From a virus, in IMG/VR virus record IMGVR_UViG_3300028571_000830, positions 52,918-116,917 of that record: DNA of 64,000 nucleotides, one strand, 5' to 3'. The notes beneath the pieces are model-generated. The model ran no database searches. It was not told where the DNA came from and was given only the letters and a program-made list of their open reading frames with translations. Below are positions 1 to 64,000 of this stretch, in pieces. How positions within the stretch are numbered: the first letter of the stretch is position 1; every line of letters starts with the position of its first letter. Made by a program: the position numbers and the translations under genes.

Positions 1-3000
1 GATCCTGTCATTGTCATTGTTTGATTTGGAAATTTTAATGAATATTCACCTGAAACAGCAGCAGAACTTGCAGCTCTACCTCTTACTTGTAGTGTAAAAG
101 TAGGATAGGTCGTTTGGTTTGGGTATTCAAAATGCAATCTATTAATGTTCCATTCAAATCTTCTTGTTAAAGAAGGACTGGGAACTATATTATCTGAAGA
201 TAAAAGATAAGCATTAGCAGCAGCATCTCCTGGTACATAAAAATTCAAAGCTCCCACAGCTGAAACAATATTACTTGATGGTGTCACTCCCAAAGTATCT
301 ATATAAGCACACACATCTAAAGAAGTATTATCATACATATCTACAACTAATATAGATATCTGTGTAGGGCTTTGTGTTGTAGTGGTGGTTGTAGTGGGTT
401 CAATTGTTGTTGTAGTGGTGGTTGTAGTGGGTTCAATTGTTGTTGTAGTGGTGGTTGTGGTAGGTTCTAATGTTGTTGTAGTGGTGGTTGTGGTAGGTGC
501 TACAGTTGTAGTGGTGGTTGTAGTTGGTGTAGGAACTTCTTCTGCTGTTCCACCTAAATCACAATATAACACTGTTGTAGTGGTAGTGGTGGTTGCAGGA
601 AGTTCTGCTGTTCCTGCTAATTCACAATTATAAGCCACCACTGTTCCTGCTAAACGACAATCTATAGCAATGGTGGTAGTTGTAGTGGTGGTGGGTTGTG
701 GAACCAATTCACCTACAATAGCATCAATTTCACTACAGCAATCATTAAGTCCTGAATAGAAGAAGTTATTTTCAGCTACATACCAATTAGGTAAATAACT
801 ATGGAATGAAATCCAACTCTTTGTATTAAAGTTAAATGAAACTGACCAAGACTTATTACAGAAGTAATCAAGATCTGTAAGATACACTTGTGTTAATATC
901 TCCACATCATTCACTATTTCTTTTACATAGTATTCTTTTGTAATTGAATCATATATAATGTTATTTGTTTTTGGAATATAGTCAAGCTTTGTAATGATTA
1001 TTCTATCATACTTGCTATCAAATACACCATGTAATCCTACACCAGTGAAATGATTATCTGTATCCACTTCTGGAAAGTATTTTATAATCTCAAAAGCTAA
1101 ATGATCTGTAAACCATCTATTCATACCAGAACCAAAACCTGTTAAATCTGTAGCTTGGTTACCAGCAATTAAGAACACTTGTCCTCTCTTAGCATCTATT
1201 GTTATTTGTCCTTGTGGAATCTTTAACAACATCTTGTTTTGAGAACCTACATATCCAAGATCTGTTTCTGCAAAATCAATAGCAGGGGAAGATTCAAATA
1301 GTCTACTATTACCTACGTAAGCAGCTTGGGGATTACTTGTATTGATTGTTAATAAAGTGTTATATAATAAACTCTTATTATCAAATCTAGCAAGAACAGC
1401 TTTGTTCTCAATACCATCTAATGATGTAAGATTACCATAATTCTGAGGAAAATCAAAATAAGAAACAGCTCTATAAATTAACCAATTATTTACTATATTA
1501 CCTACAGTGCTTATCTGAGGATCAGAATAAATTGCTCTAAATGGAAACACTGTTTTACATAAGTCAGGAGTCCAGTTAATAGGAAGATGACTAAAGAAGT
1601 TTTCTGTATTTTGTTTAGAGAATGTAGTGTTATAGTAATATGTATTATCTTGAGCAATTGTTACATTGCTTTCTTGTACCCAATCATCAGGTATATCTGT
1701 GCTAACATGAGGCCAGAAATCTCCTTCTTTATTATTAAAGGCTTGACGTAAGTCTACATTATATCCTGATTCACAATAGAAATAAGGAATACCATAAGCA
1801 AACAAATACATCTTACCATCATAGAAAGTTCTTCCTGGATTAGTTTCAGGAGTTTGACTGTTAGGACAATCTAGATTGTGAGCTTTAATTGATATAAAGT
1901 TTCTTAGATTTATACCATCTACAGAAACATCACTAAGAACAGATCTTGCTGAAAACCAATACTCAGGATATGCAACATTTCCTATCTCATCATAATATAT
2001 ATCAGAATCATCAGGAGCTCCCACTCTATTATCTATAAAGAAAGGAAGTTTAGTTTTAAAAGCAAACTTACTAATAAATGTATCACCACCAAACACTGTA
2101 TCATACACTGGTGCAAGGATGGGTGTAATATCTCTTTGGAATCCAGTATCTATTGTATCATATGAATAGATTTGTCCCCATTGATTTACAAATTGATTCT
2201 TTAATGAAGCGTAATAAGAAACAACAGAAGTGGAAGATATTTCTTCAGGTTTACTACAATCTTTTTCAGATAGAACAAATCTTGAATCATCTGTAACCAT
2301 AGGTATTCCACTAGGAGCTATAGATGGTGTTTTATCTGGAAATGGTAATGGTGGTTTAGCATCATCAGTTTTTAAATAAACTGAAGATTCTCTTTGCCAG
2401 TTGTTTATATTTTTATCATCACCAACACTCTGTACACCAGGAATTAAATACTGAGCAATATCAAGAGTTCTTTGTTTAATACCTAATACACCATCTGCAC
2501 TAGTAGCTGCATTATCAATATACCCACTATAGTCATAACTACCTATTGAGTTAAATGAATAAGCATAGTTACGTCTAGTTATACCATTGATATAAATAGT
2601 TAGATATGATTGATATGCTGCAAATAAAACAGAAGCATCTAATGATCCTGTTATAGAAGCAATATCAGTGGAGCTCTTTAATGCATCTTCTTGAGCTTCT
2701 CTACTAATCATTTTATAAAGAGCATTCTTTCTCACTTGAACAAAATGAGCCCTACCAGCTCCAAACATTACATTTTCAAGTTTAAGAATATCTCCTAAGA
2801 ATGGTTGACCAAAAGAAGTTTCTGGAGAGTTGAATACATGTCTATATTTAGAACCATCTGTATTAAATCCATCTAAGTTTTTAGGAACACAGATATCATA
2901 ACCAACAGATCCCACTTCAACAATAGTATAATTCTTAGCTCCTCCTACTACCCATTCAGGAATAACTAAAGAATTAACTCTAGTGGCTCCTGTCACTCCT

Positions 3001-5285
3001 ATTAAAGTTTTATTAGGAGGTTGTGTACAACAATCCACTGATGGGGCAGCATCTATACTGCAATAAGCACAAAGAGAAGGATAAGGTGCAGGACTTCCAC
3101 AAGTAAAGCCAGGTTTTTCCCCTATAGTGGGAAAGTGTATATTAAAACTTGCAGAAAAAGAACCAACAGGAAGGATTTCATATATCTTATATGTATGACA
3201 TTCAAAGCATCCCTTACCACTAATAATTTTTGGAGAAGGAAAATCAAGACAACAGAAGTTTAAAGTTTCTCCTACAGATGTAGCTTGTTTTGTAACGATT
3301 GTATTTGTATAACAATCTATATATTCAACTGTGAATATACCAGCACTGAGTTCTGTAACAGTTACACTAAAGTTTCTACATATGGCATTACCACCATCTT
3401 TTGCATTTGCTGTATAGGCATTGTTTTGAGCTAGTAAGAATGGATCTATAGAAAGATCATTATAAGGATAGTTAGGATAGTAGTATTCTGTTCCTTCTCT
3501 ATCATACTTACCAACATTTCTAAGAATACCTTTTGCAACAATAGATCTGTTTGTATTTCTATTACCTCTTACAATCTTAAAGCCTTCTATATTATCTTTT
3601 TCAGTTTGTGAAAGACCTGATTGACCAATCAATGCTGTTATTTGTGATAAGTCTACACTTACACCAATAGGATATATAGCATCCTTTTGTACAGTCATTG
3701 CTCCTGGAGAGGAGAATATAGCTGACTCATAAATAGGACTTATAAGAGCATCTGGAAACTTATGATGTCTAATTGGTTGGTTTGATAAGTCTCCCCAAAC
3801 TAATTCATTACATGGATAGGTTTCTGTTGATTCCCAATAAGCAAATTCACCATATTGGTAATTACCTTTATAGCTAGTTGATGTGTTATACTCTGGAGAA
3901 AATCCTGTTACAGTGGCACTGTTATATATCTTCCACCAAGGACTAGTTCCTGTAAGAGGATCTGGTTCTCCTATAAAATCATTGTTGGTAGGAGATACAG
4001 GAGATAAGTCATTACCATTTGCACTTCTGCCTGGAATATGAAAACCATCAGTTTGTTTACCATTTTTTAATAAGAATACAATTTCAAATGCATACACCTC
4101 ATCACGCATGTACCCACGAAGGTTAGTTGCGTTAAGTCCATCAGCATAAGTTTCTGTATTAGGAATTCTATATGATTGCCATTGAAGAGTTATTTGATTT
4201 GCTATTCTTTGGTAATTAACTTTATCTATAGATGTTAATTGATCCCACACAAGAATGTCTCTCACCGTTGTAACATCTTGAGCTATTTCATAATATGGAA
4301 ACTTCTCAAAAATGTCTTGTAGCGTTAGTCTTATTTGTTCTTGATTTTGTCCAGTGTAAGTTATCACTGTTGAAACTTCATCAATAAAATATGTACCAAT
4401 TAATTCTACAGATGTAATAGCGTTAATAGTCTTTATAACAGCTAAGTTATAATATTGCCATTGTCCTGTTACATCTAGATTAGATATAGTGAGGTCAATA
4501 GATCTACCCACTGGATAATTAAAATTAGGAGTGGTGAGTTGTGGATCAGAAATAGGTGTGGGATTGGTTACTGAATAATAAGAAGAATAACCAAATCCTA
4601 TAGCATCTGAATATTGAATAGCAAATTGATATGTACCAGCAATTAAGTCTCCACCACTATTGATGTCAGTGATCTCTAACTGAGGAATAGAAAAATTAGG
4701 TTGAAGTAATAATTGATTACAGTCAAGTTCTTCAGTAAATTGTGGATCACATAAATCTGAAAAATAAGTTTGAATGTAAGGAATATTATCTATATCTAGA
4801 TATCTTCTAGGATTTAATCCATCAGTCCAATAAATTTCTGTAGTACAGTTTGTTATCTTGTGTACTGATTTATGAATAGGATTGTTAATATTAAAGTTTA
4901 AACATTTAGCATTAACAAGAGTGCGATATACACAATCATTGTTATCCATATATCCTATTTCAGAATCTTCTGTTTCAGGATTTACAATAAAGAATATATG
5001 TTTATTTTTTTCAAATATAGAATGAGTACCAATCAGTTGATATCCTTCAGGAAAATTAAAGCAAAGCTCATTCCCTGGTTCATTTTGATAATTAACAGAA
5101 TTTGCATCAAAGTTTTCTACAGCAGCATTTAAAGCATACGTAAGACTGCCTTTGTTAATCTGATTAATAGATTGATCTAAATTTAATCCAACAGTGGCAC
5201 TGTTATATTCTTGATTAACAGAACTACTATCAGGACTAACTAAATTCTTTATTTTGCTAACTATATTATTGTTATCTTCTGCCAT
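1..5285 (-). CDS. Tail stabilization/muzzle protein (P22 gp10-like; crAss001 gp44-like), 3' end outside the window, >1760 aa
   Basis: Not in the ORF track because it is open at the edge. ATG at 5285 gives MAEDNNNIVSKIKNLV...GLNLDQSINQINKGSLTYALNA...IYWTDGLNPRRYLDID. The same frame is open where spot-checked (540-690 and 3-60). Position follows ring protein R1 as in the crAss gene order. Confidence 0.8.
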   Translation of the reverse strand, partial: MAEDNNNIVSKIKNLVSPDSSSVNQEYNSATVGLNLDQSINQINKGSLTYALNAAVENFDANSVNYQNEPGNELCFNFPEGYQLIGTHSIFEKNKHIFFIVNPETEDSEIGYMDNNDCVYRTLVNAKCLNFNINNPIHKSVHKITNCTTEIYWTDGLNPRRYLDIDNIPYIQTYFSDLCDPQFTEELDCNQLLLQPNFSIPQLEITDINSGGDLIAGTYQFAIQYSDAIGFGYSSYYSVTNPTPISDPQLTTPNFNYPVGRSIDLTISNLDVTGQWQYYNLAVIKTINAITSVELIGTYFIDEVSTVITYTGQNQEQIRLTLQDIFEKFPYYEIAQDVTTVRDILVWDQLTSIDKVNYQRIANQITLQWQSYRIPNTETYADGLNATNLRGYMRDEVYAFEIVFLLKNGKQTDGFHIPGRSANGNDLSPVSPTNNDFIGEPDPLTGTSPWWKIYNSATVTGFSPEYNTSTSYKGNYQYGEFAYWESTETYPCNELVWGDLSNQPIRHHKFPDALISPIYESAIFSSPGAMTVQKDAIYPIGVSVDLSQITALIGQSGLSQTEKDNIEGFKIVRGNRNTNRSIVAKGILRNVGKYDREGTEYYYPNYPYNDLSIDPFLLAQNNAYTANAKDGGNAICRNFSVTVTELSAGIFTVEYIDCYTNTIVTKQATSVGETLNFCCLDFPSPKIISGKGCFECHTYKIYEILPVGSFSASFNIHFPTIGEKPGFTCGSPAPYPSLCAYCSIDAAPSVDCCTQPPNKTLIGVTGATRVNSLVIPEWVVGGAKNYTIVEVGSVGYDICVPKNLDGFNTDGSKYRHVFNSPETSFGQPFLGDILKLENVMFGAGRAHFVQVRKNALYKMISREAQEDALKSSTDIASITGSLDASVLFAAYQSYLTIYINGITRRNYAYSFNSIGSYDYSGYIDNAATSADGVLGIKQRTLDIAQYLIPGVQSVGDDKNINNWQRESSVYLKTDDAKPPLPFPDKTPSIAPSGIPMVTDDSRFVLSEKDCSKPEEISSTSVVSYYASLKNQFVNQWGQIYSYDTIDTGFQRDITPILAPVYDTVFGGDTFISKFAFKTKLPFFIDNRVGAPDDSDIYYDEIGNVAYPEYWFSARSVLSDVSVDGINLRNFISIKAHNLDCPNSQTPETNPGRTFYDGKMYLFAYGIPYFYCESGYNVDLRQAFNNKEGDFWPHVSTDIPDDWVQESNVTIAQDNTYYYNTTFSKQNTENFFSHLPINWTPDLCKTVFPFRAIYSDPQISTVGNIVNNWLIYRAVSYFDFPQNYGNLTSLDGIENKAVLARFDNKSLLYNTLLTINTSNPQAAYVGNSRLFESSPAIDFAETDLGYVGSQNKMLLKIPQGQITIDAKRGQVFLIAGNQATDLTGFGSGMNRWFTDHLAFEIIKYFPEVDTDNHFTGVGLHGVFDSKYDRIIITKLDYIPKTNNIIYDSITKEYYVKEIVNDVEILTQVYLTDLDYFCNKSWSVSFNFNTKSWISFHSYLPNWYVAENNFFYSGLNDCCSEIDAIVGELVPQPTTTTTTTIAIDCRLAGTVVAYNCELAGTAELPATTTTTTTVLYCDLGGTAEEVPTPTTTTTTTVAPTTTTTTTTLEPTTTTTTTTIEPTTTTTTTTIEPTTTTTTTQSPTQISILVVDMYDNTSLDVCAYIDTLGVTPSSNIVSAVGALNFYVPGDAAANAYLLSSDNIVPSPSLTRRFEWNINRLHFEYPNQTTYPTFTLQVRGRAASSAAVSGEYSLKFPNQTMTMTG
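379..525. repeat. About 4.5 copies of a ~33-bp tandem repeat encoding Thr-rich (E/A)PTTTTTTTT(I/L) units in the muzzle protein
   Basis: gtagtggtggttgtagtgggttcaattgttgtt repeated with small variations. Confidence 0.85.
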
Positions 5286-5293
5286 GGTTAATT

Positions 5294-6268
5294 TTAGTTA
5301 TTTCTTCTTCCGAATCTATTAGTTCTATTAGGAAGTTCATACATATTAAACCTATTCAGATCATTTTTAATTCTTCTCTGTTTAGTCCAAGCATCTTGTT
5401 TCTTTATTTCAATATCAGCCATGATGAATGCCTCATCACAAAGTTGTTTATAATAAAGCATCTTTTGCTGTATCTGATTAAATGTTTCATCATTGATTTG
5501 GTTAGATAAAGTTTCAAAAACTTTATACTTAATAAATGCCTCAACAAATTCTCTAATACGATAGTTATCAGGAATCATTTGATTACCTCCACTATCATAT
5601 TCTGTAGCATACATAATTAAATGTACAATACCATTTCTAAAATTAGTTACAAACTTATTATCTCTAACATCAAATGAATCATAACTAGAAGATCCTGGAG
5701 TAAAGTTTCTATTATTAGTAGATGTATTTTCTGTAAGTGCCCAAGCATTTGTGTACTCTACACTACAGTTTTGTCTTGCAGAAATATTACCTGGTTTTAA
5801 TAAATATTGTCTTTGATAAGATCTTGGAGTAGAACTATTAGTCTTGTAAACAGCTTGAATAAGTTCAGGCATACAATTGCCATCGCACTCAGGATTACGA
5901 CATGATGGACTGTTACAAGGTGTACCTCCTATAGTTAAAGGAGCCACTTGAATAGTGGTGAGTGAAGCAGCTTGAGAATAAAATGAACTAGCATCTTGAT
6001 AAGGTCTCATAGAGATTTCAGCACACATCCAAGCTTCTCTAACAGCAAAAAAGTTATCTGGTAGTCTAGCTTCAAAATCTTCAATTACTAAAGCTTGTTC
6101 ACTTATAACATAAGTGGCTCTTCCTAGTTTTCTAAGACACTTATCAAGATAGGTGGGAAACATTAAGTCATCCACAGCACCTGTATCCATATATGACTTA
6201 AGTTCTTCTTTTACTATACTATATACAGGTTCAGGAGAAACAAAATTATATTTATAATAGTAACTCAT
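5294..6268 (-). CDS. Tail tubular/ring protein (P22 gp4-like; crAss R1)
   Basis: 324-aa ORF between the IHF-like gene and the muzzle gene; C-terminal GNQMIPDN...EFVEAFIKYK typical of crAss ring proteins. Confidence 0.65.
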   Translation of the reverse strand: MSYYYKYNFVSPEPVYSIVKEELKSYMDTGAVDDLMFPTYLDKCLRKLGRATYVISEQALVIEDFEARLPDNFFAVREAWMCAEISMRPYQDASSFYSQAASLTTIQVAPLTIGGTPCNSPSCRNPECDGNCMPELIQAVYKTNSSTPRSYQRQYLLKPGNISARQNCSVEYTNAWALTENTSTNNRNFTPGSSSYDSFDVRDNKFVTNFRNGIVHLIMYATEYDSGGNQMIPDNYRIREFVEAFIKYKVFETLSNQINDETFNQIQQKMLYYKQLCDEAFIMADIEIKKQDAWTKQRRIKNDLNRFNMYELPNRTNRFGRRNN

Positions 6269-6277
6269 AATATTAAA

Positions 6278-6754
6278 TTATTTTTTCCACTCTTGATAGA
6301 GATATTGATATTTATCCTCAATTTTAAGGAAATGTGATAGTAGTCTTGATGTAGCTCTTGAAGGTTTAAAGTACCATAGTTCTAGATGTTTGAATCTAGC
6401 TGTATCTTTAAACCACATCCATCCAAAGAAGTAGCCTTCTGTATGGTAGTTGAAGTTATAAATTACTTTACCCTTCTCTTTAGTCTTTTGCCAATCTATA
6501 GGAAGATTGATAAACTCTTTACCGTTTATACCTTTAATTTTTTTTCTTTTCTTTTTGTTAATGGAGAATTCTCCAAATCCAAAAGGAAGTTTTGCTCTTT
6601 CACCAGTTTCTAGAATGTATTCTTTATAAGATTCATTAAATGCATATATTATAACTTTCCATTCATCAAATGATATCTTTATAGAACTATGTTTCTTACA
6701 AAAGTTGTTATAATTATCTTTGCTAGAACTTCTCCAATCAACTCTCGTTCTCAA
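6278..6754 (-). CDS. IHF/HU-like DNA-binding protein (crAss IHF family)
   Basis: ILETGERAKLPFGFGEFSINKKK HU/IHF-like motif, then LPIDWQKTK; conserved crAss synteny. Confidence 0.75.
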   Translation of the reverse strand: MRTRVDWRSSSKDNYNNFCKKHSSIKISFDEWKVIIYAFNESYKEYILETGERAKLPFGFGEFSINKKKRKKIKGINGKEFINLPIDWQKTKEKGKVIYNFNYHTEGYFFGWMWFKDTARFKHLELWYFKPSRATSRLLSHFLKIEDKYQYLYQEWKK

Positions 6755-6760
6755 GTTATA

Positions 6761-7489
6761 TTATCTTGTTGGTGGTACATTGGCAGCCTGACCATCTAGA
6801 TTATCTGATGTAATGTCAGTTTTTAATTGGAAGTAGGTGGACAAGAGCTTTTGTGATGTTAACTCTAACACTTGCTTCTCTAGATATCCTGGAAGAGAAA
6901 ATGGTTTATCCAATGGATTCATACACCAATCTTCATCAGATGGTCCACAACCCCCACATCCAGTTTCAGGATACATAAGTTCATTAGGAACTTCTTGTTC
7001 AAAACAAGCAGCAAGTCTAATTGCTTGAAGCAATGGGTTATTTACATATAGATAATCATTTAATATCCAATAGTATTCTTCCTTCTTTATAATTGGAAGC
7101 TTTATCAGATTTGTATATCTGTTGATAGTTATCTCTTTTAGTTTAGTTCCTGTGCCTCCCATAGCATTAATAGAATAAACTCCTTGAATAAGATATTGAT
7201 AATTTCCTTCAGATATACGAGGAATTTTGTATTTAGTTCTAGCAACGTTACAAGGATCTTGATAATCACAACATTCAGAAATAGGAACTTCAATCATTTC
7301 AAGACATGGGATAGTAGTGAATAGAGTACTAGTAGCCCAAAGTTTTCTAAGATTAGTCTCTCTCTTAATCAATAAGATACTATTATTACGTATCTCAGAA
7401 GCAATAGCTCTATCTGTCAGTAAACTATCTGTTGATAGGATTTTATGCATAGAACGTACATCTGAAACTAACTTTCTTAATGTTGCCAT
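6761..7489 (-). CDS. Virion ring/tail adaptor protein (crAss R2-like)
   Basis: 242 aa; synteny; helical N-terminus and Cys-rich middle. Confidence 0.55.
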   Translation of the reverse strand: MATLRKLVSDVRSMHKILSTDSLLTDRAIASEIRNNSILLIKRETNLRKLWATSTLFTTIPCLEMIEVPISECCDYQDPCNVARTKYKIPRISEGNYQYLIQGVYSINAMGGTGTKLKEITINRYTNLIKLPIIKKEEYYWILNDYLYVNNPLLQAIRLAACFEQEVPNELMYPETGCGGCGPSDEDWCMNPLDKPFSLPGYLEKQVLELTSQKLLSTYFQLKTDITSDNLDGQAANVPPTR

Positions 7490-7492
7490 TAT

Positions 7493-8692
7493 TTACAATC
7501 TAAATTCAAATTCACTTATTTTTCCTAAAGTTTTATCATAAACTAAAGCTAACCCAGCTCTAATTGAATGTACAAAATTATTATCTAAATGCCATCTATC
7601 AGTTCCTGAAAGACTAGGCATTTGTTGTATTCTCACTCCTTTAACTTCTTTAGCCATATAGTGATGTTTATCTCCTGTATGCACTTCTCTATATTTAGCA
7701 TTACCAAAATCTTGGCTATATTGAGGATGTGTTGCAAATAGTAGAGGAAGATCTTCCACTTTACAATTACCATGATGATAACCAATAAAAGTGTTTCCTA
7801 ATACAACAGTTTTAACTACACTATGTTCTCTATCAAAATAAATATTATCATCTTGAGCGAAATAAACTTGGAGGGCGTGTGCTAAATAATATGATTTAGT
7901 TCTATCATGATTACCTTGAACTAATACAATGTGCAGTTTACTACACACCTTTTTCATCATAGTGATTGTATCTACAAGTAGAGCAAATCCCAATTCATAC
8001 TCATCAGCATAATTAACAATAGTATCTTGTGGAGTACCATTAGTAGTTTGGTTTTGGTAGTTATCTGTGTGAAAGAAATCATTAGACACTGGAAATACAA
8101 TTGTATCTATATCATAAACTGCTTTTACATCATAGACTAATGTTGTAGCTGCTGAAAAATATCTATTACATCTTGTAGTCATAGAATTATCCCCATCTAC
8201 ATGACTTTTAGCCAAATGATAATCAGACAAAGATATTTCAACATCAACTGTTCTATCAATAAAATTAAGTTTAGGTTGTATTTGTTCTTTGTAATTAGAC
8301 TTATAATTTTCTAAAAACTTTGCAAAATCTTCAGGAGTATAATCGTTTGGTTTTTTAAGTTTGGAAAATACTGAAGATGTAAATTTTCCATTGGGAAGTA
8401 ATTTAGACCAATAGTTTGTAATGATATATTTATCTAAATTAATCTTATGTAATCTAGCTAACTCAATATCATTTTTAGGTTCATAACTTAGTATTAATGT
8501 ACTTTCTATTGTTCCTGTTTCATTGTTCACTTTACGAGTTGATTGATAATCTACATTATTGTTTTTCAACTGGTTAAGTAAATTATTAACTTCCATCTCA
8601 CTAATTCCAAGCTTTTTGGCATAAAAACTTTTACTTCCTTTTTGCTTCAACAGTCTTTTTAACTGATATAGAAGCTCTTGGTTTTCAGACAT
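7493..8692 (-). CDS. Calcineurin-like metallophosphoesterase with N-terminal HTH-like region
   Basis: Motifs SDYH, NDFFH, GNHD, YHHG, HTGDKHH. Confidence 0.8.
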   Translation of the reverse strand: MSENQELLYQLKRLLKQKGSKSFYAKKLGISEMEVNNLLNQLKNNNVDYQSTRKVNNETGTIESTLILSYEPKNDIELARLHKINLDKYIITNYWSKLLPNGKFTSSVFSKLKKPNDYTPEDFAKFLENYKSNYKEQIQPKLNFIDRTVDVEISLSDYHLAKSHVDGDNSMTTRCNRYFSAATTLVYDVKAVYDIDTIVFPVSNDFFHTDNYQNQTTNGTPQDTIVNYADEYELGFALLVDTITMMKKVCSKLHIVLVQGNHDRTKSYYLAHALQVYFAQDDNIYFDREHSVVKTVVLGNTFIGYHHGNCKVEDLPLLFATHPQYSQDFGNAKYREVHTGDKHHYMAKEVKGVRIQQMPSLSGTDRWHLDNNFVHSIRAGLALVYDKTLGKISEFEFRL

Positions 8693-8720
8693 ATATAGTC
8701 GAGTTTAGATAAAAATTTAG

Positions 8721-8753
8721 TAAAGATACAAAATAGTTTTTTAAAATACCAAA
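8721..8753 (-). promoter_or_regulatory. Bacteroidota sigma70-type promoter (variant -7)
   Basis: Minus strand TTTG-N21-TATCTTTA upstream of the phosphoesterase; consensus is TTTG-N19-21-TAnnTTTG. Confidence 0.5.
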
Positions 8754-8819
8754 TAATTTAAACCAACTACGTTATTGTCTATAATCAAATTAGTTATAAA
8801 ATAAAAAACTCCTGAGAAA

Positions 8820-9434
8820 TTAAATAATTTGTATTTTTTCTATATATGCTTTTTTTATAAATTTTTGTATAGAGTTATAATATTCTACACAAATAGGGTG
8901 AGAAAATTTATTTCTTTTTTTAACATTTTCAGATGCAGGTAACAGTTGAAGATTGCTTAAGCTATTAATTAAGTAAACAGGAGTTTCTTTAATAAACCAA
9001 GACACAGGTACTTTATGATCTATATGATAATTTTCTGGAATATTTCCAAATTTAATAACAAAGCAAGACTTAGTCCATCCTAAATAATCTTTAGATAATT
9101 TAAGTTTAGATTCATTTTTATAATTTAAAGTTCTCCAAACAAGATTATTAATAGATTTAATTTCTTTAGTATTATTAGTTGTTCTTTCTATTTTAGGTTT
9201 TATTGTATAATATTTATGTTGATTTTTTATATTGTACTCTTTTAAATATTGTTTACGACTAGGAGTAATAATTCTTTTATAGGATGATTGGTATAGTTTT
9301 CTATTATAGTTTTTACTTTTGTAATACTCTTGTCTACAAAGTTTACAATAACAATCTAAACCATCTTTACTGTTTTTCCTTTTACCAAAGTCAAGGTTAG
9401 GTTTAAGAGTTTTACATTTTATACAATTTTTCAT
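8820..9434 (-). CDS. Free-standing HNH homing endonuclease
   Basis: N-terminal CxxC...CxxC; HIDHKVPVS...NLQLLPASENVKKRN. Confidence 0.8.
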   Translation of the reverse strand: MKNCIKCKTLKPNLDFGKRKNSKDGLDCYCKLCRQEYYKSKNYNRKLYQSSYKRIITPSRKQYLKEYNIKNQHKYYTIKPKIERTTNNTKEIKSINNLVWRTLNYKNESKLKLSKDYLGWTKSCFVIKFGNIPENYHIDHKVPVSWFIKETPVYLINSLSNLQLLPASENVKKRNKFSHPICVEYYNSIQKFIKKAYIEKIQII

Positions 9435-9552
9435 TTTATGTTAAAATAATAAGCCCCCAGTAATTTTCATACTAAGGGGCTTGATTTAGTAAGAAAACCA
9501 ACAAACTTACTAAATAATTACTGTAAAACCAACAAAACAGGATTTTTGTATT

Positions 9553-10158
9553 TTAAAAACAATCTGTTTGACCTGATATTACTAATGTATTACTATAATA
9601 TGCTGTATATAAATCAGTTGGATTTGACCCTAATGAATACGATAGGTATTTATTATATGCTGCTGTATCATCAAATGGAACTAATAGACTACTATCATTA
9701 AAGAATTGTGTCACTCCTAAAGAAGTAGTAGATACTGCATACACTGCTAATTGTGGAGATCCATATGAAACCCAACCTGACCCTGATTGATTACAAGCCT
9801 CTCCTGAAATGTCACCATATCCATATAATCCATATAAAGTTCCCTCTACTGGTAGAGTAGTTGTTGTAGTTGTAGTGCTAGTGGATGTTGTACTAGATGT
9901 TGTACTAGATGTTGTACTAGATGTTGTAGTGGTGGTAGTGCCACCAACAATTAAATCAATGTAATTAGTACATATAGAATCAGATTTCACTCTTATCACT
10001 ATAGTTCCATTTGGAACTAAAGAAGAAGTGTATCCTGATACTAAAGAAGCTTTAGGTACATTATTTTCAAAAGGAACTACAAATCCATCTACATCTGAAT
10101 ACAAATCAAATGGTCCTGTATCAGAACCTGCTATTGTTAATGTTATTAATACTGTCAT
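9553..10158 (-). CDS. Putative virion protein with Thr/Ser-rich linker
   Basis: 201 aa; GTTTTTTSSTTSSTTSSTTST linker between two beta-rich domains; inside the structural block. Confidence 0.5.
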   Translation of the reverse strand: MTVLITLTIAGSDTGPFDLYSDVDGFVVPFENNVPKASLVSGYTSSLVPNGTIVIRVKSDSICTNYIDLIVGGTTTTTTSSTTSSTTSSTTSTSTTTTTTTLPVEGTLYGLYGYGDISGEACNQSGSGWVSYGSPQLAVYAVSTTSLGVTQFFNDSSLLVPFDDTAAYNKYLSYSLGSNPTDLYTAYYSNTLVISGQTDCF

Positions 10159-10191
10159 AATTTTTTATTTTTAGTTTTAATTAAAAACTTC

Positions 10192-10698
10192 TTATTGCTC
10201 TACTTCTTGTGCAACACCCGCTAAATTACAAGATAGCACTGTTGTGGTGGTAGTGGTTGTAGGTGTTTGAGTAGTGGTGGTGGTAGTTGTGCTTGTACTT
10301 GATGTAGTAGTTGTAGTTGGTGCTACAGTAGTTGTGGTAGTAGTAGTTGTTGGTGCTATTGTAGTTGTTGTAGTAGTTGTGCTACTAGTGGAAGAAGATG
10401 TTGTTGTTGTAGTAGGTGTAATAGAACAAGAAGCTACTAATTGACAAAAGTATGCCTGAAGAAGAGGAGTGTTCTCAATTGTATCTATAATATGTGCTAT
10501 AAATTCATCAGAGCACATTCTATTATCTATCTTTTGTAAAGCCACCTCTAGATTATCTTTTGATTGAATTCCTGTACAAGGTAAATTTGGACCATTGTAT
10601 ATAATTTGAAAACTAGATATACAAGGATCATTACATGCAAATGGAAATGCAATTCTATAAGCATCATTGTAACAAGGCATTCCTGGTAAACAAGACAT
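10192..10698 (-). CDS. Putative tail-fibre-associated virion protein, Cys-rich with Thr-rich tail
   Basis: IIYNGPNLPCTGIQSKDNLEVALQKID resembles the N-terminus of the adjacent fibre (VRYTGIDVPVLGIQTGDSLSYVEQAL). Confidence 0.5.
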   Translation of the reverse strand: MSCLPGMPCYNDAYRIAFPFACNDPCISSFQIIYNGPNLPCTGIQSKDNLEVALQKIDNRMCSDEFIAHIIDTIENTPLLQAYFCQLVASCSITPTTTTTSSSTSSTTTTTTTIAPTTTTTTTTVAPTTTTTSSTSTTTTTTTQTPTTTTTTTVLSCNLAGVAQEVEQ

Positions 10699-10707
10699 AG
10701 TATAAAT

Positions 10708-11832
10708 TTAAGGAAGGTATATAATATAATTAGTTGCCCATGCTGGCTGAAAATTTGGATGTGATAAACCACCACCTGCATTCTGTATATTTACAGATAC
10801 ACCATCTTGTGCAGAACTACTTTTACCTAAAGTTGGTGTTATAGTAGATAACATCATCTCATAATCTAAATCTGATCCAGGAACAGCTCTAGCTCTTGCA
10901 ACATTATTTGTAGCATTCACTACTTGTCCAATAGTTGAATTTACATCTGTAGTATACATGAAGTGTGTATGAGGAGTGACTGTTACAGTGTTTGTATGTG
11001 TGTGTGCAGGAATTTGTGTTGTAGTTAAAAGTACATTGTTTGTGCCATTCACTGAGTTTAATGTATACGTAGGATTACCAAATGCTGGATCCACTGCAGC
11101 AGACATTGCTCCTCCAGGAACACCTGTTGTTACACCTACACCCACTCTACCCCTTTTATCAGGAGTACCATTAGATCCATTACATATATAAATCTTATCC
11201 CATCCCAATCCTGCAATACCTGCTCCAGAACCATCAAAATTAGATAATGGACCATAGTATTCCACTGCAGTGAATGGAACCATTTTAGCATTCTGCTGAG
11301 TGATTGGAGATATTGAATTTAGATAGGCTTGTATTAATGCATCTAGATCAGCAAGTTTAACATAGTTTGTATCTACGTCTACAGCAAGAGCTACTAATGC
11401 AGCATCTACATCACAAAGTTTTGTAATTACAGCTTGTAGAATATCATGTGTACCACTTGTAGCAGATACGCCTGTTAAACAATCAACATCATAATTTCCT
11501 TCAAGAGCTGCAAGTTCTGCAACAATTACATCTATTTGAGCTTGTAAATCACAGGCTGCTTCAATCAATGCTGTGAAAAGGTTTAATGCATTTAAGTCTT
11601 CACAATCAGGAAGATATTGATTAACCACCTCACAAATAATTGCAGGATCTATAGTTAGTTTAATTCCTGTACCATCTAATGTAGATGTAAGAAATTCAAT
11701 AAGAGCCTGTTCTACATAAGACAGAGAGTCTCCTGTTTGTATTCCCAAAACAGGAACATCTATTCCTGTGTATCTAACACACTTATCTGAGACAATCTCA
11801 GTACATCCATTATAGCAATTTGAACAAGACAT
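10708..11832 (-). CDS. Tail fibre/needle protein with C-terminal tail-collar domain
   Basis: ICNGSNGTPDKRGRVGVG...LTTTQIPAHTH...GGGLSHPNFQPAWATNYII matches tail-collar/short-fibre motifs; central coiled coil. Confidence 0.75.
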   Translation of the reverse strand: MSCSNCYNGCTEIVSDKCVRYTGIDVPVLGIQTGDSLSYVEQALIEFLTSTLDGTGIKLTIDPAIICEVVNQYLPDCEDLNALNLFTALIEAACDLQAQIDVIVAELAALEGNYDVDCLTGVSATSGTHDILQAVITKLCDVDAALVALAVDVDTNYVKLADLDALIQAYLNSISPITQQNAKMVPFTAVEYYGPLSNFDGSGAGIAGLGWDKIYICNGSNGTPDKRGRVGVGVTTGVPGGAMSAAVDPAFGNPTYTLNSVNGTNNVLLTTTQIPAHTHTNTVTVTPHTHFMYTTDVNSTIGQVVNATNNVARARAVPGSDLDYEMMLSTITPTLGKSSSAQDGVSVNIQNAGGGLSHPNFQPAWATNYIIYLP

Positions 11833-11854
11833 GTTTATTTATATTTTAAAAGTT

Positions 11855-12454
11855 TTACCCTATTAAATTTGATTTTTTAATATTATCTAACCACCACAAA
11901 GGTTGTAGATTAGTGTAATGACATAATTTAATTATTTCTTCTTCAGTGTTAGCTGAAGATATTGGAATAATATGGTCAATATGATATCCATATTGTCCAA
12001 ATTCAGCTAAAGAAGTATTAGGAGGAGATTTAGATAAAATATATAATTTAAATTCTTCTATAGTACATCCTAAAATTATTTCAGACTTTAAGGACTTGTA
12101 ATACTTAACTCTACTTCTTTTAAAAGAATGGTATATAAGAGCTCGTACATTATTTTTAAATCTCAAAATAGGATTTATTTTTCGTAGTTGCTTAGAGTTA
12201 TAATTTTTTCTATACAGTAATATCTTTTCTTTATTATTATCTCTCCAAACTTTATTTTTTATACGTAGGCTTTCTCTGTTTTTAGTATTATAAATTTTTC
12301 TATTTTCCTTTAATTTTTCTGTATTAATTACATCCCATTGTTTTTTATAATCCCTAAGTTGCTCTCTTTTAAGATTTCGTAATACACTTTGCTGTATTCT
12401 TCTTGCAGCAATTCTCTCTTCTTCAGTTTGATACTTTTTAGGTCTTCCTGCCAT
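11855..12454 (-). CDS. Free-standing HNH homing endonuclease
   Basis: Basic N-terminus; ILGCTIEEFK...YHIDHIIPISSA...CHYTNLQPLWWLDNIKKSN. Confidence 0.85.
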   Translation of the reverse strand: MAGRPKKYQTEEERIAARRIQQSVLRNLKREQLRDYKKQWDVINTEKLKENRKIYNTKNRESLRIKNKVWRDNNKEKILLYRKNYNSKQLRKINPILRFKNNVRALIYHSFKRSRVKYYKSLKSEIILGCTIEEFKLYILSKSPPNTSLAEFGQYGYHIDHIIPISSANTEEEIIKLCHYTNLQPLWWLDNIKKSNLIG

Positions 12455-12720
12455 TATTTATATTTCAATAACTTAACCCTACTAGCAATCATCTCAACAG
12501 TGAATGGTTCAGCATAATCTGAATTACAAAATTTATACATTAGTATTCTTTTATAATTCAAAAGATCCATTATAGCTTCTGCTGGTACAGGTTGGTTTAA
12601 TGAATAGATAAGATTATTATATAGAGTGCTTGCTAATTCTGTTAGTCTACAATCTATATCAATTAAAAGTGCTGTCACTGTAGCACATGCTGGATAAGTG
12701 GTTAGTCTAGGAGTTAACAT
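12454..12720 (-). CDS. Small structural protein (hub-like, crAss block)
   Basis: 88-aa ORF in the structural operon; function inferred from synteny. Confidence 0.45.
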   Translation of the reverse strand: MLTPRLTTYPACATVTALLIDIDCRLTELASTLYNNLIYSLNQPVPAEAIMDLLNYKRILMYKFCNSDYAEPFTVEMIASRVKLLKYK

Positions 12721-12832
12721 ATTCTATAACTTGTTTAAGCTTTGTAGCAGCTGCACGACACATTGCACAAAGACCATTAACTAATTGACATCCACATCCA
12801 AAATTTGCTTTACATCCTCTACAAGTAGCCAT
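12707..12832 (-). CDS. 41-aa Cys-rich putative Zn-binding protein
   Basis: Below the track cutoff: MATCRGCKANFGCGCQLVNGLCAMCRAAATKLKQVIEYVNS*; fills the gap between two operon genes. Confidence 0.65.
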   Translation of the reverse strand: MATCRGCKANFGCGCQLVNGLCAMCRAAATKLKQVIEYVNS

Positions 12833-12833
12833 A

Positions 12834-13454
12834 TTATCTAAAGTTTACAACATAGTTATTACCAGAACAATAACAGTTATTTCTAATAAAATTATCTAGC
12901 ATATTATTTGCTTGAGTGTATAATCTATTAGATTCAGTTATTGCACAATTATTTGCAGCAGCTATAGATCCTTGAATAAAGAAATATATACTCGTAAGAT
13001 TAACTTTCTGTTGAGTCTTTATAGCTCTATCACATTCCATCATGTCAAGTTTCATAAATGCTTCATCAAACTTCTCTTGTATTTTATCCACTCTCATAAT
13101 ACTTCTTTCAACAAAGTTTTCGTATGCAGGAGCAATAGTGTATCTAAGAGTGTAAACTCCATCAGGAAGAGGTAGTAAAGGCTCTCCAATAACAGTGAGT
13201 CCTAATGAAGCAGATGTAAATATATTAAAATCATTAGGTGTAAAAGGAAGAATTACAACTCCTAATGATGGAACAGTTATCTCAATTGTAGGAGCTGTTA
13301 CAATAGGAGGGGTGGTAGGATATGTTGATGCATCAGCTACACCTAACGTTAACGTACTGTATGTAGGTACTACTATTATATCTAGATTTAAAGCTGGCAT
13401 AATTAGTTTAAATAAATATGCCAGAGGATCTGAGAGTCCTCTCACCTCTGGCAT
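12834..13454 (-). CDS. Putative tail hub/structural protein (true start probably MPALNL, about 13400)
   Basis: Ig-like beta-rich region with LPDGVYTLRYT, then a helical C-terminus; synteny after the auxiliary capsid protein. Confidence 0.5.
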   Translation of the reverse strand: MPEVRGLSDPLAYLFKLIMPALNLDIIVVPTYSTLTLGVADASTYPTTPPIVTAPTIEITVPSLGVVILPFTPNDFNIFTSASLGLTVIGEPLLPLPDGVYTLRYTIAPAYENFVERSIMRVDKIQEKFDEAFMKLDMMECDRAIKTQQKVNLTSIYFFIQGSIAAANNCAITESNRLYTQANNMLDNFIRNNCYCSGNNYVVNFR

Positions 13455-13487
13455 AGGTTATGTAATATTTAATTTACAACTATCCAA

Positions 13488-14663
13488 TTATGGAATTAAA
13501 GTGGAAGTGGTTGTAGTAGTAGGCCAAATTGTAGTGGTGGTAGAAGTGGTTGTAACACAAGTGTTATCATTAGTCACAGTACCAAGAGCAGCCTCTAATA
13601 CAGTTTCAATAGCAGCAGCAATTCCACTTACAGTTGAATTAGGAGCAGCAATAATCACCATAGAATCTTCCATGATATAATCACCCCACTGATAAGCAGA
13701 TTTGTTATACTCATTGAACTTGATGTAGTAAGTATCATAAGTCACTCCTGAAGATACCCAAGACTCAAAGTTCTCATTGTATCCAGCCATTCTGTAAAGA
13801 TGCTTTAAGTATCCTGCTTGGTAGCTGTAGAAATTTTTCTCTAGTTGAGCAATTTCAGCAGATTGACCTGAAGCATAAGAAGAACGTTGAATGATGATTG
13901 GATCAGCAACAATGTCACAATTGTCAGCAACAATAAAGTCAGCAGTGGTAGCAGGACCATTATATACAAATGTACGGAAATACATTCTGTCATATTCAAA
14001 AGGGAATGCAGCAACATCACATGGTTGACCATATATAGTTAGAGGCTTTCCAGTGATACGAAGGATGGCAGAAGCATCATTTCCTAAACGTTGGAATGTG
14101 TAGAATGTATTGAAACTGATGTTATCAGGATTGTTACCTGGAGCTTCTTGTTGTAATTTAGCAATAACGCTATCAATGAATTGAGGAATATCAACTGAAT
14201 CACAAGGATTAGCATCACAAGCACAGCAAGGAGCTTGAACAGTTACTGAACGAGTGAAACCATTGAAATACAATGTGTCAATGTAAGAAGAATGTGCACG
14301 AAGAGTTAATGTAACTACATCACCACACTGTACATTCCAATTAGTTACATCAGTAACTTGAGTTGCAGCAGTGGGACATCCTTTTACTGTGTACCATTCA
14401 GTCACATTAGAATTACAACCAGAACCTGATGGACATCCTTTAATCTTATCAGAACGTTTAGATCCTTGTAGATAAGTGTTTGTTCTACCTTGAGCTATGT
14501 AAAAATAAGGAGAAGCAGCAATATTACCAGCTGTTGCTATGGTATAATCACTTCTAAAAATACCCACTTGACCTGCAGTGAGATCTTGGGTTGAACCAGA
14601 GCTAGGAAGAGCAGTCTGTCCTACTGGAACCACGAATAACGTGGTTAATGAAAAATCAGCCAT
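13488..14663 (-). CDS. Auxiliary capsid (decoration) protein, crAss gp36-like
   Basis: 391 aa in the conserved position after the ring gene; C-terminal TYDTYYIKF...VIIAAP followed by a Thr-rich tail. Confidence 0.6.
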   Translation of the reverse strand: MADFSLTTLFVVPVGQTALPSSGSTQDLTAGQVGIFRSDYTIATAGNIAASPYFYIAQGRTNTYLQGSKRSDKIKGCPSGSGCNSNVTEWYTVKGCPTAATQVTDVTNWNVQCGDVVTLTLRAHSSYIDTLYFNGFTRSVTVQAPCCACDANPCDSVDIPQFIDSVIAKLQQEAPGNNPDNISFNTFYTFQRLGNDASAILRITGKPLTIYGQPCDVAAFPFEYDRMYFRTFVYNGPATTADFIVADNCDIVADPIIIQRSSYASGQSAEIAQLEKNFYSYQAGYLKHLYRMAGYNENFESWVSSGVTYDTYYIKFNEYNKSAYQWGDYIMEDSMVIIAAPNSTVSGIAAAIETVLEAALGTVTNDNTCVTTTSTTTTIWPTTTTTSTLIP

Positions 14664-14692
14664 TTTTTATATTAATTTAATTGTTTAAAATT

Positions 14693-15424
14693 TTATTCAT
14701 TTGTTTGTATCCTGTATGTTGCACTTTGTACAGCAGATTGATTCTCAGTATACATTGCGAGATTTTGAACTGTAAGATCTAGAAGTTCATCTTCAAGATA
14801 TAATTCAAGCTCACAATCTCTATCTACTGATGGATTTCCATCAAATCCAATATATCCTGATTTATCAATGTATACAGGATATCGCATATACATTATGTTA
14901 ATAGATGTTGGTGTAAACGTACCATCTGTAAATATGCTCATCTCATCAGTGGCAAGATAATTGAATGTTTCTTGATACTCAAATGATGGTTTATAGTGAA
15001 CATTATTTAAAAGAAACTGTAAGTCACCATGTTTAGTTAAATCATTGTTTATCCAAATCTTTCTGTTCTTACATCTACCCTTATCTGCTAATACATAGCA
15101 ATCTAAGTAGAACATGTATTTTGGCACTAGATTGGTTACATCTGCTTTCCATTGATTTAATTGTGCATCTTCTAATGTCAAAGCAAGTGGTTGATGATTA
15201 TAATCTTCAACTAAACTTTGTAAATCTTCATAACGTTTCTTGAAAGAATCAAGTCCCATTCCACTAGATGTACTAAATCCATCAACCTTTTGCTTAATTA
15301 ACTTAATCTGAGCTTCATTTAATGCTAAAATTTTATCTTCAAGATTAATTTGCTGATGTTCGTTTGTGGATAGCTTATTTAGTTTTTGATCTATTTTATA
15401 TAATAAACTATCTACTGGTATCAT
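14693..15424 (-). CDS. Virion ring protein (crAss gp34/35-like)
   Basis: LNKLS...ILALNEAQ...GLDSFKKRYEDLQSL...YMRYP...CEL pattern; synteny. Confidence 0.6.
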   Translation of the reverse strand: MIPVDSLLYKIDQKLNKLSTNEHQQINLEDKILALNEAQIKLIKQKVDGFSTSSGMGLDSFKKRYEDLQSLVEDYNHQPLALTLEDAQLNQWKADVTNLVPKYMFYLDCYVLADKGRCKNRKIWINNDLTKHGDLQFLLNNVHYKPSFEYQETFNYLATDEMSIFTDGTFTPTSINIMYMRYPVYIDKSGYIGFDGNPSVDRDCELELYLEDELLDLTVQNLAMYTENQSAVQSATYRIQTNE

Positions 15425-16389
15425 ACAGATGCTAATTTTTTAGATTTAACTTTTTGTTCAAGAGTGATTAACTCATCTTGATTATCATCATCAGCAAGGA
15501 ATTTGATTAAATCTTCTTCATCCTTTGCCACTTCAAACTCTCCTTCGTACACTTTACCATTAGCTTTTAATCTATATACGGAATGGATAATTGCTTGTTT
15601 TACAAGATCTTTAATATGGAGCAAGTTTTCTTTCATGTCAGCAAATCTGCCAAACACTTCAACAGGATTCAATCCTTGGAATTTACCATTAGCAAATTCT
15701 GTTTGTTTAAGAACATTATCCACTAAGTTATATACCACTTCTTCTTTAGTATCATCTGTAACAGGTAATCCTAATAATCGTGCCACTTTCCTTTTCTTTT
15801 CAGGACTCATTGAGTCAAATTTGACAATAGCCTTATTGATCAATTGTTTCTTCTTATAGATGACAGCATTCTCTATTTCATCATCAGCTACATAAAATTG
15901 TGTGTCAGCTGAATATTCTCCACGTTCCCAAGCTTGGTAACTAGAAGCAATAGTAGGGTGAACACGTAACCAAGAAAAAGCTAATTCCTGAAAGGGATTA
16001 CTTAAATCGAAATAGTTATCACCATCTAGTAACTTAACAGCTTGTACGTGTAGTACGTCATCTGCAGAAGTTGATAAACCATAGTTCCAAAAAGAAGAAC
16101 GTGGTCCTAAATCAACACTACCTAACGCTTCTTCAAGTTTTATTTTGAGAGCTTTAACACGTTCAGTTTCTAATTCTCTTTCTAGTGGATCTTGAATTCT
16201 GCGAATGTACGCAGCATTAACATCTAGTCCTGTTCTATACTGACCATCCAATTCCTTATAAGGATATTTGAATACACCTGTACCAGGAATTCTTGTCAAA
16301 CCTTTTGCAGAAAGTCCTCCTTGCATTGTTTGTAATTGAGAGTTATTGTAATCTCTTTTAAGTGTGGCGATTTTTCCTATCTTGCCCAT
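15421..16389 (-). CDS. Conserved crAss-like protein downstream of the major capsid gene (gp33-like)
   Basis: 322-aa ORF immediately downstream of the MCP gene. Confidence 0.55.
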   Translation of the reverse strand: MGKIGKIATLKRDYNNSQLQTMQGGLSAKGLTRIPGTGVFKYPYKELDGQYRTGLDVNAAYIRRIQDPLERELETERVKALKIKLEEALGSVDLGPRSSFWNYGLSTSADDVLHVQAVKLLDGDNYFDLSNPFQELAFSWLRVHPTIASSYQAWERGEYSADTQFYVADDEIENAVIYKKKQLINKAIVKFDSMSPEKKRKVARLLGLPVTDDTKEEVVYNLVDNVLKQTEFANGKFQGLNPVEVFGRFADMKENLLHIKDLVKQAIIHSVYRLKANGKVYEGEFEVAKDEEDLIKFLADDDNQDELITLEQKVKSKKLASV

Positions 16390-16414
16390 AATGTAGTTTA
16401 ATTTATTTGGTTTT

Positions 16415-16625
16415 TGTAAAATGAATCAAGTGCTGTTCTTATGGGAAGCAAATGATTACTATTGCAGAGTGTTTCCATTGAAGGAAATGCAAAGAGACAT
16501 ATAATCTCAGTCATCACTCTGAAAAGAGAACGTAGGCTCCCACAGGTGGGAGGATGTAAGGAGCCTACTTCTCAGAGACAGCTCATCTTAAGCGACCAGT
16601 TCTTATGAGATGGCAGAGGGGCGTA
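16415..16625 (-). ncRNA. Candidate structured cis-RNA between the MCP gene and the next gene
   Basis: GC-rich intergenic region with several stems: cagagtg/cactctg three-way junction and gtaggctcc/ggagcctac hairpin; a G-U pair favours the minus strand. Confidence 0.45.
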
Positions 16626-16633
16626 TTATTGTA

Positions 16634-18187
16634 TTAGAATTGTGGTATTTCTTCAATCAAGACTGTACGAGACAAATCTTCAATAAAGATATCACAACGA
16701 TCCTTCATCCAGATTTCATATCCTGGGAATTTGTTAGCAGAGCTCATACCTTGAGATTTTGCAAATCCTAAGTGATGACGAGTTCCATCAATATATCCCC
16801 AAGTCATAGAAGGTGCACCCTTCATTCTCACTTCTCTCATATTGTTAATCATAGAACCATCAGACATTGGAGATACATCAAATACCATAAATACTGGTGT
16901 GCTCTTTTTGTTCTGACCAAATTCTAGATTTGATTGTGGTAAATCTAATTCTTTCAAGTGAATAAGTTCAACACGACCAGTCTCACGAGTTACCATTGAA
17001 TCAAACGCAAAGTTGTAAGTGATGTGTTGTCCTTCTCCTTGTAGATATCTGTTTCCAGAATCAGCCATGAAAGTTAAGCCAGAATTTAAAGCATCATTCT
17101 TTAGAGCCTGCTGGAATACATCGAATCCTGCCTCATTGGTGTACATCTTTACACGTCTGTCTTTAACATCAACACGTCTGTAGAAAAGATCTCCAAATAC
17201 TGAACGAATCAAGTTAGCAGAGAATTCTCCACGATTGTATTGTACTAAGTTACCATTGTTACGCATTCTGTGGTATACACCTGCAGAGGTACGCTTAAGT
17301 TCTTGTTTAGAACCATTGGTCTTCACTGTACCTGGCTTAGACCAAATCATACGCTTCACCTTAAGTTCAAGCATAGACTTACGCATCCAGAATTCAATGA
17401 ATGGCTCCCACTTAACATCATTACGTGTAAGAGGTAATTGATTACGTCTCTGTGGAGCATATACTAGAATATCTAGAGCTTTACCAGAAGCATCAACCAT
17501 CATTTTGTCATCAGCCCATTCAGTGATCTTGTGCTCATAACCATATGCAGAACCTAAAGATTCAAACATAGTGATCTTCTCACCTAAGCGAGGCAATCCT
17601 AATAAGTCTTGATCAAATTCACCAATAGCAGCATCAACTAATTCTAGCTCAATACCAGTCTTTAGGAAAGTGGAACTTACGAAATCCACTGTTGGGTTAT
17701 CAGTGACTAATGTGAAAGAATACAAATATCCCATATTCCAAGGAATAGGATCTTTGATCACGTAGAAACGTGGACCATATTGACGAGATCCTACAGAGAT
17801 GATAGCATTCTTAGAGAATTCGTTAGTATCTATTACTAATGAAAACTCTTGACCATCAATACCTGGTTTGCTCAACTCTAACGTTGATGCAGGAATGTCA
17901 ATGATTTTAGGAAATTTGTAAGGAACTTGTACATCCCATTTCCAAGCATCACTGTTATTATCAATGTAATAAGGTGTGCTCTTGTTGATCATGTCCAAGA
18001 AATCATTACTGTACAATGAACTCTGGGTGTAAAGACTGATGATTTTCTTATCATAATCTGCAGGTTCAGTTGAGTGAAAAGACTCTAAGTGATTAGAATC
18101 AGTGAGCTTACCAACAGCACGTTTGTCCATTGAAGCCACTCTCGCATAAGTAAAACCAGTTAAACCTGGAATTGTTTGAATTGCCAT
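16634..18187 (-). CDS. Major capsid protein (crAss-like)
   Basis: 517 aa; LTDSNHL N-terminal motif; order TerL-portal-scaffold-MCP. Confidence 0.85.
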   Translation of the reverse strand: MAIQTIPGLTGFTYARVASMDKRAVGKLTDSNHLESFHSTEPADYDKKIISLYTQSSLYSNDFLDMINKSTPYYIDNNSDAWKWDVQVPYKFPKIIDIPASTLELSKPGIDGQEFSLVIDTNEFSKNAIISVGSRQYGPRFYVIKDPIPWNMGYLYSFTLVTDNPTVDFVSSTFLKTGIELELVDAAIGEFDQDLLGLPRLGEKITMFESLGSAYGYEHKITEWADDKMMVDASGKALDILVYAPQRRNQLPLTRNDVKWEPFIEFWMRKSMLELKVKRMIWSKPGTVKTNGSKQELKRTSAGVYHRMRNNGNLVQYNRGEFSANLIRSVFGDLFYRRVDVKDRRVKMYTNEAGFDVFQQALKNDALNSGLTFMADSGNRYLQGEGQHITYNFAFDSMVTRETGRVELIHLKELDLPQSNLEFGQNKKSTPVFMVFDVSPMSDGSMINNMREVRMKGAPSMTWGYIDGTRHHLGFAKSQGMSSANKFPGYEIWMKDRCDIFIEDLSRTVLIEEIPQF

Positions 18188-18218
18188 TTTTTTATTATTT
18201 TAAATTATTATTGATATA

Positions 18219-19481
18219 TTATAAAAACCATGAATCTGATTTTTCTGATTTATTCCCTTTCACTACACCCTTCTGTACTTGTCTTGCCACTTCACCAAAT
18301 AAGTCATTTGATTTTTTAGTAATGCCTGTTTTTTGTATAGTTGATAATGTAGGATCTTTTTCTAGAATCTTTAACAATAATGCCACCTTCACTTTCATTT
18401 GGTGATTTTCAGGTCTTTTCATTTCTAGAATAGTGCGATCAAAATCAGTAAGTGTTTCACCAGATGTTGTCTTATACTTATCTACCAATAAGAAATCCTG
18501 TAGTTCACTTGCTAGTTTAGGGTTTAATGGAATACCATCAAACTCTTTTGTTTTCAGCTTATCTTGAAGGATAGCCTGAACATTACTTATATATTGATTC
18601 TTAATACTTGCTTTTTGTTGCAATTCTCTTTCTGAGTTTTGCTCTAGTTGTTGAAGTTTTTGTCCTTCTTTTTTAACTAACACCTTGTGATGTTTAGTAG
18701 CAACAGTTTCAAGATCACCATAGTTCTGTAATCTTTCCACTTCAGTTTCTACATCTTCTGGTTCAAATCCTTGATCAGTTAATGCTTGTTTAATCACTGC
18801 TATCTGATTTTTTTCCTGTGAAAGGTCCATATCAGAAAAATTAGCTATAGTGTTAAATGTATCAAAATACTCTTTAGGATTAACTCCTTTAACAAATATG
18901 GCATCAAATGCTTGTTGGTAATCTTCACCAAATTGTCCAATGAAATTATTAACAACTTCAATAGCCCCTTTCTTTTTCTCTACTTGAAACTTTTCTAAGA
19001 ATTCTTCAGGAGTGTTTATTTCTACATCCTCATCACCATCTTCTTTGGTAAATACACCTAGTTTAAATAAATCATTAGCAAGTGCTCCAAATCTAGTTAC
19101 TTCTGGTTCATTATCGTCACCATCATCATCTTCTGATGTTTTCTTTACAACAGGAGCTTTGATTTCTTTTTTCTCATCATCATCCTCTTCATCATCACCA
19201 TCATCTCCTCCTGATAAGAAATCACTTATACTAGCTTTAGTTTCTTCGTCTTTATCTTCAGTGTTCACAACATCATCTCCTATACTTTTTATAGGAGCAG
19301 GTTTAGTTTTTGCAGGAGCAGGATCTTCCACTTCTTTTACAATTTTCTGAAGACCATCAGGACTACTTGTAGAAGTTTCTGGTTCAAATAAATCACTTAG
19401 TAATTCAGAGTTTCCCATGCCCATTTCCATAGTGTTTTCAATACTAAATTCGAAAGAAGGGCTATTTAAATTATCAGCCAT
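18219..19481 (-). CDS. Acidic scaffold-like/structural protein (crAss gene-77 position)
   Basis: Highly acidic disordered N-terminus and coiled-coil C-terminus; lies between portal and MCP. Confidence 0.6.
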   Translation of the reverse strand: MADNLNSPSFEFSIENTMEMGMGNSELLSDLFEPETSTSSPDGLQKIVKEVEDPAPAKTKPAPIKSIGDDVVNTEDKDEETKASISDFLSGGDDGDDEEDDDEKKEIKAPVVKKTSEDDDGDDNEPEVTRFGALANDLFKLGVFTKEDGDEDVEINTPEEFLEKFQVEKKKGAIEVVNNFIGQFGEDYQQAFDAIFVKGVNPKEYFDTFNTIANFSDMDLSQEKNQIAVIKQALTDQGFEPEDVETEVERLQNYGDLETVATKHHKVLVKKEGQKLQQLEQNSERELQQKASIKNQYISNVQAILQDKLKTKEFDGIPLNPKLASELQDFLLVDKYKTTSGETLTDFDRTILEMKRPENHQMKVKVALLLKILEKDPTLSTIQKTGITKKSNDLFGEVARQVQKGVVKGNKSEKSDSWFL

Positions 19482-19514
19482 ATGTAGTTTTTTATTATGT
19501 TTGGTTTATTGACG

Positions 19515-19545
19515 TAAAATTATACAACATCTATGAAAATACAAA
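19515..19545 (-). promoter_or_regulatory. Putative Bacteroidota-type promoter for scaffold/MCP genes
   Basis: Minus strand TTTG-N19-TAATTTTA. Confidence 0.4.
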
Positions 19546-19619
19546 GACTTATATCACTATATACCAACTTATTCAAGATAATATAGCATTAAAGTTTTTG
19601 TATTTCTAATCAAAAATGT

Positions 19620-22199
19620 TTACTTTTTCTTTGCTCTCCCTTTAGCGTTCTCTTTAGCCACTGCTAAATCGTTTGCTTGATTCTCTCTAGCCACTTGTAG
19701 TTTCTCTCTTTCAAGTTGTAGTTTTTGAGAAGCTTGTTTGTTTTGAGAATTGATTTGAGCCATTTTCATTTCGTAATCCTTTAGTGCTTTAGTTTGGTCA
19801 TTAGCAAGTTTACCAATCTCTAATACATCTGGAACACCACTAACGTCTACATCAGATAGTGGTCCAGCTTTAGATTCAGCAGCAATCAAGGCAATCTCTT
19901 TCTTATTGATTCTATCTAATTCATTTTGATAGTTGTCATTAGCAATTTCTTCATCTTTCATTTGTTGAACTTGAGCAATTTGAGCTTGAGCAATTTGTCC
20001 TTGCTGTTCCACCTTCTGTTGTTCAAGTTGTGCTTTTTGTTGCTCCATTGCTTCTTGTTTATCTTTAAGTGTCTTAAACACCTTCTTCATCTGTCTTACA
20101 GATTTAGTAGAATACAATTCAATAACATCATATAAAGATCCACCATTCTGCATTAATGGTTGAGCAAGTTGTCTAAGTTCATCAAACATCTTATTATCTT
20201 CAGGACGATTTGTTAAGAACACCTTCAAGTCTCTGAATTTCAAATCAGATCCATTCACTTGTACAAATGCAGATTCTCCTTCAGATGTAACATATGATAA
20301 TGTACTCTGTGGTTTAGCACTTTCAATATAAAGAGCTGCATCAATAATAGATTGATACACTTGACCCATAACATACTCATGAGCAACAAACAGAGGCTCT
20401 GTCTGCGAATAACTTTGTTGCATGGCAGTGTTAGTACCTGTAGCAGATTCAGAGGCTGATATAGAGCCCATACGCTGTCTAGACATACCTACAAGTTCCC
20501 AACATTCATTCTTAATTTGTTGAGCTAATGTATATCGTGCTTGTATCTCTTGTGTACGTGTTAAATCAAGAGATGTAAATTGATTGAATGAACTAGGACT
20601 CTTTAAGTTTTCAGGAGAGTCATCTATAAACACCACTCCTCTGTTACGAGCTTCCATTTCCCAGATGTCAAGAGCGTCCTGTGCATCTCCATCTTTAGGA
20701 ATAGGAATATGTCTAATAGACATAAGTTGCACCTTACCCACTTCTTTTTCAAGAAGCTTATATAACTGGTTCATACAAACATTATATATCACTTGGAAAG
20801 GCTTCATCAAATCCACTAATGATTTTGATTCAGTGTTCTTCACTTCATAGGTGATTCCTATAATAGGACAATAACTAAGTAGCTTGTAAGGTTTTATGTG
20901 ATAAATGTCTGGACCAATTTTAGTTCCTTGATACCATTGATTAATCCATCCCCATTCTAAAGAGATTTGTGTAGGGATGGTTCCACTCTTATAGTTTTCA
21001 TCAACAAGTGTAGATTGTTCATTACCCATTTCATCTGTATAGATGAGCTTACCAATCTTTTTCTTAGATATCCAATAACATCTCACTACAACATATTTAT
21101 AACCAAATGAAGATACGTTAGATGTAAGTCCTAAGAAGTCTTTTAGTCCATCGTTATTTTCTTTCATCTCACTCTCAATCATCATTCTTGTTTGTAACAC
21201 TAATGGATCGTATGTGTCATATGTAACAGAATCAATACCAGGAGAAACATTAGGATTACCTAGATTAGAGTCTCTAACATTTATCAGTCCATAATCTTGC
21301 AATGAACTACGTAAGTGATCTATTTCTTCTTTAGTCAAATCTGGAATAGATTCAATTATCTCAGATAGTTCCATCACTTGCACTGTACCTGCAGCATATG
21401 CTCCTTGTGCTCTTCCTGTAGGATCTGATATGTATTTTCTATCTGGTGTAGTGAGGAACCAAGTGTTCTTTGGATTAGACACTTCTACATTAAAACCAAG
21501 CTTGCTATTATCTTCGTATATATGATAGAACTCTCTACCAGAAATAAGCATGTCTCTAAAGGCATCCTCACTCTTTTCTTTCATATTAAACTCAGCTTTC
21601 TGACATGTAAGAATGTGGTTAGCCCATTTCTCTGCAACAGATGTATAACTATCCAGCTCATCCTTCACTTCACTCATTGTCATTTGCTGAAGTTGTTCTT
21701 CATCAATCTCTTCTCCTTCTAGAGTCACCTTTTCAAGAATTTGCTTCTTAGCTTCCTGCAATACATATTCTTGAAGAATGCCTGTTTTGAATTCAAGTTC
21801 TTCTGATTTAGAATCATCATCAAATGCTTTCACCCTAAATGTATCAGGACGTTTTGATATCTCTCCCACTAGTTCATTCACTGGTGTGGTGATGATGGAA
21901 TACATCTTTACATAAGCTGGTAAACCAAGATCTGCTGTAAGCATATCTGTAAAGCTCTTCACTTGTTCTTCTTGATAGAAATCTTCCATACGAAGAATTC
22001 CTTTCATCAAATCATAGTTCTTAACAAATGTATCTCTGTTCTTTATATACTCAGAATATGCTTTGTTTGCAAAATAATCCATTGTGTTCTTAATCCAACT
22101 CTCATCCTGCTTTTCTTTGTCAGTTTTGAATTGGTCAGGAAATATGTTTAAATATGCATACCTGATGGTAGCATCTTTAGTATATCTTATTATTGCCAT
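19620..22199 (-). CDS. Portal protein
   Basis: 859 aa after TerL; YSIITTPVNELVGE...SLVDLMKPFQVIYN...GMSRQRMG; long C-terminal coiled coil typical of crAss portals. Confidence 0.85.
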   Translation of the reverse strand: MAIIRYTKDATIRYAYLNIFPDQFKTDKEKQDESWIKNTMDYFANKAYSEYIKNRDTFVKNYDLMKGILRMEDFYQEEQVKSFTDMLTADLGLPAYVKMYSIITTPVNELVGEISKRPDTFRVKAFDDDSKSEELEFKTGILQEYVLQEAKKQILEKVTLEGEEIDEEQLQQMTMSEVKDELDSYTSVAEKWANHILTCQKAEFNMKEKSEDAFRDMLISGREFYHIYEDNSKLGFNVEVSNPKNTWFLTTPDRKYISDPTGRAQGAYAAGTVQVMELSEIIESIPDLTKEEIDHLRSSLQDYGLINVRDSNLGNPNVSPGIDSVTYDTYDPLVLQTRMMIESEMKENNDGLKDFLGLTSNVSSFGYKYVVVRCYWISKKKIGKLIYTDEMGNEQSTLVDENYKSGTIPTQISLEWGWINQWYQGTKIGPDIYHIKPYKLLSYCPIIGITYEVKNTESKSLVDLMKPFQVIYNVCMNQLYKLLEKEVGKVQLMSIRHIPIPKDGDAQDALDIWEMEARNRGVVFIDDSPENLKSPSSFNQFTSLDLTRTQEIQARYTLAQQIKNECWELVGMSRQRMGSISASESATGTNTAMQQSYSQTEPLFVAHEYVMGQVYQSIIDAALYIESAKPQSTLSYVTSEGESAFVQVNGSDLKFRDLKVFLTNRPEDNKMFDELRQLAQPLMQNGGSLYDVIELYSTKSVRQMKKVFKTLKDKQEAMEQQKAQLEQQKVEQQGQIAQAQIAQVQQMKDEEIANDNYQNELDRINKKEIALIAAESKAGPLSDVDVSGVPDVLEIGKLANDQTKALKDYEMKMAQINSQNKQASQKLQLEREKLQVARENQANDLAVAKENAKGRAKKK

Positions 22200-22351
22200 C
22201 TTACTATTTTTTTAAATCTGTTAATTATTTTTTGAAGAAGAGTTTCTTTATATAAAAAGTTATATACATCTTTTGAACCATACTTCTGTTGAACTTCTCT
22301 ATCTAACATAGATGAATCATCTTCATTTAAAAAATCATCTATTATTGCCAT
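22190..22351 (-). CDS. 53-aa hypothetical protein between terL and portal
   Basis: MAIIDDFLNEDDSSMLDREVQQKYGSKDVYNFLYKETLLQKIINRFKKIVRWQ*; start overlaps the terL stop and stop overlaps the portal start. Confidence 0.45.
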   Translation of the reverse strand: MAIIDDFLNEDDSSMLDREVQQKYGSKDVYNFLYKETLLQKIINRFKKIVRWQ

Positions 22352-25300
22352 TATATAAAAAGTTTATTTTTTCGTTTAGGAAACATTCCTCTACTCTCTG
22401 TGAATAATCTATTTTTTTGTTTTGTGTTAAACATTGATTGAATTCTACCATCTCCTGCTGATCCAATTTTTCCCATAATAGGATCCATTTTCATAGCTAA
22501 TGCTACAGCTAACTCTGCAGCAATGATTCTATCAAAGTTACCCATCTCATTATATTGTATCATTTCTTCTAATAGAACAGGATCAAATATCTTCACCATA
22601 CCCTTTGTTTCAGAAATGATATTACCATCATCATCTTTCTCAACATGTAATACATCTTCTGTGTATTTCTTTAAACATCCATGCAGAAAACTTCTAATCT
22701 TATCAGCAGATCTATGTATACCATAATCACGTCTCACTGTTGTATTAGGTACTATTTCTTTTAACCAATCTGGTTGACGTTCTAAATAATGAGCATCTCC
22801 TTTAGCTATCATGTAATCTATAAAGGATATTTCATCGTTTTCACATAGAGCCCTTGCATTGTAATACTTAATAAGGAGTCTAGCTTGTTCTTCCCAGATT
22901 TCTTTTTTATCTGGTCTAGCTGTATAAGATGCTACAAACATATCTTGATACTTCTCACCAGATATAGCATGCATACGTTTATATATGTATACAGATCCTA
23001 ATGAACTAGAATATGCAGACTTACCTTGTCTATATGGATCCACTCCTGCAACATATAGTCCATAAGGAGGGGCTTCCATAGGAAACTCATATATAACTAC
23101 AGGAGCATCTTTATCATCTGAATTTTTTAAAGGAAAGTTAGATATAGGAAGTTTATCTGTAAACTCGTGTTTGATATTTCCATCATCACTAAATAATACA
23201 ACAGGTGTTCCTGTTCTTTCATTTTGTAATAGTCTGGTTTTTTGTCTTTTAGCAGCTTCTATATCAAATATATTTGTATCTTCATTCAAGAATATATCAT
23301 CCACTTCAATTGGATAATACATTTTTTCTTTTAGATAGGCCATTCTATCTCCTGCTTTCTTTAGTCTTTCTAAATTAGATGTAACAATTTCTGTAGCTTT
23401 TTCTTCATTAGAAACAAGCATAGTTACATTGTGTAAATCACTTTTAGCATCAGCATTTAAATACTCACCTAATGAAGAATCTTCTTTGGCTTCCATTCTA
23501 TATTTATTAGAAATGAATAAGCCATGTATTCTTGTTGAGTCTTTATCGTTATTGTATTCTAAGAAGTTGAAATTGTTTACATCAAACATTAAACTCTTGG
23601 CATCCATGAATTTCTTCATATCACCTCCTGTACCTGTAAGAATAGGACTACATCCCCAACCAAATGGTGTTGTAAATCCTGGAGTGGCAGCTTGTAGTCC
23701 TCTTAAGAAAGATCCTTTACCTATCTCATCAATGATGAGTTTTCTAGGTTTTGTACCTGCAATAGCTTCCTCATTGTTTCCCTCATCTAAGTTACGTATA
23801 ATGATTTGTGAGAAAGGGATTCTCTCTCCTCCTCTGGTCTTGATACCAAGTGTCACTTGATTCTTCCAGTTATCTTCAATTCTTTGCCATCTCCATGCTT
23901 CAGGGATGAAATTGAGTCCTTTATCTATCTTATCTGTAATAAGCTTTATATCTGGGGCATTCAGTCCAGCAATAATATTTTGTGAGTTCTCATCAAACGT
24001 AGCTCCCCAAGCAATATAAGAGCTTTCAATAACTGAGTTATGCGTCACAGTGTAATTTGTAGTTAAAAATAATTTATCTTCATTATCTACTGTTATACAC
24101 GTTGATTCTGCCAACTCATCTATTTCTATACTCTTTATAGTAGTCCAGTTAATCTTAAATTGTTTTCCTTTATTACCTATTTTAATATTATCTAATTTTC
24201 TCTGCAATCTAAATATTGGCTTTTCTGTAAAAATAGTAAATAACCAACCTGCACCACATTCTTTTCCATATAATTTAGGTGTAAATTCTTTTTTAGTTAA
24301 ATTAATTCCAAGACTTCTGCATAATGAATAAAAATCATCCGATAATCTTTTATCAGTTGTTGTAAAGGAAATAGTTCCATTAGAATAAACTGTACCATCA
24401 CTATCCATTAACCCTTGCAATAAAGACATTCTTTGTTCTTCGTTTCCTTCCAAGTAATTTAAAGGTATATGTTTATTTTTAAATAAACATAGTTCATTAA
24501 ACCAATTAGTTAATATATTGTATTTTAAAGTACCTCCTTTTATTCCTGAAGTAATAAAATACGTATCCGAATCCACTCTAACTTGTAAATCTAAATCAGT
24601 AGCGTATTTATAAATAAAAGCTACTGTTTGAGGATCTATAGTAGTTATACCTAAATTTCTAGAGTTACCGTCTCCTAACCATTGTCCTAAAAAATAAGGA
24701 TCTATTGTTTGTTCTTTTTTAGAGTAATGAATTACATCATTATTAGGAATAGCAAAAAAACACTCTTCTTTATTTCTTGTAACACCGTCTTTATACCCAT
24801 TATGTATTCTTGGTTTTTTATATATAGGTAATAAATCTTTTAAAGGAATGTCTTTTATTTTATTATATCTTTTATCTTTAACTCTCCATATATGATTCTC
24901 ACAACAATAGATTTCTCTATTATCTTGAAGGGTCATTTTATAAGTTTGAATTTTACCTTGATGATATACTCCTGTTATTGTAGCTAAGTTTCCTGTATGA
25001 TCAAATATTCTGTCACCTACACTAGCTTTTCCTATTTGTATATTTCCAGATTCTGTATATAATAATTCATCATTTCTTAAAGCTTTAGCTAAACGTCTAA
25101 TGCCTAGAATAACTAAGCCTTTCTTTTCATTTTGAGCTCTATCTATTTCATTAGTTATCACCCATTCATTATCTCTAAGAAGAGGATTGGCATATTTTTG
25201 TGATATTCTTCCCCTATCATCTATAATATCCACCTCTGTGTGCCATATATTTAAATGCCAATAGAGAAATGGGTTTATATAAACACCATCCATCATACAT

Positions 25301-25422
25301 CCATTCAGACATATTTCTTTATGAAATTCATAGAAAGCATTATACTCTTGACTAGTTTTATCAGGAAGTCTTTTCTGATTTATAAACCAGTCATTATAAT
25401 CAATGCTAATTAAATCTGTCAT
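22351..25422 (-). CDS. terL: Terminase large subunit with intein (about 674 aa after splicing)
   Basis: Walker A RRLAK|S, Walker B LIIDEIG, motif III TGTGG, RNase H-like nuclease YVAGVDPY and NFDRIIA. Confidence 0.92.
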   Translation of the reverse strand: MTDLISIDYNDWFINQKRLPDKTSQEYNAFYEFHKEICLNGCMMDGVYINPFLYWHLNIWHTEVDIIDDRGRISQKYANPLLRDNEWVITNEIDRAQNEKKGLVILGIRRLAKALRNDELLYTESGNIQIGKASVGDRIFDHTGNLATITGVYHQGKIQTYKMTLQDNREIYCCENHIWRVKDKRYNKIKDIPLKDLLPIYKKPRIHNGYKDGVTRNKEECFFAIPNNDVIHYSKKEQTIDPYFLGQWLGDGNSRNLGITTIDPQTVAFIYKYATDLDLQVRVDSDTYFITSGIKGGTLKYNILTNWFNELCLFKNKHIPLNYLEGNEEQRMSLLQGLMDSDGTVYSNGTISFTTTDKRLSDDFYSLCRSLGINLTKKEFTPKLYGKECGAGWLFTIFTEKPIFRLQRKLDNIKIGNKGKQFKINWTTIKSIEIDELAESTCITVDNEDKLFLTTNYTVTHNSVIESSYIAWGATFDENSQNIIAGLNAPDIKLITDKIDKGLNFIPEAWRWQRIEDNWKNQVTLGIKTRGGERIPFSQIIIRNLDEGNNEEAIAGTKPRKLIIDEIGKGSFLRGLQAATPGFTTPFGWGCSPILTGTGGDMKKFMDAKSLMFDVNNFNFLEYNNDKDSTRIHGLFISNKYRMEAKEDSSLGEYLNADAKSDLHNVTMLVSNEEKATEIVTSNLERLKKAGDRMAYLKEKMYYPIEVDDIFLNEDTNIFDIEAAKRQKTRLLQNERTGTPVVLFSDDGNIKHEFTDKLPISNFPLKNSDDKDAPVVIYEFPMEAPPYGLYVAGVDPYRQGKSAYSSSLGSVYIYKRMHAISGEKYQDMFVASYTARPDKKEIWEEQARLLIKYYNARALCENDEISFIDYMIAKGDAHYLERQPDWLKEIVPNTTVRRDYGIHRSADKIRSFLHGCLKKYTEDVLHVEKDDDGNIISETKGMVKIFDPVLLEEMIQYNEMGNFDRIIAAELAVALAMKMDPIMGKIGSAGDGRIQSMFNTKQKNRLFTESRGMFPKRKNKLFI
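24037..25083 (-). mobile_element. Intein with LAGLIDADG endonuclease, 349 aa (TerL residues 114-462), Ala1 class-3 type
   Basis: Starts ALRNDELL after the Walker A Lys; block B CENHIW; LAGLIDADG motifs YFLGQWLGDG and LLQGLMDSDG; ends STCITV...TVTHN|S. Confidence 0.9.
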
Positions 25423-25751
25423 TTTCTATTCTTTAACCAATTTTCAGCCATTGTAGACATCTCACCATTACCCCTCACTTCCACTTTTGCTTCTTCCACT
25501 TTACGTAGTTTATCTACCACTTCTAATAAGGCTAGATAATTTTTCATGGTTTCTTGAATAAATTTTCCTTGAGATTCAATGGATGCAATCACCATAGGCA
25601 TTGTTCCACCTCTAGCTGTAGGCTTCCACTCAATCCTATCTTTAATAAGATTTAGAGGATTGGCATCAACATAAGCTTTCCATGAACTAAGCTGTTCTTC
25701 AGCCCAATCAAGCTCTGTATTAATGTATGTAGTTTTAGTAGCTTTCGCCAT
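25419..25751 (-). CDS. Hypothetical protein upstream of terL (possible small terminase)
   Basis: 110-aa helical ORF overlapping the terL start; function inferred from position only. Confidence 0.45.
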   Translation of the reverse strand: MAKATKTTYINTELDWAEEQLSSWKAYVDANPLNLIKDRIEWKPTARGGTMPMVIASIESQGKFIQETMKNYLALLEVVDKLRKVEEAKVEVRGNGEMSTMAENWLKNRK

Positions 25752-26019
25752 TATCTTCTTCTTCTAATAAGATGTCATTTAAATTCATTCCATCTCTAAT
25801 AATATCTTCAATATCATTAGAATGTTGCACATCTAGTTCTAATTCAGTTTTGTATTTTGTAAGAATGTATAACAATTCTTTATCTGATATTCCCCATGCA
25901 TCTCCTTCCCCATCAAGGGCTGTTGACAAATGCTTTCCTAAATTATATGTAGGAAAACTATTGTGCATCTCATTGAGCAAATCTATTATCTGTGTATAAT
26001 AGTTTGTTTTGATTCTCAT
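25735..26019 (-). CDS. Hypothetical protein
   Basis: 94-aa ORF in a tightly packed operon. Confidence 0.55.
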   Translation of the reverse strand: MRIKTNYYTQIIDLLNEMHNSFPTYNLGKHLSTALDGEGDAWGISDKELLYILTKYKTELELDVQHSNDIEDIIRDGMNLNDILLEEEDNGESY

Positions 26020-26024
26020 GTTAT

Positions 26025-26252
26025 TTATATTAATTGATTTAAATCTTCATCAGATAAATTGTTTTCTTCTTCTTCTTCATCCATCATATATTCTTCACGA
26101 ACATATATAGAAATTACATCTTGACTATCATTAGATGTTCCTGTAACATCTATATAATCAGCTCCTTTGTTATATAGATCAGCCAGTATTTCCATTAGAC
26201 TTTCCAATGGAATTTTTTGGAGTGTTAGTGTCTTGTTGTTCTTCTTTTCCAT
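26025..26252 (-). CDS. Hypothetical acidic protein
   Basis: 75-aa ORF in the operon. Confidence 0.55.
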   Translation of the reverse strand: MEKKNNKTLTLQKIPLESLMEILADLYNKGADYIDVTGTSNDSQDVISIYVREEYMMDEEEEENNLSDEDLNQLI

Positions 26253-26532
26253 ATCCTTTAAGCATCTTTTGTTCTTCTTTTAAACTAACCAATCCCATCC
26301 ATTCACCTATTGGACACTCACAAGATAGACATTTTGTTTTAGCATCTATATTACATCCACAATGTGTGCAATGATCATCTGGTCTTATTGGTGTATTGTG
26401 ATGTTTTGAATGTAAAGGACATTCATTACATATCAATGTTCTCTCCAGAGATGTCTTTTGTATTAATTCTTTCAGGGATGCTGGTGGAAGAAGCTTGTTT
26501 CTCCATCCCTCATATATCTGACTCATTTTCAT
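26179..26532 (-). CDS. Cys-rich Zn-finger protein
   Basis: RTLICNECP...CTHCGCNIDAKTKCLSCECPIGEW. Confidence 0.6.
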   Translation of the reverse strand: MKMSQIYEGWRNKLLPPASLKELIQKTSLERTLICNECPLHSKHHNTPIRPDDHCTHCGCNIDAKTKCLSCECPIGEWMGLVSLKEEQKMLKGYGKEEQQDTNTPKNSIGKSNGNTG

Positions 26533-26881
26533 TGTTGGTTTCTATTTTTGGTTTTAATACACTTATGTTCAATGTAACACTTTCATATTTCAGTCTTGCA
26601 TTGTTACGTCTTTGTTCAGACAAAGAATCATCATTCATTAGTCTTTCAAACAATGCTTTTTGTGAAAGAAGTTTTTTCATCTTCTTAACAGCTTTCTTAT
26701 CATTAAATACAAACTTACCAAATCCAGAAATCTCTACACTCTTAGTAGATGCCATAGCTTGATTAGCAGACTGAAACTGATGTGAAATAATAGCATCTAT
26801 TGTAAACTCAGGAATCAACATCCTTACAGACATTTTCCTAATAAGAAAGTCTTTAATTGTTAAACTCTTAGGCCTCTCCAT
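26510..26881 (-). CDS. HU/IHF-like DNA-binding protein
   Basis: KSVEISGFGKFVF HU/IHF signature. Confidence 0.65.
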   Translation of the reverse strand: MERPKSLTIKDFLIRKMSVRMLIPEFTIDAIISHQFQSANQAMASTKSVEISGFGKFVFNDKKAVKKMKKLLSQKALFERLMNDDSLSEQRRNNARLKYESVTLNISVLKPKIETNNENESDI

Positions 26882-27233
26882 GAAATAGTTTAACTTCTAA
26901 TATAACATCATCATTACTAAAATTCAAAAGAATAACAGGATTCACTTTAATTTTACTCCCATTCTTCACTAATACACCCATTTTCTTTAATTTAGAAATA
27001 ATGTTATTAATCGTAGCACTTGTTGTGTCATACTTCTTACAAAAATCTTCTCGTATATACTTATAAGACATATTACCACTAATAGCTGTAAAAGCTATCA
27101 ATTGTATTTCTCTTTGTGTAAGCTTTAAATCGTTAATTGCTGAAAGAATAGCATAATACTTTTCTGCTAATAAAAAACTATCATTTTTTATCAATTTAAG
27201 CTTTTGAACAATTGTTTTTTTGGTTTGTTCCAT
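26868..27233 (-). CDS. Winged-helix DNA-binding protein
   Basis: KLTQREIQLI...TTSATINNIISKLKKMGVL MarR-like HTH. Confidence 0.6.
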   Translation of the reverse strand: MEQTKKTIVQKLKLIKNDSFLLAEKYYAILSAINDLKLTQREIQLIAFTAISGNMSYKYIREDFCKKYDTTSATINNIISKLKKMGVLVKNGSKIKVNPVILLNFSNDDVILEVKLFHGEA

Positions 27234-27253
27234 AATCTATTACGTAATTAATA

Positions 27254-27285
27254 CAAAGATGGGAACATTATGTAACATAATCAAA
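27254..27285 (-). promoter_or_regulatory. Bacteroidota-type promoter heading the late operon
   Basis: Minus strand TTTG-N20-CATCTTTG, 20 nt before the ATG at 27233. Confidence 0.5.
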
Positions 27286-27309
27286 TACATAATTCGATGA
27301 ATAGCTATA

Positions 27310-27606
27310 TTATGCATTAATATCTTTATGAAACAATACAGTAAAATTCACTAACACTAATCCAATTACCAATCTATCTATACACTGATATCCATTTTCA
27401 TACATCCTATTATATGATACACCTAGATTATAATAAGGACTATCTAACACATTAATCTCCACTAATACTTCCATCCTCATATTCCCATATGTTCCATAAT
27501 ATAAAGAAATAATAACCAACAATAACGAAACACTTAACAATAACTCAATTCCTGTCATCATATACAGATGTGTGTGAGTACTATATGACCCACCCTCCAC
27601 CCTCAA
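27310..27606 (-). CDS. Hypothetical protein with hydrophobic segment(s); start uncertain
   Basis: IELLLSVSLLLVIISLYY; a TTTG-N20-GACCTTTG promoter-like site lies at 27604-27635. Confidence 0.4.
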   Translation of the reverse strand: MRVEGGSYSTHTHLYMMTGIELLLSVSLLLVIISLYYGTYGNMRMEVLVEINVLDSPYYNLGVSYNRMYENGYQCIDRLVIGLVLVNFTVLFHKDINA

Positions 27607-27780
27607 AGGTCTACATGTTAAACGACATAACCAAATTTATTTTAAAAATAATTTTTTTTCAAAATATAAGGGGTCTATATTAGTGAGAGAGTTGACCACT
27701 TCCAATTACAACCCCTCCTACAAATTATCGAATTGGGGATACTCCCCATAGTATTAACAAACAATTAAACAACAAAAAAA

Positions 27781-28143
27781 ATGAAAAAGGAATTAAATTT
27801 AAAAGGAAGAGATGTATTAAAAATTAAGGCATTGCCAGGCGAACTTGACTACGACAAAGAAAGTAAGATGAAAGGCAAAAAGTACAGAAGATTTGCCTAC
27901 GATAATGCAGTGTTTGTTGCCAATACAGAAGATTCCTTTTGTAAACAGTTCGATGAAGATAAGTTGTACAGTGTTGATCTACTTTGGGAACAAAATGGGG
28001 ACAAATCACAACTTAGTTTAATGAACAACACAAGTATTGATCGTGAGATTAACATGGCAAGGGCAGAAGCCACCTTGACCAGCATTATGCACAATGTTAA
28101 GGCAGAAGCTATTGATGAGGCATTGCTTGATGCTATTAGCTAA
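27781..28143 (+). CDS. Hypothetical protein, first gene of the plus (early) arm
   Basis: 120 aa; A-rich leader; followed by an intrinsic terminator. Confidence 0.7.
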   Translation: MKKELNLKGRDVLKIKALPGELDYDKESKMKGKKYRRFAYDNAVFVANTEDSFCKQFDEDKLYSVDLLWEQNGDKSQLSLMNNTSIDREINMARAEATLTSIMHNVKAEAIDEALLDAIS

Positions 28144-28144
28144 T

Positions 28145-28167
28145 AAAAGGGGCTTTGCCCCTTTTTT
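28145..28167 (+). terminator. Rho-independent terminator
   Basis: aaaaggggc-ttt-gcccctttttt. Confidence 0.8.
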
Positions 28168-28377
28168 CATATAAAGGGTGGGAGAATTGTGCCCAATTGG
28201 GTGGGATATTAAATCCTACTCATTAACCCTTTATTTATTACATAATTAACTATTAATTAGATAGTTATGTGTGTAAAAGAATAGATGTGTAACCCTCTCA
28301 GACATATAACATGCTCTTCTCAACATCATTAAATCAATACACTAATTAATATACATATAGCTTTAAACATAGAAATC

Positions 28378-28575
28378 ATGATAACAATAAGTGAACTTAT
28401 AGAATATGCATACAATAGATGTGCAATAGAAATAGATATTCTAATAGAAAAGAAACATTTAATACAAGAACAATTTAATAATGGATTGATTGATTATATG
28501 GATTATTCTTTTCTTATAGAAGATGTTCAGAATGATATAGATATTATATGTCCTATAGATATTAGTTTTATTTAA
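28378..28575 (+). CDS. Hypothetical protein
   Basis: 65-aa ORF. Confidence 0.5.
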   Translation: MITISELIEYAYNRCAIEIDILIEKKHLIQEQFNNGLIDYMDYSFLIEDVQNDIDIICPIDISFI

Positions 28576-28592
28576 ACCTCTTTATATATATT

Positions 28593-28817
28593 ATGGAAAC
28601 ACGTATTTTAGGTATTGTAGGGAACACTCTATATATACAAGGATTTTATGCTGGTGATTATTCTCATCAGCTTATTATTCCTAAACATGAATTAGATGCA
28701 TTTATAGATTCTGGAATTCCTGTATATGATAATATTAATTATATAGAATGTCAAGAACATGGAATGACATATGATCAATATATGGAATATTTAGAACAAT
28801 ATAATAAAGAATATTAA
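28593..28817 (+). CDS. Hypothetical protein
   Basis: 74-aa ORF. Confidence 0.55.
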   Translation: METRILGIVGNTLYIQGFYAGDYSHQLIIPKHELDAFIDSGIPVYDNINYIECQEHGMTYDQYMEYLEQYNKEY

Positions 28818-28822
28818 GTTAT

Positions 28823-29031
28823 TTCCTTTTGCACACACATCATTTAAGACTGATTAATTGACTATTATTATATCTGGATAATCCTTTGGGTAAAGATGTG
28901 ATATTGCCAGTCAGCGTTTTAATCAGTCTTCCAAGAATGAGACAGTTGTAATGAACAAGACCAAGTTGAGGTTAACGTGACCTTGTAAAAATCGCTTGTG
29001 AGGTTTGTTACAACTGAGTGTGTAAAGGGAA
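28823..29031 (+). ncRNA. Structured RNA motif, copy A
   Basis: 14-bp closing stem ttccttttgcacac/gtgtgtaaagggaa (2 G-U), 12-bp aagactgattaa/ttaatcagtctt, 9-bp cagttgtaa/ttacaactg; homologous to 30348-30545. Confidence 0.6.
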
Positions 29032-29115
29032 TTGTTGCATATTACATACATAACTATGGAGATATGTATTGTAGGGAACACATGCTTCTTATTATAATTA
29101 TCACCCAATATACAG

Positions 29116-29197
29116 TTATATAAAGTTGTAATGTGTGTAGAGAGAAGGATATTCCCTTAGTATTCTTTTATTCATGACACATTACAGCTTTATATAA
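29116..29197 (+). repeat. Long inverted repeat/hairpin (21-bp arms, one G-U)
   Basis: ttatataaagttgtaatgtgt ... acacattacagctttatataa. Confidence 0.75.
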
Positions 29198-29215
29198 AAT
29201 TAAAAAAACAAATCT

Positions 29216-29602
29216 ATGATTATATATAAATTTGCCTTATACACATTATTATTAAGTTATAATCCATGTGATGTATTCACTTATTATAATGTTACAGAAA
29301 TGCATGGATTAAATTTAAAAGATTGTCAAGCATATAATAATACATCTCAAGATGCTTATTTTGCTGGTTGGTCTAATTATATACCTAATTCTAAAGGGTA
29401 TAAAAAAGATGATGCAAAATTTGTATTTATTAATCTCAATAGATGTAATAGTGATGTTGAAACATTTGCTTTAGTAATGCACGAATTAATGCATCAATCA
29501 TTTGATATTCACAAGAATAAAATTAACAAAGAAGAAGAAATAATAACATGGGCAGAAAAAGAAGCACATTTAGTAATTAAAATAATAAATCTAAACAAAT
29601 GA
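29216..29602 (+). CDS. Putative zinc metallopeptidase (HExxH)
   Basis: VMHELMH followed by EEE; hydrophobic N-terminus. Confidence 0.55.
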   Translation: MIIYKFALYTLLLSYNPCDVFTYYNVTEMHGLNLKDCQAYNNTSQDAYFAGWSNYIPNSKGYKKDDAKFVFINLNRCNSDVETFALVMHELMHQSFDIHKNKINKEEEIITWAEKEAHLVIKIINLNK

Positions 29603-29919
29603 AAACAATAGAAATACAAATATTAGCACAAGATGTTAATAATGCAGGAAACTTTTTAGATAGTAATAATTGTATTTTAGCTACAGCTATTAAAAGACAA
29701 TTTAATGTAACAGCTGTTATTGAAGATATATTGTATTCATATATTATTAATGTTAGATATAATCATGATACATATGGTGTTAATCAATACGAAGAAGACA
29801 TCAGATTAGCAAGAGGTGTTCCTGATGATACATTAATTAGAACTATTAATTTACAACTATATAAGAAAGATGGCTGGATTAGAAAAGTAATTGATAAATT
29901 TAGGTCTTATTGGTACTAA
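29599..29919 (+). CDS. Hypothetical protein
   Basis: 106-aa ORF overlapping the previous stop. Confidence 0.55.
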   Translation: MKTIEIQILAQDVNNAGNFLDSNNCILATAIKRQFNVTAVIEDILYSYIINVRYNHDTYGVNQYEEDIRLARGVPDDTLIRTINLQLYKKDGWIRKVIDKFRSYWY

Positions 29920-30027
29920 TACACAAACCCACTGTATTAATTGTGATAAAATACACATAAAAGATAGTAAAGTTTGGTCAAAACATATCAGAACTAACAG
30001 AAATATTAAATCAAAAATCAAAACAAA

Positions 30028-30174
30028 ATGAAAAAACACAGAACTAAAACATTCTATCTACACTGTAAGACAGAGAGTAGATACCAATTGATTAAAGAAT
30101 ATTTAATGACTAAATACTCTGTATATACAGCAGTATTTGAGAATGGCTATGGTCATTTTAGAATAGTGTATTAA
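30028..30174 (+). CDS. 48-aa hypothetical protein
   Basis: MKKHRTKTFYLHCKTESRYQ...GYGHFRIVY*; A-rich leader. Confidence 0.4.
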   Translation: MKKHRTKTFYLHCKTESRYQLIKEYLMTKYSVYTAVFENGYGHFRIVY

Positions 30175-30347
30175 AGCATAGCCCAAATTTAACTGATTAT
30201 TAGGCTATAAACATTAGAATCAGTCCTTAGAGTGGTGGTTGATAGGAATATCATAAACTCTGTAATGCACCATTCTCATGTGGATATAAAGACTTCTTAG
30301 TACGATGTAGAGCAAGATAGTAGTTGCAGGCTAAGATGTGAAACCAC

Positions 30348-30545
30348 ACTGATTAAGTTTGAAAATAATACTACAGATTATGCATGTAGTTCTTAATCAG
30401 TCTCCCAAGGATGAGCAGTTGTAAAATGGAATAGCTGACCAGCTACGTGTGACAGCTCTGATATCTGACTCTTAACTGAGAGGATATTATTCAAGTGTCT
30501 ATTCACGCAATAACAAGTACTGGTACAACTTGAGTGCAGAGGGAA
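30348..30545 (+). ncRNA. Structured RNA motif, copy B (may extend 5' to about 30190)
   Basis: actgattaag/cttaatcagt stem, linker ctcccaaggatgagc, agttgta/tacaact stem, tail tgagtgcagagggaa. Confidence 0.6.
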
Positions 30546-30661
30546 AACATTAACCAATTAAACAAATGCATGCGTATTAACTATTCATGGTTTTTTTTAA
30601 TCAAACGTATGTGTTTGTTTTTTTGGTTATATTTACACACACAATTTAAACACAAAATATT

Positions 30662-30850
30662 ATGATTAATTTTTTATGGATGCTATATATAGCATTGATG
30701 TTGTTTGCTACAGTTTCGACAATTATTGATATTGTTGATGTAAGAGCATCTGATAATAAGTATATTTTTAATGATAAAGACTATTTTATACCTGGAATTG
30801 TTATCACTTGTCTATTATGGGCAAGTTTTATTGTTTATTATTTAAATTAA
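30662..30850 (+). CDS. Small membrane protein (2 predicted TM segments)
   Basis: Two hydrophobic stretches in 62 aa. Confidence 0.55.
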   Translation: MINFLWMLYIALMLFATVSTIIDIVDVRASDNKYIFNDKDYFIPGIVITCLLWASFIVYYLN

Positions 30851-30857
30851 AATCATT

Positions 30858-31079
30858 ATGAAAACATTATTATTGTTAGCAATATACATTGCTTCATTTG
30901 TTATTATTTTCTTTATTGTATCATTTCCTCCATGTATATTTGTTGGATCTTACAAAGCTGTTATTTATAATAGCACCTGGCAATTGATGTATTCATTCTT
31001 TATTGGATGGTGGATGGCATCATTTCCAGCAAGAGAGTATTATTTATTGCATAAAGAGTATTTTGATAAAATATTTTAA
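30858..31079 (+). CDS. Small membrane protein
   Basis: Hydrophobic 73-aa ORF. Confidence 0.55.
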   Translation: MKTLLLLAIYIASFVIIFFIVSFPPCIFVGSYKAVIYNSTWQLMYSFFIGWWMASFPAREYYLLHKEYFDKIF

Positions 31080-31239
31080 ATTAAATCATTATGAAAAGAT
31101 CAGCAGAACAAAATATTAAATTATTTTTAGCCATGATATTGTTCATGGCTATTCTATCAGTATTAGTTTAAAACAGAATAATAACATTAATAAGCAATGT
31201 GTATATAATAATGCACATTGCTTATTTTATTATATTAAT

Positions 31240-31446
31240 ATGATAACTAAAGAACAATTAGAATCAATTAATTTTAGAACCAAAGATGGAACATTATATC
31301 ATGATTATTATAGATTTGAGTTTGAATACAATATTAAATCACAGGATCTATATAGTTTTAATGATGTAAATGGAAAAACAAACTATCTTTGTCCTGTAAT
31401 AGACATTAATCAATTAAAGGAATTAACAGAATATTATATTAAATAA
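31240..31446 (+). CDS. Hypothetical protein
   Basis: 68-aa ORF. Confidence 0.5.
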   Translation: MITKEQLESINFRTKDGTLYHDYYRFEFEYNIKSQDLYSFNDVNGKTNYLCPVIDINQLKELTEYYIK

Positions 31447-31476
31447 AGTGGAGGGGAGTCAGTAACAAATTAAAAT

Positions 31477-31646
31477 AGTCAGGTGGCGGAATTGGTAGAC
31501 GCACACATTAACTCGCAAGGTTGATATTGTATGATAGACGTTAGCGGACATCATACAGGAGTGGCAAAACGCTGGTGGTACGATTGCAATCGTAAATGGA
31601 AGAGAAAACCACAAATGGCCTACAGGTTCGAATCCTGTCCTGACTA
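31477..31646 (+). ncRNA. 170-nt tRNA-like RNA (Leu-type D arm, no anticodon arm, about 120-nt internal domain)
   Basis: Acceptor AGTCAGG/CCTGACT plus A73; TG-GCGGAATTGGTAGACGC D arm; ACAGG-TTCGAAT-CCTGT T arm. Confidence 0.75.
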
Positions 31647-31668
31647 CAAATAAACTTAAATTTAAACT

Positions 31669-31869
31669 ATGAAAGCAAAAGAAAAATTAAAAAAGAAAGA
31701 CATTTGTTATTGTGATAAATGTTCATCTCCAATAGGGAGTAAACAAAAAATCTACAAAATTGAAAAATTGTATGCTGGAGAAATTGTTAATGTATTAGTT
31801 TGTAATGATTGTAGTAACGAACATCAAGCTCAATTAACATGGTCTATAAATGCTCAAACACAAATTTAA
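31669..31869 (+). CDS. Small Zn-ribbon protein
   Basis: CDKC...CNDC. Confidence 0.5.
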   Translation: MKAKEKLKKKDICYCDKCSSPIGSKQKIYKIEKLYAGEIVNVLVCNDCSNEHQAQLTWSINAQTQI

Positions 31870-31882
31870 AAAAAAAATAACT

Positions 31883-31990
31883 ATGAAAAAGATTATAACG
31901 AATGTATTAGGAGTTTGTTTAGGAATTTTAGCAATCAGTTTTATAATAATAGGTATAATTGATGCAATATTATATTTATTAGTCGATTGA
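31883..31990 (+). CDS. 35-aa single-TM peptide
   Basis: MKKIITNVLGVCLGILAISFIIIGIIDAILYLLVD*. Confidence 0.4.
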   Translation: MKKIITNVLGVCLGILAISFIIIGIIDAILYLLVD

Positions 31991-32015
31991 TATAAATTTA
32001 GTAACCAATTTTATA

Positions 32016-32408
32016 ATGTATAATTATGTATTTAGAAGCAGAATTAGTATGCGAATAGAAGTGTCAAATGGAGAGATAGTGGATAAGTACACTATCCTCC
32101 AAATTAAAGCTCTAATGATTAAAGATGAAGCTAAATTAATTAACATTAATAAAGAACTATATTATTTAACACCTATTGTAGAAGAATTAAAAATAGATGA
32201 CTCTAAAAGAAAAGCTTTAATGAAAGTGAATCTTTCTTTATGGATGGTGGAAAATGAAATTAGAGAATGTGAAGCTTCATCAAGATTTGATGATTATTTT
32301 GTTGCTCTTGCAATACAGGTGTATAAACTTAATGATGAACGTGCTGCAATTAAAAAACAAATTAACATTGAAACAAATTCAAACCTAATAGAAGAAAAAT
32401 CATATTAA
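32016..32408 (+). CDS. DUF6165-like protein (start probably MRIEVS)
   Basis: IEVSNGEIVDKYTILQIK...LWMVENEIR...LNDERAAIKKQIN...EEKSY. Confidence 0.65.
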   Translation: MYNYVFRSRISMRIEVSNGEIVDKYTILQIKALMIKDEAKLININKELYYLTPIVEELKIDDSKRKALMKVNLSLWMVENEIRECEASSRFDDYFVALAIQVYKLNDERAAIKKQINIETNSNLIEEKSY

Positions 32409-32409
32409 C

Positions 32410-32853
32410 ATGTATGTAGAAGCAGAATTAGTATTAAAGAGCTATAAGCCTCTTAAACTAGAAGAAGGAATGTTGTTTATTAATAAAATAGCAAGAACAG
32501 ATGCTGTTGAACTATTTATTCTTGAAGAACTTCCAGATGATGAAGAAAAGTTTGTAGTGACACATGGTTATCCTGTAGAACCATACATCATCCAGCATGA
32601 ATTATTAAATAATGTAGAAACACCTATTATTCTTGCTATACCAGAACAAATTGGTTGGTGGGATGATGGTGATGATGTAGATGAATTAAGAGAAATGTCT
32701 ATAGAAGAGATTAATAATGTTATTAGTCAATTCACTGGATTATTGGAAATATATCTGGAAGATGATGAAATAGGTGATCCACTATTAATAGAAGATAGAG
32801 TGATGCTTAGATATCTTACAGATGAAGAAGATTGGGAAGACAATGAAGACTAG
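32410..32853 (+). CDS. Hypothetical acidic protein
   Basis: 147-aa ORF. Confidence 0.6.
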   Translation: MYVEAELVLKSYKPLKLEEGMLFINKIARTDAVELFILEELPDDEEKFVVTHGYPVEPYIIQHELLNNVETPIILAIPEQIGWWDDGDDVDELREMSIEEINNVISQFTGLLEIYLEDDEIGDPLLIEDRVMLRYLTDEEDWEDNED

Positions 32854-32866
32854 TGTGTGATGTGAG

Positions 32867-32900
32867 AGGGAGATGTGCAGAAATGCCTCTCCCTTTTTTT
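32867..32900 (+). terminator. Rho-independent terminator
   Basis: agggaga...ctctccc followed by T7. Confidence 0.65.
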
Positions 32901-32939
32901 ATTATTAAACAAAGAAATCAAATTTTAAACAAAGAAATC

Positions 32940-33548
32940 ATGAAAGTGCAATTTAATCATGATCATGCCTTGGCTAAAGATGATACAAGATGGTATCTGT
33001 TAGAACAAATGGAAGATCTTCATAAGTATAAACCTAAACTACTCACACTACCAGCAAATAATTTTCTGTTTGAACACTTAGTATCCTCTAGATACCATAG
33101 TGCTTCAATAGATTGTGTAGAGTATAACAAGGCTGTTTATGAAAAAGCTAAAACTCATAAACTTAATAAATATAACTATGAGTACTTAGATGTATTTGAT
33201 AAAGCACATGCAAATCCAGGAGTGTATGATCTTATATGGATAGATTTATGTGGTAATCTATCTTTATCTAATATGAACAATCTTATTAGTGTTATACAAA
33301 ATACTTTAAAATCTCATTCTATACTAGCATTTACATTTACAGCTGGTAGAGAGTTTGGATTAAATAAGATAATGGAAGTTTATGGATGTAAAGAACCTAA
33401 AGAATTTAGATTTGAGTTCTTTCCTAATTTATTAGTTAGATTAGGTAAACTATCTCATCCCAAATTCAGACTAGACAATCTTATTAAGTATAAAAACAAT
33501 AAAAACAATTCTACACCAATGTGTATGTTCGTATTTAAAACCTATTAA
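32940..33548 (+). CDS. Putative class I SAM-dependent methyltransferase-fold protein
   Basis: Start reassigned to ATG 32940, after the terminator; IDCVEYN and YDLIWIDLCG resemble Rossmann methyltransferase strands. Confidence 0.45.
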   Translation: MKVQFNHDHALAKDDTRWYLLEQMEDLHKYKPKLLTLPANNFLFEHLVSSRYHSASIDCVEYNKAVYEKAKTHKLNKYNYEYLDVFDKAHANPGVYDLIWIDLCGNLSLSNMNNLISVIQNTLKSHSILAFTFTAGREFGLNKIMEVYGCKEPKEFRFEFFPNLLVRLGKLSHPKFRLDNLIKYKNNKNNSTPMCMFVFKTY

Positions 33549-33580
33549 TTAACTCAATTAAAAATTAAAACACAGAAATC

Positions 33581-34180
33581 ATGAAAAGCATTAAAGATCA
33601 AATTACAGAAAAAGAAAAAGAAAATTTAATTAAAGACATTAAATCTGGTAATTATACAATTAAGGATTTAGCTAATAAGTATAGATATCCTTCAAGTGCC
33701 AGTTTACATGGTTTAATTCACTGGTGGAAAAAACAAGGACTTTTGGATAAATCTGATGCATTAAAGAAGCTTGGTGATAAAAAGGAACATAAAGTTCATC
33801 TTTCTAAAGATCAAAAAATGGAATTGTATAAAGATCATACATCTAAAAAATATAGTAATATAGAGCTTGCAAAAATGTATGACCTTCCAGACAGTGGATC
33901 AGTTAGTGGTATATTAACTAGATTTAAAAAAAGTAGAAATTTTAGTACAATTTCAAGTGTTATTGATGTTCCTGTAAAAGTGTCTCGTCTTAAAGATTCA
34001 AATAATACTGTTTCTTCTCCTAAACCTAACATCCCTGTAAAAACTATTGTTACACCTAAAGGTGAGATATTAACAATCAGAACTATCAACTTCCCAGATG
34101 GATTCTCTATACAAATAGAGAAAGCATTTATTAGTGGAGTGTTGATTCATGAGAATGGTAATATCACAATCATTAAATAA
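33581..34180 (+). CDS. Protein with tandem HTH-like repeats
   Basis: YTIKDLANKY...SLHGLI and YSNIELAKMY...SVSGIL. Confidence 0.55.
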   Translation: MKSIKDQITEKEKENLIKDIKSGNYTIKDLANKYRYPSSASLHGLIHWWKKQGLLDKSDALKKLGDKKEHKVHLSKDQKMELYKDHTSKKYSNIELAKMYDLPDSGSVSGILTRFKKSRNFSTISSVIDVPVKVSRLKDSNNTVSSPKPNIPVKTIVTPKGEILTIRTINFPDGFSIQIEKAFISGVLIHENGNITIIK

Positions 34181-34194
34181 ATAATTTAAATAAT

Positions 34195-34228
34195 AAGGAG
34201 AGATGTGTGTAAATGTCTCTCCTTTTTT
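34195..34228 (+). terminator. Rho-independent terminator
   Basis: aaggagagat...gtctctcc followed by T6. Confidence 0.7.
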
Positions 34229-34241
34229 AATTTAATTAATT

Positions 34242-34755
34242 ATGCCTACAATAGAAATTCCAGATAAAATATGTCCTCATTGTGGTAGTACAAGATGGAG
34301 TGTTTATAAAAAAAAAAGACTGGAGATCAGAAAAATTATATAAAACTATTAACTATTATACTAATTATTCTTGTGCTAGTATATCTGATACAGGTTGTTC
34401 AAAGATAAGACGTAAAAAATATTATGTGGCTAATCCAAGAATTAAAGTTTCAGAAGAACATACTAAAAAAAGAGTAAATGAATATCACAAAAATAATAAA
34501 CACAAATGGATAAGTCAGTCAAAAGAAATTCATAGAGAAAGATTAAAACTTTATTATAACACTAATCCTAAATACAAAGAACGTATTCAAACTCATGAAA
34601 GAAAAGATAGACAATTACTTAATGACGCTTATGTTAAAAAAGTAATTATTGCTCATAATACAGGTTTAATATGTTCAGATATACCTCAAGAATTAATAGA
34701 ATTAAAAAGAAAACAATTATTATTAACTAGAATAATTAGAAACAATGGGAACTAA
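34242..34755 (+). pseudogene. Zn-ribbon basic protein apparently frameshifted at an A10 tract
   Basis: ATG 34242 gives MPTIEIPDKICPHCGSTRWSVYKKK; removing one A from 34308-34317 joins it to the 34282..34755 frame. Confidence 0.5.
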
Positions 34756-34978
34756 ACCAAAAACAAAGAAAGTGTTTGTAACAAATAATATTACAGATGT
34801 TTGTAGAGCAGTGCAAGATATTGGTGATACATTAAATGAAGTATTTTATCACACTGGAGATTTAAAGGTGGCTCAAGGAGCTGTTCAAGCTTATTCAGCA
34901 GCAATTAATGCTGCTAAAACTCAGCTCATCTATAAGAAACTCACTGGCACTCCTATAGAGATTGATTTCTTAAAATAA
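34745..34978 (+). CDS. Hypothetical protein
   Basis: 77-aa ORF. Confidence 0.55.
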   Translation: MGTKPKTKKVFVTNNITDVCRAVQDIGDTLNEVFYHTGDLKVAQGAVQAYSAAINAAKTQLIYKKLTGTPIEIDFLK

Positions 34979-35035
34979 TCAAATTTTAATTATATTTGTA
35001 TAAAGGGCTTCAATAGAGCTCTTTATACACTTTAT

Positions 35036-35140
35036 TGTAAGGTGGTGGAATCTGGCAGACACGCATACTTGTCTCGTATGTTTGTCCAGTTTATTTTTAA
35101 AAAAACTGGACAATTGGAGGTTCGAATCCTTCTCTTACAG
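35036..35140 (+). tRNA. tRNA-Asp(GUC) with an unusually long variable arm
   Basis: Acceptor TGTAAGG/TCTTACA plus G73; anticodon arm CATAC-TTGTCTC-GTATG; variable stem TTGTCCAGTTT/AAACTGGACAA; T arm GGAGG-TTCGAAT-CCTTC. Confidence 0.75.
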
Positions 35141-35156
35141 CTAAACATTTAAACAT

Positions 35157-35465
35157 ATGGAAGAAGAACAAGAACAAACAATTGATAGACTCATAGAGAT
35201 CGTTTGTGAGGTGTTGAAAGTGGACTATGATGATCTCATATCAATCAGTAAAAAACGAGAGCACACAGAGGCTAGAATGATTGTTACAGATCTAATATTA
35301 GATAGATTTAGTAGATATACATTGAAAAGAGTGGGAATAAGACTTGGAGGAAGAACTCATTCAACAATGTGTAACAACATGCGTAATTATAGAGATTTAT
35401 ATAAAGTGGATAAAGAGTTTAGAGGAAAAGTGTTAAACATAAAATATTATACAAATGGAATATAG
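35157..35465 (+). CDS. Stand-alone DnaA C-terminal (domain IV) HTH protein
   Basis: IVCEVLKV...DLISISKKREHTEARMI...TLKRVGIRLGGRTHSTM. Confidence 0.75.
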   Translation: MEEEQEQTIDRLIEIVCEVLKVDYDDLISISKKREHTEARMIVTDLILDRFSRYTLKRVGIRLGGRTHSTMCNNMRNYRDLYKVDKEFRGKVLNIKYYTNGI

Positions 35466-35784
35466 AGTGATGAATAGCAGCACAGAAGTGGCTGAGTTTA
35501 AAATTGTTGTTACAGAAAATGGAAAATACTGGACAAAATATGAATTAATACCTATAGGTGTAGAATGGAGTGATGAAATTAAAAATCATCCAATATTAAC
35601 AATAATTAATGATGGAAATGGTTATATTATTGATAAAATTGGTAAACATCTAAATTATCATAAAGCTGCTTATTTATTTATATTATTAAACTTTATGAAT
35701 AAACATGAAGCTGATGATGAATATGCTGGTGTGTTTGCAGGAAGAATAGAAAGAATTGAAATAGAAACAATTTTAAAAATGTAA
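35455..35784 (+). CDS. Hypothetical protein
   Basis: 109-aa ORF. Confidence 0.55.
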   Translation: MEYRVMNSSTEVAEFKIVVTENGKYWTKYELIPIGVEWSDEIKNHPILTIINDGNGYIIDKIGKHLNYHKAAYLFILLNFMNKHEADDEYAGVFAGRIERIEIETILKM

Positions 35785-35788
35785 AATT

Positions 35789-36031
35789 ATGAAAATATTT
35801 AAAAGAAGAAATCGTAACTATATTAATAATCCAATTGAGAAATGTGTAAGCTGTGGTGAAAACACTGCATACAGATTTAATGATGACGTTGATACACGTA
35901 CAAGTTATGTTGAAGGATGTGGTCAATTTTGTTATATGTGTTATACTAATAAAGAAATAATTAATTATTGTCCACCAATTAAAAAAAGAGATTGGACAAA
36001 TCGTTTATTAAATGTTTTACAAATTCGATAA
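35789..36031 (+). CDS. Small Zn-ribbon protein
   Basis: EKCVSCG...YVEGCGQFCYMCY. Confidence 0.55.
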   Translation: MKIFKRRNRNYINNPIEKCVSCGENTAYRFNDDVDTRTSYVEGCGQFCYMCYTNKEIINYCPPIKKRDWTNRLLNVLQIR

Positions 36032-36034
36032 ATT

Positions 36035-36469
36035 ATGAAAAAACTTATATTATCACTTCTCCTGTTATTAGTTATAGCAGGAGAACTAAAGAATGGTGTA
36101 GTGAAGATTATTCCTCAATATTATTTATTCTCAAAGGAAAATATGATAAGATTGATAACTGAATTAAATATTGCTCATCCAGATATAGTTATAGCACAAG
36201 CTATGATTGAATCAGGAAATTTCAAATCAAACATATTCAAAGAGAACCATAACTTATTTGGTATGAAAATGCCTAAATACAGAAAAACTACAGCTATGGG
36301 AACAAATAGAGGACATGCTGTATATTCATCCTGGAGACAATCTGTTATTGATTATGCATTATGGCAAGGAAAACGTGCTAAACATCAATCCAGTTCTCAA
36401 TATCTTAGTAGATTAAAATCTTATGCCACTGATCCTAATTACATTAATAAAATAAAACAAATATTATAA
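36035..36469 (+). CDS. GH73 glucosaminidase/FlgJ-like peptidoglycan hydrolase with N-terminal signal or TM segment
   Basis: AQAMIESG, HNLFGMK, YATDPNYINKI. Confidence 0.8.
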   Translation: MKKLILSLLLLLVIAGELKNGVVKIIPQYYLFSKENMIRLITELNIAHPDIVIAQAMIESGNFKSNIFKENHNLFGMKMPKYRKTTAMGTNRGHAVYSSWRQSVIDYALWQGKRAKHQSSSQYLSRLKSYATDPNYINKIKQIL

Positions 36470-36728
36470 GAAAAGAAATTAAACTATGAATTACAACGAC
36501 ATTACTTAATTGGGCATTTTGTTAGCTGCCGTTTTTCGTCAGCCTATAACTTGACAAATTGATTAAAAAAGTAAACCTATAAGTTGATAAAAAATGAAAC
36601 TATGGATTACAGCGATATTAATTAATTGGGCATATAAGATATGTCCTAATGGAGAATTTAAAACTTTATTTACTGTTTTCATATATAATAATATAATGAA
36701 GTTATAATTAAACAAAAAAATAAAAATT

Positions 36729-37088
36729 ATGAAAAACATTTTAGGAACAACAGAGAATTTAGAATTATTTGATAAAGCAGGTAAAAGAGTTTATGAGTTT
36801 TGCAAAGGAGTAAATGGGTATGTCTGTGAATGTACTTACGATTCAAATGGTAGGATATTAACCTTTAAAAATTCATATGGATATAGTCATGAATATACCT
36901 ATGATTCAAATGGGAATATATTAACCTACAAAGATTCAAAAGGATATAGCTATGAATATACTTACGATTTACGTGGGAATATATTAACCTTTAAAGATCA
37001 AAATGGAATAACACGAGGTGCTGACATTCCCGAATACACAATGGAGGAATTGGTAGAGAAGTTAGGAAACTTTAAGATTAAAAAATAG
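36729..37088 (+). CDS. Small YD-repeat-like protein
   Basis: Three YTYD(S/L)(N/R)G(R/N)ILT(F/Y)K repeats; C-terminal PEYTMEELVEKLGNFKIKK. Confidence 0.65.
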   Translation: MKNILGTTENLELFDKAGKRVYEFCKGVNGYVCECTYDSNGRILTFKNSYGYSHEYTYDSNGNILTYKDSKGYSYEYTYDLRGNILTFKDQNGITRGADIPEYTMEELVEKLGNFKIKK

Positions 37089-37095
37089 AAAAATT

Positions 37096-37314
37096 ATGAA
37101 ACAGACATCAGTAGAATGGTTAATAAATGAAATTGATATGCAATATCCTGAAATTAATGTAAGAAGAAAAGAATGGATGGTTGACCAAGCAAAAGAAATG
37201 GAAAAGCAACAGATTGTTGATGCTTTTGGTGTTGGTTGCCAAGTTGAATCAACAAGACTAATAGGATATCACAAAATGGCCGAACAATACTACAACGAAA
37301 CCTATGGAAAATAA
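37096..37314 (+). CDS. Hypothetical modular phage protein
   Basis: MKQTSVEWL...QAKEMEKQQIVDA...AEQYYNETY. Confidence 0.6.
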   Translation: MKQTSVEWLINEIDMQYPEINVRRKEWMVDQAKEMEKQQIVDAFGVGCQVESTRLIGYHKMAEQYYNETYGK

Positions 37315-37699
37315 ACACACACAACAAGTAGACCTCAGCAATCCAAATGCTGATAAAATAACTTCTACATCAACTACATCTATTAAACAAGAAACACTTG
37401 AAGAAACTGCTGAAAGATTATATCCTATATCTAAAGAAGGTTCAATGTGGATGCCATCGGCAGATGATTGCAATAAAGCAAATAAACAAGAAGGATTTAT
37501 AGAAGGTGCTAAATACCAAGCTGAAAGAATGTATAGTGAGGAAGATATGTTTACATTTTCTCAATGGATTTCTCATGAAGATTGGGTTTATTTACCAAGT
37601 AAAGATTATTGGGTAAATGAAGAACAAGAAGAATTAGAACAGAAATTAAGCTCAAAGGAAATATTGAACCTATGGTTTGAACAATTCAAAAAGAAATAA
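37304..37699 (+). CDS. Hypothetical modular phage protein (paralog of 42869..43480)
   Basis: KQETLEE...GAKYQAERMYSEE...WFEQFKKK. Confidence 0.6.
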   Translation: MENKHTQQVDLSNPNADKITSTSTTSIKQETLEETAERLYPISKEGSMWMPSADDCNKANKQEGFIEGAKYQAERMYSEEDMFTFSQWISHEDWVYLPSKDYWVNEEQEELEQKLSSKEILNLWFEQFKKK

Positions 37700-37702
37700 C
37701 TA

Positions 37703-38256
<554 letters not shown>

Positions 38257-38260
<4 letters not shown>

Positions 38261-38553
38261 AAGAACTCCTACAAAAACTCGCAGAACTCAACGACAAGTA
38301 CCTGGAGCTAAAATCAGAGAATGAAAGTATTAAAGGGGAAATATTTAAACTGCAAATGGCATTAATAATTGAAAGGCAAAAGAAAATATTAGAAAAATCA
38401 CACAATGAACTGATAGTCTGTCCTGAATGTAAGCATGAATGTAATGCTACTGTAATTCATACAGTCCCATTTTTCACGTACATTCATGATTGCCATAATT
38501 GTCATTATGTAATTACTGAAAGCGATTGGGAATTAGTTAATATAAAATCATGA
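38257..38553 (+). CDS. Coiled-coil plus Zn-ribbon protein
   Basis: CPEC...CHNC. Confidence 0.55.
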
Positions 38554-38665
38554 TCCTCACCGCCTTTATATTCATCACTCTGACAATTTACATAACCCTC
38601 TCCGTTTTGGTTTGGGGATGTAGATTGGTTTGGGGGTTTATCAGCACTAAATTAATTTAAAAACG

Positions 38666-38878
38666 ATGTACAAATCTTTTCAAAACAAAAAGTATTATTT
38701 AGCGTTTAACAAGTTTCCTAAAACTGCCAAAAAAGTAGAGGGTGTGCATAAAGCATATTCAACAGGATTTAGAAAATGGAAGTCTGATGATATGATTACC
38801 TACGCAATAGTTGTCGGGACATTCAGGATTATGTTTGGAATTAAAACGCCAAATTATACTTGTGATGCAGGATGTTAG
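38666..38878 (+). CDS. Hypothetical protein
   Basis: 70-aa ORF. Confidence 0.45.
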   Translation: MYKSFQNKKYYLAFNKFPKTAKKVEGVHKAYSTGFRKWKSDDMITYAIVVGTFRIMFGIKTPNYTCDAGC

Positions 38879-38961
38879 CCTTGCACATAACTCCCCACTA
38901 ACCGAAAGTTTATTTCGCATTACAAATTAGTTTGTGAATTAATTAAATCAAAATAAATAAA

Positions 38962-39249
38962 ATGAGAAGTTACAAAAAAGAATTAGAATTAATCGCCAAC
39001 GATTTGTTAAATCAAAATGCTGATGCAAAAGGTAATGAGAATAAGCCAAATTATTCCAAAAGAGATTTTATAAACGCTACAATTATTTTTCAAACCGCAT
39101 TGATGGATAAGATGTATGATAATCAAGATTACGATAAAATGGATATTGATGATAGAATGAAGATGGCTGAAAGTTGTGGTTTTGCATTAAGAAGTTTAAT
39201 CCATACCTATACTGGCTTAGATACCCATAAGATTGAGGAGTTTATTTAG
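38962..39249 (+). CDS. Hypothetical protein
   Basis: 95-aa ORF. Confidence 0.6.
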   Translation: MRSYKKELELIANDLLNQNADAKGNENKPNYSKRDFINATIIFQTALMDKMYDNQDYDKMDIDDRMKMAESCGFALRSLIHTYTGLDTHKIEEFI

Positions 39250-39369
39250 CATTACCAATAACGCTTTTTGCCGTCTGGTGCAAGAAATTTCAACTGGGTA
39301 GTGGCACTAACCACTGCACTAACATATAAAACACATCATTTTTGCAATTTTATATTTGATTGCATATAA

Positions 39370-39404
39370 TGTGAAAAACACTTATTATTTGTGAAAAACA
39401 CTTA
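39370..39404. repeat. 15-bp perfect direct repeat (20-bp period) upstream of the polymerase gene
   Basis: tgtgaaaaacactta at 39370 and 39390. Confidence 0.7.
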
Positions 39405-39485
39405 CAGAGTCTTATAATCATGCTTATTTATTCAACTCTTATACTTATCTAAAATATACTAAAAATAATAATTATTTTAAATTAA

Positions 39486-41453
39486 ATGGAAAATGAATTA
39501 AAAATATTAGTGTTTGATATAGAAACTATGGCAGAAATGTTCTTAGTTGGTATATACAATCCAGAAACAGATATGTATTTTGAGTTTGAAGTGAGTGCAT
39601 ATACACATCAATTAGATTCTTTTATAAGATTTACAGAAGTTCATCAAGATTATCATTGGGTAGGTTATAATAACCTACGCTTTGATAGTCAAGTGGTAGA
39701 ATGGATCATTAAGAATTATGAATCATGGCATGAATATTCTGCATTGGAAATATGTACAAAGATTTCAGTTAAAGCTCAAGATGTTATACATGATGCAAAT
39801 TATGATGTGTTTCCTGAATACAGAGAAGATCAATTATCATTAAAACAAATAGATTTATTCAAGATTCATCATTACGATAATAAGAATCGAATGGTCTCTT
39901 TGAAAAGACTTGAGTTTGAGATGGATCTTGAGAACATTGAAGAAATGCCTATTCATTATGCTAAGAAAGACCTAACACAACACGATTGTTCTCTTACTAG
40001 AGAGTATTGTAAGAATGATGTAATGGCTACTTATGAGTTCTATAAGATTACTACAGGCAATACAGAACATCCTTTATACAAAGAAAATAATCAAATAGAG
40101 CTTAGACAAGATATAGAAACAGAGTTTGGTATTCCATGTCTTAACTATTCAGATAGTAAAATAGGTGATGAGATGATTAAAAAATATTATTGCCAGGAGA
40201 AGAATATCAAATACAATGAACTTCCAAAGAAAGGAATGTTTAGAAGCAATATAAGTGTAAAAAACTGCATAGCTAAATATGTAACATTTATAACACCTGA
40301 ACTTAAAGCTTTCTTAAATAGAATAAAAAAAATGTCATTATCAATATCTGATGATTTTAAGGAGGAAATACATTTCTATGATAATACATATTCATTCATG
40401 AAGGGTGGATTGCATACAGAGAATAAACCTAAAATATTTGAAGCTGATGAAGAATACGAAATTATTGATTGGGATGTTAGTTCTTATTATCCAGCTATTA
40501 TTATTAATAATGGTCGTTATCCTGCTCACTTAGGTAAAGAATTTCTACGTGGTTATAAGCAAATGTTTGATAAAAGACTTGAACTTAAACCTCTAGCTAA
40601 AACAGATAAGAAAATAGCTGGTATTGTAGGAGCACTAAAACTTGCTGTAAACTCTGTTTATGGTAAATCAAGTGATATGTTGAACTGGATATATGATAGA
40701 CAACTAACTATGTTCACAACTATTACAGGTGAACTAAGTTTAATGATGCTTATTGAACAATATGAACTGAGAGGTATTCATGTCATTAGTGCTAATACAG
40801 ATGGTGTCACTGTTAGAATAAAGAAAACAGATCTGGAAGTAATGAAAGCTATTAATACTTGGTGGATGGAACTCACTACCTATGAGCTAGAACGTACTGA
40901 CTATTCAAAGATTATATTCTCTACAGTGAATGACTATTTAGCTATTAAGACAAATGGAGAAATAAAGAAGAAAGGTGATTTCCTTACAGATTTTGAATTA
41001 CACAAGAACAAGAGTGCCAGGATTGTACCTATTGCTTTAGAACAATGGTTTATTAACGGTGTGCCTGTAGAAGAAACAATAAAAAATCACAAGAATATTT
41101 ATGATTTTGCTCTTCGACAAAAAGCTAGTAGAAACTTCCACTATGAGGGACACAGCAAAGAAGGAGGAAAACATCTTTACAATAAGTTAATTCGTTATTA
41201 TGTTTCTAATAAAGGAGAGAAAATACTAAAAATAAAGAATCCTGAATGTGAAACTAATGCTGCTGCTGTAAGTCAAGTGGAAGCAGGTGAATGGTTATGT
41301 ACAGTGTGCAATTATTTACCAAAAGATCATCCTCTTGATAATATCAATCATAGTTATTATATAGATAAAGCAGAAAGAATTATCAATAAAATACAATTAG
41401 GTGGTAAAATACGTAAAATAATAGTGATACCTAATCAAATTAGTATGTTTTAA
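39486..41453 (+). CDS. polB: DNA polymerase family B
   Basis: Exo I VFDIET, Exo II GYNNLRFD, Exo III YCKND, motif A DWDVSSYYP, motif B KLAVNSVYGK, motif C SANTDG. Confidence 0.92.
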   Translation: MENELKILVFDIETMAEMFLVGIYNPETDMYFEFEVSAYTHQLDSFIRFTEVHQDYHWVGYNNLRFDSQVVEWIIKNYESWHEYSALEICTKISVKAQDVIHDANYDVFPEYREDQLSLKQIDLFKIHHYDNKNRMVSLKRLEFEMDLENIEEMPIHYAKKDLTQHDCSLTREYCKNDVMATYEFYKITTGNTEHPLYKENNQIELRQDIETEFGIPCLNYSDSKIGDEMIKKYYCQEKNIKYNELPKKGMFRSNISVKNCIAKYVTFITPELKAFLNRIKKMSLSISDDFKEEIHFYDNTYSFMKGGLHTENKPKIFEADEEYEIIDWDVSSYYPAIIINNGRYPAHLGKEFLRGYKQMFDKRLELKPLAKTDKKIAGIVGALKLAVNSVYGKSSDMLNWIYDRQLTMFTTITGELSLMMLIEQYELRGIHVISANTDGVTVRIKKTDLEVMKAINTWWMELTTYELERTDYSKIIFSTVNDYLAIKTNGEIKKKGDFLTDFELHKNKSARIVPIALEQWFINGVPVEETIKNHKNIYDFALRQKASRNFHYEGHSKEGGKHLYNKLIRYYVSNKGEKILKIKNPECETNAAAVSQVEAGEWLCTVCNYLPKDHPLDNINHSYYIDKAERIINKIQLGGKIRKIIVIPNQISMF

Positions 41454-41463
41454 TTAATGAATT

Positions 41464-41718
41464 ATGAAGAAAAAAATTAACAGAACGACAATCACTGATC
41501 ATTTAATAGAATATCAACTTAAAATGATTGGTATGAATGTAGAAGATGCTCTTAAGGACCCAGAGTGGTATAACAATTGGACAATGACATCTGAACAACA
41601 TGATGAATTTAAAGCATATGCAATTCCTTTATTAAAAAAGGTGTTTAAATTTAATACAACAAAAGCAAATTCTACATTTTCTTATTTCAATCTACAATTT
41701 GGACTTAGAATATTATAA
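41464..41718 (+). CDS. Hypothetical protein
   Basis: 84-aa ORF. Confidence 0.6.
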   Translation: MKKKINRTTITDHLIEYQLKMIGMNVEDALKDPEWYNNWTMTSEQHDEFKAYAIPLLKKVFKFNTTKANSTFSYFNLQFGLRIL

Positions 41719-41741
41719 CTTTAATCAAATCAATTATTAAC

Positions 41742-41768
41742 AGGGCTCTCACAAGGAGCCTTTTTTTT
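41742..41768 (+). terminator. Rho-independent terminator
   Basis: gggctc-tcacaag-gagcc followed by T8. Confidence 0.7.
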
Positions 41769-41790
41769 ATTTACACTAACTAAATTAATT

Positions 41791-41988
41791 ATGGGACACA
41801 CAAAAGACTTATTAGAAGAAGATTGGGAGAGAGAACATCTCAAAGATTCCTTATATTTGTTAGAAGAAAAAATGAGAATTGAAGCTGAATATTATAGCTC
41901 AATAAATAGAAAACCTGCCAAGATTATAGTGGTGATAAAAGAAAAGAAAGAAGAATATGAAATTAAACATAACACCCTTCCATTTTGA
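41791..41988 (+). CDS. Hypothetical protein
   Basis: 65-aa ORF. Confidence 0.5.
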   Translation: MGHTKDLLEEDWEREHLKDSLYLLEEKMRIEAEYYSSINRKPAKIIVVIKEKKEEYEIKHNTLPF

Positions 41989-42580
41989 AGAACTAATTAA
42001 GAAAGGATATACATTAGACATGATCTATATATTATCTCTTATAGATGCTGAATATGATGTAAGTCCATTGTGTGAAAGTAGTATGAAAATTAGTGGTGTT
42101 TACAATTCATTAATTCGTAGAGGATTGATAACAGAAAATGATAAAATCACCACTATAGGTGTTGGATTGTTAGAATACATTAAATCTGATACAAAGCTAA
42201 AGATTATCAAAAGAAAGCCTGCTACAGAAGAATTTGAACAATGGTGGAAATCATATCCAGGTACAGACACTTTCACTCATAAGGGAAAGAAGTTTAGTGG
42301 ATCTAGAACACTTAGGTTGAATAGAGATGAATGTAGACTTGCTTTTGATAAGATATTGATTGAAGGAGAATATCCTGCATCTACACTAATTAATGCATTG
42401 TTGTATGATGTAGCACAAAAGAAAGAAATGTCTGTAAAGACAGGAAACAATAAACTATCTTATATGCAGAATAGCTTAACGTATTTAAATCAACGTAGCT
42501 ATGAGCCCTTTATAGAACTAATGAATGAAGGTGTTGTCATACAAGAATCAAACAATGTACAACATGGAACAGATATTTAA
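41957..42580 (+). CDS. Putative replication initiator/helicase-loader-like protein
   Basis: N-terminal wHTH-like region; FEQWWKSYP...YMQNSLTYLNQRSYE resembles phage replication-protein C-termini. Confidence 0.45.
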   Translation: MKLNITPFHFEELIKKGYTLDMIYILSLIDAEYDVSPLCESSMKISGVYNSLIRRGLITENDKITTIGVGLLEYIKSDTKLKIIKRKPATEEFEQWWKSYPGTDTFTHKGKKFSGSRTLRLNRDECRLAFDKILIEGEYPASTLINALLYDVAQKKEMSVKTGNNKLSYMQNSLTYLNQRSYEPFIELMNEGVVIQESNNVQHGTDI

Positions 42581-42872
42581 AGAATTAAAAAAACTTGGTT
42601 ACAAACATTATACAGAGTATACTGTTGAAGAATTAGATGATTTACCATTAAATAGTGCTGAAAGAGTTTCAGAACAAGCTTTGGTTTTTAGATGGTTTAG
42701 AGAGAAGTATGAATTAACAAGTTGGATTTACAATAGTCATATGGACAAGTTTTATTACACTATACTACAAAATGGAAAAATAGTAAAATCACATAATTCA
42801 ACAATTACTTACGAAGAAGCAGAACTTGCTTGTGTGGTCAAGTTGATAGAAATTGTAAAAGAGAAATTATGA
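42525..42872 (+). CDS. Hypothetical protein
   Basis: FRWFREKY...TYEEAELACVVKLIEIVK. Confidence 0.55.
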   Translation: MKVLSYKNQTMYNMEQIFKELKKLGYKHYTEYTVEELDDLPLNSAERVSEQALVFRWFREKYELTSWIYNSHMDKFYYTILQNGKIVKSHNSTITYEEAELACVVKLIEIVKEKL

Positions 42873-43480
42873 AAACAAAAGAAGAACAAAAACAACATCT
42901 CATTGACATGATGAAAGATGATGAAGAATTAGGATTGTATGAAGAACCTAAACAAGAAACCACTCTTGAAGAAAATTTGAATGACCCACAATGGTTTTGG
43001 GATGAAAATGGCAAACCAAACTATAACTTTAAATTAAAATATAAAATGGAAGAAGAAATTAAACAAGAAACAACTGAATCAGAAGAATTATATAAACAAG
43101 ACATTATTCAGTTAATTGAAGATAGAATATTATCAGAATATAAAAAACATTCGGCATCATTACCTGATGAATGGGCTAAAATAGCAGCTTATAAAATACA
43201 TAAATCAATTTCAGATAAAATGGAAGAACCTAAACAAGAAACAATTGAAGAAGCTGCTGAAAAATACGCTGATTTCAGTAATGATTATATACCAATGTCT
43301 TTTGGAGGTAAGTTTAATGAAACCACAAAAAAAGATTTTATAGCAGGTGCAAAATGGCAAGCTGAAAGAATGTATAGTGAGGAAGAAGTCAAAACAATAT
43401 GTGACAAATATCACAATCAAATGTGTTTATATGGTAATAAAAAAGCCCAAGAATGGTTTGAACAATTAAAAAAGAAATAA
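42869..43480 (+). CDS. Hypothetical modular phage protein (KQET repeats)
   Basis: Start MKTKEEQKQ; three KQET modules; GAKWQAERMYSEEEV...WFEQLKKK. Confidence 0.6.
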   Translation: MKTKEEQKQHLIDMMKDDEELGLYEEPKQETTLEENLNDPQWFWDENGKPNYNFKLKYKMEEEIKQETTESEELYKQDIIQLIEDRILSEYKKHSASLPDEWAKIAAYKIHKSISDKMEEPKQETIEEAAEKYADFSNDYIPMSFGGKFNETTKKDFIAGAKWQAERMYSEEEVKTICDKYHNQMCLYGNKKAQEWFEQLKKK

Positions 43481-43481
43481 T

Positions 43482-43751
43482 ATGAAAACAGTAATAACAG
43501 TAGAAGAGTTTATTATTTCAAAACTTGGAATAAATGGTGATTTAAAACTACATCAGGTAGCTTTACCATATCCTTCATGGTTAGAGTTGATAGAAGAATA
43601 TTCTATTTTAAAGTCTAAGTTCCATGTAGAGGCTGCATTAAAATCAGCAAGTGAAAATGCAGAAACTAAATGGGTTAAATATACTGAGAATGATTATGAA
43701 ATTGATAAAGAATCAATCTTAAATGCTTATCCACTTGATTTAATTAAATGA
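43482..43751 (+). CDS. Hypothetical protein
   Basis: KFHVEAALKSASE...IDKESILNAYPL. Confidence 0.55.
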   Translation: MKTVITVEEFIISKLGINGDLKLHQVALPYPSWLELIEEYSILKSKFHVEAALKSASENAETKWVKYTENDYEIDKESILNAYPLDLIK

Positions 43752-43755
43752 AAAC

Positions 43756-43920
43756 ATGACAGCATTAGAACAACTAATTGAGAGACTAAAGGATTTAGAA
43801 ACTCATGAAATAAGCCTGAATGGAAAAATAGCTTATACAGTGGCTATTGCTGCTGCAGAGAGTCTTATAGATGAAGAACAAAGAATATTTAATCAAATTA
43901 GAAAAGAAAGGAAATTATGA
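43756..43920 (+). CDS. 54-aa hypothetical protein
   Basis: MTALEQLIERLKDLE...RKERKL*; stop overlaps the helicase ATG. Confidence 0.45.
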   Translation: MTALEQLIERLKDLETHEISLNGKIAYTVAIAAAESLIDEEQRIFNQIRKERKL

Positions 43921-46065
43921 GTTTTGAGCATTTAAATGAAGAAGTGAATAAAGGTCTATCTGGAAGAAATAAAGGAATTCCTATGGGCTTTGATAGACTT
44001 AATCGTTATATAGGGATTAGGAAGAGTATGTATTTTCTTGTGGGTGGTCTCACTGGGTTAACAAAATAAATAATACAATTTACTTGTATATACCAAAACT
44101 AATTATTACCTTTATGTAAAATTAGTTAGTATGATTAAGATATATTGTTTATATGATCCAAATGAATGCAAAGTTAGATATGTTGGTAGAACCAGTAAAA
44201 AAGTTTTAGAACATAGATTAATTGAGCATATTTCAAAAGCTAAATATTTTGAAAAGTATTATGAAGGTAAAAGAATTCCACACAGAGTTAATTGGATTAA
44301 AAAAATTCTTTCTGAAGGAAGAGAACCTAAAATAAAATTACTAGCAAAGATAGAAGGTTGGTCTGAGTCTCATCAATTTGAAAGACAATTGATTAAAAAA
44401 TGGAAAGATGTTAGAAATTTAGTAAATCTAGAAGATCGTGGAGAAGGAAATAAAAATAGAATTGTTACATCTGAAGATAAAACAAAGATAAGTAACTCTT
44501 TAAAAGAATATTACAAAACTAATAAAAATGCAAAAAGCAAGACAGTTTATGTATATAATCTTAATGGAGAATATTTAAAATCTTTTGAATCTGGAATAAA
44601 ATGTAGCAAATTTTATAAAATTCCTCAAACTAAAGTTGCAAGGAATTGTAACAAATATATTCTTAAATATAAAGATTGGATATTTTCATACATTAAGTAT
44701 GAAAGTTTACAACCTTATGTAAAACAAAAAAGAATACAAGATCTTCCAAGATTAAATAGAAGAAAACATTATAAAGTTGAAAACTTATTAACAAATAAAA
44801 TTCATATGTTAAAAGGTCTTCAAGAGATTCAAGATTTAATTGGAATAAATAAGGGTAATATATCAAAATTTATAAAATTATATGGGGGCATATACAAGAA
44901 GATGTATAAAATATCTGGCCCAGAATAAATTGGATGAATTGCTGGAACCCCTCCTTAAAATGGGCAATCAGCAGCCAAGTTAACCAGGGATGGTTAAAAG
45001 GTTCAACGACTAATAGCATACCACTAGAACAGTGATGAAGCTAACACGAGCGTCCAACACACTTAGGTGTGATGATATAGTCTGAACTTATACAATGGAA
45101 AAGTATGAGAAGTAAAGGATAAAGAGCCTTTACGATAACATTACGCAGGTAAAACTTCATTCATTGATGATGCATTTGTTCTTAATCCCTATGATTGGTT
45201 TATTTCAAATCAAAATACTAATGGTGTAAAGCTAAAGATTATATATAGGTCTATGGAAAGAAGTAGAACTTATAAAATGGCTAAGTGGGTTAGTAGAAAG
45301 ATATTTATAGACTATGGTATAATTATATCTATAAACAAACTATTGGGCTGGACAGATAAAATGACTAAAGATGAGCATGACTTGTTTCTATTACAAAGAG
45401 AATATGTAGAACAAATGAGTGATGTAATTACAATCATTGATGGTCCAGAGAATCCAGTGGGTATAGCAAAAGATTTAAAGACTTATGCTTTACAACATGG
45501 TAAAATTGAACAGTTAGATGAGTATAATAAGATATACATACCAGAAGATTCTAACACAGTGACAATTGTTGTTATAGATCACATAGGACTACTTAAAACT
45601 ACAAAGGACTTATCCACTAAGAAACAAGTGATTGATAAGATGTCTGATGAGTTAAGATATGCTAGAGATTTTTTTGGATACACTCCTGTTGTAGTGAGTC
45701 AGTTTAACAGAGACATTAGTAATCCTATTAGGATTAAGAATGGTGATGTTGAGCCTCAATTAGATGATTTTAAAGATTCATCCACTACACAAGAAGATGC
45801 TGATGTTGTTCTTGCTCTATTTGATCCTATGAGATATAAAGTGGATGATCCTTCTGGATATAAACTTGAGAAACTAAAGGATGAATATGGAGCTAAGTAT
45901 TTTAGATCATTAAGAATAATCAAGAATAGTTATGGAGAAGACGACATAAGAATAGGACTTGGCTTCTTAGGTCAAGTGGGTATGTTTAAAGAATTAAATA
46001 GAATGAAAGATATGACTGAATCAGATTATGAATCAGTAGTTAACAAAAGTTGGTTTTTATCATAA
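43917..46065 (+). CDS. dnaB: DnaB-like (SF4) replicative helicase, spliced join(43917..44058,45146..46065), 353 aa
   Basis: Exon 1 GIPMGFDRLN...VGGLTG plus exon 2 gives Walker A GLTGSGKT; VVIDHIGLL, VVVSQFNR, QEDADVV, IIKNSYG. Confidence 0.85.
44059..45145 (+). mobile_element. Group I intron (IA-like, 1087 nt) in the helicase Walker A
   Basis: 5' exon ctgggT pairs with IGS gcccag (44918-44923); P3 ttggatg/cgtccaa; P aattgctggaa; Q aatcagcag; R ttcaacgacta; S gatatagtc; terminal G at 45145; splicing restores the frame. Confidence 0.9.
44131..44928 (+). CDS. Intron-encoded GIY-YIG homing endonuclease with NUMOD1-like C-terminus
   Basis: KIYCLYDP...RYVGRT...HRLIEH; VYVYNLNGEYLKSFES. Confidence 0.85.
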   Translation: MIKIYCLYDPNECKVRYVGRTSKKVLEHRLIEHISKAKYFEKYYEGKRIPHRVNWIKKILSEGREPKIKLLAKIEGWSESHQFERQLIKKWKDVRNLVNLEDRGEGNKNRIVTSEDKTKISNSLKEYYKTNKNAKSKTVYVYNLNGEYLKSFESGIKCSKFYKIPQTKVARNCNKYILKYKDWIFSYIKYESLQPYVKQKRIQDLPRLNRRKHYKVENLLTNKIHMLKGLQEIQDLIGINKGNISKFIKLYGGIYKKMYKISGPE

Positions 46066-46076
46066 ATTAAAATAAA

Positions 46077-46406
46077 ATGAATCACGCAGAAACAATAGAA
46101 AATGATAAGGGAGATATTAAGTTAGTTAGACTAGTATATAGTGATCACAATTCAGAAGCATGGATAGAATTTAATAGTTTAAAAGATCAGGACTACCCAA
46201 ACCAAGATATAATTTGGGATAATGACAATTTTATATTTGGTAAATTCTATAAATTCTTGATTAGATACAAGTGTAATAAGTTGAAAGATAAGGATGAAAA
46301 GAAATATAAAGAGGTTTTGTCAATATTAAATCAAGATGTTGTTTCTGAATTAATAGATATGTTAGAATTTGCATTAGAAAAAAAGTGGTATGAGTTTAAG
46401 GAATAA
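46077..46406 (+). CDS. Hypothetical protein
   Basis: 109-aa ORF. Confidence 0.55.
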   Translation: MNHAETIENDKGDIKLVRLVYSDHNSEAWIEFNSLKDQDYPNQDIIWDNDNFIFGKFYKFLIRYKCNKLKDKDEKKYKEVLSILNQDVVSELIDMLEFALEKKWYEFKE

Positions 46407-47463
46407 AAGACAAGAAGAATTTGCAAACATCTGGCTGGAATCAGATAGGTTTGGTATATTGAATCTCTGTCCAAGATTTGGAAAGATATATACAACAATC
46501 AACATCCTTGAGAAGCTAGACAAGAATATAAATATCCTAATAGCCTATCCAGATATAAAGATAAAAGAATCCTGGGAAGCAGACTTTAAGACTAGAAAGT
46601 ATAAAAATGATAACATTGTTTATACAACACATCTATCTATAAAGAAACATGTTCAGTCTTTTTTTGATTTAGTTATATTAGATGAGATACATTTACTTTC
46701 TGAGGCACAAATAGAAGCTGTTAGAGAGCTCACCTGTACGAAGGTGTTAGGTCTCACTGGTACTTTATCTAGCTGGACAGAAACAACATTGCTAGAGGAG
46801 CTAGAATTGCCTGTAATAGCAATCTATCCAATAGAACAAGCTATTGCTGAAGGAGTGATTGTAGATTATGAAATATCAGTGATTAAAGTGCCCTTAGACA
46901 ATGTTACACAAATACAATACAAAACAAAACTTAAGACTGAAAAGCAACAGTTTGATAGCTATGGATACATTATCAATAAGATGCAATCTAGTGGACAAGA
47001 TACAATGTTTCTTCGTCTATCTAGAATGCGAATCATCCAAAATAGTTTAGCCAAATTAAAAGCTACTAAAAAGATTTTGTCAGAGAATTCAACTGATAGG
47101 ATATTAGTCTTTTGTGGATTGACCAAAATAGCAGATGCTTTAGGAATTCCTTCCTATCATAGTAAGTCTAGTGAAAAAGATATATTTCAAGACTTCGCTG
47201 AGGGTAAAGGTAATCATTTAGCTGTTGTAAAGATTGGTAACACTGGAGTGACATACACTCCTTTAAATAAAGTGATCATTAACTATTTCGATAGTAATGC
47301 AGAAAATCTTGCTCAAAGAATAAATAGATGTATGGCAATGGAGTATAACACTCCTGATAAGAAAGCCCACATATACATCATTAGTTCTAATGAGGAAGTT
47401 GAGTTAAAGTGGCTCAATAAAGCACTTGAGTTCTTTGATAAAAGTAAAATTAAATACTTATAG
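46390..47463 (+). CDS. Superfamily 2 (DExH) helicase
   Basis: PRFGK, VILDEIH, GLTGT, ILVFC, QRINR. Confidence 0.85.
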   Translation: MSLRNKRQEEFANIWLESDRFGILNLCPRFGKIYTTINILEKLDKNINILIAYPDIKIKESWEADFKTRKYKNDNIVYTTHLSIKKHVQSFFDLVILDEIHLLSEAQIEAVRELTCTKVLGLTGTLSSWTETTLLEELELPVIAIYPIEQAIAEGVIVDYEISVIKVPLDNVTQIQYKTKLKTEKQQFDSYGYIINKMQSSGQDTMFLRLSRMRIIQNSLAKLKATKKILSENSTDRILVFCGLTKIADALGIPSYHSKSSEKDIFQDFAEGKGNHLAVVKIGNTGVTYTPLNKVIINYFDSNAENLAQRINRCMAMEYNTPDKKAHIYIISSNEEVELKWLNKALEFFDKSKIKYL

Positions 47464-47524
47464 AATGCGAATAAATACGTATATTTACGTATAAATAACT
47501 AAATAATAAACTAAAAATCAAACA

Positions 47525-48196
47525 ATGAGTTCAAAACTAATTGGTATCGTAGGATCTACAGGTACAGGAAAAAGTACAGCAATCAAACATTTAAATCCAG
47601 AAGAAACTTACATCATTAATGTAGCAAAAAAGGAACTTCCATTTAAAGGATCTGATAAGCTTTACAACAAAGACAAGAAGAATTACAAAGAAGTGGATGA
47701 TGCGAATGAAATATCTCGTCTATTGATGACTATTTCAGACAAAGCTCTACACATTAAAAACATTATTATTGAAGACAGTAATTACATCATGGGTTTTACA
47801 ATGGTGGACAAAGCTACTGAAGTGGGTTATACTAAGTTTAGTATAATGGCTAAAGACATGGTTGAATTGTTTAAAACAGGTAGAAAACTAAGAGATGATA
47901 TTGTTGTATTTTATTTAACACATCCAGAAACCATTGAAGATGGTGGAGAAATCATTGGATACAAAATTAAAACTGCTGGTAAGTTGATTGATAACCAAGT
48001 GTTATTAGAAGGACTTCTTACAGTTTGTTTGTATACACATGTAGAAGAAAAGAAGGATGGTACAGTTGAGTACAACTTTATAACTAATAGGTTTAGAAAG
48101 TTTCCAGCAAAAAGTCCAGATGGAATGTTTACAGAATTAAAAATACCAAACAACTTGCAATTAGTTGTGGATAAAGTGAATGAATATTATAAATAA
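47525..48196 (+). CDS. AAA-24/Sak4-like ATPase (putative ssDNA-annealing)
   Basis: GSTGTGKS, IIIEDSNY, LTHPE, AKSPDGMF. Confidence 0.75.
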   Translation: MSSKLIGIVGSTGTGKSTAIKHLNPEETYIINVAKKELPFKGSDKLYNKDKKNYKEVDDANEISRLLMTISDKALHIKNIIIEDSNYIMGFTMVDKATEVGYTKFSIMAKDMVELFKTGRKLRDDIVVFYLTHPETIEDGGEIIGYKIKTAGKLIDNQVLLEGLLTVCLYTHVEEKKDGTVEYNFITNRFRKFPAKSPDGMFTELKIPNNLQLVVDKVNEYYK

Positions 48197-48220
48197 ATTA
48201 AACTAAATAAATAATAAATT

Positions 48221-49090
48221 ATGAGTACAATTGGAGGAAAAAAACGAGAAAGCAATGCTTTACCAGATTTCGCAAAAAAAGTTGGATTATTTGAGGCTAA
48301 CGTAATAGCTGTAAATCCTGATATGGAAGAATACAAAGACATATTAGGCATTGAACTTAAAGAAGATAGTAAAGCACTAGAATATTTAGGAAAAACTGAA
48401 GAAGGAAATACCAAATTACGAATAGATATTTGGTTAGAAGAAGTGAAGAACAATGAAAAGTTCAAAGTGACATTCTTTTTAGAAGATAAAGAGAAAGAAA
48501 ATAAGGATGGATCTAAGAATCAGTATATAAATGCTGTTGGTGTTTGTTCTTGGGCTTCTGATCCTAATGATTTACCAGAATGGTTTGCTAAACGTGACTA
48601 TCGTGTAGCTTATGTTGGTGAAGAAGATTTATATAATTTCATGCGTACATGGTTAAGTAATCTTGACTATCGTGATGCAGAAACTATATTAGAGATTGAC
48701 TGGAAGAAGTTGATGAAAGGTAATGTTAAAGACATCAAGTCTCAAATTGATGGAGAATGGTGTAGTACAATTGGTGCTCTTGCTACGATTAAGATTGTTG
48801 TTAAAGATGATGAAACTAAGGAGTATCAAGGTGTGTATAACAAATTGTTCCTACCACCATACAGCATCAAGCAATTTAGACTTGTAGACTATAGTAAAAC
48901 TGACACCTTGAATAAATTAAGAACTAAAAAACCAAAAGACTTAAAAGCTCATGAGAAGTTTGTTGTGAGTGTTACAGGTGAATATGGTTGTAAGGATTAT
49001 TTTATACTAAAAGATCTAAAGGATTATGATCCTGATGATAATTTGGTAGCATCTGATAAAGTGATTAGTGAAGATGATGCTGACTTTTAA
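48221..49090 (+). CDS. Putative single-stranded DNA-binding protein
   Basis: Follows the AAA ATPase; beta-rich; acidic/aromatic C-terminal tail SEDDADF. Confidence 0.5.
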   Translation: MSTIGGKKRESNALPDFAKKVGLFEANVIAVNPDMEEYKDILGIELKEDSKALEYLGKTEEGNTKLRIDIWLEEVKNNEKFKVTFFLEDKEKENKDGSKNQYINAVGVCSWASDPNDLPEWFAKRDYRVAYVGEEDLYNFMRTWLSNLDYRDAETILEIDWKKLMKGNVKDIKSQIDGEWCSTIGALATIKIVVKDDETKEYQGVYNKLFLPPYSIKQFRLVDYSKTDTLNKLRTKKPKDLKAHEKFVVSVTGEYGCKDYFILKDLKDYDPDDNLVASDKVISEDDADF

Positions 49091-49105
49091 TTAAACCAGT
49101 TATAA

Positions 49106-49138
49106 AAGAGCCCTCACTAGAAATAGTGGGGGTTTTTT
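49106..49138 (+). terminator. Rho-independent terminator
   Basis: gccctcacta-gaaa-tagtgggggt followed by a T run. Confidence 0.75.
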
Positions 49139-49152
49139 ATTAAAATTAAATC

Positions 49153-50160
49153 ATGATACAAGGTGTTAGAAAAGCAAAAGAGATAACCATAAATGAAGTG
49201 TTATCAAAAATTAGTGAGTATGATATATTCATGTTTTATATGCCTAATAAAAATTGGAAGATTAACGAAGTTACTTATTCACCATTTAGAGAAGAACGCA
49301 ACCCATCGTTTATGATTGGTACAAAGAATGGATATTTATCATTCATTGACTTTGGAGACACTAGTAGAAGAGGAGGATGTTTTGATTTTGTACAGATGTT
49401 GTATTCACTTAGTTCTCTAAGAGATGTCCTACTTCTTATAGATAGAGACTTTGGGTTATGTATATCTGGAAAGACCAATGTAGGGAAGTATAAAAGAATA
49501 GTGAGTGATTATAAGCAACCTGAAGAACTTGGTAAGAGATATTCTCTAATACAAGTGGTCACCAGGAAATTCACCAATGAAGAATTAGCCTATTGGAATC
49601 AATATCATCAAGATGTAGATGACCTAAGAGTTAATAACATTTATTCCATCAAGAAAGTGTATCTAAACAAACAACTGTTTACATTAAAGGATACAGAATT
49701 GAGGTTTGGTTATTTCTATGATGGACATTGGAAGATATATAGGCCATTTGGAGATAAGAAATCTAAATGGGTTCCAAACAATGTTCCTATTACAGCTATG
49801 GATGGATTAGATGATATAAAGAATTGTGGTGTAGCCATAATTAATAAATCTAAGAAAGACTATATGGTAATGAAGAAAGTGTTTCCTACATGCTGTGCTG
49901 TACAAAATGAAGGAATGGGTTGTTTCTCTACAGAGAATGTAGATTATATCAAGAAGAACTCATTCTTACAAGTGTTATCATTTGATAGTGATGTTACAGG
50001 AGTGACTAATAGTCAACAAATTACTAAGGTGTTTGATTTTGATTATTGTAATGTACCTAAAGAATATCTAGCTGAAGGAATAAAGGATTGGTCTGATCTT
50101 GGTAAAACTTATGGACTAAAAGTGATTGAAGATTATTTAAAACTAAAAAAATTATTATGA
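49153..50160 (+). CDS. dnaG: DNA primase (DnaG-like, crAss type)
   Basis: SPFREERNPSF...FIDFG; TOPRIM KSKKD, FDSDVTG, KDWSD. Confidence 0.8.
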   Translation: MIQGVRKAKEITINEVLSKISEYDIFMFYMPNKNWKINEVTYSPFREERNPSFMIGTKNGYLSFIDFGDTSRRGGCFDFVQMLYSLSSLRDVLLLIDRDFGLCISGKTNVGKYKRIVSDYKQPEELGKRYSLIQVVTRKFTNEELAYWNQYHQDVDDLRVNNIYSIKKVYLNKQLFTLKDTELRFGYFYDGHWKIYRPFGDKKSKWVPNNVPITAMDGLDDIKNCGVAIINKSKKDYMVMKKVFPTCCAVQNEGMGCFSTENVDYIKKNSFLQVLSFDSDVTGVTNSQQITKVFDFDYCNVPKEYLAEGIKDWSDLGKTYGLKVIEDYLKLKKLL

Positions 50161-50315
50161 CAATTAAAGATTTAGTTGTAGAAATACAAATGAATACTGA
50201 ATGGCTAGAAACCACAGAAGGAGATGAAGTGGAATGCATCAGTATAGAAAACTTAGAAGGAATACTTAATAGAATATTTAACCAAAAATTAAACTTAACA
50301 CAAGATGGAAACTAA
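50157..50315 (+). CDS. 52-aa hypothetical protein
   Basis: MTIKDLVVEIQMNTEWLETTEGDEVECISIENLEGIL...; overlaps both neighbours. Confidence 0.45.
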   Translation: MTIKDLVVEIQMNTEWLETTEGDEVECISIENLEGILNRIFNQKLNLTQDGN

Positions 50316-51084
50316 AACTTATAATACAACAAAAGAGTTATTAATTAGTACACCTATTCCACAACAGACTCGCACTTATAAACCAGTGAGTCACAATCAA
50401 CTGATTGATCTTACATTGAATAGTATACACCAAGCAGGATTTAATCTAGATAAAGAATCTTATTCAGCTTCTTCTAATGGTGAAATTGCCAATGGTAAGT
50501 TTACAATAAGTAATGTGTATGATAAAGAAATGCAATTACAAATAGGCTGGCAGAATAGTTACAATAAACAATTAACATTAAAGTTTGCTATTGGAACTAA
50601 AATATTCATTTGTCAAAATGGTTGTGTATCTGGTGATCATGGTACATTCAAAAAGAAGCATGTTGGTGAAATACAAACATTTACACCTCAAGCTATAACA
50701 GAATATATTAAAGCTTCTGGTGAAATATTCCAAAGAATGCAAAAACAACGTGATAACATGAAGCAAATTGAATTAACCAAACGTAAACAAGCTGAACTTG
50801 TTGGTAGGATGTTAATAGAAGAAGAGTTTATTGAGAGCACTCAGTTAAATATTATTGAGAAAGAGTTGAAAAGACCATCTCATGATTATGGTGCACAAAA
50901 TAGTATGTGGGAATTATACAATTACACCACTTATGCTATGAAAGAAGTGCATCCTAGATTATGGATGGATAATCACATTAGTGCTCATTCATTCTTTGTT
51001 AATGAATTAGGAGAATTAGTAGAACCATTAAATATCAAAAGAGATTTTATCAACTCACCACATTTACAATTAGCAATATTTTAA
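50305..51084 (+). CDS. DUF932-family protein
   Basis: YKPVSHNQLI, NSYNKQ, FICQNG, KKKH, SMWELYN. Confidence 0.75.
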   Translation: METKTYNTTKELLISTPIPQQTRTYKPVSHNQLIDLTLNSIHQAGFNLDKESYSASSNGEIANGKFTISNVYDKEMQLQIGWQNSYNKQLTLKFAIGTKIFICQNGCVSGDHGTFKKKHVGEIQTFTPQAITEYIKASGEIFQRMQKQRDNMKQIELTKRKQAELVGRMLIEEEFIESTQLNIIEKELKRPSHDYGAQNSMWELYNYTTYAMKEVHPRLWMDNHISAHSFFVNELGELVEPLNIKRDFINSPHLQLAIF

Positions 51085-51086
51085 TT

Positions 51087-51806
51087 ATGAACTTTGAAAA
51101 ATTTAAAAAATGTTTTCACGAAAGTTGGCATGATAAAATAAGACCATTTATTGAGAGTGAAGAATGTGATGGCATCTATAAGTTTTTAAAGCATGAAAGT
51201 GGGAGGGGTAAGAAAATTGCCCCTCTTTCAGATAATGTTTATAGATGTTTCTTAGAAACTCCTTTAGACACTCTTAAAGTGGTTATGCTAGGTATGTGTC
51301 CCTATCACACGCTAAGAAACGATAGTCCTGTAGCAGATGGACTACTTATGGGATGTTCCACCACTGGTTATGCACAACCCTCTTTACAGAAGTTTTATGA
51401 TGCTATAGAAGTGGATGTATATGGAGGAATATCATTAGAAGGATTTAAGAATCCAGATGTGACATTCTTAGCTAATCAGGGAGTGTTAATGCTTAATGCT
51501 GCTCTCACTACAGAGATAAATAAAGCTGGTAGTCATTCTGCTTTATGGCATCCATTCACAAAATATGTGTTTGAAAACATATTAAGCATTGAGAATGTTC
51601 CTACAATATTTCTTGGTAAAGATGCTAGTGCATTTGTAAAATATACAGCTCCTCTATCTTGGAACTTTGTATTGAGTCATCCTGCTAGTGCAGCTTATAA
51701 GAATACAGAATGGGATACAGAAGGTGTATTTACAAAGGTGAATACATTATTAAAAGATTATAACAAAACAACAATAGAATGGCTTGATTTTGAGCCTCCA
51801 TTTTAA
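51087..51806 (+). CDS. ung: Uracil-DNA glycosylase, family 1-like with variant catalytic loop
   Basis: KVVMLGMCPYH, PSL, QGVLMLN, GSH..W, SHPAS. Confidence 0.8.
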   Translation: MNFEKFKKCFHESWHDKIRPFIESEECDGIYKFLKHESGRGKKIAPLSDNVYRCFLETPLDTLKVVMLGMCPYHTLRNDSPVADGLLMGCSTTGYAQPSLQKFYDAIEVDVYGGISLEGFKNPDVTFLANQGVLMLNAALTTEINKAGSHSALWHPFTKYVFENILSIENVPTIFLGKDASAFVKYTAPLSWNFVLSHPASAAYKNTEWDTEGVFTKVNTLLKDYNKTTIEWLDFEPPF

Positions 51807-51818
51807 ACAATTACAATT

Positions 51819-52007
51819 ATGCAAACAATAGAACAATTACAAAAATATGTCCAGGAGAAGATTAAATTACATCCTGAATTAAAATCAGAAATTATAAGTG
51901 TGTTTCAATTATGTCTAGATGAGATTGAAGAAGGTGGGAGTAGGCAGCATGAGATAGATTTATGTATCACTGATATTGAACAAACAATTAATGAATCATT
52001 AGAATAA
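51819..52007 (+). CDS. Hypothetical protein
   Basis: 62-aa ORF. Confidence 0.55.
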   Translation: MQTIEQLQKYVQEKIKLHPELKSEIISVFQLCLDEIEEGGSRQHEIDLCITDIEQTINESLE

Positions 52008-52015
52008 AAGATATT

Positions 52016-52330
52016 ATGAAAATAGTAGAAATACAAGAATTAGAGGTGGGAGATGAGGTGGTCATCTCTTGCCAGAGTTATTTTAAGTATTTGAGAATAC
52101 TTAGAAAGCCAACAGTTAGTAAAAAAACACATTGGAAGACAGGGGTTCCTATTTATAAATCTGTAAAATGTTCAACACTAAGAATCTCCACTCCTAGACA
52201 GTATACAGATTATCATGGAAATGTAGTAACTTATAATAAGCACACATGGGGATGGGGACCAGACAATCACAACTACAATCAATATGTGGATTTAGAATAC
52301 AGACAAGTAATATTAGTGGAAAAACAATGA
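52016..52330 (+). CDS. Hypothetical protein (tandem paralog 1)
   Basis: LEVGDEVVI...YLRILRKPT...YKSVKC. Confidence 0.6.
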   Translation: MKIVEIQELEVGDEVVISCQSYFKYLRILRKPTVSKKTHWKTGVPIYKSVKCSTLRISTPRQYTDYHGNVVTYNKHTWGWGPDNHNYNQYVDLEYRQVILVEKQ

Positions 52331-52596
52331 TTAATATGGAACAAAATAGATCAATTAAAGTGGAACATCTTCAAGTTGGAGATGAAGTTATTGTAACAGG
52401 ACTAAGATATTTTAAAATATTAAGAGCTCCTACACTCAGAACAACTCCAACACGAATATATGGATGTACTGGGTATAAAAGTGTTAAATGCTTAGATATG
52501 CAATTAAGTAAATTTGGAATAGGTGAAGATAGAGAAGTGTATTATGATTTTAACTATTCTAATATATGGTTAGTAAAAAGAGAAAATAACAATTAA
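52327..52596 (+). CDS. Hypothetical protein (tandem paralog 2)
   Basis: LQVGDEVIV...YFKILRAPT...YKSVKC; start reassigned to the ATG overlapping the previous stop. Confidence 0.6.
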   Translation: MINMEQNRSIKVEHLQVGDEVIVTGLRYFKILRAPTLRTTPTRIYGCTGYKSVKCLDMQLSKFGIGEDREVYYDFNYSNIWLVKRENNN

Positions 52597-52608
52597 AACT
52601 TAGAAATT

Positions 52609-55600
52609 ATGATTTTAGAAAAACAAAAAGAAGCAAATATACTAGTGGATGGTATATCAAAAAGTTCAATTGGGATGTCATTAGACTTAGATTCTGCACA
52701 AATCTTGATGCAGATGTTAAGTAAGAATCTTTATTCAGATTCAATAGGTTCTACTATCAGAGAATGTGCAAGTAATGCATTAGATAGTCACAGAAGAGCT
52801 GGTGTTGACAAACCAATTGTTATTTCTTTTAAGAGAAATGATTCATCCAATTATGAATTCTCTGTTGAGGATTTTGGTATAGGACTAGATGCTGAAGATG
52901 TAGAAAACATCATTAGTAAGTATGGTAAGAGTACTAAACGAAATAGTAATACAGAACTGGGTATGATGGGTCAACAAAACTAGGCCCGCCACAAAAGTAA
53001 TTTTGTGGATAAACAATTGGATGAATTTTTGGAAATCTAAATTAAATTATTAACTTTGTAACCTAAACATAATATGCCATGGGTTATAAATACAAAGTTA
53101 ATCATGATTATTTCAATATAATTGACACAGAATACAAATCTTATATATTAGGATTTATATATGCAGATGGTTGTATATCACAACCTCCTGGTAATAGACA
53201 ATTGAACTTCAGAATTGGAGTTCAAGAAGAAGATGGATGGATTCTTACAAATTTATCTATACAGGCTGCAGGAGGACAAAAGTACATTGTGCAAACTCCT
53301 TCAAGTATTAAAAAGGGGTATAAACCTCAACACTGTGTTAATATAGCATCAAATCAAATAGGCAACTCTTTGATTAATTTAGGGTGTAACATCAATAAAA
53401 GTAAACTGGGAATGAATTTTCCTAAACTTGAAAAACATTTAATTCCTCATTTTATTAGAGGATTTTTAGATGGTGATGGAAGTATAATATTGAAAAAGTT
53501 ACAATATAAATATATTAGAAAAACTACTTATAAGTTACCTACTCCACATAAACAACAATATAAACTTATACTAGCTTTTTGCTCAACTGATAAAGAATTT
53601 TTATTAGAAATAGCAAAATGTTTAAATATAAGTAAACCTTATATAGCTGAAAAAGTTAGAAAACAGGTTAATTATATATTGTGGATAGAAAAAAAACAAG
53701 AAGTTTTAGATAGTGTAAATTATTTGTATAGTGATGCTACTTATTTTCTTAAAAGAAAGTATGATAAAGTAGTAGAATTTAACAAGACAATCAAAAGCGA
53801 AGCTACAGATACATCTGTAGAACGTTTAGAGACTACCTGAGCAATATAGTTTGCTTAATAACAGGAAGTAGTATGGATTAGTAATCATATGAAAAAGCGT
53901 CCAACCCCTATTTATAGGGTGATGATATAGTCCGACACTCTAGGAAACTAGAGATTAACAGAACCGCTAGGTTTTAAAGCCCCCCTTGCCTACAGTTCTA
54001 GTTTCTATTTTGTATGTAGAAAGAATGGAATGGAACGTAAGTACATGATGTATGAAGGAGAAGATGTAAACACAATTGATCTATTGTATGAAGTGGCTAC
54101 TGACATGGTTAATGGGGTGAAGATTATTATTCCTGTTAAATATTATGATAGAACAGCTTTTATTAATAAAAGTAGAGAACAGCTGGCTTATTTTGAGAAT
54201 GTGTATTTTGATTTTATGGATGAAGAAATCAAGAATGATTTTGTCATCTTTAGAGGAGAGCATTTTCAGTTCTCAGAACTGGCAGAGGATAATAGAATTC
54301 ATATATGTTTAGACAATGTTTATTATCCAATAGATTTTGAAAAGATTGGTATTAAAGATCCCTTACATTTTCCAATAGCTTTAAGAATTTCTCTCACTGA
54401 TGGGTTATATCCTACGCCTAATAGAGAAGCATTGAGATATACCCAGGAAGGTAAACAAATCATTCTTGATAAAATTAAACTTGTAGCAGATTATTTTGTA
54501 AATAAGTATAATGAGTCAAATGATGATGATGGTCTTCAAAGTATAATGGATTATTTATCTAGTAAAAATAGATATATGGTTTCTTTCAATAAGAAATATA
54601 ATCTTAATGAATTAGTACCATTTTCTAAAAGTGTTATCAAAACTCCAAAGATTAAAGGTGTTGAAAAACTAAATTTAGGAAACATTTGGACAAATAATAC
54701 TTATTGGTTAGGTGAGTATGATACGAAGATGAGAATTCAACATGGTAAATCAATGAGTCTTGATAATAGAAATTGTTATGAATGGGATCCAAAAGACTTG
54801 TGTAATATTAAAGTGTATTTTTATAGTGGTGCTAAACTACCAGGTATTAAAAAGGATTATATTAAATCTATAACATCTAAGGATAAATGTTTGATTGTAA
54901 GAAAGCATAAAACTTTTAAACTTGATCGTTATAGAAAAGATGGTGGATGGATTCTTAGTTATTACAAAATTCTTGATTTAGAAAATCATCCTGTAAGTGA
55001 ATGGCGACAATTGATTAAAGAATTCCAACATATCATCTCTTTATTAACTAAAGATTTTATTGATCTGGATAAATTAGTTATTCCTCAAACATTTATTGAT
55101 GCTAGGAAGAAAATTAAACCTCAAGTGTTTCTTGATAATGGTCAAGTTGCTAGTAGAAAGGTGAAACTTGTTGGTGAGATTGTGGGTAAGCAGGCTGTGA
55201 ATCTTTTAAGATATGTTGATGGAAAGAATTGTAAATGGGAGAGCACAACATATAAGCTTGAAAGTTTATACAAAACACCTCTATTAACTGTTTATGGGTT
55301 GGAAGGTGATATTGAAGTGATGGATAAGCTCTATCATATAATATCTGGTAAGTATATTAGATTTGTGTATTTTTCTAGTAGAGAAATTGAAAATGTGAAG
55401 AAGCTTAATTTACACAATTGGATGTCTTTTGATGAGTTTATGAAGGGTGAGAACAAAGTGTTTAAGAGAACTGTTACAGCTTATTTAATTAAAAAGCTTA
55501 GAGATGATAACAAAGCTACGTTTGATAGAATTGGTAGTTTAGAAAATGTTAATTTCTCATTTTATAAAAAACTCACTAGTATAGATTCTTACAGAAGTGA

Positions 55601-55886
55601 TTGGTATTCAGAAAATGTAAATGATCCTAGTGGTTTTGACATTATGTTAAAAATAACAGAAGAGAAAAAATTATTTGATACAACTATTTATCAAACCCAT
55701 CTTGATGTAAAGAGTGTGTTAGAACGTCTACCATTTATTAATTATTTACTTAGTAGATCAGAGTGGTATAGAAGTGAAATGATGTCTTACATAAAAGATC
55801 TTTGTAAATATCATAAATTCAGAATGGATTACAAGAATTACAAACACAATGTTGTAGAAGAATTATCTAAAGAAGAAGAAGATTAA
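52609..55886 (+). CDS. rIIA: rIIA-like GHKL (Hsp90-type) ATPase, spliced join(52609..52971,53967..55886), 760 aa
   Basis: LYSD..IRECASNALDSH, DFGIG, YGKSTK; spliced G2 box GMMG|LGFKAPLAY; PTPNREAL; followed by rIIB. Confidence 0.8.
53028..53058 (+). promoter_or_regulatory. Intron-internal Bacteroidota promoter for the homing endonuclease
   Basis: TTTG-N19-TAACTTTG, 20 nt before ATG 53079. Confidence 0.6.
53079..53840 (+). CDS. Intron-encoded double-motif LAGLIDADG homing endonuclease
   Basis: YILGFIYADGCI and FIRGFLDGDGSI; C-terminus ERLETT overlaps the intron core. Confidence 0.9.
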   Translation: MGYKYKVNHDYFNIIDTEYKSYILGFIYADGCISQPPGNRQLNFRIGVQEEDGWILTNLSIQAAGGQKYIVQTPSSIKKGYKPQHCVNIASNQIGNSLINLGCNINKSKLGMNFPKLEKHLIPHFIRGFLDGDGSIILKKLQYKYIRKTTYKLPTPHKQQYKLILAFCSTDKEFLLEIAKCLNISKPYIAEKVRKQVNYILWIEKKQEVLDSVNYLYSDATYFLKRKYDKVVEFNKTIKSEATDTSVERLETT

Positions 55887-55893
55887 ACTAACT

Positions 55894-55922
55894 GGAGGGG
55901 ACAAGGCGTCTCCTCCTTATTT
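55894..55922 (+). terminator. Hairpin/terminator between rIIA and rIIB
   Basis: ggaggggac-aaggc-gtctcctcc-ttattt. Confidence 0.5.
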
Positions 55923-55964
55923 AAAAACAACAAAACAATAAAACAATTTAAAACAATTTAAAAC

Positions 55965-57503
55965 ATGGGACAATTTAGTTTAAGCTGGTTCAAATCCAGT
56001 CAACAAAAAGAACTTGAACAATTACAAGTGGAAGAACAAAGAATTAAGAATGATTTGTTACGTAAAGAATTATTTACAGCAACAGCTCCAGTATATGAGC
56101 CTGCTAAAACTAATTCTACAGCTGATGTTATTACAACATGTAAGCCTTATTTGAATGTAAAGCTAGTTAATGACGTTCTAACTATTGTATTGAACGATGG
56201 TTCAATTATTAGTAAACCCAATGCAACATCAGAAGATTTTAACAGAGTGAGAATATCTACCTGTGAAGATCAGTTATTCACTATTGTAGGTTCTGCAGAG
56301 ATTGTAGAGGAAAAACGTAAGAGAGAAGAAGAATTAGAACGTTTGAGAAATATTAAAGCTGGAATTAGTAAATTAGCTGAGTTGGATGATTTCACAATAG
56401 ATGGTGATTCTGTATATCTTAAAGGAATTAAAAGATCATTACCACAATTAATGGTGGAAGAGTTTCTTACTATTCTTGGTAGATATAAGAATGCTCCATC
56501 TGAAGACATTCAGGATGCTATTAATGAAGATGAGCAGTTTCAATCATTGAAACGTTTCTTCATGTGGTGCTGCTTAAATCCAAGAGCTGAAGTGGCTCAT
56601 GAGTTATATCGCTTCTTACAAGAGAATAGCTTTAGAATTACTAAACAAGGATTCTTTGTAGCTCTTCGTAATGTTGTTACATTACATGGATCTAATGAGC
56701 TTGTACAATTTGTAAGCAACACTTATAATAAAGTGAAAGCTGTGTGGAAGAAATCTCCAGATAATTATCATGTATTTCTTGAGAATGGTGAATACAAACT
56801 TGTACATCTTGATGACATCTATGAAGAAGTTACTGAAGAATGTGATCTTTGTGAAGGAACAGGTGACTTTTATGATGATGAACATGAATCTCTTTACAAT
56901 TGTTATGAGTGTGATGGAACAGGTGATATCAATGGGTATGTTAATAAACAACAAGGTGAAGATCTTGGTACATTAACATCATTATATCTTGATCTTCCTA
57001 ATAGAGCAGAGAATAGATTTACAGATGATTGGACCAAAACATTTGATATTCGTATTGGTAAACCTGTAACTATGCCTATGGATAAATGTAACTGGAGTAC
57101 ACAAGATTGTGCAGCTGCAGGACTTCATTTTACAAGTGATCAAATTCACTATGTAGGTTGTGGTGATCAGTCTGTTCTTGTACTTATTAATCCAATGAAA
57201 GTGGTGGGTATTGGTGAGCATAAAGGTAGATGTTATGAATATCTTCCAATTATGACTGTTCCTCGTGAGGAAGCAACATCAATTCTTCATGATTTGGATT
57301 TTGACACTCTTGCTTTAGATGAACATTATGTAGTGAGTGAGTTAGAAAACTTAAATGAGACAGTTCAAAGTAATTTTGCTGCTGAAACTCAGAAGTATAA
57401 CTTTAACTTACCACACATCTCAAGTGCAGAGATTAATAGAATCATCATGTCATTAGATGATATGAAAGATGCTTTGTCTGGTAGAATAAGTGAAATAGAT
57501 TAA
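55965..57503 (+). CDS. rIIB: rIIB-like protein with a DnaJ-type Zn-finger insert
   Basis: NPR...ELYRFL...ITKQGFFVALR, RIGKPVTMP, CAAAGLH, LINP; CDLCEGTG and CYECDGTG. Confidence 0.7.
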   Translation: MGQFSLSWFKSSQQKELEQLQVEEQRIKNDLLRKELFTATAPVYEPAKTNSTADVITTCKPYLNVKLVNDVLTIVLNDGSIISKPNATSEDFNRVRISTCEDQLFTIVGSAEIVEEKRKREEELERLRNIKAGISKLAELDDFTIDGDSVYLKGIKRSLPQLMVEEFLTILGRYKNAPSEDIQDAINEDEQFQSLKRFFMWCCLNPRAEVAHELYRFLQENSFRITKQGFFVALRNVVTLHGSNELVQFVSNTYNKVKAVWKKSPDNYHVFLENGEYKLVHLDDIYEEVTEECDLCEGTGDFYDDEHESLYNCYECDGTGDINGYVNKQQGEDLGTLTSLYLDLPNRAENRFTDDWTKTFDIRIGKPVTMPMDKCNWSTQDCAAAGLHFTSDQIHYVGCGDQSVLVLINPMKVVGIGEHKGRCYEYLPIMTVPREEATSILHDLDFDTLALDEHYVVSELENLNETVQSNFAAETQKYNFNLPHISSAEINRIIMSLDDMKDALSGRISEID

Positions 57504-57509
57504 TTAAAT

Positions 57510-57542
57510 TTGGTCCCAGATATGAATAATATTTGGGACCAA
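57510..57542. terminator. Inverted repeat/putative terminator
   Basis: ttggtcccagatat-gaata-atatttgggaccaa. Confidence 0.55.
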
Positions 57543-57555
57543 TTAATTTAAAACT

Positions 57556-57957
57556 ATGGCAAAGGCAAAAACTATTAAGAGAACAAGTAGGACAAAACTT
57601 CCTAGAGAGAGAAATGCAGGAACTATGACAAACGCTATGTTCTGGTCTTTTATTAGAAGTGCGTTAAGAAATAAGTCTAGATGGTGGAAACCCATCACTC
57701 AATGTAGAATGGCATCTAGAAGAGCTTACAAAGGAACTAATAAACGACAGAAGTTTGAATATCAATGTAATCAATGTAAGAATTGGTTCCCTGATAAACA
57801 AATAGCTGTTGATCATACATATCCTGTTGGAAGCTTAAATAATGGTGATGATCTCAAAGGATTTGTAGAAAGACTCTTTTGTGAAGTGAAGGATTTGCAA
57901 GTGCTATGTGATGGTTGTCATGATGTTAAAACAAAATTAGAAAAAACTAAAAAATAA
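57556..57957 (+). CDS. HNH nuclease
   Basis: CNQC...VDHTYPVG...LQVLCDGCHDVKT. Confidence 0.8.
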   Translation: MAKAKTIKRTSRTKLPRERNAGTMTNAMFWSFIRSALRNKSRWWKPITQCRMASRRAYKGTNKRQKFEYQCNQCKNWFPDKQIAVDHTYPVGSLNNGDDLKGFVERLFCEVKDLQVLCDGCHDVKTKLEKTKK

Positions 57958-57962
57958 AAATT

Positions 57963-58322
57963 ATGGTACGTTATTATACAGGAGATATTGAAGGCAAATT
58001 TTGGTTTGCTATTCAATCAAGTAATGCAGCAGATAGATTTGGTGTAACAGGAAGTGAACCAAGTTATCTAGAATATTGGTTTGGAGAAGATGATTTAGAA
58101 GAAGTTGAGAAAGAGATAAAGAATATTGAAGAATCTTTAGGAGATAGGTTTAAGATCATTGAAGATTTCTTTGAAAAGAACAAAGGTTATACTGAAATAA
58201 TGTTAGATCAAGTGAAGATTACTAGAGAAGAACTGTCAGAATATGCTGATCTTGAATTAGGAATAAAAATAAGAGATCATATTAAAGAATTTGGTAATTG
58301 TTCTTTTCAAGCAGAACTATGA
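57963..58322 (+). CDS. Conserved hypothetical phage protein
   Basis: RYYTGDIEGKFWFAIQSSNAADRFG. Confidence 0.65.
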   Translation: MVRYYTGDIEGKFWFAIQSSNAADRFGVTGSEPSYLEYWFGEDDLEEVEKEIKNIEESLGDRFKIIEDFFEKNKGYTEIMLDQVKITREELSEYADLELGIKIRDHIKEFGNCSFQAEL

Positions 58323-58416
58323 TGTCTTTATTTCAATATTGTAATAAATGTAAATGTAACAGGAACTTTAATCCTGTTACATTATTTTGTTTAAAATGTA
58401 AATCAAAAAATAAATT

Positions 58417-58665
58417 ATGAGAAGAATAATTAAAAAGCTAGAAAGAAATCTAGCAGAGGTGCGAGACTACGATGTTAAGAAATGCATTAGTCTTGGTGAG
58501 AAGTTTGAAATAGTATTTGATAAAACTAATGATATGATGACACTAACACCAGAACAATTGGTATCTAGACGTAAAGCGGTGGGAGGACCATTTCCTAGTA
58601 AGTTTGATAATAAAACATACATGCTATATGGATATATGTGGAACCCTGATGAAGTAGAACTATAA
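58417..58665 (+). CDS. Hypothetical protein
   Basis: 82-aa ORF. Confidence 0.55.
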   Translation: MRRIIKKLERNLAEVRDYDVKKCISLGEKFEIVFDKTNDMMTLTPEQLVSRRKAVGGPFPSKFDNKTYMLYGYMWNPDEVEL

Positions 58666-59129
58666 TGAATATGGAAAATAAATATTTCACTCCAGATATA
58701 GAAGATGTATATATTGGATATGAACATGAAACATACTCTATAGGTTTACAAATGATTAATGGTAGATTTTTACCTGATAATGAAAGAGACGATGAGTTAA
58801 AATGGAGACCAAGAATTATTAAATGTGGTTCAGATATACTAAACTTAGAAGCTAGCAGTTATCCAAATGAAGATGAGCCTTATAAAGCATTTAAAACATT
58901 ATGGAAAGACTACATTAGAGTTCCCTATCTCACTAAAGAGCAAATAGAAGCTGAAGGATGGAAACATTCTGAAAAAGATTGTTTTGATTATAATGATAGA
59001 TGGATGTGTTCTTGGTATCCTGAACATAATAGAATGGAATTTTGTGATGATGAGAACGAAAATAATTTTGCAGGAGAATGCAAAGACATTAATACATTTA
59101 GAAAAATAACTAAACTATTAGGAATATGA
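58665..59129 (+). CDS. Hypothetical protein
   Basis: 154-aa ORF. Confidence 0.6.
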   Translation: MNMENKYFTPDIEDVYIGYEHETYSIGLQMINGRFLPDNERDDELKWRPRIIKCGSDILNLEASSYPNEDEPYKAFKTLWKDYIRVPYLTKEQIEAEGWKHSEKDCFDYNDRWMCSWYPEHNRMEFCDDENENNFAGECKDINTFRKITKLLGI

Positions 59130-59395
59130 GTGAAAAAAATCAAAATAGGATAGAGATAAACAAGGATTTATCTTTTGTCGAAGAGTGGAGAGAAGGAAAG
59201 GTCTTTCATGAAGGGAAAGAACATCTCTTCTGGTTAATACATCCTAAAGGAGTGGATATAAATGGGAATGAATACGAAATAGATGTTCGTTGGTTCTTTG
59301 CCAGGGTTCCTAGAGAAGTGAGAAGTTTAATACCACAAATAATTGACGCTTTTAAAACTAAAGCACAAGACAATGAGAACAATAATTCACGTTAA
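59126..59395 (+). CDS. Hypothetical protein
   Basis: 89-aa ORF. Confidence 0.55.
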   Translation: MSEKNQNRIEINKDLSFVEEWREGKVFHEGKEHLFWLIHPKGVDINGNEYEIDVRWFFARVPREVRSLIPQIIDAFKTKAQDNENNNSR

Positions 59396-59594
59396 TCAAC
59401 ATGTAATCAGAGCTAATAGGAAGAATGGAGTTAATAACCCTGTTCTCACTGTTAAAACTTATAAAGAAAACAAATATGCTCATGATGTAGAAATCATGGG
59501 TCCAAGTAGGATTGTGTATAATGAGGACAAACCTTTAAGTTGTGGTGCACATGTTTGGATTGAAACAAATAGTGAAGTGATAATAATTAAATAA
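59343..59594 (+). CDS. Conserved small protein (start probably MRTIIHVN)
   Basis: IHVNQHVIRAN...PLSCGAHVWIET. Confidence 0.6.
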   Translation: MTLLKLKHKTMRTIIHVNQHVIRANRKNGVNNPVLTVKTYKENKYAHDVEIMGPSRIVYNEDKPLSCGAHVWIETNSEVIIIK

Positions 59595-59598
59595 AATT

Positions 59599-60651
59599 AT
59601 GATACAGGGAAAAAGTAAAACAGAAGCAAACTATCGTGCAATTTATTTAGATAGTTCCAGTTCATTGAAAGACTTTTCAATGGATAGAAGAAAATATCAC
59701 AAGAAATATGTGATGAATGAAGAAGTGACTGAGAAAGAAAACTTAGCTGCTAATATGGGAAGAATTGTAGAAACTCTTCTTATGGAACCAGAAGAGTTTG
59801 ATAGTAGATTTTATCTATCATCATTAGTTTCTGTTCCTACAGGACTGATGTTAGAGTTTGTAGAATCTTTATATAGATATACAGTGGAAGCTACAGATGA
59901 AAAAGGAAACATCACTAGAGACTTTTCTAGCCTTGCACAAGAGGCTTATGTAGAATCAGGATTCAAGATTAAATTTGATGCTGTACTTAATAAGTTTATA
60001 GGTTCTGATGCTGAAATCTATTACAAAGAGATAAGAGAGATAAGAAGTAAGGGATTGACAGTGGTCACTGTACAAGATGTAAGTAATGCTGAGAAGATTG
60101 TAGAAGAACTTAAAAACAATTCTGTAACATCAGGTGTTATTAATCTTATAAACAGTCCTAGATACACTATAAAGAATCAACTTCAAATAGAAGGATATGT
60201 TGTAGATGGGCATCAGTTTAAGTCCATGATGGATAAAGTGGTGACAGATCATAATGAAAGAGCAATACAAATCTATGACCTTAAATGTACATGGAGTGTT
60301 GAGAACTTTTATGAAGAATACTATCTTTATAGAAGAAGCTACATCCAGGCTTATTTATATTGGAAAGCTGGAATTAGTCTAACCACTGATCCTGAAAGTG
60401 AATATTATGATTATGACGTAATGTTTCCTAAATTTATTGTTTGTGACAGCATTAATTATATGAATCCTCTCATTTATGAATTAAATTATAGTGATATGGA
60501 AGATGCTTATTTTGGATTTGAACACAAGGGTAGATATTACAAAGGTGTGAAGGAACTGATTGCAGATCTTACATGGGCTCAAGATAATGATGTATGGAAT
60601 ATATCAAGAGAAAATTCGATTAATAATGGTGTAGTAAGATTAACAAAATAA
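59599..60651 (+). CDS. PD-(D/E)XK exonuclease (RecE/ExoVIII-like)
   Basis: SSSSLK, FKSMMD...IYDLKCT, YIQAYLY. Confidence 0.75.
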   Translation: MIQGKSKTEANYRAIYLDSSSSLKDFSMDRRKYHKKYVMNEEVTEKENLAANMGRIVETLLMEPEEFDSRFYLSSLVSVPTGLMLEFVESLYRYTVEATDEKGNITRDFSSLAQEAYVESGFKIKFDAVLNKFIGSDAEIYYKEIREIRSKGLTVVTVQDVSNAEKIVEELKNNSVTSGVINLINSPRYTIKNQLQIEGYVVDGHQFKSMMDKVVTDHNERAIQIYDLKCTWSVENFYEEYYLYRRSYIQAYLYWKAGISLTTDPESEYYDYDVMFPKFIVCDSINYMNPLIYELNYSDMEDAYFGFEHKGRYYKGVKELIADLTWAQDNDVWNISRENSINNGVVRLTK

Positions 60652-60652
60652 A

Positions 60653-61204
60653 ATGGATATAATAAAGAACATCACTACAATATTCATAGTACCAACATTA
60701 AAAATAGGTAAAGATAAATTACTAATTAATGGTTTTATTAATGGATATATAAGAGATGAATCTCAAGAAACTTCATACAAAGATGCTGTTTATCTATTAT
60801 TTAGACCAACAGACATAAATAGATTTAGAGAGTTTGTAGACGAAGAGTATGAGAGAACAGACCAAGTGATTGAAGATTATACACATGAAAATAAATGTGT
60901 AGTGATTGTATATAAACTTGATCCTAAGTTTAAGAAAGATTTCGATCTTATAAAACTTGGTAAATACTCTCTTACATCTACTAAGTTTCAAGATTTATTT
61001 CCAAAAACAATACATATAACTAAAAATAACATATCTAGAGATGAAATATCTCTACAATATCGTGTATTCAATAAAACAGAAGATATGATTAAATTTTGGG
61101 AAGAAAAGCTTGATGTTATATTTAAAGATGATTATGAAGTGTGGGAAGGATTTTATGATAAAAACGAAGTGTTAAACTTAAATAAAATTAATCAGTATGT
61201 ATAA
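60653..61204 (+). CDS. Hypothetical protein
   Basis: 183-aa ORF. Confidence 0.6.
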   Translation: MDIIKNITTIFIVPTLKIGKDKLLINGFINGYIRDESQETSYKDAVYLLFRPTDINRFREFVDEEYERTDQVIEDYTHENKCVVIVYKLDPKFKKDFDLIKLGKYSLTSTKFQDLFPKTIHITKNNISRDEISLQYRVFNKTEDMIKFWEEKLDVIFKDDYEVWEGFYDKNEVLNLNKINQYV

Positions 61205-61382
61205 TGAAGAAATAGCTAAAGAGTTAAAAGATAAATATGGCAAGGAAGCTATATTACTATATTGCAAAATGGAAAGTTTTAAAAATAGAAAACAAGCTGA
61301 ACAATTAAAATCACCCAATGAGTTTGAACATGAAATTAATTGGTGGGAAAATAAATTAAAAGAATTAGAATCAGAAGTATGA
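61197..61382 (+). CDS. Hypothetical protein
   Basis: 61-aa ORF overlapping both neighbours. Confidence 0.5.
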   Translation: MYNEEIAKELKDKYGKEAILLYCKMESFKNRKQAEQLKSPNEFEHEINWWENKLKELESEV

Positions 61383-61735
61383 AAGCACTAGAATTATTAG
61401 AAAAATATCCAAAAGCAGGAAATATTATCAATAAATGGTTTTTAGATAAAATGCTAAAGTCATTAAACACTGACACTGTTCCTGAAGAGTTTAAAGAATA
61501 CATTAGTAATCAGCCTATTGATAATCAAAACATAGCAGTGATGATTGATAACAATCCTCGTGTGTTATTTGATGTGTTTGATGAAAATAATGTATTTATA
61601 CAGATTAACGTTAATAAAACTTTTTCTTATTCTATTAATGATGGAGATGTTATATCTGGATCGTGGATAATTAGGAAGGATGCTGAAGCTGCAGCAATTG
61701 AACAAGCATTTAAATTATTAGATGAAAAACTATGA
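61379..61735 (+). CDS. Hypothetical protein
   Basis: 118-aa ORF. Confidence 0.6.
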   Translation: MKALELLEKYPKAGNIINKWFLDKMLKSLNTDTVPEEFKEYISNQPIDNQNIAVMIDNNPRVLFDVFDENNVFIQINVNKTFSYSINDGDVISGSWIIRKDAEAAAIEQAFKLLDEKL

Positions 61736-62040
61736 GAAAAATAAGCCAAGATGCATATAATGCATTTATAAACAATAGAAACTTTAAGTCTTCTAATACA
61801 ATAGTCTTAGTAGAAGAAAATAAGACATCAATGTATTTACATAAAAATGAAATTGTTAAACGAGAATTTGGAGAAATATACATTTCTGATGGAGGGTATG
61901 GTACAAGCAATACCACAAGAGATAGATTAAATGCATTTCCAGAAGTTTGGTTATCTTTTAAAAAAGGACAATGGTTTATTGATAAAAGTGTTAAATGGGA
62001 CGGTAAATGGGCAAATGTTAATTTACTTAAAGAAAGATGA
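61732..62040 (+). CDS. Hypothetical protein
   Basis: 102-aa ORF with TTRDRLNA motif. Confidence 0.55.
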   Translation: MRKISQDAYNAFINNRNFKSSNTIVLVEENKTSMYLHKNEIVKREFGEIYISDGGYGTSNTTRDRLNAFPEVWLSFKKGQWFIDKSVKWDGKWANVNLLKER

Positions 62041-62732
62041 AACTATTATCAGTATCTGTTGACAATAAAACTATAAAAGGTGAAAAACTTGGAATCTTAA
62101 CTGGAATTTTATACTTAGCTCCTGCTAATATATCTGGATATGAGGTTTGTCCAATGAGATCTGAAGGATGTACACATTCTTGTTTGTATACAGCAGGTAT
62201 GGGAAAGATTAATACTGTTCAAGCTGCACGTATAAAGAAAACAAAAATGTTCTTTGAGAACAGAGATGAGTTTCTTAAAATACTTAGAGATGATATTAAA
62301 TCTTTAGCCACAAAAGCTAATAGGATTAATATGATTCCAGCAGTTAGATTAAACGGAACATCTGATATTGATTGGACTAGATTTAATATAATAAATCATT
62401 TTCCTAATATACAGTTTTATGACTATACCAAAGTTTTAAATAGACTTTCTAAATCTATTCCTGATAACTACCATCTCACATTTAGTAAAAGTGAAGTTAA
62501 TGATGATGCATGTGTATCAGCTTTAAATCTTGGATTTAATGTAGCTGTGGTATTTAGTACTAAGAAAGGACATCCTCTGCCTGAAAAGTATATGGGTTAT
62601 CCAGTGTACAATGGTGATGAAACAGATGTTAGATTTAAAGATCCTAAAGGAGGTTTTATAATTGGGCTAGTTGCAAAAGGATATGCAAGTAAAGATGAAT
62701 CAGGGTTTGTAGTAAATGTAAATAAATTATGA
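62037..62732 (+). CDS. Phage GP88-family protein (Cx6Cx3C)
   Basis: LYLAPA, CPMRSEGCTHSCLY, RLNGTSDI, FYDYTK, YHLTFS, GDETDVRF. Confidence 0.7.
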   Translation: MKLLSVSVDNKTIKGEKLGILTGILYLAPANISGYEVCPMRSEGCTHSCLYTAGMGKINTVQAARIKKTKMFFENRDEFLKILRDDIKSLATKANRINMIPAVRLNGTSDIDWTRFNIINHFPNIQFYDYTKVLNRLSKSIPDNYHLTFSKSEVNDDACVSALNLGFNVAVVFSTKKGHPLPEKYMGYPVYNGDETDVRFKDPKGGFIIGLVAKGYASKDESGFVVNVNKL

Positions 62733-62959
62733 GAGATGAAATAGTAGAACAAGTGATAGATAAATATTACTTAAGAAGTCAAGTGGGTATCACAAAGTAT
62801 GGTACTACATTAGAAGAAAATAACACTGATGATTTTCTAGAACATGCTTTAGAAGAAGCAATGGATTTTACTTTATATATTATGAAGATAAAATCTATAT
62901 TAAAAGCTAAAGGATATTCTAGATTAGAGGATATACCTGATTTAAAACAACTAATATAA
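62729..62959 (+). CDS. All-alpha NTP pyrophosphatase-like (MazG-like) protein
   Basis: GITKYGTTL...LEHALEEAMDFTLY (ExxEExxD). Confidence 0.5.
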   Translation: MRDEIVEQVIDKYYLRSQVGITKYGTTLEENNTDDFLEHALEEAMDFTLYIMKIKSILKAKGYSRLEDIPDLKQLI

Positions 62960-62990
62960 GAAGAATAGTTAGTTAAAAGTTTTACAAACA

Positions 62991-63022
62991 TTTGGAATAG
63001 AAAGGCAGCATTTGTATCTTTG
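62991..63022 (+). promoter_or_regulatory. Bacteroidota sigma70 promoter for the RNR gene
   Basis: TTTG-N20-TATCTTTG, matching consensus. Confidence 0.65.
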
Positions 63023-63037
63023 CTGTCTTTCTTTTTT
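63000..63037 (+). terminator. Rho-independent terminator overlapping the promoter
   Basis: aaaggcagca/tgctgtcttt stem followed by ctttttt. Confidence 0.6.
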
Positions 63038-63057
63038 AACTTTTTAACAAATATAAT

Positions 63058-64000
63058 ATGGATTTAGGATTACAAATATTAAGTGACGTCACTGTGTTTT
63101 CGAAGTACGCAAAGTACAAATCAGAACTCAAAAGACGAGAAACATGGGATGAAATTGTTGATAGATATCAAACAATGATGATTAAAAAATATCCTAAATT
63201 AGAAGAAGCAATTATAGAAAGTGCTAAATTCATAAGGGATAAGAAGGTGTTACCTTCAATGAGAGCTTTACAGTTTGCAGGACCTGCAATGGAAGTGAAT
63301 AATGCAAGAGGGTACAATTGTGCCTATCTACCTGTTGACAGTCTTTACAGTTTCTCTGAGACTATGTTTCTACTATTAGGAGGAAGTGGTGTAGGATTTT
63401 CTGTACAGAAACATCACGTAGCACAATTACCAACTATCATTAAACAAGACAATTATAAACAACGCACTTATCTAATAGAAGATTCTATTATGGGATGGGC
63501 TGATGCTGTAAAGGTGTTGATGAAGTTTTATTTTGAAGGTGGACATAAGCCTAAATTTGACTTTAGAGCTATCAGACACAAAGGAGCAAGACTTGTTACA
63601 GCTGGAGGTAAAGCACCAGGTCCAGAACCTTTAAAAATATGTCTAATACACATTGACGCCATCATGGAAAGAAAAGCTAATGGAGAACATCTAAGTCCTC
63701 TAGAGTGTCATGATATTATGTGTCACATTGCTAATAGTGTTCTTGCTGGTGGAATTCGTAGAAGTGCTATGATTTCTTTATTCTCTTATGATGACGAAGA
63801 AATGATTACATGTAAATATGGAGCTTGGTGGGAACTAAATGAACAAAGAGGTAGAAGCAACAATTCTGCTGTTCTTAAGAGAGGAGAAATTAGTGAAGAA
63901 GAATTCAATTCTTTGTGGAAACGTATTGAAGCATCAGGAAGTGGTGAGCCAGGAATTTATTGGACTAATGATAAAGAATTTGGCACAAATCCATGCTGCG
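63058..64000 (+). CDS. nrdJ: Class II (adenosylcobalamin-dependent) ribonucleotide reductase, partial
   Basis: Open at the edge: SKYAKY...RRETW, LPSMR, YNCA, LLLGGSGVGFSV, GGIRRSA, GEPG, GTNPCC. Confidence 0.88.
   Translation, partial: MDLGLQILSDVTVFSKYAKYKSELKRRETWDEIVDRYQTMMIKKYPKLEEAIIESAKFIRDKKVLPSMRALQFAGPAMEVNNARGYNCAYLPVDSLYSFSETMFLLLGGSGVGFSVQKHHVAQLPTIIKQDNYKQRTYLIEDSIMGWADAVKVLMKFYFEGGHKPKFDFRAIRHKGARLVTAGGKAPGPEPLKICLIHIDAIMERKANGEHLSPLECHDIMCHIANSVLAGGIRRSAMISLFSYDDEEMITCKYGAWWELNEQRGRSNNSAVLKRGEISEEEFNSLWKRIEASGSGEPGIYWTNDKEFGTNPCC

Follow-up and report, generated by a model that had tools for sequence, protein, structure and literature searches.

The closest described system to the RNAs considered here is the twister ribozyme, whose features we take from two reviews (PMC5408937, sections 8 and 11; PMC6154101, section 2.1). 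As described in those sections, cleavage falls at an N-A step, usually U-A, that is followed by A and lies directly beside helix P1 on its 3' side, a conserved G (the general base) and then A follow P2, and pseudoknot T1 joins loop L4 to L1 through three Watson–Crick pairs; a second contact, T2, joins the conserved GC of L2 to two bulged nucleotides of L4. P2 consists of four Watson–Crick pairs (PMC5408937, section 11), P5 is optional, and P1, although phylogenetically conserved, is dispensable for cleavage. Twisters have been proposed as processors of polycistronic mRNAs (PMC6765202); what most twisters of bacteria and phages do in biological terms is treated as an open question in PMC5408937 and PMC6765202. 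Ribozymes in phage genomes are also represented by hammerhead arrays, which flank single prophage genes and cut transcripts of about 2 kb in vitro, according to Perreault et al. (2011; PMC3088659).

The window analysed here, a 64,000-nt stretch of an IMG/VR virus record, carries two related elements, copy A and copy B (Table 1). They do not constitute a new RNA class; they are members of a family present in more than 120 IMG/VR contigs. Our preferred reading, to which we assign a probability of about 0.65, is that both are plus-strand RNAs specific to crAss-like phages with the architecture of a twister, of which B most likely cuts and A is predicted not to cleave. A first-pass annotation of the DNA had described a duplicated motif, with the same order of words in each copy. 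That order is indeed found at both positions, far beyond chance: plus-strand positions 28919 and 30393 are the only two places in the window, and in the whole 117-kb genome, where the 23-nt core TTAATCAGTCTYCCAAGRATGAG stands, and none of 100 shuffles contained it. The two copies are not equivalent: B appears intact and A lacks the active-site bases.

Table 1. Positions of the two elements, their parts and neighbouring hairpins in the window.
Feature	Position	Strand	Remark
Copy A, probable nested derivative	28823..29031	+	fold -74.7 kcal/mol, z = -6.55
Stand-alone hairpin, base repeats P5 word AGUUGUAAU/AUUACAGCU	29116..29197	+	inverted repeat I4
Small hairpin ACUGAUU/AAUCAGU, H3-like	30192..30224	+	just 5' of copy B
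Copy B, complete twister-type element	30263..30545	+	head AAUGCACCAUUCUCAU at 30264 matches family head
Predicted scissile bond U30263/A30264	30263..30264	+	placed by comparison with the U-A step of twisters (PMC5408937)
P2 5' strand UGCAC	30266..30270	+	pairs with 30534-30538 (GUGCA)
P4 5' strand CUCAU	30275..30279	+	pairs with 30411-30415 (AUGAG)
Inserted conserved arm, P4 5' strand to L4	30280..30400	+	alignment A4
Loop L4, CUCCCAAGG	30402..30410	+	C30404-C30406 = 5' strand of pseudoknot T1
P5 domain, base AGUUGUA/UACAACU, one bulged U	30416..30532	+	interior lineage-specific
P2 3' strand GUGCA, then GA, GGG, AA	30534..30545	+	T1 3' strand = G30541-G30543
Terminator-like hairpin, 16-bp stem 30560-75/30605-20, then U run	30560..30625	+	15 nt 3' of copy B

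The family was recovered by three pattern scans of IMG/VR for the common words, the 17-nt head alone giving at least 120 matches. A Crass_capsid gene is present in 16 of 17 host records tested. Each record carries one to five clustered copies, which sit between co-oriented small genes; the median distance to the next co-oriented ATG open reading frame (ORF) is 100 nt. No same-strand ORF of at least 40 aa crosses the element in 32 of 39 cases. PHROGs returned nothing useful for ten flanking small ORFs, and a scan for sigma-70 promoters found no enrichment (41, against 41.6 in shuffles). The consensus order of the family is P1, the U|AA site, P2, P4 with its UUCCCAAGG loop, an optional P5, GA, and a GGG that pairs with the loop (T1). 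In about one third of copies L4 also holds a conserved arm, some 110 nt long or longer.

Three alignments support this fold. The first, A2, holds 19 of 20 minimal copies (L052, a near-duplicate of L053, was omitted); 97.1% of its cells are paired, against 32–54% in slid controls, nine pairs are altered on both sides, and the T1 pseudoknot is visible. The second, A4, covers the arm in 13 copies, comprising 12 of 18 segments plus L015, added by hand; segments with a divergent 5' module (L011, L024:11021), one with a 310-nt arm (L019) and three false segments (L024:7287, L031:4184, window:25561) were omitted. Pairing reaches 96.4% of arm cells (24–45% slid), with five pairs altered on both sides. 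The third and largest, A5, consists of 65 distinct rows from the 72 new loci among the matches listed for the 5' head, by which alone they were selected; matches at E ≤ 1e-10 were kept. Here 96.3% of cells are paired, against 27–50% in slid controls, and on each of five measures the observed value was reached by 0 of 500 shuffles. Covariation among homologs, proposed as a check in the first-pass annotation, extends in these 65 rows to 24 of 27 pairs changed on both sides: P1 4/4, P2 3/5, P4 5/5 (as also in A2), T1 3/3 and P5 9/10. The pairing of P1 and T1 was not fitted to the covariance model, because both are absent from it.

P1 is paired in 80.1% of A5 cells; a cruder count over 38 elements gave a weak signal, with 3.42 contiguous pairs against 3.01 ± 0.17 in shuffles, whose maximum was 3.5. 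P2 comprises five pairs, UGCAC/GUGCA, all of them formed in 100% of cells; the third, fourth and fifth covary, the fifth being CG in 56 rows, UA in eight and UG in one. T1 is likewise paired in 100% of cells as CCC/GGG, with the variants CCA/UGG (15 rows), CAC/GUG (7) and UCC/GGA (1). A 5-bp version of this pseudoknot, UUCCC/GGGAA, was considered and revised, since the AA after GGG is part of P1 in most members. Segments once read as conserved unpaired junctions turn out to be components of this fold: CUYCCAAGR is L4, its CCC pairing with the 3' GGG in T1, while AUGAG is the P4 3' strand and GAGUGC the P2 3' strand. Among unpaired letters, 63 of 65 rows have U before the putative site (N-1) and the other two have C, and AA follows it in 64 of 65, although most such columns lay within the selecting pattern. 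Outside that pattern, all rows but one of the 65 retain the G after P2, and 64 of 65 the A; the UU, AA and GG of L4 are each found in 61–62 of 65.

The first-pass annotation had found no known class for the motif. Taken one feature at a time, it has the architecture of a twister as described in PMC5408937 and PMC6154101. The family has the element order of type P1 with P5 (RF03160; Roth et al., 2014, as reviewed); P1, P2, P4, T1 and P5 all covary; and the U-A-A site is present, as are a G-A just 3' of P2 and the L4–L1 pseudoknot, copy B having all three. Even the weakness or absence of P1 in some copies resembles the active 'mini-twister' described in PMC5408937. There are also clear departures. 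P2 has five pairs where the definition has four. The L2 GC of T2 is absent: C-A stands in its place (64/65 each) and L4 ends in GG (61–62/65). A C-G contact is possible, in columns too uniform for T2 to show covariation. L4 is longer by one U. P5, found in 1% of known twisters by the figure in PMC6154101, is universal in the family, and its base is conserved in sequence even though P5 is dispensable in twisters. The arm in L4 lies at a position outside the listed optional stems P0, P3 and P5. Finally, the family is not scored by the Rfam model RF03160.

At gathering score, Rfam returned nothing for the whole window and 15 related loci except three tRNAs in one locus, L035. With cmscan at E ≤ 10, run on 28500–30900, five loci and two minimal copies, only chance rows of miRNA or snoRNA type appeared, and no twister, twister-sister (which we take to be RF02681) or other ribozyme model. 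RF03160 itself, with a gathering score of 67.2 bits, had no match at E ≤ 10 in the window's own genome and five minimal-copy records. ARAGORN found neither tRNA nor tmRNA in the window. When the 2.4-kb region and two minimal copies were compared by blastn with 50,697 phage records in GenBank, nothing matched even at E ≤ 10, and no cultured phage with the element could therefore be named. A literature search yielded no paper joining 'twister' and 'crAss-like', and for crAss with ribozyme or structured RNA nothing relevant was among the matches listed.

Other known classes fit less well. Twister-sister (Weinberg et al., 2015, as reviewed in PMC6154101, section 2.2) resembles the family in the letters of the P4 terminal loop and in its multi-stem layout. 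However, that section describes it as unable to form a loop–loop pseudoknot and as having conserved core nucleotides of its own, whereas the pseudoknot from L4 to the 3' strand covaries here in three of three pairs; this and the missing Rfam match speak against it. Hammerhead, HDV-like, pistol and hatchet ribozymes do not fit the topology and Rfam is silent on them, a group I intron fragment has no Rfam match, and nothing supported a put-type antiterminator.

Copy B keeps every core feature of the family, in order: the N-1 U followed by A30264 and A30265, the L1/P2/L2 head, P4, L4, P5, the P2 3' strand, then GA and GGG, with G30539-A30540 in the place of the twister catalytic G. Its additions are a long P5 domain and a 121-nt, two-hairpin arm beside L4 (H1 30280–83/30344–47; H2 30295–300/30331–36; H3 30349–57/30392–400), in which H3 is the ACTGATTAA/TTAATCAGT stem already seen at first pass. 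The start of the copy, as relatives show, is A30264, 84 nt further 5' than assigned at that stage. P1 is effectively missing (0–1 pair, CUCUG against AAAAC), and a bulged U marks the place where P5 meets P2. Model R1, searched against the virus's own genome, matches 30374–30550 (30.4 bits, E 4e-5). By folding energy, the whole element has z = -0.29, and the core is not formed in the minimum-free-energy structure, the twister-like nested fold lying at most 5.2 kcal/mol above it with the energy of the pseudoknot not yet counted. The variable loop contents had been described as themselves paired; the interior of P5 in copy B, at z = -0.96, folds no better than shuffles.

We infer self-cleavage, its site and a role in processing from this architecture. 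Copy B would cleave the polycistronic early RNA at the bond that links U30263 to A30264, parting the RNA of the gene at 30028–30174 from the downstream RNA, whose new 5' end would be a compact ribozyme fold; twister cleavage gives 2',3'-cyclic phosphate and 5'-OH ends, and the predicted 5'-OH product begins AAUGCACC. The suggestion of a ribozyme-type RNA with interchangeable peripheral hairpins is to this extent borne out, in a covarying plus-strand fold with catalysis predicted by analogy, while no result supports the aptamer or protein-sponge roles raised beside it, conceivable though one of them is for the extra arm.

The stems of copy A are a 14-bp closing helix (28823–36/29018–31) and a P4-like helix (28840–45/28935–40), with an H3-type hairpin at 28846–28930 and a P5 domain at 28943–29016; model R1 matches 28916–29036 at 26.5 bits. 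The closing stem, and the strand preference first noted from its G-U pairs, are both confirmed: two wobble pairs read from the sequence, U28827-G29027 and G28831-U29023, mean that it fits the plus strand only. A UAA site is lacking (UUUU precedes P2), AA replaces GA, and L4 has CUUCC in place of UCCC. Copy A is probably a dead derivative. It would descend from a ribozyme like copy B whose U-A-A site and catalytic G have gone and whose 3' GGG strand is no longer free, being now predicted to pair with the 5' leader; it may be kept as a stabilising hairpin or as one cut by host nucleases. Relatives of the same type occur at L035:4228–4358 and L024:11162–11388. Another relative, L001, joins the 5' half of B to the P5 and 3' flank of A with a canonical tail, and we count this hybrid as support for such a descent.

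The most serious alternative, which we nevertheless consider unlikely, is that the twister-like fold is non-catalytic, a structured module for shielding the ends of transcripts or for binding some protein of the phage or host, with the conserved 3' strand and P5 base as its functional surface. It would accommodate the failure of the Rfam twister models to recognise the family and the departure of T2 and of P2 length from the twister definition. Even nested copies without the UAA site or L4 loop (such as L071:3471–3629, L045:1221–1431 and copy A) retain the base of P5 and the 3' strand ACAACUGAGUGCAGAGGG. Because the P5 base is unusually conserved and nested copies keep the same 3' strand, some constraint other than catalysis is suggested. 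Against this, the near-invariant letters fall exactly at twister active-site positions (the A after the bond, the G-A after P2, the CCC-AA of L4), and a structural role alone would not require invariance of those unpaired bases; P1 and T1, moreover, covary as they do in twisters.

It is also conceivable, though decidedly improbable, that the L4 arm acts in sensing or docking, so that cleavage would depend on some factor of the phage or host, the nested copies being a second functional state. The idea arises because the letters of the arm's internal loops are near-invariant and the arm lies directly against the T1 strand, from which the active site is built. Such elements would be natural allosteric twisters timing the break-up of early transcripts, and in nested copies like A the 5' leader would permanently sequester the active-site strand, making them something other than decay products.

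We regard a DNA-level element (an iteron, a recombination site or a promoter for a phage polymerase) as very improbable. The elements lie 1–3 kb from the strand switch and GC-skew minimum, occur in several copies and exchange modules, as in the L001 hybrid. But their compensatory changes, with many G-U pairs, are workable on one strand only; the pseudoknot covaries; model matches on the reverse strand cover only part of the element and score no more than 28.8 bits, where the best score is 126.7; and every element runs in the direction of its flanking genes. Translation of the shared words as part of a small ORF can practically be dismissed: mechanical ORFs do run over both copies (28998–29123 and 30534–30665, plus; 28923–29108 and 30393–30557, minus), but the conserved core has 1-nt indels between A and B (GAGACAG vs GAGCAG; CAACTGAG vs CAACTTGAG), inserts between the shared words are of arbitrary length, and across the family the conserved blocks stand 20–300 nt apart with unrelated sequence between them.

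If the catalytic reading is right, the family would broaden the sequence definition of twisters to take in a P2 of five pairs, a changed T2, a P5 present in every member and an arm within L4, and current Rfam models would be overlooking a whole phage lineage of the class. Its recurrence in crAss-like phages at a fixed kind of early intergenic position offers a natural system for testing the role of twisters, in which pairs such as B and A, intact and closed up, are ready natural controls. The setting recalls the hammerhead arrays of PMC3088659, where several co-oriented motifs also lie between small phage genes and gene-length RNAs are proposed; the arrays differ in ribozyme class, in belonging to prophages of cultured bacteria rather than to crAss-like genomes of lytic type, and in that activity is here a prediction.

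The neighbouring hairpins complete the picture of the locus. Both partial stems noted at first pass exist. The stretch that contains the small hairpin 5' of copy B (30185–30262) folds no better than shuffles (z = -0.77), and this hairpin is not present in L001. The terminator-like hairpin 3' of copy B is more stable (-19.5 kcal/mol, z = -4.36); it was not among the results of a simple terminator scan. In phage T7, RNase III processing hairpins lie between early genes. Such long intergenic hairpins punctuating an early polycistronic RNA may be an analogue of copy A and of the stand-alone hairpin after it, purely by analogy, as the T7 hairpins depend on a host enzyme and share no sequence relation. 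That stand-alone hairpin, with 21-nt arms that are 95% complementary, is very stable (-35.7 kcal/mol, z = -9.2) and is probably a relic of another copy.

Scanning IMG/VR with words taken from copies A and B, the two look-alike RNA elements of the window (28823-29031 and 30263-30545, both +), returned many contigs, which have in common a minimal element of ~70-170 nt with the consensus uuuU-AA-UGCAC-CAYAA-CUCAC-UUCCCAAGG-GUGAG-[CAGUUGUAAU ... AUUACAACUG]-A-GUGCA-GA-GGG-nnnn. The 17-nt head pattern alone gives at least 120 matches in IMG/VR, and 16 of 17 tested host records carry a crAss capsid gene. Among 185,579 prokaryote species (one genome each), the exact 20-nt tail occurs in two MAG contigs only, one of which carries the full element (100 bits). 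Records hold one to five copies, grouped within a few kb; three stand head to tail in 600 nt of one contig (L017:9875-10473, -), and four, mixing canonical copies (core features kept) with nested ones (5' leader paired with the conserved 3' strand), lie within 3.2 kb of another (L071:1297-4513). The elements are placed between small ORFs of the same orientation, at a median distance of 100 nt from the next ATG ORF, and 32 of 39 have no overlapping same-strand ORF of at least 40 aa. In the downstream flanks of many elements (for example in L043, L045, L042, L031 and L071:3900-3960), A-rich words (AAAACUUAA) recur ahead of the next start codon and may be a leader or promoter feature.

The window comes from a crAss-like phage genome of 117 kb and contains Crass_capsid and P22-type portal genes. 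Its gene strand changes from - to + near 27.5 kb, coinciding with the GC-skew minimum, and copies A and B occupy ORF-free gaps within a block of small genes on the + strand. The words that the first-pass annotation reported as common to both are confirmed: the window holds two instances of a 23-nt core that appears in none of 100 shuffles and nowhere else in the 117-kb genome.

The proposed fold pairs 97.1% of helix cells in 19 minimal copies, against 32-54% with helix partners slid. Alignment A5 provides a better test, its 72 loci having been selected by the 5' head alone (73 matches, of which 65 are distinct); in it 96.3% of cells are paired versus 27-50% slid, 24 of 27 pairs show changes on both sides, and the unselected core letters are almost invariant. 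The counts for P1 and the pseudoknot are unfitted because both are absent from the covariance model; pseudoknot variants are CCA/UGG (15 rows), CAC/GUG (7) and UCC/GGA (1). On each of five measures the observed value was reached by none of 500 shuffles. Kinship of the sequences inflates this statistic, which makes sliding the fairer control.

Features of the family fold: positions in the window, and pairs changed on both sides in A5
Feature	Copy B	Copy A	Pairs changed on both sides
P1			4/4
P2	30266-70 / 30534-38		3/5
P4	30275-79 / 30411-15		5/5
Arm (121 nt, between P4 5' strand and L4)	30280-30400		
L4	30402-10		
P5 (long hairpin)	30416-30532	28943-29016	9/10
P5 base	30417-30423 / 30524-30530		
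G-A	30539-40		
GGG	30541-43		
Pseudoknot, loop CCC / 3' GGG			3/3

This architecture resembles that of the twister ribozyme, as defined in sections 8 and 11 of PMC5408937 and sections 2.1-2.2 of PMC6154101. Those sections list P1, P2 and P4 as essential and P0, P3 and P5 as optional, describe P1 also as dispensable, and place the scissile U-A step beside P1 and a conserved catalytic G after P2; in T1, L4 pairs with L1 through three Watson-Crick pairs plus A-A, and in T2 it pairs with a conserved GC of L2. The crAss family matches in the order of parts and in letters: U|AA ahead of P2, G-A then GGG after it, CCC-AA in the L4 loop, and a big variable hairpin where P5 sits. It differs, however, in a P2 of five covarying pairs, in lacking the L2 GC of T2, in one extra U in L4, and in a P5 that is universal and conserved in sequence at its base. 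Neither the Rfam twister-P1 model nor any other Rfam family scores any copy tested, and we therefore treat the family as a twister variant rather than as a member by Rfam's criterion. Our literature search found no article linking twister to crAss-like phages. Although P5 is optional in twisters, sequence conservation in its first ten pairs here (CAGUUGUAAU/AUUACAACUG) far exceeds that of P4 or P1.

Copy B had been placed at 30348-30545; comparison with relatives moves its start 84 nt further 5', to A30264 (AAUGCACCAUUCUCAU), and the stem then taken as its first is helix H3 of the arm. The arm's three helices are conserved across 13 aligned copies (96.4% paired vs 24-45% slid; 5 pairs with both-side changes). 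Copy B has no P1, and a U bulges out where P5 meets P2. Its stand-alone MFE fold is weak (z = -0.29), and enforcing all listed helices costs 5.2 kcal/mol above the MFE, with pseudoknot energy uncounted. A 15-nt spacer separates the 3' end of copy B from a 16-bp hairpin with a U-run.

The fold of copy A is exceptionally good (z = -6.55) and includes the 14-bp closing stem attributed to it. Copy A comprises a P4-like stem, an H3-type hairpin, an L4 remnant (CUUCCAAGA), P5 and a tail, GUGUGUA-AA-GGGAA; the UAA site is missing, and AA replaces the catalytic G-A. Pairing of the 5' leader (UUCCUUUUGCACAC) with the entire tail makes the element a nested three-way junction that leaves the pseudoknot without a free strand. 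Close relatives retain this type, one lacking the hairpin insert (L035:4228-4358) and one having a full arm (L024). In other contigs, copies assigned by eye to the nested type (L045, L068, L070:4138, L071:3471 and 4365, L037:3022) likewise have a leader that complements the conserved 3' strand. In a relative, a single element, L001:11198-11436 (-), joins the 5' half and arm of copy B to the P5 of copy A, a canonical tail and copy A's 3' flank; copy A's P5 was therefore formerly part of a canonical copy, and modules are swapped when conserved cores recombine. All that remains of the motif in the 29116-29197 hairpin is the P5-base words.

By analogy with twisters (PMC6765202) and with prophage hammerhead arrays (PMC3088659), we infer that family elements cleave and process transcripts: intact copies would cut early polycistronic RNA directly 5' of themselves. 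Of the two products, the upstream RNA would carry a terminal 2',3'-cyclic phosphate, and the downstream RNA a 5'-OH followed by a compact fold with the pseudoknot. The predicted upstream end lies directly 3' of a hairpin in several relatives (L038, L049, L059, L062, L072). That the family is instead non-catalytic appears unlikely; we retain this reading mainly because copies that lack the active site still keep the P5 base and 3' strand, pointing to a constraint beyond catalysis. The G at the catalytic position is changed (GCAAAGGG) in L098:2722-2833 and L145:7682-7793 and missing (GCAAGGG) in L037:3257-3370, all otherwise canonical; nature has probably inactivated these copies, which might be used as controls. 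In L001, L005 and L013 the head is preceded, at 20-45 nt, by a small conserved hairpin (UAAGCA...UGCUUA). In these lineages it stands directly before the predicted cleavage site and may be the optional P0; it is absent upstream of copy B.

Around copy A, a 19-nt repeat (95% identical) occupies 28609-28627 and 29063-29081: the start of ORF 28593-28817 (ATGGAAACACG...GGTATTGTAGGGAACAC) recurs directly after the copy as a short pseudo-start (ATGGAGATATGTATTGTAGGGAACAC), which suggests a gene-start duplication linked to insertion of the RNA cassette. In a 1023-aa ORF at 22351-25422 (-), residues 327-379 hold Hom_end and LAGLIDADG_3 domains, a pattern that fits an intein-type insertion. Across the whole window, 31477-31646 and 35036-35140 included, ARAGORN found no tRNA and Rfam gave no match at gathering score. 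In L035, three tRNA genes (Rfam, 36.8-52.6 bits; 5575-5816) lie directly 3' of the close relative's B-like copy, a position occupied in the window by a terminator-like hairpin and small ORFs.
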